Positions 1 through 13,465 of a DNA stretch of 13,465 nucleotides are shown piece after piece. The translations under genes were made by a program, and so were the position numbers. Positions within the stretch are counted from its first letter, which is position 1. Each line of letters begins with the position of its first letter. This DNA comes from a virus. The notes under the pieces are model-generated. The model worked only from the letters and a program-made list of their open reading frames with translations, was not told the DNA's origin and did no database searches. Location of the stretch: the UHGV virus genome UHGV-0042147; one strand, 5' to 3'.

Positions 1-55
1 ATTTTTAAGAGCCTCACCTTCAATGGTGGTTAGTGCGTCCTGCTGATGTGCTTAG

Positions 56-116
56 TATCACCGCCAGTGGTATTTATGTCAACACCGCCAGAGATAATTT
101 ATCACCGCAGATGGTT
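56..116 (-). promoter_or_regulatory. Leftward operator/promoter OL1-OL2-OL3 with pL (lambda type)
   Basis: Three 17-bp operator sites: TATCACCGCCAGTGGTA (56-72), CAACACCGCCAGAGATA (80-96), TATCACCGCAGATGGTT (100-116). pL -10 (GATACT on minus strand, plus coords 54-59) and -35 (TTGACA, 77-82) overlap OL1/OL2. Matches lambda OL as I remember it. Confidence 0.9.
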
Positions 117-264
117 ATCTGTATGTTTTTTATATAGATTTATTTTTTTGCAGGGTTGTGTGGATTGGGAAGGTGATCGAGAGATCTGAATTGCGATGTT
201 TAGTGAGTTGTATCTATTAATTTTGAAATAAATACAATTGGTTATGCGTTTTTTGGGGGGCGTT

Positions 265-296
265 AGGCAAAGAAAACCCGGCGCAGATGCCGGGTT
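265..296 (-). terminator. Intrinsic terminator for leftward cI-operon transcript
   Basis: Perfect 6-bp GC stem CCCGGC (277-282) / GCCGGG (289-294) with 6-nt loop, extendable by two A-T pairs. On the minus strand the hairpin is followed by TTTTCTTTG. Lies just 3' of the 307-1212 gene stop. Confidence 0.6.
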
Positions 297-306
297 GTGG
301 TGGAGA

Positions 307-1212
307 TCAATGCTTATTTGGGAGTGCTGGTTTTTTTATCGACTCTAATAGCTCGGAGGCGTTACTAATCTTTTTGTTCCCAAGGTAATTTGGCAGTTTT
401 TCCATTGCGTAATTATCGTGTAGCCATTTTCTGAACACGCCAAGTGCCTCAATAGGATAAATCCAAGCTGTTATATGCTTATTTGCAGCTGACTGCCTGT
501 AATTTTCGGGGAATAAATGTGGGTACTGCACCCTTTCCCCGAATTTCTCAGATAGCCCATTAGCTGTCCAATACTTTCCCCAGTGAATTCCAACACTTCC
601 ATCCAAAGATGTGGTGTCATCCATTGGGAATCCTCCTCCGATCAGGTTCATGGCAATGTCAGCTATCTCTCTGAATACTGCAAAATGAGTTGTCGGTATC
701 TGATCGTTTAGCTTAATCCTTGCTCTATAGTTCTCGAATGAGATATCTATTGAAGCATTTGGGTTGTAATTTGACTTTTCATAAATCATTCGCTTAAGCG
801 TGTACTCAGCCAAGCGAACAAAATTACCTATTGCGACTGACCTATCAAAATTGGTGGCATCTAGAGCGTAGTAACGGAGGATAGCCATGCAAACATAGTC
901 AGGATAAGCATGAGTTTCCACGTTTGAGCTATTTAAAACGCGAGTGTATAGCTTTTCGACGTTATGAAACCCTTTCTCAGCTAAATACGCAGCTACTTTT
1001 TGACCTCTGGGTTTGTTTTTCTCTGTGTTCCAGTTTGATGTGAACACCCTCAGTGGCGTGTCATCAATGCCGCATAACTTTGCGAGACCGTAGAGAGTTA
1101 GGTAAGGAGTTCCATCATTGAGAACGCCCATAGGAATATCATCAGAAACAACCTCTACTACAGGGAAAAGCTGCATTTGATGCAGGGATTCGCTATTGCT
1201 GTTAATCGACAT
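307..1212 (-). CDS. Hypothetical 301-aa protein at the rexAB position; N-terminal KilA-N-like domain; candidate exclusion/abortive-infection protein (BstA-like architecture)
   Basis: Uninterrupted 301-codon ORF co-oriented with and directly downstream of cI, between cI and OL. No resemblance to lambda RexA or RexB as remembered. N-terminal segment (GTPYLTLYGLAKLCGI...YPDYVCMAILRY) resembles KilA-N/APSES-type DNA-binding domains. Function is inferred from position and rough domain pattern only. Confidence 0.8.
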   Translation of the reverse strand: MSINSNSESLHQMQLFPVVEVVSDDIPMGVLNDGTPYLTLYGLAKLCGIDDTPLRVFTSNWNTEKNKPRGQKVAAYLAEKGFHNVEKLYTRVLNSSNVETHAYPDYVCMAILRYYALDATNFDRSVAIGNFVRLAEYTLKRMIYEKSNYNPNASIDISFENYRARIKLNDQIPTTHFAVFREIADIAMNLIGGGFPMDDTTSLDGSVGIHWGKYWTANGLSEKFGERVQYPHLFPENYRQSAANKHITAWIYPIEALGVFRKWLHDNYAMEKLPNYLGNKKISNASELLESIKKPALPNKH

Positions 1213-1298
1213 ATCTTAATGATTTCCTTATTTTTATTGTAGGGATCTTCTTTTTTATTTCCTACATCTAGATGCGTATAAAGTCTCTTGCTGCGGAC

Positions 1299-2088
<790 letters not shown>

Positions 2089-2103
2089 GGTTGCATGTAC
2101 TAA

Positions 2104-2313
<210 letters not shown>

Positions 2314-2320
2314 ATAACCC

Positions 2321-2352
2321 CGCTCTTACACATTCCAGCCCTGAAAAAGGGC
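2321..2352 (+). promoter_or_regulatory. nutR (N-utilisation site: boxA + boxB hairpin)
   Basis: boxA CGCTCTTAC (2321-2329) and boxB GCCCTGAAAAAGGGC (2338-2352), a 5-bp stem with GAAAA loop, placed as in lambda between cro and cII. The rho-dependent tR1 region would follow (about 2353-2430) but cannot be defined from sequence. Confidence 0.85.
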
Positions 2353-2431
2353 ATCAAATTAAACCACACCTATGGTGTATGCATTTATTTGCATACATTC
2401 AATCAATTGTTATCTAAGGAAATACTTACAT

Positions 2432-2710
2432 ATGCAACTTACAAGTACTCGCAAGAAAGCGAATGCAATTACAAGCAACATCCTGAATCGAATTGCTGTA
2501 CGTGGCCAGCGAAAGGTTGCCGACGCGTTAGGGATTAATGAATCGCAAATTTCGCGATGGAAAGACAGCTTCATCCCAAAAATGGGAATGCTTCTGGCTG
2601 TTCTTGAATGGGGTGTTGAAGACGAGGAGTTGGCGGAACTGGCTAAGCAAGTAGCCAGAATGCTGACAAAAGAAAAGCCTCAAGACTGCTGCAACAGTTT
2701 TGAGGCCTGA
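2432..2710 (+). CDS. cII: CII-like transcriptional activator
   Basis: Start at ATG 2432, preceded by TAAGGA (2415-2420). 92 aa with the CII-family motif ...SQISRWK...P.....LLAVLEWGV.... The ORF track's 2372 start is an upstream in-frame extension into nutR/tR1 and is unlikely. Confidence 0.85.
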   Translation: MQLTSTRKKANAITSNILNRIAVRGQRKVADALGINESQISRWKDSFIPKMGMLLAVLEWGVEDEELAELAKQVARMLTKEKPQDCCNSFEA

Positions 2711-2744
2711 TGTAGAAAGACTGGATCAATCCACAGGAGTAATT

Positions 2745-2906
2745 ATGACAAAACGTCGTAAGAAATACCAGGAAAAAGAAGAGATTCGACACCCTGATTC
2801 ACCTGAGGGATTAGTGGTAGCCGCAGCAAATAACAGGGCGTTCGCAGAGCGCCTTGTTGGTGTTTACAGACTAGCCAAAGCAGGAGTGAAACATGGGCGT
2901 CGTTAA
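2745..2906 (+). CDS. Small basic hypothetical protein (53 aa) between cII and O
   Basis: ATG at 2745 with GGAG 5 nt upstream (2736-2739). 53 codons, lysine/arginine-rich N-terminus. The 3' end overlaps the O start by 14 nt. No recognisable family. Confidence 0.35.
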   Translation: MTKRRKKYQEKEEIRHPDSPEGLVVAAANNRAFAERLVGVYRLAKAGVKHGRR

Positions 2907-3811
2907 GTTAGCTGATTACAGGCCTCAACTGGAGGTCGTGGAGCATCGCGTGGCAGAACTCGAAGATGGCTACACTCGGACTGCAAACACACTGTTAGAA
3001 GCCGCCATGCTTTCTGGACTTACTCTACATCAGTTACTGATTGTTATGGCTGTGTGGCGCAAGACATACGGTTACAACAAAAAAATAGATTGGATCGGAA
3101 ACGAACAGTTCGCTGAACTCACTGGCATGGCACCAACCAAATGCTCTACCGCCAAAAACGAGCTTATCAGAATGGGAGTTCTCATTCAGGTGGGGCGTCA
3201 AGTTGGTATGAATACAAACATTTCCGAGTGGAAAACGAAAGTTAACGGATTCGGTAAAACATTTACCAATTCGGTAAAACAAACCTTCACCAAATCGGTA
3301 AAAAGCAATTTACCGAATCAGTCAAACACAAAAGACAATATACAAAAGACAATAAATACAAATACCCCCTTACCCCCCCCCCCNNNNNNNNNNNNNNNNN
3401 NNNNNNNNNNNNNNNNNNNNNNNNNNNNNNNNNNNNNNNNNNNNNNNNNNNNNNNNNNNNNNNNNNNNNNNNNNNNNNNNNNNNNNNNNNNNNNNNNNNN
3501 NNCGCAAGGCAGAACGAATCGACTATGAATCCTTCCTGAACGCCTACAACACCGAAGTCGGTGACAGACTGCCACACGCTGTTGCGGTCAACGAGAAACG
3601 CAAACGTCGCCTGAAGAAAATCATTCCGCAACTGAAAACGCCAAACGTGGACGGTTTCAGAGCGTATGTCAGGGCGTTTGTGCATCAGGCCAAGCCGTTT
3701 TACTTCGGAGACAACGACACTGGCTGGACGGCAGATTTTGATTACCTGCTGAGGGAAGATTCGTTAACGGGAGTACGGGAAGGGAAGTTTGCAGACAGGG
3801 GGATTGCATGA
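2893..3811 (+). CDS. O: Replication initiator O-like protein (iteron-binding N-terminal domain, P22 gene 18-like C-terminal domain), interrupted by an N run
   Basis: N-terminal part (2893-3383) matches the lambda O N-domain pattern (LEDGY.R..N.LLEA...L...Q..I..A..RKTYG.NK..D.I...Q..E.TG......[10 protein letters not shown]). The ori iterons lie inside it. After the N run a 102-codon frame (3503-3811: [39 protein letters not shown]...) ends with TGA 3809-3811, overlapping the helicase ATG at 3808. Frame across the gap cannot be verified. Confidence 0.8.
3249..3318. repeat. Replication origin iterons inside the O gene
   Basis: Direct repeats ATTCGGTAAAAC at 3249-3260 and 3269-3280, a degenerate copy AATCGGTAAAAAG at 3293-3305, and an inverted copy TTTACCGAAT at 3309-3318, at about 20-24 bp spacing. 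Followed by an A/T-rich segment with a 13-bp direct repeat ACAAAAGACAATA (3328-3340, 3342-3354). Same layout as lambda ori. Confidence 0.75.
3384..3502. other. Run of 119 N (unresolved sequence, probable assembly gap) after an 11-C homopolymer
   Basis: N characters at 3384-3502, directly after the C run at 3373-3383. Confidence 0.99.
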
Positions 3812-5184
3812 GACAGGATATCGAAGCGAGCGTTATCGGTGGCTTGCTGATTGGTGGATTAACACCAACCGCCAGCGACGTTCTGGCAACGCTGGAGCCG
3901 GAAGCGTTTTCAATTCCGCTCTACCGGAAAGCCTTCGAAGTTATCCGCAAGCAGGCGAGAAACAGAAACCTAATCGACGCGCTGATGGTTGCCGAGGCGT
4001 GCGGAGAGGAGCATTTCACGTCAATCCTGATGACCAGCAAAAACTGCCCGAGTGCCGCAAACCTGAAGGGATATGCCGGAATGGTCGCGGATAACTATCA
4101 CCGCCGTCTGGTGCTGGAAATCATGGATGAAATGCGTGAACCAATTCAGAGCGGAACCATCGACGCATCGAGTCAGGCGATGGATGAGCTTGTAAAGCGT
4201 CTTTCAGCCATCAGAAAGCCCCGTGACGAGGTTAAACCGGTACGGTTAGGGGAAATCATCACCGACTACACTGACACGCTTGACAGGCGTCTGAGGAACG
4301 GAGAAGAGTCAGATACCCTGAAGACCGGAATCGAAGAACTTGATGCCATCACCGGAGGGATGAACGCGGAAGACCTGGTGATAATCGCTGCTCGTCCTGG
4401 TATGGGGAAAACCGAACTGGCGCTGAAGATTGCCGAAGGCGTTGCAAGCCGCGTTATTCCTGGTTCTGACGTCCGGCGCGGAGTGTTGATTTTCTCGATG
4501 GAAATGAGCGCATTGCAGATTGCAGAGCGAAGCATTGCCAACGCCGGGAGGATGTCGGTTAGCGTACTGCGAAATCCTGCATCGATGGATGACGAAGGCT
4601 GGGCGCGTGTTGCTAACGGCATGAGTCAGCTTGCAGATTTGGATGTATGGGTAGTCGATGCCTCGCGGTTATCGGTAGAAGAAATTCGCTCAATCGCAGA
4701 GCGGCACAAACAGGAAAATCCAAACCTGTCACTCATCATGGCGGATTATCTTGGCCTGATTGAGAAGCCGAAAGCAGACCGCAACGACCTCGCAATTGCT
4801 CACATCTCAGGAAGCCTGAAGGCGATGGCGAAAGACCTGAAAACGCCAGTTATATCCCTAAGTCAGCTTTCGCGCGATGTTGAGAAGCGACCAAATAAAC
4901 GCCCGACAAACGCAGATTTGCGTGATTCAGGAAGCATTGAACAGGACGCAGACTCAATCATCATGCTCTATCGGGAAGCGGTATATGACGAGAACAGTAG
5001 CGCCGCGCCATTTGCTGAAATCATTGTGACGAAAAACCGTTTTGGCTCGCTTGGTACGGTTTACCAGCGGTTCTGCAACGGACACTTTGTTGCATGTGAC
5101 CAGGATGAAGCCAGACAGATTTGCACAGCATCAAATGCACCTGCTGCGCGTGGCAGACGATATGCACAAGGGGCTGACGTATGA
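3808..5184 (+). CDS. Replicative DNA helicase, DnaB family (phage P22 gene 12-like)
   Basis: 458-aa ORF. Walker A ARPGMGKT, Walker B-like [11 protein letters not shown], DnaB C-terminal motifs ([22 protein letters not shown]). Start overlaps the O stop (ATGA). P22 gp12 is also 458 aa. Confidence 0.93.
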
Positions 5185-5264
5185 CCATCTACATCACTGA
5201 GCTGATAGCAGGCCTGCTGGTAATCGCAGGCCTTTTTATTTGGGGGAGGGTAAATCGTGGCTGA
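5181..5264 (+). CDS. Tiny hydrophobic peptide (27 aa), putative
   Basis: ATG 5181 overlaps the helicase stop (ATGA). Encodes [27 protein letters not shown] with one hydrophobic helix. Too short to support without other evidence. Confidence 0.3.
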
Positions 5265-5463
5265 GTTAATTTTCTCTGCATTGAGGATTCTCGGTGCTAT
5301 GTGGATGGTGGCGACGTTCATTGTTGTTGCCAGCAGTTTTGTCCGGTTGGTAGGCGAAGGTAAAGACCTGGTGGGTGTGCTTTTCGGTAGCATTTTCCTG
5401 TGGGTGATTATCGGTGTTATGCCTGTTGTCGTAGCAAAAGTGGCGTGGCGTTTTGTGAGTTGA
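5257..5463 (+). CDS. Small membrane protein (68 aa, two predicted transmembrane helices)
   Basis: GTG start 5257, 7 nt after GGAGG (5245-5249), overlapping the stop of the 27-aa ORF. Two hydrophobic segments (ILGAMWMVATFIVVASSFV and VLFGSIFLWVIIGVMPVVVA). Stop 5461-5463 sits just before the ninB RBS. Confidence 0.45.
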   Translation: MAELIFSALRILGAMWMVATFIVVASSFVRLVGEGKDLVGVLFGSIFLWVIIGVMPVVVAKVAWRFVS

Positions 5464-5470
5464 GGTAACG

Positions 5471-5917
5471 ATGAAGCAAATATACATGCTTCGCAACGAA
5501 GCAATCAGAAATAACGCCATAGACGCAATACTCTCACTTCCCATCGACGACAAGTCACCTCATGAAGTCCACGTTAGAGAACCCAAACGCAGCAAAGCGC
5601 AGAATGACCGTATGTGGCCGATGCTGAACGATGTTTCGCGTCAGGTGCTATGGCATGGTCAACGGCTGGCGCCGGAAGACTGGAAAGACCTGTTCACTGC
5701 CCTGTGGCTTAAGACCAAAAAACTGGAGCAACGAAGTGTGCCTGGTATCGATGGTGGCGTTGTCATGCTTGGCGTGCGTACCAGCAAAATGCGAAAGGCC
5801 AGCATGACTGAGCTTATCGAAATCATGTTCTGGTTCGGCTCAGAGCGCAACGTGCGATGGAGTGATGACTCCCGGCGAGAGTATGAATGGTCACAACGAA
5901 AAGGGAAGGCTGCATGA
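5471..5917 (+). CDS. ninB: NinB (Orf-family recombination mediator)
   Basis: 148 aa. Motifs shared with lambda NinB as remembered: QN..W..L.DVSRQV.WHG, ...W...F.A, C-terminal WSD......EW....G..AA. Confidence 0.9.
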   Translation: MKQIYMLRNEAIRNNAIDAILSLPIDDKSPHEVHVREPKRSKAQNDRMWPMLNDVSRQVLWHGQRLAPEDWKDLFTALWLKTKKLEQRSVPGIDGGVVMLGVRTSKMRKASMTELIEIMFWFGSERNVRWSDDSRREYEWSQRKGKAA

Positions 5918-6441
5918 CTATCAAATCAAATACGCCAGCACACGACAAGGACTGCTGGCAAACGCCGCTTTGGCTTTTTGATGCACTGGATATTGAGTTT
6001 GGATTCTGGCTGGATTCGGCAGCGAGCGACAAAAATGCTCTGTGTGCTCACTGGCTAACTGAGGCCGACGACGCGCTCAATTCTGAGTGGGTAAGCCACG
6101 GTGCAATCTGGAATAACCCACCGTACAGCAATATCAGGCCGTGGGTGGAAAAAGCCGCTGAGCAGTGCATACAACAACGACAGACGGTAGTGATGCTTGT
6201 GCCAGAGGATATGTCTGTCGGATGGTTCAGCAAGGCTCTGGAGAGTGTTGACGAAGTTCGCATCATCACTGATGGACGGATTAATTTTATCGAACCATCG
6301 ACAGGGCTGGAGAAGAAGGGAAACAGCAAAGGCTCAATGCTGCTGATTTGGCGACCGTTCATCAGTCCTCGACGGATGTTTACCACCGTATCCAAAGCGG
6401 CATTGATGGCGATCGGGCAGGGCGTCAGGAGGGCTGCATGA
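5914..6441 (+). CDS. Phage-type DNA N6-adenine methyltransferase (Dam family, orphan)
   Basis: Start ATG 5914 overlaps the ninB stop (ATGA); RBS AAGGGAAGG at 5901-5909. N-terminal [27 protein letters not shown] and catalytic NPPY motif (WNNPPYSN). No adjacent restriction endonuclease. Occupies the lambda ninC position. Confidence 0.85.
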
Positions 6442-6620
6442 GACGACAGCGACGAAGTATCACCGACATCATCTGCGAAAACTGCAAATACCTTCCAACG
6501 AAACGCTCCAGAAATAAACGCAAGCCAATCCCAAAAGAATCTGACGTAAAAACCTTCAACTACACGGCTCACCTGTGGGATATCCGGTGGCTAAGACATC
6601 GTGCGAGGAATACAAGGTGA
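6438..6620 (+). CDS. ninE: NinE
   Basis: 60 aa [60 protein letters not shown] matches lambda NinE as remembered. ATG 6438 overlaps the methyltransferase stop. Confidence 0.8.
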
Positions 6621-6787
6621 TTGACCCAAATCGAAGTTACGAACAAGAAAGCGTCGAGCGGGCTTTAACGTGCGCTAACTGCGGTCAGAAGCTGCATGTG
6701 CTGGAAGTTCACGTGTGCGCCGATTGCTGCGCAGAACTGATGAGCGATCCGAATAGCTCAATGTACGAGGAAGAAGACGATGAATGA
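6617..6787 (+). CDS. ninF: NinF
   Basis: GTG start 6617 overlaps the ninE stop (GTGA). 56 aa with CANCGQ...HVCADCC zinc-ribbon-like cysteines and an acidic C-terminus, as in lambda NinF. Confidence 0.7.
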
Positions 6788-7502
6788 GTTAATAAATGGC
6801 AATGCCATCAAAATGACAAGCATTGAAATCGCTGAGTTGGTGGGAAGTCGTCCAGATAACGTAAAAATATCAATAGAGCGCCTGGCTAAATCTGGAGTTA
6901 TTCAACTTCCTGCATTGCAGGTTTTCGAAAAAATCAATAACTTAGGACTGCGCCGTAGTGTCGAGGCTTACGTCTTCGAAGGCGAACAAGGTAAGCGCGA
7001 CAGCATTATTGTCGTTGCCCAGTTGTCGCCGGAATTCACCGCTCGCCTTGTTGACCGTTGGCGAGAGCTTGAAGAAGCTGCGGTTAATATCCCCAAAACG
7101 TTACCGGAAGCGTTGCGCCTTGCTGCTGATCTTGCTGAGCAGAAAATGCAACTGGAAAACCAGCTCGCAATTGCCGCACCTAAAGTTGAGTTTGCCGATC
7201 GCGTTGGCGAGGCCAGCGGAATTTTGATTGGAAACTTTGCAAAGGTTGTCGGTATTGGTCCAAACAAACTGTTTGCGTGGATGCGCGATCACAAAATCCT
7301 TATTGCTTCAGGTTCCCGGCGCAATGTGCCAATGCAGGAATATATGGATCTCGGCTATTTCACAGTGAAAGAAACAGCGGTCAACACAAATCACGGAATA
7401 CAGATATCGTTCACCACAAAAATCACCGGGCGTGGTCAACAGTGGCTGACCAGAAAGCTGCTCGATAACGGAATGCTGAAAGTAACAGGGGAGGCTGCTT
7501 AA
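6780..7502 (+). CDS. Rha-family / KilAC-domain antirepressor-like protein
   Basis: 240 aa. N-terminal Rha/AntA-like segment (MTSIEIAELVGSRPDNV). C-terminal antirepressor KilAC-like segment (GILIGNFAKVVGIGPNKLFAWMRDHKILI...YMDLGYFTVKE). Start overlaps the ninF stop. Confidence 0.75.
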   Translation: MNELINGNAIKMTSIEIAELVGSRPDNVKISIERLAKSGVIQLPALQVFEKINNLGLRRSVEAYVFEGEQGKRDSIIVVAQLSPEFTARLVDRWRELEEAAVNIPKTLPEALRLAADLAEQKMQLENQLAIAAPKVEFADRVGEASGILIGNFAKVVGIGPNKLFAWMRDHKILIASGSRRNVPMQEYMDLGYFTVKETAVNTNHGIQISFTTKITGRGQQWLTRKLLDNGMLKVTGEAA

Positions 7503-7792
7503 TGGCTAATCTACGCAAAGAAGCACGCGGCAGAGAATGCCAGGTACGTATTTACGGCGTATGCAATGGTAATCCTGAAACTACAGTTCTGGCACATTAC
7601 CGGATGGCTGGAATTTGCGGAACGGGAATGAAGCCTGACGACCTGATCGGCGCATGGGCTTGTAGCGCGTGTCACGATGAAATCGACCGACGCACCCATA
7701 ATCTCGACAACAAAGACGCCAGACTTTACCACCTCGAAGGCGTGATCAGGACGCAGGCGATACTACTGAAGGAGGGGAAGATTAAGCCATGA
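7502..7792 (+). CDS. ybcO: DUF1364-family protein (ybcO-like, putative zinc-binding nuclease-like)
   Basis: 96 aa with RGRECQVR...CNGNPETTVLAH...CSACHDEIDRR. Resembles DLP12 ybcO as remembered and, like it, sits directly upstream of rusA. Start overlaps the preceding stop (TAATG). Confidence 0.7.
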   Translation: MANLRKEARGRECQVRIYGVCNGNPETTVLAHYRMAGICGTGMKPDDLIGAWACSACHDEIDRRTHNLDNKDARLYHLEGVIRTQAILLKEGKIKP

Positions 7793-8151
7793 ACGAATAT
7801 CAGTTTGTGCTTCCATACCCGCCGTCGGTGAATACCTACTGGCGAAGACGGGGAAGCCAATACTACATCAGCGATAAAGGCCAGAAATACCGAAAAGACG
7901 TTCAGCAAATCATCCGCCAACTTAAGTTAGACATTTTCACCAAATCACGACTCCGCATCAAAGTAATCGCAGACGTTCCGGACTCCCGCCGCCGCGACCT
8001 CGACAACATCCTGAAAGGTTTACTCGACTCCCTTATCCACGCCGGATTTGCGGAAGACGACGAGCAATTCGATGACATTCGCGTAATTCGTGGTGTGAAA
8101 GTACCAGGTGGAAGGCTTGGAATAAAAATCACCGAACTGGAGAACGCATGA
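7789..8151 (+). CDS. rusA: RusA Holliday-junction resolvase
   Basis: 120 aa. LPYPPSVNTYW, RRRDLDN and a C-terminal GGRLGIKITEL block characteristic of RusA. ATGA overlap with the upstream gene. Confidence 0.9.
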   Translation: MNEYQFVLPYPPSVNTYWRRRGSQYYISDKGQKYRKDVQQIIRQLKLDIFTKSRLRIKVIADVPDSRRRDLDNILKGLLDSLIHAGFAEDDEQFDDIRVIRGVKVPGGRLGIKITELENA

Positions 8152-8336
8152 ACGCCACAATTCAAACGATACCAGAGCTTCTTATCCAGACACGAGGCAA
8201 TCAGACCGAAGTGGCAAGGATGCTTTCCTGCGCAAGAGGAACAGTGCTCAAGTACAACCGAGACAGCAAAGGCGAGCGTCACGTAATAGTTAACGGCGTC
8301 CTGATGGTCAAACAGGGCAAAAGGGGAAGGCCATGA
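8148..8336 (+). CDS. ninH: NinH (Fis-like HTH protein)
   Basis: 62 aa. ...TIPELL....GNQTEVARML.C.RGTV.KY... matches the lambda NinH pattern. ATGA overlap with rusA. Confidence 0.8.
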   Translation: MNATIQTIPELLIQTRGNQTEVARMLSCARGTVLKYNRDSKGERHVIVNGVLMVKQGKRGRP

Positions 8337-8956
8337 GACTCGAAAGCGTAGCTAAATTTCATTCGCCAAAAAGCCCGATGATGAGCGACTCACCACGGGC
8401 TACGGCTTCTGACTCTCTTTCCGGTACTGATGTGATGGCTGCTATGGGGATGGCGCAATCACAAGCCGGATTCGGAATGGCTGCATTCTGCGGTAAGCAT
8501 GAACTCAGCCAGAACGACAAACAAAAGGCTATCAACTATCTGATGCAATTTGCACACAAGGTATCGGGGAAATACCGTGGCGTTGCAAAGCTTGAAGGAA
8601 ATACTAAGGCAAAGGTACTGCAAGTACTCGCAACATTCGCTTATGCGGATTATTGCCGTAGTGCCGCGACGCCGGGCGCAAGATGCAGAGATTGCCACGG
8701 TACAGGTCGTGCGGTTGATATAGCAAAAACAGAGCAGTGGGGGAGAGTTGTTGAGAAAGAGTGCGGAAGATGCAAAGGCGTCGGTTATTCAAGGATGCCA
8801 GCAAGCGCCGCATATCGCGCTGTAACGATGCTAATCCCCAACCTTACCCAACCCACCTGGTCACGCACTGTTAAGCCGCTGTATGACGCTCTGGTGGTGC
8901 AATGTCACAAAGAAGAGTCAATCGCAGACAACATTTTGAATGCGGTCACACGTTAG
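8333..8956 (+). CDS. Q: Late-gene antiterminator Q
   Basis: 207 aa beginning MRLESVAKFHSPKSPMMSDSPRATASDSL, with zinc-finger cysteines CRDCHGTG...CGRCKG. Matches lambda Q as remembered. ATGA overlap with ninH. Confidence 0.96.
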   Translation: MRLESVAKFHSPKSPMMSDSPRATASDSLSGTDVMAAMGMAQSQAGFGMAAFCGKHELSQNDKQKAINYLMQFAHKVSGKYRGVAKLEGNTKAKVLQVLATFAYADYCRSAATPGARCRDCHGTGRAVDIAKTEQWGRVVEKECGRCKGVGYSRMPASAAYRAVTMLIPNLTQPTWSRTVKPLYDALVVQCHKEESIADNILNAVTR

Positions 8957-8998
8957 CAGCATGATTGCCACGGATGGCAACATATTAACGGCATAATA

Positions 8999-9036
8999 TT
9001 GACTTTTTGAATAAAGTTGGGTAAATTTGACCCAAC
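8999..9036 (+). promoter_or_regulatory. Late promoter pR' with Q-utilisation (qut) site
   Basis: -35 TTGACT (8999-9004), -10 TAAATT (9022-9027), immediately downstream of Q as in lambda. Predicted transcript start about 9034-9035. Confidence 0.8.
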
Positions 9037-9227
9037 GATGGGTTAATTCGCTCGTTGTGGTAGTGAGATGAAAAGAGGCGGCGCTTACTACCGATTCCGC
9101 CTAGTTGGTCACTTCGACGTATCGTCTGGAACTCCAACCATCGCAGGCTGAGAGGTCTGCAAAATGCAATCCCGAAACAGTTCGCAGGTAATAGTTAGAG
9201 CCTGCATAACGGTTTCGGGATTTTTTA
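9035..9227 (+). ncRNA. pR' leader transcript (lambda 6S RNA equivalent) ending at tR'
   Basis: About 193 nt from the predicted pR' start to the terminator T-run. tR' is a long hairpin (CCCGAAAC 9171-9178 pairing with GTTTCGGG 9212-9219) followed by TTTTTT (9221-9226). The 5' end is approximate. Confidence 0.6.
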
Positions 9228-9678
9228 TATCTGTGCAACAGGTAAGAGCATTGAACCCGCAGACCTCGCGGAATTGGTGAAAGGTGCCGCGCAGTGCTCT
9301 TATCGTTGTGGTGAAGCTCAATGGCGAGCTAGCAGATAGGCGACAGTGAAAATACTAGTCATGTAGCTGACCGCCGCGCGTACTGCAATCGGCAGCGCAC
9401 CGATGGAAGCCGGTTCGATTCCGGCCGCCACAACCCAAACTGAGCCGTAGCCACTGGCTATCCTGAATTCATCAGTGATAGTTACGCTGCTGCCTTCTAC
9501 ACATGATCTTCGTGAAAGCGGGTGGCAGGAGGTCGCGCTAACAACCTCCTGCCGTTTTGCCCGTGCATATCGGTCACGAACAAATCTGATTACTAAACAC
9601 AGTAGCCTGGATTTGTTCTATCAGTAATCGACCTTATTCCTAATTAAATAGAGCAAATCCCCTTATTGGGGGTAAGAC

Positions 9679-10002
9679 ATGAAGATGCCAGAAAAACATG
9701 ACCTGTTAGCCGCGATTCTCGCGGCAAAGGAACAAGGCATCGGGGCAATCCTTGCGTTTGCAATGGCGTACCTTCGCGGCAGATATAATGGCGGTGCGTT
9801 TACAAAAACAGTAATCGACGCAACGATGTGCGCCATTATCGCCTGGTTCATTCGTGACCTTCTCGACTTCGCTGGACTAAGTAGCAATCTCGCTTATATA
9901 ACGAGCGTGTTCATCGGCTACATCGGTACTGACTCGATTGGTTCGCTTATCAAACGCTTCGCTGCTAAAAAAGCCGGAGTAGAAGATGGTGGAAATCAAT
10001 AA
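9679..10002 (+). CDS. S: Holin S (dual-start S107/S105)
   Basis: 107 aa starting MKM (Met1-Lys2-Met3 dual-start motif), three hydrophobic segments. Matches lambda S. Confidence 0.95.
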
Positions 10003-10462
10003 TCAACGTAAGGCGTTCCTCGATATGCTGGCGTGGTCAGAGGGAACTGATAACGGACGTCAAAAAACCAGAAATCATGGTTATGACGTCATTGTTGGCG
10101 GAGAGCTATTCACTGATTACTCCGATCACCCTCGCAAACTTGTCACGCTAAACCCCAAACTCAAATCAACAGCCGCAGGACGTTACCAGCTTCTTTCCCG
10201 TTGGTGGGATGCCTACCGCAAGCAGCTTGGCCTGAAAGACTTCTCTCCGAAAAGTCAGGACGCTGTGGCATTGCAGCAGATTAAGGAGCGTGGCGCTTTG
10301 CCGATGATTGATCGCGGTGATATCCGTCAGGCAATCGACCGTTGCAGCAATATCTGGGCTTCACTGCCGGGTGCTGGTTATGGCCAGTTCGAGCATAAGG
10401 CTGACAGCCTGATTGCAAAATTCAAAGAAGCAGGCGGAACGGTCAGAGAGGTTGAGGTATGA
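9986..10462 (+). CDS. R: Endolysin R (lytic transglycosylase)
   Basis: 158 aa [22 protein letters not shown]... matches lambda R. Overlaps the S 3' end by 17 nt. Confidence 0.95.
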
Positions 10463-10896
10463 GCAGAGTCACCGCGATTATTTCCGCTCTGGTTATCTGC
10501 ATCATCGTCTGCCTGTCATGGGCTGTTAATCATTACCGTGATAACGCCATCGCCTACAAAGAGCAGCGCGACAAAGCCGCATCCATCATCGCTGACATGC
10601 AGAAGCGTCAACGTGATATAGCAGAACTAGACGCCAGATACACAAAGGAGCTTGCTGATGCTAACGCGACTATCGAAAGTCTCCGTGCTGATGTTTCTGC
10701 TGGGCGTAAGCGCCTGCAAGTCGCCGCCACCTGTGCAAAGTCAACGACCGGAGCCAGCAGCATGGGCGATGGAGAAAGCCCAAGACTTACAGCAGATGCT
10801 GAACTCAATTATTACCGTCTACGAAGCGGAATCGACAGGATAACCGCGCAGGTTAACTACCTGCAGGAGTACATCAGGACTCAGTGCCTGAAATAA
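10459..10896 (+). CDS. Rz: Spanin inner-membrane subunit Rz (i-spanin)
   Basis: 145 aa. N-terminal transmembrane helix ([18 protein letters not shown]), then a coiled-coil-like region. N-terminus matches lambda Rz; middle and C-terminus diverge. ATGA overlap with R. Confidence 0.85.
10658..10843 (+). CDS. Rz1: Spanin outer-membrane lipoprotein Rz1 (o-spanin), embedded in Rz in the +1 frame
   Basis: ATG 10658 with AAGGAG 7 nt upstream (10645-10650). 61 aa with a signal peptide ending in a lipobox-like VSAC, followed by a proline-rich stretch ([12 protein letters not shown]). Lies entirely within Rz. Confidence 0.7.
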
Positions 10897-10928
10897 TTTT
10901 TTTGCAAATCACAAAGTCTATTTAATGA

Positions 10929-10951
10929 GCCTCGCGATGCGGGGCTTTTTT
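10929..10951 (+). terminator. Intrinsic terminator downstream of the lysis cassette
   Basis: 7-bp stem including one G-U pair (GCCTCGC 10929-10935 / GCGGGGC 10939-10945), 3-nt loop, followed by TTTTTT (10946-10951). Confidence 0.6.
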
Positions 10952-11100
10952 ACATCTGAATTTCACAGCGCATCTCACGCGCATATTACATCACCCGAGC
11001 CTTTCAGAAAGTTGAGCCTGAGAACTGCCGTATATGGTGGCGACCATCTCGGGGCGGCTTTTCTGTGAGACAGGCTCACTTTCTAAAAGGTAAAGACGCT

Positions 11101-11619
11101 ATGAATCATCAATTGGCTAATCTCGATTTCCGGGACATGGTGGTTGTTTCTGGTGATCGCGTGATCACAACCTCCCGCAAGGTAGCAGCTTACTTCGACA
11201 AGCAGCATCACCACATCATTCAGAAAATCGAAAAGCTAGACTGTTCGGATGAATTTCTAACCAGCAACTTTTCGCGGGTTACCTATGAACACAAGGGTAA
11301 TCAGTATGTTGAATATGAAATTTCCAAAGACGGTGCGATGTACATCATCATGTCGTTTACCGGCAAAAAAGCTGCCGCCATCAAAGAGGCGTTTATCAAA
11401 GCATTTAATTGGATGCGTGACAGGCTGATGGAGATGGCTCACTCATACCAAAGAGAGCACAACGAGTTAATGCTGGAGTTCATGAAGGAAAAGGATGTTG
11501 CCAGTATGTCAGGACGCTTGCTGAACCGCTGGGGCAGGATCAAAAAACCGCAACTCATAGCAAGAATCAAAAGGCTTGAGCAGCAGGCGCAAATATCGAT
11601 CCCCGGACTGCCAAAGTGA
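11101..11619 (+). CDS. rha: Rha-family phage regulatory protein
   Basis: Probable start ATG 11101 (MNHQLANL...). Rha N-domain pattern VVVSGDRVITTSRKVAAYFDKQHHHIIQKIEKL. Positioned after the lysis genes, as rha is in P22-like phages. The ORF track's 11065 start is an upstream in-frame alternative. Confidence 0.8.
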   Translation: MNHQLANLDFRDMVVVSGDRVITTSRKVAAYFDKQHHHIIQKIEKLDCSDEFLTSNFSRVTYEHKGNQYVEYEISKDGAMYIIMSFTGKKAAAIKEAFIKAFNWMRDRLMEMAHSYQREHNELMLEFMKEKDVASMSGRLLNRWGRIKKPQLIARIKRLEQQAQISIPGLPK

Positions 11620-11971
11620 CCATTCCAAAGCCCATCTACGGGTGGGCTTGATAATGAAACCGTGATTTACATCCCCACAATCCGGGTATGTAAAAGATAG
11701 TTCAGGCGAGAACAGATTTAACTAAATCTGTGCACCACCAGTTACGGCAGTACCACGAAGCAACCCAAGCCAGTAAGTGGGGAAATAACACTGGCAGCCA
11801 CTGAAAGATGAACCTCCAGCCTTATGGCAAAAAAGATTCTTTGTGGTGGCGGACTGATGGAAAGACATCGGTTATTGCAGAGGCCATTCAATGAGTGGTC
11901 TCGACAATGGCTTATACCCTGCACGGGATAACTTAACTGATATCCCTTTTAACGGATAAACGGAGCCAACA

Positions 11972-12214
11972 ATGGCAGAGATTATTCCCATGACTGAAGA
12001 ACAGAAATTCCAGCTAGAGATTTACAAACTGGTCATGAACCAGAACGCAGCAGCAGAGGAAGCATTTCAGTTCATTGGTACTGACGAGCTGAAGCTTGAG
12101 CTATTCAAAATTCACTTCCAGTCAGGCGGCGCTAATTCGGATATCACGACCCGCACTATCGAAGCGGTGCGTAAATCGAAGGAAGCGTTAGACCTGTTCA
12201 CTACCGGAGCATAA
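11972..12214 (+). CDS. Hypothetical protein (80 aa) upstream of terminase
   Basis: ATG 11972 with GGAG at 11961-11964. Acidic, helical-looking product. No family recognised. Confidence 0.5.
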   Translation: MAEIIPMTEEQKFQLEIYKLVMNQNAAAEEAFQFIGTDELKLELFKIHFQSGGANSDITTRTIEAVRKSKEALDLFTTGA

Positions 12215-12293
12215 ACATGGCAACTCAAGGTTTCGACAACCCATCCAAATTCCGCGATGAATGGGATAAGCAAGCAGAAGGGAAATAATCAAT

Positions 12294-12719
12294 ATGGCGA
12301 CTGAGAAAAAGAACGTCGGTCGCCCTTCGGATTACCTGCCGGAGGTGGCTGATGATATCTGTGCGCTGCTTGCCTCCGGGGAAAGTCTGGTTAAGGTTTG
12401 CAAGCGCCCCGGCATGCCAGCAAAGGCTACTGTATTTCGCTGGCTGTCAGAGCATGACGAATTTAGAGACAAGTACGCGAAGGCAACTGAGGCACGAGCT
12501 GATTCTATTTTCGAAGAGATATTCGAAATTGCTGACAATGCGATTCCAGATGCTGCTGAGGTGGCAAAGGCAAGACTTCGCGTTGATACCCGCAAATGGG
12601 CGCTGGCCCGAATGAATCCACGTAAGTATGGCGACAAGGTAACTAATGAGCTTGTCGGCAAAGACGGCGGCGCAATCCAGATTGAAACATCACCGATGAG
12701 CACTCTATTCGGAAAATGA
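12294..12719 (+). CDS. Terminase small subunit (TerS)
   Basis: 141 aa. N-terminal [26 protein letters not shown]...TVFRWL is the HTH pattern of a common phage small-terminase family. ATGA overlap with the large subunit. Not lambda Nu1. Confidence 0.8.
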
Positions 12720-13438
12720 CCTCGATTAATCCTATCTTTGAACCGTTCATTGAGGCGCATCGCTACAAAGTCGCCAAAGGCGGTCGAGGTAGCGGTAAAT
12801 CATGGGCAATTGCGAGGCTGCTTGTTGAAGCGGCGCGTCGGCAGCCGGTGCGCATCCTCTGTGCTCGTGAACTGCAAAACAGTATCAGTGATTCGGTAAT
12901 CCGGCTGCTTGAAGATACCATCGAGCGTGAAGGGTATTCAGCTGAGTTTGAAATTCAGCGTTCAATGATTCGTCATCTCGGAACGAATGCTGAATTCATG
13001 TTCTACGGCATCAAAAACAACCCGACGAAGATTAAATCGCTCGAAGGTATTGATATCTGCTGGGTGGAAGAAGCGGAAGCGGTAACGAAGGAATCATGGG
13101 ATATCCTGATCCCAACCATCCGCAAGCCATTTTCCGAAATATGGGTGAGCTTCAACCCGAAAAACATCCTCGACGATACCTATCAGCGATTCGTAGTAAA
13201 CCCTCCCGATGATATTTGTCTGCTGACGGTGAACTACACCGACAACCCGCACTTTCCTGAAGTTCTCCGTCTGGAGATGGAAGAGTGTAAACGCAGAAAC
13301 CCGACACTGTATCGTCACATCTGGCTTGGTGAGCCAGTAAGCGCAAGTGATATGGCAATCATCAAACGTGAATGGCTTGAAGCTGCAACTGATGCGCACA
13401 AGCAACTCGGATGGAAAGCGAAGGGTGCGGTTGTTTGA
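12716..13438 (+). CDS. Terminase large subunit, ATPase domain only (240 aa; truncated, split or frameshifted)
   Basis: Walker [10 protein letters not shown], Walker B/catalytic Glu in ICWVEEAEA, coupling motif SFNP. The ORF stops at 13436-13438 after about 240 aa with no nuclease domain. The window ends 27 nt later. Confidence 0.8.
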
Positions 13439-13465
13439 AGTGGTCAACAAAAACTGGCCACCGAG

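Follow-up and report, generated by a model that had tools for sequence, protein, structure and literature searches.

The gene between cI and t_imm in a lambda-type immunity region is bstA-Ec, with a predicted position for its aba self-immunity element

The stretch of DNA analysed here, referred to below as the window, comprises 13,465 nucleotides of the virus genome UHGV-0042147. At its left end lies a lambda-type immunity region in which a single gene occupies the space between the cI repressor and the t_imm terminator. The features of this region are given below with their coordinates, their strand and the evidence used. Annotations were transferred from phage CL707 (EF120459.1) by taking the window coordinate as the CL707 coordinate minus 2336; both PRM and OR1-3 are annotated in that identical record.

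54..116, minus strand: pL and its operators, OL1 (56-72), OL2 (80-96) and OL3 (100-116), transferred from the CL707 annotation
82..54, minus strand: pL promoter, from a consensus promoter scan
265..296, minus strand: t_imm terminator, made up of a hairpin (296..275) and a T-rich tail after it, from a terminator scan, the lambda alignment and the Timm annotation of EF120459.1
297..1298, minus strand: swapped cassette of 1002 bp that replaces lambda rexB-rexA, from BLASTN against lambda
307..1212, minus strand: bstA-Ec coding sequence, 301 aa with an ATG start, from the ORF list, profiles, BLASTP and identity to NCTC10963
1213..1298, minus strand: leader of 86 nt from the cI stop codon to the bstA start, from the sequence and a promoter scan
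1229..1225, minus strand: AAGGA ribosome-binding site of bstA, from the sequence
1299..2012, minus strand: cI repressor, 237 aa, with HTH_3 and Peptidase_S24 domains
2023-2039, 2046-2062 and 2070-2086: the operators OR3, OR2 and OR1, respectively, transferred from the CL707 annotation
2060..2088, plus strand: pR promoter, from a consensus promoter scan
2113..2313, divergent from cI: cro

The limits of the cassette were set by a BLASTN comparison with lambda. Positions 1-296 of the window correspond to lambda 35537-35826 at 89% identity, a block that includes OL1-3, pL and the t_imm hairpin and in which the OL/pL stretch (54-116) aligns without any difference. Positions 1299-2372 correspond to lambda 37227-38300 at 98.3%, and this second block starts exactly at the stop codon of cI, a gene 98% identical to lambda cI at the DNA level. 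The initial annotation, which had described OL, cI, OR and cro as lambda-like, was thus correct on this point. No lambda counterpart was found by BLASTN for 297-1298, which stands in for the 1400 bp of lambda 35827-37226, that is, rexB and rexA. The ORF list and the same comparison also confirmed that the rexA-rexB slot holds one 301-codon ORF, co-oriented with cI.

cI and bstA are both on the minus strand, with 86 nt between the stop codon of the former and the start codon of the latter, and the same cI-bstA arrangement was found in 10 other contigs with an identical protein. A consensus scan of the minus strand between the two genes (1213-1298) returned no promoter-like site, from which we infer that cI and bstA are co-transcribed. 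The terminator hairpin that had been reported downstream of the ORF is indeed present, but it does not belong to the gene as had been supposed: its stem (296..275) is conserved with lambda t_imm, it is located within the lambda-homologous flank, and it is annotated as Timm in EF120459.1, so it is the shared lambda t_imm homologue and not a terminator of the cassette's own.

Judged from its sequence, the ORF is a full-length BstA. The PADLOC BstA model matched aa 8-286 with an E-value of 1.3e-105 (profile positions 4-281 of 292), and PHROG 6287, "BstA abortive infection system, replication inhibitor", matched aa 5-301 at 6e-133 (positions 3-304 of 304). The alignment to BTP1 BstA that the initial annotation had proposed as a check runs end to end, with 42% identity over the whole length (130/306 identical, aa 2-300, E 5e-84, BLASTP). 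BstA was the only significant defence family in the PADLOC scan, which otherwise gave a marginal HTH match (E 0.0015), and several RefSeq E. coli genomes label the gene "BstA C-terminal domain-containing protein".

The C-terminal ~150 aa had been thought to match nothing recognisable, but they match the Pfam domain PF26567 (BstA_C). This domain is recorded on the exact window protein in precomputed annotation, and a database search showed it on 115 of the 116 homologues, the exception being a truncated 174-aa hit. Local Pfam-A and NCBIfam scans gave no match to the window protein, the local copies evidently predating the PF26567 model, and the BstA_C assignment therefore comes from the precomputed annotation together with the PADLOC and PHROG models.

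An AlphaFold2 model was built from a 40-sequence alignment (mean pLDDT 83.6, pTM 0.52). It consists of a disordered tail (aa 1-13), an alpha/beta, DNA-binding-like N-terminal domain (~aa 17-147) and a mainly helical C-terminal BstA_C domain (~aa 157-291). A profile search found no solved relative among PDB sequences, and structure comparison gave no informative neighbour for the C-terminal domain. The N-terminal domain weakly resembles antirepressor, Bro-N, KilA-N and APSES DNA-binding domains, a likeness at the level of the fold at best, and a few members of the family show weak HTH-type Pfam matches. These resemblances could be taken to indicate a KilA-N/Bro-N/Ant-type antirepressor or a prophage transcription regulator without a role in defence. 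Such a reading is extremely unlikely, as hmmscan found no match to KilA-N (Pfam PF04383), Bro-N or ANT at E<=10 in the window protein and 39 homologues, as the C-terminal domain is specific to BstA, and as the gene product is identical to a protein with experimental abortive-infection defence (see below), which contradicts a purely regulatory role. The published "KilA-N(-like)" label is compatible with these results, which provide no independent confirmation of it.

The position of the gene also raises the question of a Rex-like mechanism. Lambda RexAB, a pair of proteins, is thought to act by membrane depolarisation. The window gene shares with rexAB the slot between cI and t_imm, the orientation, the terminator and presumably the PRM transcript, and both are abortive-infection systems. 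In contrast to the lambda pair, the cassette encodes one protein, modelled as a single soluble molecule with two domains, that is unrelated to RexA and RexB in both sequence and structure and falls, as stated above, into BstA as its sole significant PADLOC defence family. The published data on BstA describe a block of phage DNA replication, and a DNA self-immunity element has been described for BstA only. Exclusion by membrane depolarisation is therefore the reading to which we give the least credence of all. The slot itself was equated with lambda rexAB by Owen et al., citing Degnan et al. (PMC8585504).

The gene could be identified beyond the level of the family. An exact-sequence look-up placed the window protein on CAADJH010000002.1 (E. 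coli NCTC10963) at 1520979-1521884, our locus L094, and Table S1 of Owen et al. gives BstA-Ec (E4V89_RS07420) on NZ_CAADJH010000002.1 at 1520985-1521881 (PMC8585504). A mere coincidence of coordinates was ruled out by the identical sequence: the L094 DNA agrees with the window at every base of the 3' end of cI, the leader, the coding sequence and the terminator, and a one-base homopolymer indel beyond the hairpin is the sole difference. The protein is 100% identical to BstA-Ec of NCTC10963 and its gene likewise follows a lambda-type cI; the differences are confined to the prophage backbone around the locus, such as the replication and N-side genes. The forward primer used by Owen et al. to clone bstA-Ec matches window positions 1275..1298 exactly; the reverse primer, owing to a single-nucleotide difference in a G run, found no site with 3 or fewer mismatches. 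In addition, window positions 200-2320 match GenBank EF120459.1 at 100% identity; this 2007 record (Degnan et al. 2007) covers the phage CL707 immunity region and lists the gene as CL70704, a hypothetical protein.

The gene is thus already known, since the identical locus and protein were characterised experimentally by Owen et al. in 2021 (PMC8585504). The proposal of a BstA-like abortive-infection cargo next to the repressor was borne out by PADLOC, PHROG, BLASTP and the identity to the published bstA-Ec, and this cargo is not new: it is a published, experimentally validated defence gene in the rexAB slot. We hold with high confidence that the gene is bstA-Ec, a member of the BstA prophage abortive-infection family, in a reading that takes in the mechanism and the placement of aba-Ec proposed below.

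The identical BstA-Ec protein is present in many prophage backbones. In E. coli PK12 (L092, CP074031.1, 2219-3906), the identical protein and its leader are found behind a different repressor of 231 aa that still shares an identical 3' end with lambda cI, which suggests that a recombination junction lies within the C-terminal region of the repressor.

Three BstA proteins have been characterised, from BTP1, from K. pneumoniae Kp52.145 and, as BstA-Ec, from E. coli NCTC10963 (PMC8585504). BstA is made constitutively in the lysogen; when a sensitive phage infects, the protein collects at the DNA of that phage and stops its replication, and the infected cell still lyses while the epidemic is halted, so the defence operates at the level of the population (PMC8585504). 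The replication block was demonstrated with BstA-BTP1 (PMC8585504). When expressed in Salmonella LT2, BstA-Ec gave protection similar to that of BstA-BTP1, and it also defended E. coli MG1655; against coliphages it was slightly weaker than BstA-BTP1 (PMC8585504). Suppression of BstA by an aba element carried on a replicating molecule allows the lytic growth of the prophage itself, and each BstA homologue has its own cognate aba, which is not interchangeable between homologues (PMC8585504).

Applied to the window, this would mean that bstA is transcribed together with cI from PRM and that the transcript ends at t_imm. Once the prophage is induced and replicates, it would multiply the copies of aba-Ec and thereby neutralise BstA, presumably through binding of aba to the N-terminal DNA-binding domain of the protein, and the prophage would then be free to replicate lytically. 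Direct binding between BstA and aba is unproven, because BstA foci are not lost when aba is supplied (PMC8585504).

Another role has been considered for this family. The BTP1 record is still named st313-td, the homologue having first been named for virulence phenotypes, and Owen et al. cite both virulence and anti-virulence phenotypes for it, with a mechanism that is not known (PMC8585504). A main role in host virulence or anti-virulence, with defence as a secondary effect, is nevertheless very unlikely: the association of the BstA family with prophage repressor loci extends to many non-pathogens, among them soil and marine Proteobacteria and Verrucomicrobia, and its conserved aba-like architecture makes sense only for phage self-immunity. 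The only live alternative concerns where aba-Ec lies.

The aba of BTP1 is a 63-bp element made of 29 bp upstream of bstA-BTP1 and the first 34 bp of the gene; its ends are CCCGCC direct repeats 56 bp apart, both of which are required, and the 63-bp element is sufficient (PMC8585504). BstA-BTP1 and the window protein have in common the two-domain layout, the slot downstream of the repressor and the full-length identity reported above, and in both loci the start codon lies between direct repeats spaced by 56-57 bp. The repeat is CCCGCC in BTP1 versus ATCCCT in the window, and, measured from the repeats, the start codons of the two loci are offset by ~5-6 nt. From this geometry the following element was predicted:

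1184..1246, minus strand: predicted aba-Ec self-immunity DNA element of 63 bp, delimited by a direct repeat pair with BTP1 geometry

The upstream ATCCCT copy (1246..1241; sequence and repeat scan) is in the leader, 34 bp upstream of the ATG, and the second copy (1189..1184) is within codons 8-10, at +23 from the ATG. With a spacing of 57 bp, the copies delimit 63 bp that enclose the ribosome-binding site and the start codon. The downstream copy coincides with codons of the disordered tail (aa 1-13) of the AlphaFold model.

A 6-bp repeat such as that of the window is expected by chance at spacings of 56 or 57 in ~4% of sequences. As a lone 6-mer is weak evidence, the geometry was tested across the family. 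Exact repeats of at least 6 bp flanking the start were counted at 82 genomic loci from a one-genome-per-species collection, with dinucleotide shuffles and a region centred 300 bp within the gene as controls. Such repeats were found at a spacing of 56 for 20 loci and of 57 for 15 (35/82), where the shuffles gave an expectation of 1.9 and 1.3, respectively (~3 together), and the inside-gene control gave 0 and 1. When mismatches were tolerated, the best repeat fell at 55-58 bp in 36/82 loci, compared with 5/82 in the control. After clustering of the proteins at 60% identity, 15/30 clusters were positive versus 0-6 for any other pair of spacings. The excess was also seen in an independent sample of 69 distinct viral-contig loci, with 9 loci at 56 and 19 at 57 (28/69) against a mean of 1.5 elsewhere. 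Repeats at 87 bp were in excess too; these were set aside as a coincidence of the coding sequence, in which ATGG occurs both at the start codon and at the conserved Met28-Gly29.

The repeats keep their place while their sequence changes. Loci of different phyla share both the spacing and the placement with respect to the conserved MGVL codon; the distance from the downstream copy to this codon has a median of 68 nt overall and lies at 58-61 nt in the enterobacterial group. The sequence, by contrast, is specific to each locus: CCCGCCA in BTP1, a 19-mer in L057, GGAAATCACCCC in L046, TTTGGTCACCA in L054 and GATCGCCA in L019. About half of all loci have no exact repeat of at least 6 bp. Closer to the window, orthologous pairs occupy the same two positions as GATCTCT/GATCCCT in L006, GATCCC/GATCCC in L008 and GATCTCAG/GATCGCAG in CP53, and within the clade of the window the two copies are often imperfect (e.g., GATCTC vs GATCCC).

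We infer that aba-Ec corresponds to 1184-1246. This position stays a prediction, as the whole bstA-Ec locus, from the primer site at 1298 to beyond the terminator, is the only unit that was tested: P22 carrying this locus became immune specifically to BstA-Ec (PMC8585504). With self-immunity transferred to P22 by so large a fragment, the gene could be bstA-Ec and its self-immunity element could be elsewhere in the locus, the 56/57-bp repeats then being an autoregulatory operator or a coincidence. The repeat of the window is only 6 bp long, its copies in the sister alleles are imperfect, and the two copies bracket the ribosome-binding site and the start codon, a natural place for autoregulation. 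Against this, aba function in BTP1 requires the repeats at the equivalent positions and needs nothing beyond the 63-bp element, and the spacing and the position relative to MGVL are retained across phyla despite the turnover of the repeat sequence. Roles of the repeats in self-immunity and in autoregulation could also coexist. We consider a location elsewhere unlikely, if well short of negligible, and retain 1184-1246 as the predicted aba-Ec. The repeat geometry thus offers a concrete and cheap prediction of the aba-Ec site.

Taken over the whole family, the data lean, by a little, towards aba having a predictable architecture, in which each locus would have its own direct repeat pair at a spacing of 56-57 bp, with the first copy in the leader and the second in the disordered-tail codons, and would pass the pair on as a unit with the N-terminal DNA-binding module. 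If this is true, the cognate aba could be read for any BstA locus, as is done here for 1184-1246; its location would be predicted in the same way in some 40-50% of the scanned BstA loci, and specificity might come from the recognition of two spaced half-sites by the N-terminal domain. A search of Owen et al. and of the other searchable literature found no statement of a family-wide 56/57-bp repeat pattern.

Some further properties of the repeat region were observed. In the clade of the window (L101-L131), both repeat copies usually contain GATC and hence form Dam sites 57 bp apart; in the window itself (1247..1241 and 1190..1184, minus strand) the downstream copy is mutated to AATC. A Dam methylase is encoded by the same prophage at 5887-6441. 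Dam sites as a general feature of aba were rejected, as the BTP1 repeats have no GATC and the downstream copy of the window has lost it. Next to the downstream repeat, at 1185..1171 on the minus strand (codons 10-15), is a small hairpin, CTGCAT-CAA-ATGCAG, followed by CTTTTCC; it is probably incidental, since L006 and L007, the alleles closest to the window, do not form a perfect stem.

The bstA gene is mosaic among E. coli genomes. The 3' part of the gene (~600 bp), which encodes the C-terminal half, was found at >=99% identity in 33 of 5426 complete E. coli genomes, only 10 of which carry the window-type 5' part. In the other 23 (e.g., L003, from E. coli CP53), the leader and the first ~108 codons together are 76.5% identical to those of the window at the DNA level, and within this stretch the leader and the first eight codons are unrelated to the window's. 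The switch between alleles near codon 108 points to an intragenic recombination junction within the N-terminal domain. With a switch at this position, the leader travels as one module with the tail and the greater part of the N-terminal domain, apart from the C-terminal domain. On the evidence of these alignments, such a 5' module fits a unit of specificity joining the N-terminal domain and aba, and physical linkage alone could explain the pattern as well. The mosaic alleles constitute natural chimeras for mapping the specificity between BstA and aba, a question left open by Owen et al.

Beyond the immunity region, the window (2400-13465) is a mosaic of HK97-, HK620-, Kapi1- and CUS-3-like modules, of which the best single phage record covers <=69%. 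These modules encode a DnaB-type helicase instead of lambda P, NinB, Dam, YbcO, RusA, Q, a lysis cassette and an Sf6-like small terminase. Neither an Rfam nor a tRNA scan of the window gave a match. The gene for an O-like replication initiator (2893-3528) is interrupted by a run of 119 Ns at 3384-3502, which is either masked or unsequenced. Two genes for Rha-type regulators were noted, one with a KilAC/ANT antirepressor domain in the nin region (6780-7502) and one with an ORF11CD3 domain between the lysis genes and the terminase (11065-11619). Finally, a 68-codon ORF (5257-5463) lies between the helicase gene and ninB, and its small product is strongly hydrophobic.

Follow-up and report, generated by a model that had tools for sequence, protein, structure and literature searches.

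The window, a stretch of 13,465 nucleotides of viral DNA (UHGV virus genome UHGV-0042147), contained the early-right operon of a lambdoid prophage. The genes were ordered cI, Cro, CII, a gp53/orf48 homologue, the initiator O, a helicase, NinB, Dam, an antirepressor, RusA, Q, holin, endolysin, Rz and terminase. The LexA-like cI was located on the minus strand (1299-2012), the lambda operators OL1-3 were found exactly at 56-116, and a lambda OR operator was present at 2046-2062. Over positions 1299-2313, identity to lambda was 98.7% for cI and 100% for cro; cI was also 99.6% identical to that of HK97, indicating the same immunity as HK97. The minus strand further encoded BstA, an abortive-infection defence protein of 301 aa (307-1212; PADLOC BstA, E = 1.3e-105; 42% identity to BstA of BTP1), with cI on one side and the lambda-type OL/PL region on the other, which is the slot held by rexAB in lambda. 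At the right end, the terminase large-subunit ORF (12716-13465 region) stopped after 240 aa at 13438, and positions 13437-13465 (TGAAGTGGTCAACAAAAACTGGCCACCGAG, ∼29 nt) corresponded to the end of an IS3-like element of the ISEc52 family, so that the window ended in a repeat. Because the end of this element truncates the terminase ORF, the prophage is probably defective for packaging. When the whole window was compared with complete E. coli genomes, no match covered 80% or more of its length.

The replication genes were preceded by a small plus-strand ORF of 53 aa (2745-2906), a homologue of HK97 gp53 and P22 orf48 (phrog_1331, E = 1.4e-37), which overlapped the start of O by 14 nt. Both the position and the overlap were those of HK97 gp53, and DNA identity to HK97 in this region was 100%. 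The conserved 33-nt 5′ motif of pO/oop described previously (PMC3349717) was present exactly (ACTGGATCaATCcACAGGAGTaATTATGaCAAA, 2720-2752), overlapping the start of this ORF, and no Rfam family was found at gathering thresholds anywhere in the window, including at this motif.

The initiator gene O, of the P22 gene 18/HK97 gene 54 type, extended over 2893-3811 on the plus strand and was 99.4% identical to intact 831-nt genes annotated as “replication protein” in complete E. coli genomes. The ATG at 2893 opened a frame that ran into a run of C, interrupted further on by a run of N. At its 3′ end, the O stop codon (TGA, 3809-3811) and the helicase start codon (ATG at 3808) overlapped as ATGA at 3808-3811, confirming the coupling described in the initial annotation; an equal overlap was found in HK97, P22, BTP1 and ten further loci. 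The helicase gene (3808-5184, plus strand) was a 458-codon ORF encoding a replicative helicase of the DnaB family, of the HK97 P/gp55 and P22 gp12 type, with a DnaB N-terminal domain (PF00772, E = 4.5e-13), a DnaB_C domain (PF03796, E = 9.5e-78) and a Walker A motif, ARPGMGKT, that could be read from the DNA. The protein shared 99.6% of its residues with HK97 P and 90.4% with P22 gp12, while blastp against lambda P yielded only fragments with E > 3. The ORFs that followed encoded small proteins and NinB, with no lambda P-type gene among them. The Pfam domains and the lack of a significant blastp match to lambda P bore out the earlier assignment of the downstream partner as a DnaB-family helicase rather than a lambda P-type loader.

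Pfam analysis of the O protein, repaired as described below, revealed a Phage_rep_O origin-binding domain (PF04492) at aa 19-113 (2947-3231, plus strand), which was of the P22 gp18 allele type. The match covered the full profile (1-95/95) with E = 4.2e-36 and a score of 123.8 bits (cut-off, 28.7 bits), in agreement with the lambda-O-like N domain proposed from the sequence. Downstream of this domain, still within the gene, lay the origin repeats. The string TCGGTAAAA, occurring three times in the window (3251, 3271, and 3295), proved to be one half of an imperfect palindrome of 17 bp, which was found four times at 3242-3325, on both strands, and nowhere else in the window when up to three mismatches were allowed. 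The chance expectation was 0.05 matches, and none of 200 dinucleotide-preserving shuffles reached eight. Iteron 1 (TTAACGGATTCGGTAAA, 3242-3258), iteron 3 (TTCACCAAATCGGTAAA, 3286-3302) and iteron 4 (TTTACCGAATCAGTCAA, 3309-3325) were identical to those of the P22 ori, and iteron 2 (TTTACCAATTCGGTAAA, 3262-3278) differed from its P22 counterpart (TTTACCAGATCGGTAAA) at two bases. The iterons started 349, 369, 393, and 416 nt from the O start codon, compared with 348, 368, 392, and 415 nt in lambda, and the lambda-like layout that had been noticed at the outset was therefore accurate to within 1 nt. Directly 3′ of the iterons was an A-rich tract (3326-3366, plus strand), the presumed DNA-unwinding element, with 76% A+T (63% A on the plus strand) versus 52% A+T for the window. 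P22, BTP1, and HK97 had an identical tract, and the AT-rich tract of the lambda ori was similar. Since the iterons are also translated, the O linker is forced to contain a repeated peptide (window positions 3254-3320); the differing iterons of HK97 yield another linker repeat (LTLAKTANKTLAKSANGYKPSQ).

Alignment upheld the observation that the iteron sequence is unlike that of lambda, and it was also unlike that of HK97. The distinct origin specificity drawn from this difference did not hold, as three of the four iterons were identical to those of the annotated P22 rep_origin and the remaining one differed at only two bases. On iteron sequence and N domain, the window is assigned to the P22 ori specificity class. 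Together with the lambda operators, cI and cro, the P22-type iterons indicate that the prophage combines lambda/HK97 immunity with P22-type origin specificity.

Comparison of the window with HK97 and P22 in 40-nt sliding DNA windows resolved the module into a mosaic. The segment from 2720 to about 2950 was HK97-like (95–100% DNA identity), that from about 2960 to 3320 was P22-like (88–97%, with HK97 at merely 40–68%), positions 3320-3377 were common to all, and 3503-5200 was again HK97-like (90–100%). Protein alignment gave the same picture: O residues 1-10 equaled HK97 O, and the N domain and iteron-coding segment past residue 10 equaled P22 gp18 with about five substitutions. The C-terminal, helicase-partner domain (residues 176-276; encoded within 3503-3811, plus strand) was the HK97 allele: it matched HK97 O at 101/101 aa, whereas its identity was 59% to P22 gp18 and 18% to lambda O.

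The architecture itself has several known counterparts. In P22 (NC_002371), gene 18 with an internal rep_origin (32840-32984) is followed by gene 12, with the same ATGA-type coupling; the four repeats of ∼20 bp in gene 18 are unlike those of lambda, and gp12 is a DnaB-type helicase (PMC8022706). P22 resembled the window in the N-domain and iteron DNA, the AT-rich tract and the helicase, and differed in the first 10 codons of O, the C domain and the two bases of iteron 2. HK97, with its gp53-O(gp54)-P(gp55) order, shared with the window the gp53 homologue, O codons 1-10, the C domain and the helicase, whereas its O N domain was only 50% identical and its iterons were of the TTAGCTAA type, so that its origin specificity differs. 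In its GenBank annotation, HK97 O is already described as “similar to Bacteriophage P22 Gp18” and P as “similar to DnaB”. The same join of a P22-type N domain and iterons to an HK97-type C domain and helicase was found in o/p of the Lederbergvirus BTP1, which differed from the window in its P22-type first 10 codons, a DNA identity of about 95%, and the absence of a gap. It was also found, again with no gap, in a prophage of E. coli AF14 (NZ_OZ546925, 3800955-3803158). The AF14 O protein was identical to the repaired window protein at 276/276 residues, 12 of which had been filled into the gap from AF14 itself, and the DNA identity was 99.4% over the 800 sequenced bases.

The initial annotation had regarded the module as a hybrid, in which a lambda-type O and ori of new specificity were coupled to a P22-type helicase. 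The layout of N domain, iterons and AT-rich tract does equal that of lambda, the Phage_rep_O domain is 41% identical between the two, and the partner is a helicase instead of lambda P. However, the N domain and iterons are those of P22, and P22 gene 18 itself has this architecture. The O C domain is of the HK97/P22 type and unrelated to that of lambda, as is the iteron sequence, and lambda encodes a P loader that hijacks host DnaB, whereas this module supplies its own helicase. Moreover, the annotations of HK97, P22, and BTP1 show exactly this arrangement, and hundreds of genomes contain it. The protein alignment, the iteron alignment and the survey of loci sharing the joint (see below) refuted this view, to which we attach a negligible probability.

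The O gene was interrupted by 11 C at 3373-3383, followed by 119 N at 3384-3502, exactly as first recorded. The window had no other N run and no other homopolymer of such size. As written, O had a length of 919 nt, which leaves a remainder of 1 when divided by three, and its two halves were out of frame. Because of the C run and the N gap, the intactness of O had been considered beyond judgement. Alignment to relatives allows it to be judged. The left arm aligned to the O gene of AF14 (831 nt; locus L001, 6001-6831) over 2893-3377, that is, to the fifth C, and the right arm over 3503-3811, with 37 nt between the arms in AF14 (TAACAGGGGCGGCGATGGGCAGGTTAAACCTGAACGT). In another relative (L131, with an O of 276 aa), the left arm was identical at 485/485 positions, the bridge was again 37 nt, and the C-terminal 103 aa were identical. 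The joints of HK97, P22, and BTP1 had the same C5-TTA-C5-TAA structure, and all relatives examined carried 37 nt at the gap, in frame.

Accordingly, positions 3368-3377 (plus strand; …CCCCCTTACCCCC) were taken as the genuine end of the left arm, at the conserved joint of P22/HK97-type O genes, where alignment to relatives stops. The six extra C at 3378-3383 were absent from relatives, and together with the 119-N scaffold gap (3384-3502) they stand for 37 nt, namely TAACAGGGGCGGCGATGGGCAGGTTAAACCTGAACGT or a near variant. The halves seem out of frame only because 125 filler positions occupy the place of 37, an excess of 88 that is not a multiple of three. With the gap bases taken from a relative, 485 + 37 + 309 gives 831 nt, i.e., 276 codons plus stop, in frame and with no internal stop; position 3503 is then the first base of a codon, and the frame runs to the TGA at 3809-3811. 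The predicted reading over the joint in this strain is …ACCCCCTTACCCCCTAAC(A/G)GGGGCGGCGATGGGCAGGTTAAACCTGAACGTCGCAAGG…, and O is most probably intact, with 276 codons, as far as the gap bases can be supplied from relatives. The “proline-rich linker” of the initial annotation was a product of translating the C run, as relatives have just PLPP there.

Two kinds of search addressed the C run itself. An extended tract of 8 or more C gave 0 matches in the GTDB species representatives and in IMG/VR, and when 3310-3383 was compared with 443 E. coli and 98 phage records, matches ended at 3377, except for a single record at 3378. The normal joint (CCCCCTTACCCCCTAA) was found in at least 120 viral contigs. 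As the extended tract was absent from the searched collections, the six extra C were read as probable contig-end junk beside an estimated scaffold gap. Long G/C homopolymers can degrade short-read assemblies, and a different reading would be that the C tract is genuine and exceeds that of all other known copies, forming a hypermutable homopolymer in the linker, at which slippage renders O phase-variable and failing reads broke the contig. Eleven C are indeed present in the window, and extending the normal C5 by six bases would insert two prolines with no change of frame. If true, a slippage-prone O linker would switch the replication initiator of the prophage on and off. Yet no record in GTDB species representatives, IMG/VR, or the 443 E. 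coli and 98 phage records had more than six C at this otherwise extremely conserved site, and the tract directly abuts the N gap, where contig-end junk is expected, which leaves this reading very improbable. A small inverted repeat that relatives have at the joint (CCCCC-TAAC-GGGG) was also considered as a hairpin. Its folding energy of −4.4 kcal/mol (z = 0.97) was equalled or bettered by 168 of 200 shuffles and was therefore no different from chance.

The length of the gap could likewise be taken at face value, with the 125 positions representing the true length of a concealed insertion or rearrangement that disrupts O as part of a decaying replication module. The out-of-frame halves and the other damage to the prophage, in which the IS3-like element end truncates the terminase ORF, would agree with such decay. 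On the other hand, lengths of scaffold N runs are estimates, both flanks match intact relatives up to the edges of the gap with no IS end or divergent sequence, and exactly 37 nt were found there in all relatives examined; this possibility was likewise considered very improbable. If the N run were a 1:1 mask of real sequence, the segment would exceed that of every relative by 88 nt and would not be in frame, and this was judged less likely than an estimated gap.

An estimated scaffold gap was the preferred interpretation, and draft-like features were apparent elsewhere. The right end of the window lies 29 nt into the ISEc52-family element. In addition, at least one complete E. coli chromosome (CP042246.1) carries two prophages with identical O and helicase and different immunity regions, at 1.585 Mb (L129) and 3.404 Mb (L130). 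Two prophages with an identical helicase module in one genome constitute a repeat that would break an assembly at the shared joint. Both observations, the IS end at the window edge and the duplicated helicase modules in one genome, fit a short-read draft assembly. The gap sits exactly at the conserved joint between the cassette of N domain and ori and that of C domain and helicase.

The O region was matched by 715 E. coli records, of which 35 (34 genomes) matched over at least 80% of its length; identity was 98.6–99.4% for the best 25 of the 35. No fewer than 34 complete E. coli genomes had an intact 831-nt O at 99.4% identity and the combination of P22 iterons with an HK97 C domain. Among 123 sampled public loci with the exact joint AATACAAATACCCCCTTACCCCCTAA, HK97-type iterons with an HK97 C domain predominated (79/123), the window's combination of P22-type iterons with an HK97 C domain was found in 27, and P22/P22 in 10. 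The exact joint of the ori was also found in assemblies of Trabulsiella guamensis, Candidatus Erwinia dacicola, and Serratia marcescens (L006, L007, and L008), showing that the origin core has spread well beyond Escherichia and Salmonella.

The assembly index lists the exact helicase protein in 12,421 blocks. In ten loci with an identical helicase, among the matches listed, the gene was always preceded, with the same overlap, by a gene for an intact Phage_rep_O protein, whose length was 273, 276, 295, or 315 aa. In all ten loci listed, the last 103 O residues were identical to those of the window, and the N domains and repeat regions fell into three types. The constancy of the C-terminal 103 aa beside an identical helicase, with N domains that vary, implies that the C domain and helicase travel together and that the N domain and origin form an exchangeable cassette. 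Such co-inheritance would be expected if the C domain is the helicase-contact surface, as suggested by the genetics of lambda O-P and P22 18-12. The third type of O N domain (295 or 315 aa; L129, L130, L136, and L138, with O genes ending at 3004) was joined to the identical C domain and helicase. It had a His/Ala-rich repeated peptide (…AHEAAQTTAHDAAHDEA…) where iterons should be, and did not carry the exact CCCCCTTACCCCC string, although the protein of L136 and L138 still read NNTPLPPNGGG at the joint.

By analogy with lambda and P22, the N-terminal Phage_rep_O domain would bind as dimers to the four iterons within its own gene, and the adjoining A-rich tract would melt. The C-terminal domain of O would then recruit the phage's own hexameric DnaB-type helicase (P/gp12), which is translationally coupled to O through the ATGA overlap. 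With a DnaB-type helicase of its own recruited, the phage would need no lambda-P-type loader, and host DnaB would be dispensable as well. Binding, melting and helicase recruitment are inferred here from the biology of these two phages. The putative dispensability of host DnaB and of a P-type loader is consistent with the laboratory hybrid lambda cI857(18,12)P22, or lambda hy106, in which lambda immunity is combined with a P22-type orf48-18-12 block, as in the window. Replication of lambda hy106 is independent of the P-DnaB interaction, and a dnaB-GrpD55 host, which blocks lambda, permits the growth of this phage (PMC3349717). The window differs from lambda hy106 in being a natural prophage with HK97 alleles of the O C domain and helicase.

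We are thus highly confident that 2893-5184 is a standard P22/HK97-like lambdoid module of O and DnaB-type helicase, with the ori specificity of P22 and the C domain and helicase of HK97, in which the 11 C and 119 N are filler for 37 nt. The combination of P22 iterons with an HK97 C domain is already known and widespread in nature, and beyond correct annotation the module is of little consequence. What looks like a break in O is a scaffold gap, which comparison with relatives can close with 37 nt, and neither a pseudogene nor a frameshift should be recorded there. The gap falls on the AT-rich/C5TTAC5 joint, where lambdoid phages exchange cassettes of N domain and ori and of C domain and helicase, and it is at such shared joints that short-read assemblies tend to break in genomes with several prophages.

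Follow-up and report, generated by a model that had tools for sequence, protein, structure and literature searches.

The region at 5181–5463 of the window (the whole 13,465-nt stretch of the virus genome UHGV-0042147 that was analyzed) most likely marks where, in a lambdoid prophage of the lambda N type, the replication genes meet the nin region, a reading to which we assign a probability of roughly 0.75. It would be composed of two parts: a tR2 module in which the ninA frame bridges the terminator (5181–5264), and ORF2, a delayed-early lytic membrane accessory protein (5257–5463). The identification rests on the sequence match to lambda tR2, the families to which the ORFs belong, their conservation, the gene order and a predicted fold. 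The initiation of lambda ninA and its non-stop consequences, the efficiency of tR2 termination and the dispensability of the nin region were taken from the literature. That ninA acts here as a bridge or couples the genes is our inference, as are the membrane insertion and the timing of ORF2. The pair of micro-ORFs singled out in an earlier note on this DNA is real but ordinary, and the element is already known.

All features of the junction lie on the plus strand, in the order helicase, tR2 module, ORF2, ninB (sequence and Pfam). Upstream, a nutR site was read directly from the sequence at 2321–2352 (boxA CGCTCTTA, 2321–2328; boxB GCCCTGAAAAAGGGC, 2338–2352), both boxes agreeing with the lambda nutR consensus. 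nutR is the site where N modifies RNA polymerase, permitting read-through of tR2. The gene for the DnaB-type replicative helicase (3808–5184; Pfam DnaB_C E = 9.5e-78, DnaB E = 4.5e-13; PHROG 19) ends in a TGA (5182–5184) that overlaps the ATG of ORF1 (5181–5183), forming ATGA at 5181–5184. Both ORFs were found where the earlier note had placed them: ORF1 occupies 5181–5264 (27 codons plus TGA) and starts on the helicase stop, as claimed, and ORF2 occupies 5257–5463 (68 codons with a GTG start). The initiation signals that had been called plausible are present as well, an SD-like AAGGGG at 5168–5173 within the final helicase codons, 7 nt 5' of the ORF1 ATG, and GGGGGAGGG at 5242–5250, directly 3' of the U-tract and 6 nt 5' of the ORF2 GTG. 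The ORFs are not nested, however, but tandem with an 8-nt overlap (GTGGCTGA, 5257–5264), and ORF2 does not start on the ORF1 stop (5262–5264); its GTG begins 5 nt before it. The next gene in the chain is ninB (5471–5917; an Orf-family recombination mediator, Pfam NinB E = 1.7e-48), and a GAGG at 5462–5465, 5' of ninB, overlaps the ORF2 stop. The pattern of translational coupling proposed in the note holds, the stop/start geometry being typical of nin regions; ATGA linkage has been described for all lambdoid nin regions (PMC8022706).

Contrary to the statement that no family is recognizable, ORF1 matches PHROG 5907 along its full length (E = 1.9e-17; residues 1–26 against profile positions 1–26 of 27), and ORF2 matches PHROG 1165 (E = 6.5e-36) over residues 1–68 of 68. 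ORF1 is no unrecognized gene; it is ninA, the homologue of lambda Orf26, annotated in P22, HK620, Sf6, phage 21, HK630 and SPN9CC. ninA is missing from the RefSeq record of lambda and from PGAP annotation. Pfam, NCBIfam and PADLOC searches gave no match for ORF1, and whole-window Rfam and tRNA scans gave none either, Rfam being without a tR2 model.

Judged from its sequence, the predicted main function of the ORF1 DNA is that of the lambda tR2 terminator. Window positions 5181–5248 are ~95–97% identical to lambda 40568–40635, with near-identity running from the ATGA through the hairpin, U-tract and G-run, and with the hairpin and T-tract identical. The terminator (5210–5241), located by a terminator scan and by folding, consists of a perfect 8-bp stem with six GC pairs (AGGCCTGC, 5210–5217; GCAGGCCT, 5226–5233) enclosing an 8-nt loop, and of a U-tract TTTTATTT (5234–5241) directly 3' of the stem. 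Its position is that of a lambda-type tR2, with the replication genes upstream and the nin genes downstream in an operon that has a nut site; terminator features are annotated at the same position in HK620, P22, Sf6, phage 21, HK75 and mEp235. The role would also be the same as that of lambda tR2, the first nin-region terminator needing N for read-through. Sf6 mutants with nin deletions all retained the terminator (PMC5630979). Lambda tR2 terminates with ~53% efficiency in vitro, and with ~0.9 in vivo if at least 30 bp separate it from the stop codon; here the gap between the helicase stop and the hairpin is 25 nt. The earlier note had missed the terminator inside ORF1. A second terminator-like hairpin within ORF2 (5306–5332) is G-U rich, with only four GC pairs and a poor T-run, and was treated as chance.

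The module differs from that of lambda mainly in its neighbors. In lambda, tR2/ninA lies between ren and ninB, whereas here the DnaB-type helicase gene precedes it and ORF2 follows. The distance from the ATG to the start of the following gene is 76 nt in both (40568 to 40644 in lambda, 5181 to 5257 in the window). Having ORF2 and not ninB as its neighbor, ninA therefore ends in RVNRG here instead of the RGKS of lambda, and it shares 8 nt with that neighbor where lambda has ATGA. Three further base differences lie just 5' of the hairpin (CTGATAGC here, CTAATAAC in lambda), giving Ala10 in place of the Thr of lambda. As here, the module is found directly 3' of the replication helicase gene in P22 (ninA and terminator 'L2'), HK620 (ninA and tR2) and Sf6 (gene 45, tR2 and bsq6), where the annotations superimpose the ORF and the terminator. 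The P22 module runs straight into ninB and the Sf6 module into gene 46; in HK620 it is followed, as in the window, by an ORF2 homologue, which the HK620 record leaves unannotated. The leader-peptide attenuators of pyrBI and of amino-acid biosynthesis operons similarly have a short translated ORF over an intrinsic terminator, an arrangement in which ribosome position can influence hairpin formation, as has been discussed for tR2 (PMC4824070). Unlike these attenuators, tR2/ninA has neither an alternative antiterminator hairpin nor a regulatory codon run, its read-through being set by N, and in lambda translation changed termination by only ~10%.

ORF1 itself appears to be translated. It stands above chance because its ATG follows an SD motif in all seven unrelated upstream genes (at −10 to −13 in 7/7, against a background of 0.10). 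All seven join ninA by stop/start overlap or abutment, and ATGA was present at −30 in 137 of 144 unique hairpin-anchored segments. At the other end, the ninA stop overlaps the start of the next gene in every downstream context seen, as ATGA with ninB in lambda, P22 and phage 21, and by 8 nt with ORF2 and with Sf6 gene 46. Within ninA codons 2–9, 8 of the 18 synonymous alleles that are possible occur, versus 7 of the 54 that are non-synonymous or stops (Fisher p = 0.008); position 8, for example, has five different codons for Leu, and position 5 has three for Ile. The lambda NinA start has been described as 'not weak'; it halves the output of an upstream reporter via non-stop RNA, and initiation there lowers tR2 efficiency by only the ~10% given above, and the same paper cites lambda ribosome profiling for the start site (PMC4824070).

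If ORF1 were instead no gene, it would be a chance frame running over tR2 and a recombination linker, and function would reside solely in the RNA hairpin, the U-tract and the ribosome-binding site that follows. Much of the peptide would then be explained by the DNA beneath it: the hairpin and T-tract account for 12 of the 27 codons (residues 10–21, the hydrophobic core), and the AGL repeat mirrors the self-palindromic stem arms. An identity of 95–97% among phages whose flanks are unrelated also suits an RNA element, or a 'boundary sequence' such as the bsq6 annotated in Sf6, and the omission of ninA by lambda RefSeq and PGAP points the same way. A chance frame does not account, however, for the correctly spaced SD in 7/7 unrelated genes, the universal overlap or abutment, the synonymous excess in codons 2–9 or the published use of the lambda start, and we consider it unlikely, even though the C-terminal tail varies with the following gene and frame-altering variants are occasionally tolerated (insertion of GG, a stop in place of W, and an insertion of HK022 type between ATG and hairpin). 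The nucleotide conservation of the module is so high that peptide-level selection rests on few substitutions, and the three substitutions seen in the stem are, without exception, both synonymous and wobble-preserving, which leaves them uninformative as to whether the RNA or the peptide is constrained. It is more doubtful still that NinA has a function beyond carrying ribosomes across the terminator, as a 26–27-aa single-pass membrane micro-protein. The peptide is hydrophobic, as the earlier note had stated (GRAVY 1.23, with a hydrophobic stretch of ~19 residues), its non-synonymous changes are conservative (I/V/M, T/A/S) alongside the synonymous excess, and its core is invariant in hundreds of phages; but this core coincides exactly with the terminator and can be constant without any peptide function, and it is largely the sequence of hairpin and T-tract that makes the peptide look hydrophobic. 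In addition, two loci tolerate a mid-helix Leu-to-Gln change (at a loop position), the charged tail is free to vary, the nin5 deletion, which removes ren and ninA–ninI, is described as viable, and the peptide is without a homologue outside the tR2 module.

ORF2 is, on its predicted fold and conservation, a genuine small two-helix membrane protein. It stands above chance because the same start and stop are kept in three clades at dS 0.9–1.9; all three have 68 aa, and no other frame stays open. Both frames of the pair are conserved in related phages and prophages, which was one of the checks proposed in the earlier note. ORF2 is encoded in 107 phage records and in many prophages of E. coli and Salmonella, and the tR2 module together with ORF2 was found in 536 of 5426 complete E. 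coli genomes (~10%), Stx2 phages included. Although such small proteins were said to be usually missed, phage depositors and PGAP usually annotate ORF2 as 'hypothetical protein'. The family is always 63–68 aa long. Distant relatives (63–66 aa, ~30% identity), which also fall in PHROG 1165, share W16, W49, G53, P56 and W64 and are located immediately or a few small genes after the replication genes in other early operons, again with stop/start overlaps; a search with a single distant member returned two loci only, in Izhakiella capsodis. The ORF2 SD is conserved as GGGGGAGRG (53 module variants). With regard to topology, the claim of two transmembrane helices held up on prediction. The peptide is hydrophobic, also as claimed (GRAVY 1.56), with hydrophobic segments at about residues 11–29 and 41–60, and AlphaFold2 predicted a helical hairpin (H2–33 and H38–67, pLDDT 92.8) whose helices are joined by a short G-K-D(P) turn according to alignments, hydropathy and the model. 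Similarly, the Kapi1 record notes TM helices at 11–25 and 46–59. Pfam, NCBIfam and PADLOC searches gave no match for ORF2 (PADLOC at E ≤ 1), a profile search of solved structures gave noise only (E > 1), and a Foldseek search of the model against BFVD found nothing below E = 1, helical hairpins being usually non-specific in such comparisons.

There is hardly any likelihood that ORF2 is spurious, a non-coding spacer or the antisense of a 147-aa ORF on the minus strand (5061–5504). ORFs of 68 codons are common by chance (the window lists 56 ORFs of at least 60 aa), no domain was matched, and dN/dS inside the closest clade is noisy (0.06 to 0.72). Between clades, however, dN/dS is 0.29–0.39 at the dS given above, indicating moderate purifying selection; the start column and the 68-codon length are constant in three clades despite only ~50% identity over the first 150 nt, and the five residues listed above are common to the distant relatives. 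The antisense ORF was rejected, its frame being closed in other clades. The earlier note had also raised the possibility of a membrane factor that acts from the prophage, either in superinfection exclusion or like a toxin; this would be ORF2, alone or together with ORF1. ORF2 is small with two TM segments, like several exclusion proteins, of which T4 Imm is an example; it lies in an accessory slot beside ren, which is the preceding gene in H-19B and many E. coli genomes, and its family is widespread. Its location argues otherwise. ORF2 is in the PR operon, which is repressed by CI, 3' of nutR and tR2, and would therefore be a delayed-early lytic gene and unlikely as an exclusion or toxin factor in lysogens. 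Tight coupling inside the early lytic operon points to lytic-phase expression, a consensus scan (weak evidence) found no promoter-like site in 4800–5900, and PADLOC, Pfam and NCBIfam offer no match; action from the prophage is thus a reading to which we give little credence. Class II holins or pinholins (S21 68) and T4 Imm are similar to ORF2 in size and have two hydrophobic helices, but there is no sequence or profile similarity between them and ORF2, and ORF2 would be expressed from an early operon. A holin of this class was rejected for ORF2, which lies in the early nin region and not in a lysis cassette; the holin/endolysin/spanin genes are at 9679–10896, the window having its own holin at 9679–10002. 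No significant Pfam or PHROG holin match was obtained (best Pfam E = 0.6, in 1 of 19 family members), and only K61 and R65 are found where a highly charged C-terminal tail would be expected.

Under the preferred reading, a tR2 module bridged by ninA and followed by a lytic membrane protein, PR transcripts would end in the U-tract at 5234–5241 before N acts. ORF2, ninB and the genes up to Q would then not be expressed, and the ORF2 SD (5242–5250) would be absent from the terminated RNA. Ribosomes that had started at the ninA ATG would become non-stop complexes on this RNA, since the stop at 5262 lies beyond its 3' end. With N loaded at nutR, polymerase would read through tR2, and ribosomes finishing the helicase would restart at the overlapping ATGA, translate through the hairpin and stop at 5262–5264, 5 nt past the ORF2 GTG and beside its strong SD. 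The chain of coupled genes of the nin region would thereby be unbroken across the terminator. Because ORF2 has a strong SD of its own, coupling may add little, and no conserved structure was found that makes ORF2 initiation depend on ninA translation. A candidate hairpin sequestering the ORF2 SD was present in the MFE fold of the window, but its z of −0.9 to −1.7 versus shuffled sequences and its absence from clades B and C led us to reject it. ORF2 would be an inner-membrane helical hairpin made only as a delayed-early lytic product, probably as an envelope accessory protein in lytic growth. A more speculative version, which we regard as conceivable though improbable, is that ninA is a selected, dual-coded 'bridge' frame in every lambdoid phage with tR2. 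Ribosomes initiating at the 5' edge of tR2 would melt the hairpin on N-antiterminated RNA and hand over to the first nin gene, here ORF2, and those running off tR2-stopped RNA would tag that transcript, a dead end, for tmRNA-dependent rescue and decay. Independently of this, ORF2 might serve during the lytic phase as a counter-defense or exclusion factor in the ren slot. It is an old observation that lambda–P22 hybrid phages need tmRNA for growth, and the dual-coded bridge, if true, could bear on this need.

The significance of these results is mainly corrective: a hydrophobic micro-ORF that seems to hide a membrane peptide can turn out to be a classic terminator, with its GC-rich hairpin and T-tract, read in translation. 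A modest addition from the comparative data is that the ninA start is kept translatable in seven unrelated gene contexts, which lends support to the published hint of ribosomes entering tR2 and gives a cheap experimental handle on the interplay of translation with intrinsic termination in a natural operon. Like many other small membrane proteins of phages, ORF2 is conserved but has no assigned function; since ~10% of the complete E. coli genomes carry it with the tR2 module, and Stx2 phages are among the carriers, a phenotype for ORF2 would be useful.

A lambdoid early-right operon lies on the + strand of the window, in the order cro, nutR, cII, O-like initiator, DnaB-type helicase, ORF1, ORF2, ninB, Dam methylase, further nin genes, Q, lysis cassette and terminase genes. 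The ATG of ORF1 (5181–5264, +; 27 codons and a terminal TGA) overlaps the TGA of the helicase gene (3808–5184, +) as ATGA, with AAGGGG 7 nt 5' of the ATG. ORF2 (5257–5463, +; 68 codons) begins at a GTG 6 nt past a ribosome-binding site (GGGGGAGGG, 5242–5250), upstream of ninB (5471–5917, +). The earlier note described two nested hydrophobic micro-ORFs; both frames exist and are hydrophobic (GRAVY 1.23 for ORF1, 1.56 for ORF2), but they are arranged in tandem with an 8-nt overlap (GTGGCTGA) and are not nested. Elsewhere in the window, a 301-aa ORF (307–1212, −) adjoins the cI repressor and is similar to the abortive-infection protein BstA (PHROG 6287, E = 6e-133); judged by this similarity, the immunity region would include a defence gene encoded by the prophage. 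Within the O-like replication initiator gene, 119 consecutive N (3384–3502), probably covering the origin iterons, break the ORF call at 2893–3528 and leave 3528–3808 without a long ORF. The terminase large-subunit ORF (12716–13438, +) stops after 240 aa and similarity to Kapi1 ends at 13434; the gene may be truncated, or a prophage or mosaic junction may lie near the window end.

ORF1 contains a perfect 8-bp GC-rich hairpin (5210–5233; AGGCCTGC-N8-GCAGGCCT) with TTTTATTT directly 3' of it. Codons 10–21 are stem, loop, stem and T-tract, and much of the hydrophobicity of the peptide is therefore a by-product of the terminator sequence; the repeated AGL reflects the palindrome that each stem arm forms by itself. 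A search with window 5140–5275 matched 421 phage records. Lambda 40568–40635 is ~95–97% identical to window 5181–5248 and, read directly (...ATGACCATCTACATTACTGAGCTAATAACAGGCCTGCTGGTAATCGCAGGCCTTTTTATTTGGGGGAGAGGGAAGTCATGA..., the final ATG being the ninB start), sits between ren and ninB as the classic tR2, a standard model intrinsic terminator. All sequence-level features that define lambda tR2 and ninA were found in the window module. Curated records superpose an ORF and a terminator at the homologous spot in HK620 (ninA and 'tR2'), P22 (ninA and terminator 'L2; similar to phage lambda'), Sf6 (gene 45, 'similar to phage 21 NinA', with tR2 and 'bsq6 boundary sequence') and phage 21 ('similarity to lambda Orf26' and a terminator); in HK75 and mEp235 the terminator is annotated without an ORF, and ninA is left out of the RefSeq lambda and PGAP annotation. 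The earlier statement that neither frame has a recognised family no longer holds, as both match PHROGs over their full length (ORF1, PHROG 5907, E = 1.9e-17; ORF2, PHROG 1165, E = 6.5e-36). Because of the lambda match, the curated records and the PHROG 5907 match, we conclude on sequence grounds that ORF1 is ninA (lambda Orf26) and the underlying DNA tR2. Upstream of tR2, nutR (boxA 2321–2328, boxB 2338–2352) fits the lambda nutR consensus, so N-type antitermination should carry transcription through tR2 in this phage.

Translation of ninA was examined across 97 loci around ORF2 homologues and phage records, plus ~120 more anchored on the exact hairpin alone. ATGA lies exactly 30 nt 5' of the hairpin in 137 of the 144 unique hairpin-anchored segments; the remaining seven are HK022-type, where ~660 bp inserted at the left stem arm interrupt the module. 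The insert (HK022, locus L096, 754–785 and 1448–1498; also L081 and L018) comprises genes HK022_56 and 57 and parts the ninA ATG from the hairpin, which still lies directly 5' of the ORF2 homologue. At least seven unrelated genes (ren, two helicase types and four others) were found upstream of the module. In all seven contexts the ninA ATG overlaps or directly adjoins the stop of the gene before it, and GGAG, AGGAGG or AAGGGG is present at −10 to −13 (7/7; background rate of such a motif before any ATG in these loci 0.10, probability ~1e-7). Many Stx2a-converting phages carry an extra 89-aa ORF between helicase and module (TL-2011a, L002, 1582–1851), ATGA-joined and with its own SD.

Over ninA codons 2–9, none of which is in the hairpin, 8 of the 18 synonymous alleles that are possible were observed versus 7 of the 54 that are non-synonymous or introduce a stop (Fisher p = 0.008); Leu8 is written with five different codons and Ile5 with three, and the amino-acid changes seen are conservative. 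All three stem substitutions are synonymous and keep pairing via G-U, and are therefore compatible with RNA as well as peptide constraint. The tail past the T-tract differs with the downstream gene. In single loci, GG is inserted, a W codon is changed to a stop, or 45 nt are duplicated internally (IMG/VR locus L045, 1404–1505), the last yielding three stem arms and a 33-aa NinA. In our reading, the ninA frame is translated and kept translatable, and selection most likely acts on ribosome passage across the terminator, not on the peptide. Published lambda work agrees with the comparative evidence for translation: the NinA start on tR2-terminated RNA cut upstream reporter expression by half, because ribosomes there find no stop codon; mutation of the RBS or AUG restored expression, and translation reduced tR2 termination by only about 10% (Li et al., PMC4824070, who cite Kröger and Hobom 1982 and a lambda ribosome-profiling study for the NinA site).

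Before N acts, PR transcripts would terminate in the U-tract, short of the ORF2 ribosome-binding site, so that ORF2 and the genes through Q would be silent. The helicase stop is 25 nt from the hairpin, and termination efficiency in the lambda W-series is ~0.8–0.9 at this distance range (PMC4824070). Ribosomes restarting at the ATGA on terminated RNA would form non-stop complexes. Once N-modified polymerase passes tR2, ribosomes would cross the hairpin and stop 5 nt past the ORF2 GTG. In all downstream contexts seen, the start of the following gene overlaps the ninA stop, as ATGA with ninB (lambda, P22, phage 21) and by 8 nt with ORF2 and Sf6 gene 46. Nin regions form an ATGA-linked gene chain (PMC8022706), which this overlap would keep intact. 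Obligatory coupling through a hairpin sequestering the ORF2 SD was considered; such pairing was no better than in shuffled sequence and was not conserved, and ninA-ORF2 coupling may therefore make only a modest contribution.

ORF2 falls within PHROG 1165 by membership test and is present in 107 phage records (tblastn), including HK022, HK75, HK620, Kapi1, Stx2 phages and Salmonella P22-like phages; large protein collections held only 68-aa 'hypothetical proteins' of Escherichia and Salmonella. Among 5426 complete E. coli genomes, 536 carry the module with ORF2, and the module alone was matched in 1957. Three clades were distinguished: window type, HK620 type (~57% identity) and Salmonella type (~41% identity, ATG start). 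They share the start column and 68 codons, with dS 0.9–1.9 and dN/dS 0.29–0.39 between them, and no other frame is open across all three; both reading frames, ORF1 and ORF2, are conserved. A 147-aa antisense ORF covering both frames (5061–5504, −) is closed in other clades and looks like chance, as does a weak terminator-like hairpin within ORF2 (5306–5332, +). Between window and HK620 types the last 57 nt (5407–5463) are identical and the first 150 nt only ~50% identical; for HK620 versus Salmonella types the pattern is inverted. The clades are mosaic, which points to a recombination joint near codon 50. Individual homologues have a premature stop at codon 15 (H-19B, L091) or a frameshifted 104-aa C-terminus (Salmonella phage 146851_sal5, L093), and that between ninA and ninB in the HK620 GenBank record (L004) is unannotated. 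When 1.84 billion cluster representatives were searched with a profile, only 25 proteins matched, among them 63–66-aa relatives (~30% identity) with W16, W49, G53, P56, W64 and a G-x-D-P turn. These distant relatives, all in PHROG 1165 and with Izhakiella (Enterobacterales) as one host, lie, where context was available, in early operons of other temperate phages, directly after the replication genes or a few small genes past them; those replication genes are O-DnaB or O plus a DnaC-like loader, and stop/start overlaps occur here too.

The two transmembrane helices predicted for ORF2 were recovered in a confident AlphaFold2 helical hairpin (H2–33 and H38–67, pLDDT 92.8) and by DeepTMHMM in the Kapi1 record (11–25 and 46–59); positive charges weakly favour an N-in/C-in topology. 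No similarity was found in Pfam, NCBIfam, PADLOC, PDB or BFVD. A holin was rejected on location and on the lack of a charged tail and of a profile match, and ORF2 does not classify with known defence proteins either. By its position downstream of tR2, ORF2 would be made only after N-dependent read-through, so the exclusion or toxin role in a lysogen proposed earlier is unlikely. ORF2 encodes a genuine accessory protein, small, conserved and predicted to sit in the membrane, and its position points to an envelope-related role during lytic growth; the whole nin region is dispensable in lambda. No new kind of element is present here. What is added is small: comparative evidence for retention of the ninA start in seven unrelated contexts, and a broader distribution and synteny for the ORF2 family.

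Follow-up and report, generated by a model that had tools for sequence, protein, structure and literature searches.

A gene for a 175-amino acid orphan N6-adenine DNA methyltransferase is found in the nin region of a lambdoid phage genome, UHGV virus genome UHGV-0042147. The DNA that was analysed, referred to here as the window, is 13,465 nucleotides in length (13.5 kb) and is the early-right and late segment of a lambdoid phage. The gene, dam, is located between ninB and ninE, and its product is identical in amino acid sequence to a phage protein that has been reported to target GATC. Its most probable function, with a likelihood of about 0.8, is that of a GATC-specific orphan DNA adenine methyltransferase that is expressed together with the early-right lytic operon.

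Gene boundaries and family assignment

The dam gene extends from position 5914 to 6441 on the + strand. The reading frame is intact and runs for 175 codons from the ATG at 5914 to the TGA that ends at 6441, with no frameshift or internal stop codon. It overlaps both neighboring genes through the sequence ATGA. The TGA of ninB (5915–5917) overlaps the ATG of dam (5914–5916), and the TGA of dam (6439–6441) overlaps the ATG of ninE (6438–6440). There is an alternative in-frame ATG at 5887 that adds nine codons and gives a protein of 184 amino acids; the annotation of phage mEp213 uses the equivalent start. ATG 5914 is the more likely of the two, as it is preceded by AAGGGAAGG, forms the ATGA overlap with the ninB stop codon and corresponds to the start annotated in phage VT2-Sakai. 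The mEp213-style start is judged to be less likely.

At the amino acid level, full-length profile matches above the curated cutoffs place the product in Pfam family PF05869, DNA N-6-adenine-methyltransferase (Dam) (E 6.4e-65, 218.4 bits with a cutoff of 28.1, profile positions 1–167 of 169) and in the NCBIfam equivalog TIGR01712 (E 9.7e-80, 265.9 bits with a cutoff of 97.05, positions 1–165 of 165). The protein also matches PHROG 111 (phrog_111), "DNA methyltransferase", with an E value of 9e-88. Judged by these profile scores, the predicted identity of the product as a methyltransferase is far beyond chance.

Catalytic motif IV, NPPY, is found at residues 68–71 (6115–6126, + strand), at the end of a predicted strand that spans residues 64–68. 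It is the sole (D/N/S)PP(Y/F/W/H) motif in any substantial open reading frame of the window. A motif I-like sequence, LDSAAS, is at residues 33–38 (6010–6027, + strand) and ends the first predicted beta-strand; given its position in the predicted fold, this is the presumed AdoMet-binding loop. The protein was aligned with 25 full-length homologues of 59–94% identity, which come from Escherichia, Pectobacterium, Serratia, Edwardsiella, Providencia, Yersinia, Photorhabdus, Xenorhabdus and other sources. Forty-eight alignment columns are invariant across the 25 homologues and all are, by definition, present in the window protein. These columns include N68-P-P-Y71-S72, which encompasses the NPPY motif, and L33, D34 and A36 of the LDSAAS segment, where A37 is nearly invariant. 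Also invariant are T17 and P18 at the N-terminus, P97, D99 and S101, the residues G121, R122 and F125, the pair K139 and G140, and I145-W-R-P148.

An earlier interpretation made from the nucleotide sequence, termed here the sequence-only reading, described a complete NPPY-motif methyltransferase that is wedged between ninB and ninE with overlapping stop and start codons, and named the loss of catalytic residues on close alignment as an observation that would speak against it. The 175-codon frame, the PF05869 and TIGR01712 matches, the invariance of NPPY and the presence of ATGA at both junctions all agree with the description. As the 48 invariant columns, including NPPY, are intact, no catalytic residue has been lost.

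Identity with the Dam of phage VT2-Sakai

The window protein is identical at 175 of 175 residues to the Dam of the Stx2 (Shiga-toxin) phage VT2-Sakai (BAA94133.1), which we take to be the enzyme entered in REBASE as M.EcoVT2Dam. The ninB-dam-ninE DNA of VT2-Sakai is ∼97.5% identical to that of the window, in a match that covers 89% of the ninB-dam-ninE query, and differences within dam are only synonymous. In VT2-Sakai, dam occupies the same slot between a ninB homologue and ninE and has the same overlapping junctions. The downstream mosaics differ. The window has ninF, a KilAC antirepressor gene, ybcO, rusA and a Q gene of the lambda type; in VT2-Sakai there are roi, ninG and a Q gene of the 933W type. 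The other closest relatives of the window Dam are the Dam of Phi24B, whose gene is identical, and gp62 of HK97.

M.EcoVT2Dam is stated to be "known to target 5′-GATC-3′" in a methylome study of O111 STEC that cites Radlinska and Bujnicki (PMC6602927), and VT-2 is listed among the phages with Dam-like genes in a later paper co-authored by Radlinska (PMC7556043). The GATC specificity of M.EcoVT2Dam is thus given here as it appears in two secondary citations of the original work (Radlinska and Bujnicki, 2001, Acta Microbiol Pol 50:161–167). We infer that the cloned 'VT-2 dam' is the nin-region gene, as the VT2-Sakai record gives the name dam to this gene alone and the first 13.6 kb of VT2-Sakai contain no further (D/N/S)PP(Y/F/W/H) motif. 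The VT2-Sakai protein H0075 was considered as a second methyltransferase and rejected, as it is a DUF551 protein.

Older members of PF05869 are the T1 Dam (M.EcoT1Dam) and the Dam of Haemophilus phage HP1. These are distant sequences from unrelated phage types; the VT2-Sakai annotation names HP1 Orf13 and T1 M.T1 as similar to Dam. The T1 Dam has been described as G(m6)ATC-modifying, and a relative of this T1 enzyme, M.Btr190III, was reported to methylate GATC when cloned and to display noticeable off-target activity (PMC4996451).

This raises the question of whether the dam product is an adenine methyltransferase of relaxed specificity, for which GATC is only the best site and which serves as a broad anti-restriction device that modifies many adenine contexts. 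The 175-amino acid protein has no separate target-recognition domain, and non-specific adenine methyltransferases are known from prophages, e.g. Hia5/Hin1523 (PMC3299994). On the other hand, the identical protein M.EcoVT2Dam is recorded as GATC-specific, and M.Btr190III, which has the off-target activity, is only 35% identical to the T1 Dam. The Hia5 group is a different, Dam-related family that has DPPY and FxGxG motifs and is described from Mu-like prophages (PMC3299994); membership of the dam product in this group was rejected. In addition, O111 strain 95NR1 has two near-identical dam copies, and the methylome study assigns no extra unexplained m6A motif to them (PMC6602927). Relaxed specificity is therefore considered unlikely, and GATC remains the preferred target.

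Predicted fold and the meaning of "Dam"

The sequence-only reading termed the enzyme Dam-type. This is appropriate with respect to the reported GATC specificity of the identical protein, but it does not extend to the amino acid sequence, which has no match to the E. coli or T4 Dam. No PDB chain, including those of E. coli, T4 and DpnM Dam, was matched at E values up to 10 either by phmmer or by a 25-sequence profile. In Pfam, neither PF02086 (MethyltransfD12) nor the M.TaqI-type families matched the protein at an E value of 0.01 or better. Sequence searches also found no solved structure of the PF05869/TIGR01712 family.

An AlphaFold2 model was built on the alignment (mean pLDDT 84, pTM 0.84) and shows alternating strands and helices. 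In structure comparisons the model best resembles PCIF1, a cap adenosine N6-methyltransferase (score 10.2, aligned length 144), which is also the top match by Foldseek. This is followed by M.TaqI (9.3, 133), M.BseCI (8.9, 142), and the type I HsdM subunits, MmeI and CamA (8.1–8.4, 143–146). Scores are lower for E. coli Dam (7.7, 106), DpnM (7.1, 106) and T4 Dam (6.9, 103). In the predicted model, motif I is ∼30 residues ahead of NPPY with no inserted domain between the two, and the chain stops ∼25 residues past the last predicted strand. The order of motifs, the short C-terminus and the fold matches together suggest a minimal catalytic domain. The predicted fold is closest to the catalytic domains of M.TaqI-type (gamma-class) enzymes, and it is without a separate target-recognition domain.

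The protein differs from both groups of known enzymes with which it may be compared. M.TaqI, M.BseCI, HsdM, MmeI and CamA are 320–750 amino acids in length or longer, and their specificity resides in a C-terminal or separate domain or subunit that the window protein does not have. The Dams of E. coli and T4 and DpnM belong to the alpha class (PF02086), which has the target-recognition domain between motifs I–III and motif IV. This layout is not found in the window protein, which is ∼100 residues shorter than these enzymes and has no detectable sequence similarity to them. The window protein is a Dam by specificity and not by descent, and the GATC specificity that it has in common with the alpha-class Dams is convergent and not inherited.

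The predicted model suggests how the enzyme may function at the residue level. A minimal Rossmann-type core would bind AdoMet at the loop after strand 1, i.e. at LDSAAS, and the flipped-out adenine would enter the NPPY pocket. Sequence reading would presumably be by a conserved N-terminal segment that includes S5, T7, D13 and W15-Q-T-P18, and by the likewise conserved beta6–beta7 hairpin with residues G121, R122, F125, K139 and G140. There is a slim chance that GATC is read in an undescribed, minimal manner, by a dimer or by the N-terminal arm together with the beta6–beta7 hairpin, or that the enzyme has a second activity, such as relaxed activity on DNA or activity on RNA. The window itself displays no positive sign of unusual GATC reading or of a second activity.

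RNA as the real substrate has a precedent. M.EcoPA8orf6770P, another Stx-prophage 'DNA adenine methyltransferase', is an enzyme of the MT-A70 family with 16S rRNA as its substrate (Gong et al., 2024, PMC10810198). Like the dam product, this enzyme is an orphan from lambdoid prophages of the Stx type and carries the annotation DNA adenine (GATC) methyltransferase. It differs in family and motif (MT-A70, DPPW), in location, which is beside int in the early-left region, and in its requirement for a partner, PNB-2. There is no DPPW motif anywhere in the window and no MT-A70 Pfam match to the dam protein, which has NPPY; the gene upstream of dam is ninB and not that of PNB-2. The proposal that dam encodes this enzyme was rejected, and the two methyltransferases of Stx-type prophages should not be confused. 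That the dam product acts on RNA in place of DNA is very improbable.

Lack of a restriction partner

Among the open reading frames of the 13.5-kb window that were scanned against Pfam, PHROGs or PADLOC, there is no restriction-endonuclease-like gene, and BstA is the only one with a match to a restriction or defence family. For the lysis genes, the large terminase subunit and a few small open reading frames, names were taken solely from the annotations of phages and E. coli. The best PADLOC models for the dam protein are the "orphan methyltransferase" models of that collection. The flanking genes are ninB and ninE, and no endonuclease gene adjoins dam, as would be expected of a type II restriction-modification system. 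As no restriction-enzyme partner was found in the window, the term orphan, which had been used in the sequence-only reading, is correct.

The one gene in the vicinity that might suggest otherwise is ybcO (7502–7792), which is 1 kb downstream of dam and matches PF07102, 'putative nuclease YbcO'. Conceivably, dam could represent the methylase half of a restriction-modification system with YbcO as a hidden endonuclease. However, the nin region of VT2-Sakai encodes an identical Dam and has neither YbcO nor RusA, and the same applies to the dam-bearing nin regions of phages mEp213 and Oslo. YbcO was rejected as a restriction partner and the likelihood of such a system is negligible.

The ninB–ninE slot

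The gene upstream of dam, ninB (5471–5917, + strand), encodes an Orf-family recombination mediator (PF05772, E 2e-48; phrog_72), and the downstream gene, ninE (6438–6620, + strand), matches PF05322 (E 2e-43). In phage lambda the order is ninB-ninC-ninD-ninE. Both ninC and ninD are absent from the window. Thus the description of dam as being in place of lambda ninC holds in so far as ninC is missing, but dam is not an allele of ninC. Salmonella phage Oslo (vB_SosS_Oslo; L004, 1514–3666) has the order ninB-dam-ninC-ninD-ninE, and the presence of both dam and ninC shows that these are separate cassettes that are able to coexist. The dam gene is one of several interchangeable cassettes in the ninB–ninE slot.

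The two borders of the dam cassette have the same 10-mer, GGCTGCATGA, which consists of a Shine-Dalgarno tail, a spacer and ATGA. One copy is at the ninB/dam boundary (5908–5917, + strand) and the second is at the dam/ninE boundary (6432–6441, + strand). A near-identical sequence is found in lambda (L003) at the ninB/ninC and ninC/ninD junctions. With two exact matches and two that have one mismatch, the occurrence of GGCTGCATGA exceeds that in 196 of 200 shuffles. The tight packing of nin regions with ATGA junctions is already known (PMC8022706). It is plausible that the common junction sequence provides translational coupling as well as micro-homology for the exchange of cassettes.

Expression and proposed role in the phage

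An intrinsic-terminator-like hairpin, AGGCCTGC...GCAGGCCT followed by TTTTATTT (5210–5243, + strand), lies between the gene for the helicase and those of the nin region. The hairpin proper (5210–5233) has an 8-bp stem with six GC pairs and, together with the TTTTATTT that follows, is strongly terminator-like. By analogy with the map of lambda, it would occupy the position of tR2, and its presence implies that transcription of dam depends on antitermination of the pR transcript. No sigma-70-like promoter match is present in the region 5000–7000. The tR2-like terminator, the lack of a promoter-like site and the ATGA couplings suggest that dam is a delayed-early gene that is read from the antiterminated pR transcript. 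The identical dam of Phi24B is reported to be expressed in the lytic cycle, with a significant change on induction (PMC3342100).

The sequence-only reading also mentioned that orphan phage methyltransferases can alter host gene expression in lysogens. A role of dam in the lysogen, in which it would alter gene expression or GATC methylation in the host or stabilise lysogeny, is suggested by Phi24B, as dam clones of this phage were picked up by an antiserum raised against a lysogen. The authors speculate that Phi24B dam may supplement the Dam of the host, on which stable lysogeny by 933W depends (PMC3342100). The position of dam argues against this, as the gene is downstream of a terminator in the cI-repressed pR operon and lacks a promoter-like site. 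These properties, and the lytic-cycle expression of the Phi24B gene, make a role in stable lysogens unlikely. In addition, nearly all GATC sites are already methylated by hosts with a Dam of their own, which also disfavors such a role. Action in the lysogen is thus regarded as improbable, and the preferred interpretation is one of function in lytic growth.

In the proposed lytic role, the ATGA overlaps would couple translation of dam to that of ninB and ninE, and the N-antiterminated pR transcript would give rise to the product in lytic growth or upon induction. The enzyme may then top up GATC methylation on fast-replicating phage DNA that is under-methylated by the host Dam, with fully methylated progeny phage DNA as the outcome. 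Full methylation would shield phage DNA from methylation-sensitive, GATC-cutting restriction in hosts without Dam, and the DNA would no longer be a hemimethylated substrate for MutH or SeqA. This GATC top-up is put forward tentatively, at somewhat less than even odds, as the most likely benefit to the phage. When the host is a dam+ E. coli, the activity of the phage enzyme looks largely redundant.

The nucleotide composition of the window also relates to GATC. This tetramer is found 29 times, where 71 copies are expected from a second-order model based on trinucleotide frequencies (ratio 0.41, z −6.9), and among the 16 palindromic tetramers it shows the strongest depletion, despite the GATC methylase that the phage itself encodes. 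The longest GATC-free stretch spans 3.3 kb (3093–6411). The depletion suggests that selection acts on the number of sites as well, and it seems that the phage also uses sequence composition to limit exposure to GATC-dependent processes.

Other features of the window

Other genes of the window are in keeping with a lambdoid phage map. On the − strand are a BstA gene (307–1212) and the cI-type repressor gene (1299–2012). On the + strand, these are followed by cro (2113–2313), cII (2372–2710), the replication gene O (2893–3808), a DnaB-type helicase gene (3808–5184) and a small open reading frame that matches phrog_1165 (5257–5463). Downstream of ninE on the same strand are ninF (within 6575–6787), the KilAC antirepressor gene (6780–7502), ybcO, rusA (7789–8151), ninH (8148–8336) and Q (8333–8956). 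The late portion, also on the + strand, consists of lysis genes (9679–10896), a Rha-family gene (11065–11619), the small terminase gene (12294–12719) and the large terminase gene, which is of the PBSX type and extends from 12716 onward. The names of the lysis genes and the terminase large subunit are from the mEp213 annotation and a list of E. coli matches.

BstA is a prophage-encoded abortive-infection defence protein. The window gene is directly downstream of the cI-type repressor gene and encodes a protein of 301 amino acids that matches the BstA model of PADLOC over its full length (E 1.3e-105) and has no Pfam match. Replication gene O is broken by a gap of 119 N at 3384–3502, which follows a poly-C tract inside the gene, and the run of N indicates that the assembly from which the window derives is gapped or masked. 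The apparent 211-amino acid open reading frame of O (2893–3528) is an artefact of the gap. Compared with O of phage mEp213, the C-terminal portion (3503–3808) has an identity of 100% and the N-terminal part one of only 48%.

Two regulator genes of the antirepressor/Rha type are present. The first encodes the KilAC-domain Ant and is an insertion in the nin region, with ninF on one side and ybcO on the other; the second encodes a Rha plus ORF11CD3 protein and is situated between the lysis genes and the terminase genes. Stx phages carry tRNAs and toxin genes between Q and the holin gene. In the window, the corresponding ∼720 bp (8956–9679) have no notable open reading frame, tRNA or Rfam match and thus represent an 'empty' late-promoter region. 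Scans for Rfam families and tRNAs over the entire window also found nothing.

Prevalence and significance

The dam gene is already known. It is a common gene of lambdoid phages that has been characterised and is annotated automatically by NCBI. A megablast search with ninB-dam-ninE matched 418 phage records, mostly of lambdoid coliphages, Stx-converting phages and Salmonella phages. At a nucleotide identity of at least 95%, dam is present in 1566 of 5426 complete E. coli genomes (∼29%), with up to five copies per genome. The E. coli copies that were inspected are located between NinB and NinE and are annotated as "phage N-6-adenine-methyltransferase".

To the questions that concern the family as a whole, i.e. 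how a small domain reads GATC and how a phage benefits when the host is Dam+, the copy in the window adds nothing. A second activity of the enzyme, if it were found to be true, would matter for the induction of Stx-type prophages. For annotation, the message is that "Dam" in these phages signifies the same specificity in a different protein family.

What the first reader, a model, noticed from the sequence alone, without database searches (positions are those of the whole stretch)
6780..7502. Rha/KilAC antirepressor-like gene inside the nin region, plus a second Rha-domain gene after the lysis cassette (11101-11619)
Two paralogous Rha-type regulators at two positions is unusual for a lambda-immunity phage, and neither is present in lambda itself. 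The nin-region copy carries a C-terminal KilAC-like domain typical of antirepressors, so it could act on this or a co-resident prophage repressor.
Basis: partly seen in the sequence, partly recalled or inferred. Interest (0 to 1): 0.4.

Follow-up and report, generated by a model that had tools for sequence, protein, structure and literature searches.

The report
Known phage genes roi and rha
The two genes are real but ordinary: they are this prophage's copies of roi and rha, two long-known lambdoid-phage DNA-binding regulators that sit in their usual places and often occur together.

Summary
Both ORFs exist exactly as described. ORF 6780-7502 is roi: 89% amino-acid identity to HK97 Roi, ~91% to HK022 Roi, in the same ninF-to-hkbD/rusA slot. 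It has a strong C-terminal ANT/KilAC domain and a divergent N-terminal Rha-type winged helix; the window allele scores below the Pfam cut-off, a sister allele passes it. ORF 11101-11619 is rha (Phage_pRha + ORF11CD3, 45% identity to P22 Rha), in P22's slot between Rz and the terminase genes.

The "unusual" claim fails. HK97, whose cI is 99% identical to this one, carries roi. Phage Gally has both genes in these slots; JEP4 and CUS-3 also carry both. 13 of 30 sampled roi contigs have a Rha gene after Rz.

The two proteins share only a distant N-domain. "Antirepressor" is a domain label, not a shown activity. I found no LexA box or own promoter, roi alleles assort independently of immunity type, and cI keeps its self-cleavage domain.

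One addition. roi alleles differ almost only in a cassette encoding the recognition helix and wing. Inside it lie a position-conserved dyad (6909-6921) and, 17 bp away, the window's only perfect IHF core (6932-6944), kept at synonymous sites in 12 alleles.

Verdict: already known, low interest.

The parts
6780..7502 (+). roi gene (240 aa): Rha-type winged-helix N-domain, long linker helix, KilAC C-domain
   Evidence: ORF. 89% aa identity to HK97 Roi and 91% to HK022 Roi. phrog_63 'anti-repressor Ant' E = 1.6e-96. Flanked by ninF (6575-6787) and ybcO/hkbD (7502-7792), as in HK97.
6813..7076 (+). Roi N-terminal Rha-type winged helix-turn-helix (aa 12-99)
6841..6975 (+). Hypervariable allele cassette of roi (aa 22-63: recognition helix plus wing), flanked by near-identical DNA
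   Evidence: DNA alignment of the window, HK022, HK97 and Gally genes. Six alleles among 131 distinct roi genes from 184 loci. Mapped onto the AF2 secondary structure.
6909..6921 (.). 13-bp perfect dyad CCTGCAtTGCAGG inside roi; candidate operator for a dimeric protein, possibly Roi itself
   Evidence: Sequence. Same position in other alleles with compensatory changes: CCTCAAaTTGAGG, ACGCCAaTGGCGT, GCTCAAaTTGAGC. Mean 4.83 of 6 pairs over 12 alleles, the top of 178 offsets (background mean 1.55, sd 0.67).
6922..6931 (.). TTTTCGAAAA, an A/T-rich palindromic spacer between the dyad and the IHF core
   Evidence: Conserved as TTTTC(C)GAAA in most IHF-bearing alleles, even where the encoded amino acids differ (VFE versus FSE).
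6932..6944 (+). IHF core consensus AATCAATAACTTA (WATCAANNNNTTR) inside roi
   Evidence: The only perfect match in the 13.5-kb window and the only one in the 12.7-kb HK022 locus, at the same gene position. Present in 12 alleles, with Ile always ATC and Leu always TTA or TTG. Lost together with the dyad in alleles E and L213.
7155..7463 (+). Roi C-terminal ANT/KilAC domain (aa 126-228)
   Evidence: Pfam PF03374 112.8 bits, E = 1.3e-32. Identical or nearly so in all E. coli roi alleles.
8999..9027 (+). pR'-like late promoter (TTGACT-17-TAAATT) downstream of Q; the likely source of transcripts that reach rha
   Evidence: Promoter scan. Q gene at 8333-8956.
10927..10947 (+). Intrinsic terminator hairpin plus T-run after Rz, upstream of rha; conserved in HK97, HK022, P22 and Gally
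   Evidence: Terminator scan; alignment A5.
11065..11100 (+). Conserved leader and ribosome-binding junction of the post-lysis cargo slot
   Evidence: The first 41-47 nt of the query 11065-11619 (about 11065-11111, so the match runs a few bases past the ATG into rha) are 98-100% identical in phages whose gene at this slot differs: rha in phi80 and HK639, KilA-N in HK620, GIY-YIG in HK106, HNH in Dewey. See also alignment A5.
11101..11619 (+). rha gene (172 aa): Rha winged-helix N-domain (aa 23-106, nt 11167-11418) plus ORF11CD3 C-domain (aa 115-168, nt 11443-11604)
   Evidence: Pfam and NCBIfam. phrog_518 'Rha-like transcriptional regulator' E = 1e-79. 45% aa identity to P22 Rha. 99.5-99.8% nt identity to the Rha genes of phages APC_JM3.2, Gally and JEP4. 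Same slot as P22 rha, between Rz and orf80/DUF2560.

Best explanation
The two genes are this prophage's orthologues of roi (HK022/HK97) and rha (P22/phi80).

Shown here:
- Both proteins carry an N-terminal Rha-family winged helix-turn-helix.
- Roi adds a long helix and a KilAC domain. Rha adds an ORF11CD3 domain.
- Both genes sit in the standard lambdoid slots. roi lies in the nin region, inside the delayed-early pR operon. rha lies between the lysis cassette and the packaging genes, inside the Q-dependent late operon, behind a read-through terminator.

Inferred mechanism:
- Both are sequence-specific DNA-binding regulators made only after derepression, and their activity is tied to host IHF.
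- For Roi, the likely target is inside its own gene: a dyad at 6909-6921 followed 17 bp later by an IHF core at 6932-6944.
- As I recall the 1996 abstract, HK022 Roi binds a site within roi next to an IHF site, IHF stabilises that binding, and without IHF the protein blocks lytic growth.
- The part of Roi that varies between alleles is the recognition helix and wing, and the DNA encoding it also carries the dyad. Protein specificity and site could therefore be exchanged together as one cassette.
- The KilAC domain more probably contacts a protein. By analogy with Listeria AriS it may damp RecA/SOS. A cI-specific role is less likely.
- Rha is the late-operon counterpart. Published work reports that it harms phage growth when IHF is absent and that IHF regulates the rha gene.

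Neither gene is shown to be an antirepressor.
For: Orthology and position.

Domains.

Intragenic site:
- Unique perfect IHF core at the same gene position in the window and in HK022.
- 12 alleles keep it, with invariant ATC and TTR codons.
- The dyad 17 bp upstream is the best of 178 offsets and changes by compensatory substitutions.
- Dyad and IHF core are lost together in allele E and in L213.

Operon context: no own sigma-70 consensus promoter or LexA box; pR' at 8999-9027; terminator at 10927-10947.

Literature:
- Roi 'implicated in phage lytic growth' (PMC3430580); 'DNA-binding protein' (PMC4587872).
- In AriS the KilAC domain inhibits SOS when overexpressed, and the N-domain (AntA/B, Bro-N or pRha) regulates phage genes (PMC9043618).
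- roi and rha are listed among the five transcriptional regulators of phage Gally (PMC9928086).
Against: - The primary papers (PMC178163, PMC177009) are not held, so I could not check that the published Roi and IHF sites are the dyad and core identified here. My account of their content is from memory of the abstracts.
- The window's N-domain allele is below the Pfam gathering score.
- Part of the dyad signal could come from coding constraint: a conserved Pro codon CCN opposite G-rich codons. In the 40-50% identical homologues it drops to 3-4 of 6 pairs.
- No IHF consensus lies upstream of rha in this window.
- The promoter scan is a simple consensus scan and can miss weak or activated promoters.
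- AriS is from a Firmicute phage, and its SOS effect appeared only on overexpression.
Confidence: 0.7

Rival explanations
1. Roi, and perhaps Rha, is a true antirepressor. It would bind and inactivate this prophage's lambda-type CI, or the repressor of a co-resident prophage, as P22 Ant, P1 Ant1 or the Gifsy antirepressors do.
For: The KilAC domain is shared with P1 Ant1 and KilA (stated in PMC9043618). Databases label these proteins 'anti-repressor'. Trans-acting antirepressors do coordinate prophage induction in Salmonella (PMC3121763), and P22 Ant acts on lambda CI (PMC3064807).
Against: - No LexA box or separate consensus promoter. roi lies deep in the pR operon, so it would be made only after CI is already gone.
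- roi N-domain alleles and the invariant KilAC domain assort freely with immunity types. HK97 and the window share a 99% identical cI but carry different roi alleles.
- cI keeps its Peptidase_S24 self-cleavage domain, so induction needs no antirepressor.
- The tested KilAC domain inhibits SOS when overexpressed rather than promoting induction (PMC9043618).
- The phi24B Ant that promotes induction resembles P22 Ant and is a different gene from the adjacent roi (PMC3064807, PMC3430580).
Confidence: 0.12
2. Roi is an AriS-like dual-function regulator. Its main biological role would be to damp the host RecA/SOS response through the KilAC domain, aligning induction among co-resident prophages, while the Rha N-domain tunes its own phage's genes.
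For: Roi has the AriS-family architecture: a variable N-domain (AntA/B, Bro-N or pRha) plus a C-terminal KilAC domain (PMC9043618). The KilAC domain is essentially invariant across roi alleles while the N-domain varies, as expected if it contacts a conserved host target.
Against: The evidence is homology at Pfam-domain level only, from a Firmicute system. The SOS effect of AriS was not seen at native expression levels (PMC9043618). No E. coli data exist, and roi expression was unaffected in the Gally macrophage study (PMC9928086).
Confidence: 0.15
3. One or both genes are accessory ('moron') cargo that protects the lysogen against other phages (exclusion or abortive infection), rather than regulators of their own phage.
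For: rha occupies a cargo slot whose content is swapped between phages (rha, KilA-N, GIY-YIG, HNH) behind a conserved leader. The window also carries BstA, a KilA-N-type defence protein, next to cI.
Against: There are no significant PADLOC hits for either protein. No independent promoter was found. The published phenotypes concern the phage's own growth.
Confidence: 0.05

Closest known systems
Roi of coliphages HK022 and HK97 (Clerget & Boccard 1996, J Bacteriol 178:4077)
   Same: Same gene. 89% aa identity to HK97 Roi and about 91% to HK022 Roi, and the 3' three-quarters is nearly identical at DNA level. Same length and the same slot after ninF and before hkbD/rusA/ninH/Q. Same IHF core at gene nt 153.
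   Different: A different allele of the 135-nt cassette encoding the recognition helix and wing (aa 22-63). The window's dyad is perfect at 6 of 6 pairs, against 5 of 6 in HK022 and HK97. His25, nearly invariant in the family, is Pro here.
Rha of P22 (orf201) and phi80 (Henthorn & Friedman 1995, J Bacteriol 177:3185)
   Same: Phage_pRha plus ORF11CD3 architecture. 45% identity to P22 Rha, with the C-terminal 60 residues about 80% identical. Same slot between Rz/Rz1 and orf80 (DUF2560) and the small terminase.
   Different: Lacks the 23-residue N-terminal extension of P22 Rha, and the winged-helix part is a divergent allele. It is 99.5-100% identical to the Rha of phages Gally, JEP4 and APC_JM3.2.
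AriS of Listeria phage phi10403S and its family (Azulay et al. 2022, PMC9043618)
   Same: [quoted passage not shown]
   Different: Related only at Pfam-domain level, in a different host phylum. SOS inhibition has not been tested for any Roi.
P22 Ant, P1 Ant1 and Gifsy antirepressors (functional class)
   Same: Shared 'antirepressor' annotation. P1 Ant1 shares the KilAC domain.
   Different: Those genes have their own controlled promoters (Mnt/Arc, C4 RNA or LexA). roi and rha show none, and no repressor binding is known for either.

Membership tests
Roi (HK022/HK97 orthologue group) | Full-length high identity to HK022/HK97 Roi | tested here: met
   215 of 241 residues (89%) identical to HK97 Roi, E = 1e-158. 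91% to HK022 Roi.
Roi (HK022/HK97 orthologue group) | Location in the nin region between P and Q, after ninF | tested here: met
   The order ninB-dam-ninE-ninF-roi-ybcO-rusA-ninH-Q is the same as in HK97.
Roi (HK022/HK97 orthologue group) | IHF site, with a linked Roi site, inside the roi gene | tested here: inconclusive
   A perfect IHF core sits at the same gene position as in HK022, with a conserved dyad 17 bp upstream. Binding itself was not tested, and the published site coordinates could not be read.
Roi (HK022/HK97 orthologue group) | Inhibits phage lytic growth in IHF-deficient hosts | not testable with these tools
   A genetic phenotype, known for HK022 only from citations (PMC3430580, PMC4587872).
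Pfam Phage_pRha (PF09669), for the Roi N-domain | Score at or above the gathering threshold (29.9 bits) | tested here: not met
   Window allele 20.9 bits, E = 5.5e-4, although the full model length is aligned.
Pfam Phage_pRha (PF09669), for the Roi N-domain | Homology shown through intermediate sequences | tested here: met
   The Gally allele of the same gene scores 36.7 bits. 59 of 61 full-length homologues hit the family, best E = 8.8e-18. phrog_63 aligns both the Roi and Rha N-domains.
Pfam ANT/KilAC (PF03374), for the Roi C-domain | Score at or above the gathering threshold (25.3 bits) | tested here: met
   112.8 bits, residues 126-228 against model positions 1-106 of 108.
Rha (P22/phi80 type) | Phage_pRha domain above threshold, plus TIGR02681 | tested here: met
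   84.1 bits against a cut-off of 29.9. TIGR02681 76 bits against 45.95.
Rha (P22/phi80 type) | C-terminal ORF11CD3 domain, as in P22 Rha | tested here: met
   84 bits against a cut-off of 25. The C-terminus aligns with P22 Rha.
Rha (P22/phi80 type) | Late-operon position between the lysis genes and the packaging genes | tested here: met
   Window order Rz-rha-DUF2560-TerS-TerL, against P22 order 15/Rz1-rha-orf80-gene 3.
Rha (P22/phi80 type) | Blocks phage growth in IHF mutants; gene regulated by IHF | not testable with these tools
   Phenotype known from the literature (PMC4936722). No IHF consensus lies upstream of rha in this window.
Antirepressor (functional class: P22 Ant, P1 Ant1, Gifsy GfoA/GftA) | Binds and inactivates a prophage repressor | not testable with these tools
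   Needs biochemistry or an induction assay.
Antirepressor (functional class: P22 Ant, P1 Ant1, Gifsy GfoA/GftA) | Own regulated promoter allowing expression while the prophage is repressed (for example a LexA box) | tested here: not met
   No CTGT-N8-ACAG match without mismatch anywhere, and none next to either gene. No sigma-70 consensus promoter upstream of either gene. These are simple scans, so this is weak negative evidence.
Antirepressor (functional class: P22 Ant, P1 Ant1, Gifsy GfoA/GftA) | Association between protein allele and immunity type | tested here: not met
   Lambda-type cI occurs with roi alleles A, C, D and F, and every allele occurs with other cI types.
AriS-like dual-function regulators | Variable N-domain (AntA/B, Bro-N or pRha) plus a C-terminal KilAC domain | tested here: met
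   family definition in PMC9043618.
AriS-like dual-function regulators | The KilAC domain inhibits the SOS response | not testable with these tools
   Needs an SOS reporter assay in E. coli.

The most novel reading that the evidence does not exclude
roi carries a self-contained, exchangeable specificity cassette. The 135 bp that encode the recognition helix and wing of Roi's winged helix would also contain Roi's own operator (the dyad at 6909-6921) and an IHF site (6932-6944). Protein specificity and binding site would then co-vary and move together between phages. Combined with an invariant KilAC domain that may damp RecA/SOS as in AriS, roi alleles could set phage-specific, IHF-gated control of lytic development in polylysogens.
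Probability: 0.2. Interest if true: 0.5.

Novelty: already known. Interest (0 to 1): 0.15.

Why it matters
As stated, the finding matters little. It re-identifies two lambdoid accessory regulators described in 1995-96, in an arrangement already deposited for phages Gally, JEP4 and CUS-3 and for many E. coli prophages.

Three points are still useful:
- The 'anti-repressor' label that databases attach to these proteins is a domain name, not a demonstrated activity. It should not be used to predict prophage cross-induction.
- The molecular role of Roi and Rha is still unresolved after 30 years. Roi-type proteins form a very large family: 6467 clusters at 50% identity.
- The conserved dyad-plus-IHF element inside the allele cassette gives a concrete, cheap target for binding experiments.

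Tried and rejected
- Reading the primary papers (PMC178163, PMC177009) and Iyer et al. 2002 (PMC88810): none is held.
- Sequence search of the PDB for both proteins: nothing below E = 0.3.
- NCBIfam for Roi: no family.
- PADLOC for both proteins: no meaningful hit.
- LexA-box search: no perfect match, and the 1-mismatch hits are at chance level and not next to either gene.
- IHF consensus with one mismatch across the window: at chance level, and none upstream of rha.
- Genome-contig scan for more roi alleles: only 4 loci.
- Correlation between palindrome sequence and recognition-helix sequence: no clear rule. Alleles A and D share the inner palindrome but differ in the helix, and allele E has an A-like helix but no palindrome. 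I therefore do not claim a recognition code.
- The dyad as an RNA hairpin: rejected, because a 1-nt loop is not feasible.
- Recent paralogy of the two genes: rejected.
- Rfam and tRNA scans of the window: nothing.

Full report
**What is in the window**

The window is the early-right, nin, lysis and packaging-start part of a lambdoid, P22-like prophage. Gene order from the Pfam and PADLOC scans:
- bstA (307-1212, minus strand)
- cI (1299-2012, minus strand), cro, cII
- O, and a DnaB-type P
- ninB, dam, ninE, ninF
- ORF 6780-7502
- ybcO/hkbD, rusA, ninH, Q
- S, R, Rz
- ORF 11101-11619
- a DUF2560 gene, an Sf6-type small terminase and the large terminase

The cI-cro segment is 98.2% nucleotide-identical to lambda and 100% to phage CL707, so 'lambda immunity' is correct. 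Positions 3384-3502 are a run of N inside gene O. Window 3503-13465 is 100% identical to IMG/VR contig UViG_648276656_000002. The immunity region and the roi/rha region are therefore linked only through a scaffold gap.

**Checking the observation**

Both ORFs exist at the stated coordinates.
- ORF 6780-7502 (240 aa) has a strong C-terminal ANT/KilAC domain: 112.8 bits against a cut-off of 25.3.
- Its N-terminal Phage_pRha match spans the whole model but is sub-threshold: 20.9 bits against 29.9.
- ORF 11101-11619 (172 aa) has clear Phage_pRha (84.1 bits) and ORF11CD3 (84.0 bits) domains, and it matches TIGR02681.
- PHROGs place them in phrog_63 ('anti-repressor Ant') and phrog_518 ('Rha-like transcriptional regulator'). 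The phrog_63 profile aligns both N-domains to the same positions.

The weak Rha call for the first protein is secured through intermediates:
- The Gally allele of the same gene scores 36.7 bits.
- Of 61 diverse full-length homologues at 35-95% identity, 59 hit Phage_pRha and all 61 hit ANT.

BLASTP finds no similarity between the two N-domains. They are distant domain homologues with unrelated C-termini, not recent paralogues.

**Identity of the genes**

ORF 6780-7502 is roi.
- It is 89% identical in protein to HK97 Roi and 91% to HK022 Roi.
- It sits in the same slot after ninF and before the HNH/ybcO gene.
- 219 phage records match it at DNA level, many annotated 'roi: DNA-binding protein Roi'.

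ORF 11101-11619 is rha.
- It is 99.5-99.8% nucleotide-identical to the Rha genes of phages APC_JM3.2, Gally and JEP4.
- It is 45% identical in protein to P22 Rha.
- It occupies P22's rha slot, between Rz/Rz1 and orf80 (DUF2560) and the small terminase.

Neither gene has a relative in lambda.

**Is the arrangement unusual? No.**
- HK97 has a cI 99% identical to this one and carries roi.
- Phage Gally has both genes in the same two slots, and its authors list roi and rha among its five regulators (PMC9928086).
- JEP4 and CUS-3 also match both genes.
- 34 complete E. coli genomes cover at least 80% of window 5400-12300. The top listed hits have both a 'KilAC domain-containing protein' and a 'Rha family transcriptional regulator' under the match, though several listed hits lack one of the two.
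- Among roi-bearing loci with at least 5.5 kb downstream, 30 have Rz. Of these, 13 carry a Rha gene right after it, 9 a KilA-N gene and 8 something else.
- Lambda-type cI is found with roi alleles A, C, D and F.
- The post-lysis position is a cargo slot. The terminator, an intergenic block and a leader/RBS of about 40 nt are conserved while the gene behind them changes.

**What the literature says**
- Roi of HK022 is 'implicated in phage lytic growth' and is described as a DNA-binding protein. [quoted passage not shown] - I could not open the primary papers. From my own memory of the 1996 abstract, Roi binds a site inside its own gene next to an IHF site, and IHF stabilises the binding.
- The only functional dissection of a KilAC domain that I found is Listeria AriS. 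When overexpressed, the KilAC domain inhibits the SOS response, probably through RecA. The N-domain, which can be AntA/B, Bro-N or pRha, regulates phage genes (PMC9043618).

**Anatomy of roi**

Aligning the window, HK022, HK97 and Gally genes shows near-identity everywhere except gene nt 62-195 (window 6841-6975), which is highly divergent. Across 184 roi loci (131 distinct genes) there are six alleles of this patch.

An AlphaFold model built on 61 sequences (mean pLDDT 82) gives:
- an N-terminal winged helix: strand 11-13, helices 14-21 and 25-38, wing strands 45-52 and 58-67
- a long helix, 108-144
- a compact C-domain

**A cis element inside the variable patch**

The only perfect match to the IHF core WATCAANNNNTTR in the whole window is at 6932-6944, inside roi. 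The only match in the 12.7-kb HK022 locus is at the same gene position.

Seventeen bp upstream of the core start lies the centre of a perfect 13-bp dyad, CCTGCAtTGCAGG (6909-6921). Other alleles keep a dyad at that position with different sequences:
- Gally: CCTCAAaTTGAGG
- L020: CCCCCAaTGGTGG (5 of 6 pairs)
- HK022: 5 of 6 pairs
- a 58% identical metagenomic homologue: ACGCCAaTGGCGT
- a Symbiopectobacterium homologue: GCTCAAaTTGAGC

Across these six dyad sequences, four of the six pair positions show more than one Watson-Crick pair type, that is, changes on both sides. The encoded amino acids also differ (PALQ, PQIE, PPMV, TPMA).

I aligned 12 IHF-bearing alleles on the core, including six 40-50% identical homologues fetched for the purpose. 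The results:
- The dyad centred at -17 averages 4.83 of 6 pairs. It is the best of 178 offsets, against a background mean of 1.55 (sd 0.67) and a next-best value of 3.42.
- The Ile codon of the core is ATC in 12 of 12 alleles.
- The Leu codon is TTA or TTG in 12 of 12, never CTN.

The E-type allele and L213 lack both the dyad and the core. A further homologue, L211, lacks the core but has a differently spaced inverted repeat.

Caveats:
- The alleles are related, so they are not independent samples.
- A conserved Pro codon contributes to the outer pairs.
- In the distant homologues the dyad is only 3-4 of 6 pairs.
- I found no simple rule linking helix sequence to dyad sequence.

**Mechanism**

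Shown:
- Both proteins are Rha-type winged-helix proteins.
- roi lies in the pR operon. rha lies in the pR' late operon (pR'-like TTGACT-17-TAAATT at 8999-9027), behind a terminator at 10927-10947.
- Neither gene has a consensus promoter or a LexA box of its own.

Inferred:
- Both are made only after derepression and act as DNA-binding regulators tied to IHF.
- Roi probably binds the intragenic dyad together with IHF.
- The KilAC domain, which is invariant among alleles, probably contacts a conserved protein partner.

**The antirepressor reading**

This reading rests only on the domain name. Against it:
- The expression logic above.
- The free assortment of roi alleles with immunity types.
- The intact S24 self-cleavage domain of cI.
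- The AriS result.

It is not excluded, because a broad-spectrum antirepressor made late could still act on co-resident prophages.

**Verdict**

The 'unusual' claim and the antirepressor inference are not supported. The genes and their arrangement are already known. The intragenic dyad-plus-IHF cassette is a small, testable addition.

Noticed in passing
window 307-1212 (-): A 301-aa ORF in the rexAB position downstream of cI. It has no Pfam hit but is a full-length BstA abortive-infection defence protein (PADLOC PDLC02356, E = 1.3e-105).
   Followed up: partly
window 3384-3502: A 119-nt run of N inside replication gene O, i.e. a scaffold gap. The N-terminal part of O is 93% identical to P22 gp18 and the C-terminal part is 100% identical to HK97 O. 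The immunity region and the roi/rha region are therefore joined only by scaffolding, and O looks falsely truncated (211-aa ORF).
   Followed up: yes
window 3503-13465: 100% identical over 9963 bp to IMG/VR contig IMGVR_UViG_648276656_000002. The right end of the window coincides with the end of that contig.
   Followed up: yes
window 10897-11111; L002, L003, L004, L001: The intergenic region after Rz is conserved across HK97, HK022, P22 and Gally whatever gene follows (rha, KilA-N, GIY-YIG or HNH). It holds the terminator, a GCGCA-N6-GCGCA block and an AAAAGGTAAA-ACG leader. This looks like a cargo slot with conserved recombination boundaries.
   Followed up: partly
L134 (IMGVR_UViG_2778261535_000012): Here roi is deleted in frame. 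Its first 22 codons are fused directly to the start of the downstream ybcO/hkbD gene (…AELVG-NLRKEARGRECQ…).
   Followed up: no
L153 and L069: roi alleles with a frameshift (an extra A in the A-run just before the IHF core, L153) or a stop codon (TTCTAA in place of TTCGAA, L069). Both lesions lie exactly in the TTTTCGAAAAAA tract, so this tract may be a mutational hotspot that inactivates roi.
   Followed up: no
window 6852-6854 (Roi residue 25): The window allele has Pro at a position where at least 90% of 61 family members have His (R24-H25, at the start of the recognition helix).
   Followed up: no
window 8999-9036: The pR'-like promoter TTGACT-17-TAAATT, identical in its hexamers to lambda pR' as I recall it, overlaps a minus-strand hairpin. 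No tRNA genes or Rfam families lie between Q and S.
   Followed up: partly
P0016 and P0017 (304 aa): Some E. coli Roi relatives carry an extra N-terminal segment of about 64 residues with a partial second Phage_pRha/HVO_A0114 match. This is either a duplication of the HTH region or an upstream start.
   Followed up: no

Follow-up and report, generated by a model that had tools for sequence, protein, structure and literature searches.

The stretch of DNA considered here (13,465 nucleotides, the window from here on) raises a simple question: why does the large terminase gene at its 3′ end, terL, stop after 240 codons and within sight of the last base? From first base to last, the window corresponds to contig GG771904.1 (13465 bp) in the draft assembly GCA_000164255.1 (Escherichia coli MS 182-1). 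An earlier note on the same DNA had offered four possible causes: a frameshifting or nonsense mutation, programmed frameshifting, a terminase that is split by nature, or an error in the sequencing. The analysis presented here leads to another answer: very probably, an insertion sequence of the IS911/ISEc52 type interrupts terL directly after codon 240, in an Sf6/P22-like prophage that E. coli MS 182-1 carries.

The truncated large terminase

The ORF occupies positions 12716..13438 of the plus strand, starts with ATG and codes for 240 aa in the ORF listing of the window; its stop codon, TGA, lies at 13436-13438, and 27 nt separate it from the window end. The 240 codons (12716..13435) take in the ATPase domain, the segment between the two domains and the beginning of what has been crystallised elsewhere as a nuclease-domain construct. 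A motif scan of the translation places the Walker A motif GGRGSGKS at residues 22-29 (12779..12802, plus strand) and a Walker B-like motif, ICWVEE, at residues 114-119 (13055..13072, plus strand), and the Pfam family Terminase_3 (PF04466) matches residues 15-206 (E = 5.8e-42). Over residues 1-240, the protein is identical at 239 of 240 positions to gp2 of Shigella phage Sf6 (PDB 4IDH, 4IFE; Terminase_3, or in NCBI terms “PBSX family phage terminase large subunit”), with an E-value of 3e-163 and with both Walker motifs in common, despite a DNA identity of about 93%. The full-length relatives have 470 aa (Sf6 gp2) and 471 aa (E. coli WP4-S18-ESBL-08).

The Terminase_3 match, the identity with Sf6 gp2 and the length of the relatives identify this ORF as a truncated large terminase and not as a chance ORF. 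The ORF listing, the motif scan, the Pfam match and the comparison with Sf6 gp2 also bear out what the earlier note had described, a terL ORF that has both Walker motifs, is about 240 aa long and ends just after the ATPase domain. As to the two domains that characterise the family, the N-terminal ASCE ATPase domain with its Walker A and Walker B motifs is present in the window TerL, and the RNase H-like nuclease domain with its metal-binding residues is absent from the ORF. The window terL is a truncated allele (a pseudogene) of the Sf6/P22-type family and not a functional member of it. In the databases, the protein has the accession EFK04478.1 and the title “phage terminase large subunit [Escherichia coli MS 182-1]”. 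It belongs to a cluster of 231 proteins, the listed ones being mostly partial; decayed alleles of the Sf6-type terminase are common in the databases.

The point at which terL homology ends

The position of the break was located with a query of 1266 nt (window 12200-13465), which was compared with 5426 complete E. coli genomes and about 50,000 phage records. There were matches in 847 E. coli and 42 phage records and, in all the matches listed, the alignment ends at query positions 1235-1237, that is, at window 13434-13436, the query being 29-31 nt longer. Direct alignment shows that the window has the sequence ...GGTGCGGTTGTTT in common with Sf6 and with an intact E. coli terL. After it, the intact genes read CTGCACATGACCCG (S-A-H-D...), or more fully CTGCACATGACCCGTCAGAT (Ser241-Ala-His-Asp244...), and the window reads GAAGTGGTCAAC..., more fully GAAGTGGTCAACAAAAACTGGCCACCGAG, exactly as the end of ISEc52 does. 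The uninterrupted gene across the site is GTTGTTTCTGCACAT, with the codons ...GTT GTT TCT GCA CAT GAC..., and it has TCT (Ser241) where the window has, at 13436-13438, the stop codon.

The breakpoint between terL and the insertion sequence is located at 13435/13436, and a single base, T13436, is all that the two sequences share at the junction. The interruption is a clean breakpoint, neither a base substitution nor a small indel. A 70-nt query spanning the junction found no place at which at least 80% of it was covered in the 5426 complete E. coli genomes; the matches to it included copies labelled IS911. Since the junction is absent from these genomes, it appears to be specific to this strain.

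The end of an insertion sequence

The 30 nt that follow the break (13436..13465) are identical, at 30 of 30 positions, to the first 30 nt of the 36-bp right inverted repeat (IRR) of IS911, TGAAGTGGTCAACAAAAACTGGCCACCGAGTTAGAG, as published (PMC2909936, Table 1). Over the 30 nt available, the sequence is thus a terminal inverted repeat that starts with 5′-TG, like the IRR of IS911. A reference copy of ISEc52 from E. coli D4 (locus L001), 1250 bp long, begins with these 30 nt as well, and over this length IS911 and ISEc52 are indistinguishable.

IS911 is a member of the IS3 family that was characterised by the group of M. Chandler, and ISEc52 is a close relative; in both, the transposase frames orfA and orfB are joined by a programmed -1 frameshift and the element measures about 1250 bp. 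The reference copy of ISEc52 has imperfect inverted repeats, TGAAGTGG...CCACTTCA, in which 26 of the first 40 positions match. Its orfA (HTH_Tnp_1, 100 aa) and its orfB (rve integrase core) run antisense to the sequence of the window tail, and an AAAAAAG run can be seen by eye where the two transposase frames overlap; RefSeq flags the transposase CDS as “frameshifted”. In the window, the repeat lies on the minus strand and the transposase genes would follow on the same strand, past the window end. Likewise, the left end of the element and any target duplication fall outside the contig, and what the window holds of the insertion sequence is its terminal 30 nt.

The 35-nt tail of the window (13431-13465) has matches at 5386 places, spread over 2695 of the 5426 complete E. 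coli genomes and numbering as many as 24 in one genome; all 15 of the tail matches listed lie at IS3-family or “ISEc52 family” transposase genes, one of them labelled “integrase core domain-containing protein”. The window thus ends in the IRR of an IS911/ISEc52-type element, and the transposase of this element would be antisense to terL. The last 27 nt, which the earlier note had considered uninformative, are on the contrary, together with the stop codon, diagnostic IS911 IRR sequence.

The reference copy has a history of its own. It lies (L001 2036-4814, E. coli D4, NZ_CP010143.1) between a 5′-truncated cas7 and a 3′-truncated cas3 of a type I-E CRISPR-Cas system, where an IS-associated deletion removed the genes between the two, and it has no 3-bp target duplication, being flanked by gtt and by cat. 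The same cas7/ISEc52/cas3 junction recurs in several strains (H62-H64, H66 and H70). In two other E. coli genomes (H71, NZ_CP041919.1; H74, NZ_CP074019.1), the matches to the IS end overlap genes that are annotated as ISEc52 transposase and as P22-type major capsid protein, which hints that the element has landed repeatedly in the morphogenesis genes of P22-like prophages.

The end of the contig

The proximity of the stop codon to the end of the window can be understood in the same terms. An independent assembly product, a contig of 2945 bp in the Logan reassembly of run SRR088914, shows 100% identity with window 10521-13465 and stops at the very same base; it may derive from the same reads as GG771904.1, and the two do not amount to independent sequencing evidence. 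Both contigs reach exactly 30 nt into the insertion sequence, which is k-1 for k = 31. A de Bruijn assembler with k = 31 would leave 30 nt at the point where a unique path enters a multi-copy repeat. The end of the contig fits an assembly break of this kind and, from the way such assemblers behave, it also argues that the reads held no competing path with an uninterrupted terL. The stop codon and the end of the contig share one cause, the insertion sequence, and therefore the fact that the window ends 27 nt past the stop is no coincidence.

Taken together, these observations lead to the following proposal. An IS911/ISEc52-type element very probably inserted in terL with its IRR towards the 5′ part of the gene, so that its transposase would be antisense; the first three bases of the element (TGA, the start of 5′-TGAAGTGG... 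in the alignment of Sf6, the intact E. coli terL and the ISEc52 copy) fall in frame and end the ORF; and the draft contig breaks off 30 nt into the element, as assemblies do at a multi-copy repeat. The insertion sequence itself would be full length and multi-copy in MS 182-1. The insertion is suggested to be recent, because the genes upstream look undecayed and 239 of the 240 residues of TerL are identical to those of Sf6 gp2. The disabling of a prophage gene by an insertion sequence is an ordinary event, prophage morphogenesis genes often being disrupted in this way, and both components, the terminase and the element, are textbook entities.

Other explanations of the stop

The causes contemplated by the earlier note can be considered together, since the same sequence bears on them all. 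A mutation (nonsense or frameshift), programmed frameshifting, or a terminase split by nature, its nuclease being a separate subunit, would each account for the short ORF, and the short ORF is all that speaks for them; the probability left to this group of explanations is negligible. What follows the stop is the IRR of IS911, with terL in no frame, and terL homology gives way at 13435/13436 to an exact terminal repeat of the IS911 type. Homologues with the same natural stop and a separately encoded nuclease, which would have favoured a split gene, are not what the comparison returned: the homologues continue in frame to 470-471 aa. The occurrence of the junction in none of the 5426 complete E. 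coli genomes likewise argues against a conserved gene architecture.

An assembly artefact, in which a chimeric contig end falsely joins terL to the end of an insertion sequence while the real gene is intact, deserves slightly more consideration and is still quite improbable. It is true that this is a draft assembly, with a scaffold gap of 119 N at 3384-3502, and that the junction sits right where the contig ends. On the other hand, the junction and the end point are identical in the products of two assemblers, even if these possibly worked on the same reads, and the break coincides exactly with the outermost base of the insertion sequence, as it must in a genuine product of transposition. Since terL and the IS end have only T13436 in common, there is no repeat that could have caused a false join; moreover, if an intact path had coexisted with the interrupted one, a de Bruijn contig would be expected to stop at the fork and not 30 nt inside the element. 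The notion of a sequencing error gives way, with the others, to that of an insertion at codon 240.

The same scaffold gap explains what looked like a second lesion. It lies inside the O-type replication gene, preceded by a homopolymer of 11 C, and the gene calls are deposited as two, 2893-3383 and 3503-3811, as if the gene were split. In the intact homologue of E. coli AF14 (locus L008), the frame reads through and 32 nt take the place of the gap; a frameshift in the replication gene was thus rejected, the apparent split being caused by the gap and not by a mutation. Because of this gap, the window is to be regarded as draft sequence of scaffold quality.

The fate of the 3′ half of terL

IS3-family elements produce a short target-site duplication (3-4 bp) at both sides. 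A simple insertion predicts that another contig of the assembly carries ...CCACTTCA (the IRL end), then GTT, and then terL from codon 241 onward (TCTGCACATGACCCG; GTTTCTGCACATGACCCGTCAGATACAGG; TCTGCACATGAC...), the predicted target duplicate being the GTT at 13433-13435. In that arrangement, a TAA within the end of the element would be a stop in the frame of terL, so any 3′ terL ORF would need an internal start codon, and Met272 was judged the likeliest start for a gene caller downstream of such a break. No 3′ terL fragment of MS 182-1 was identified in a search of protein collections with residues 241-471 of the intact E. coli TerL, which took in the members of six clusters and was far from exhaustive.

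One candidate for the 3′ half, P0058, starts precisely at Met272 and was rejected: it comes from ERR3970673 and SRR33527064, which hold a differently deleted prophage. There (L006 3690-4729 and L007 483-1522), another wreck of terL consists of a 94-aa Terminase_3 fragment followed by a 242-aa C-terminal fragment, which starts at Met272 and has a frameshifted tail. According to the gene calls, this wreck adjoins genes of the early region (cIII, kil), which suggests a large internal deletion.

The insertion sequence in MS 182-1 could also mark a larger rearrangement, in which an IS-mediated deletion or inversion took or moved the rest of terL (its 3′ half), perhaps together with the head and tail genes, so that what is left is the remnant of a prophage that ends at the insertion sequence. 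Within the insertion-sequence explanation, this is a possibility to be held tentatively, with a minority share of the probability. In its favour are the reference copy of ISEc52 between truncated cas7 and cas3, without a 3-bp duplication, where the same element is associated with a deletion elsewhere, and the outcome of the search for a 3′ fragment from MS 182-1, limited as it was. Nothing in the window bears on it, and the apparently undecayed genes upstream, which suggest recency, do not separate an insertion from a deletion.

The prophage around the interrupted gene

Directly upstream of terL lies the gene of the small terminase subunit, TerS (12294..12719, plus strand; Sf6 gp1 type, 141 aa; Pfam PF20901 Sf6_terminase, E = 1.3e-44). 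It appears intact and overlaps the start of terL by 4 nt (ATGA), and in Sf6, too, terL comes right after a small terminase gene of this type with an overlap of 4 nt. The portal gene, which follows terL in Sf6 and in intact E. coli prophages, would have its position past the end of the contig.

Apart from terL, the window has the look of an undecayed early and late-left arm of a lambdoid/P22-like prophage. Its content includes BstA, a cI-type repressor, Cro, cII, an O-type replication gene, a DnaB-type helicase, NinB, Dam, NinE/F, ANT, RusA, NinH, the Q antiterminator, holin, endolysin, an Rz-like gene, Rha, DUF2560 and TerS. The order of the arm is BstA, cI, cro, cII, O, DnaB-type helicase, nin genes, Q, lysis genes, Rha, TerS and terL. 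In this respect the window resembles other IS-disrupted or decaying P22-like prophages of E. coli and Shigella, that is, an otherwise complete-looking arm with a single insertion sequence in a morphogenesis gene; it differs from them in a junction that none of the 5426 genomes has. The O-type replication gene also contains, at 3257-3303 (and 3324-3362), repeats of about 24 nt in tandem (AAACATTCACCAAATCGGTAAAAC), with an A-rich stretch after them; iterons and an A-rich stretch within the O-type gene are the usual arrangement of a lambdoid ori.

At the opposite end of the window, on the minus strand and adjoining the gene of the cI-type repressor, is a gene for a 301-aa abortive-infection defence protein, BstA (307-1212; PADLOC BstA, E = 1.3e-105). 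This ORF has no Pfam match. The same DNA is annotated in other strains as “BstA C-terminal domain-containing protein” (RefSeq). The disabled prophage apparently still has an intact anti-phage gene.

Consequences for the terminase and the prophage

The active site of the Sf6 gp2 nuclease is formed by D244, D296 and D444, together with N441 and K428, and the nuclease-domain construct that was crystallised comprises residues 213-470 (PMC4678813). The truncated TerL keeps the whole ATPase domain and 28 residues of this construct. All five catalytic residues lie past residue 240, the first of them (D244) four codons after the break; Sf6 gp2 continues to residue 470 with its C-terminal, RNase H-like nuclease, while the window ORF ends before D244 is reached. 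The product retains the complete packaging ATPase domain and lacks the RNase H-like catalytic residues and the rest of the C-terminal domain.

A headful-packaging terminase without its nuclease makes neither the initiating cut nor the headful cuts. The truncated TerL would be unable to cut concatemers, and no DNA-filled virions would be formed; as the whole active site of the nuclease is missing from TerL, the MS 182-1 prophage is very likely unable to package DNA. A defective prophage, one of the outcomes that the earlier note had in mind, is in this way the likely one, given the loss of the nuclease residues and the loss of packaging that it implies; the point mutation that was to have caused it gives place to the IS end at 13436.

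A more active role for the fragment can be imagined. TerL(1-240), if the late operon still gives rise to it along with the intact TerS, might be dominant-negative and poison the packaging motors of superinfecting Sf6/P22-like phages; if this were true, the poisoned motors would be a packaging-level defence of the host provided by a disabled prophage, beside its abortive-infection gene BstA. Such a role is very improbable: the one point in its favour is the intact reading frame, and a recent, neutral hit by an insertion sequence explains the data fully.

The insertion at codon 240, to return to it, has a practical side. Since the final 30 nt of the window accounted here for the stop codon and the contig end alike, genome scans that encounter an ORF stopping just before the end of a draft contig should check for the terminus of a repeat element first. 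The entry EFK04478.1, annotated as a large terminase subunit, is in fact an IS-interrupted pseudogene fragment of one, and the prophage of E. coli MS 182-1 is to be scored as probably packaging-defective.
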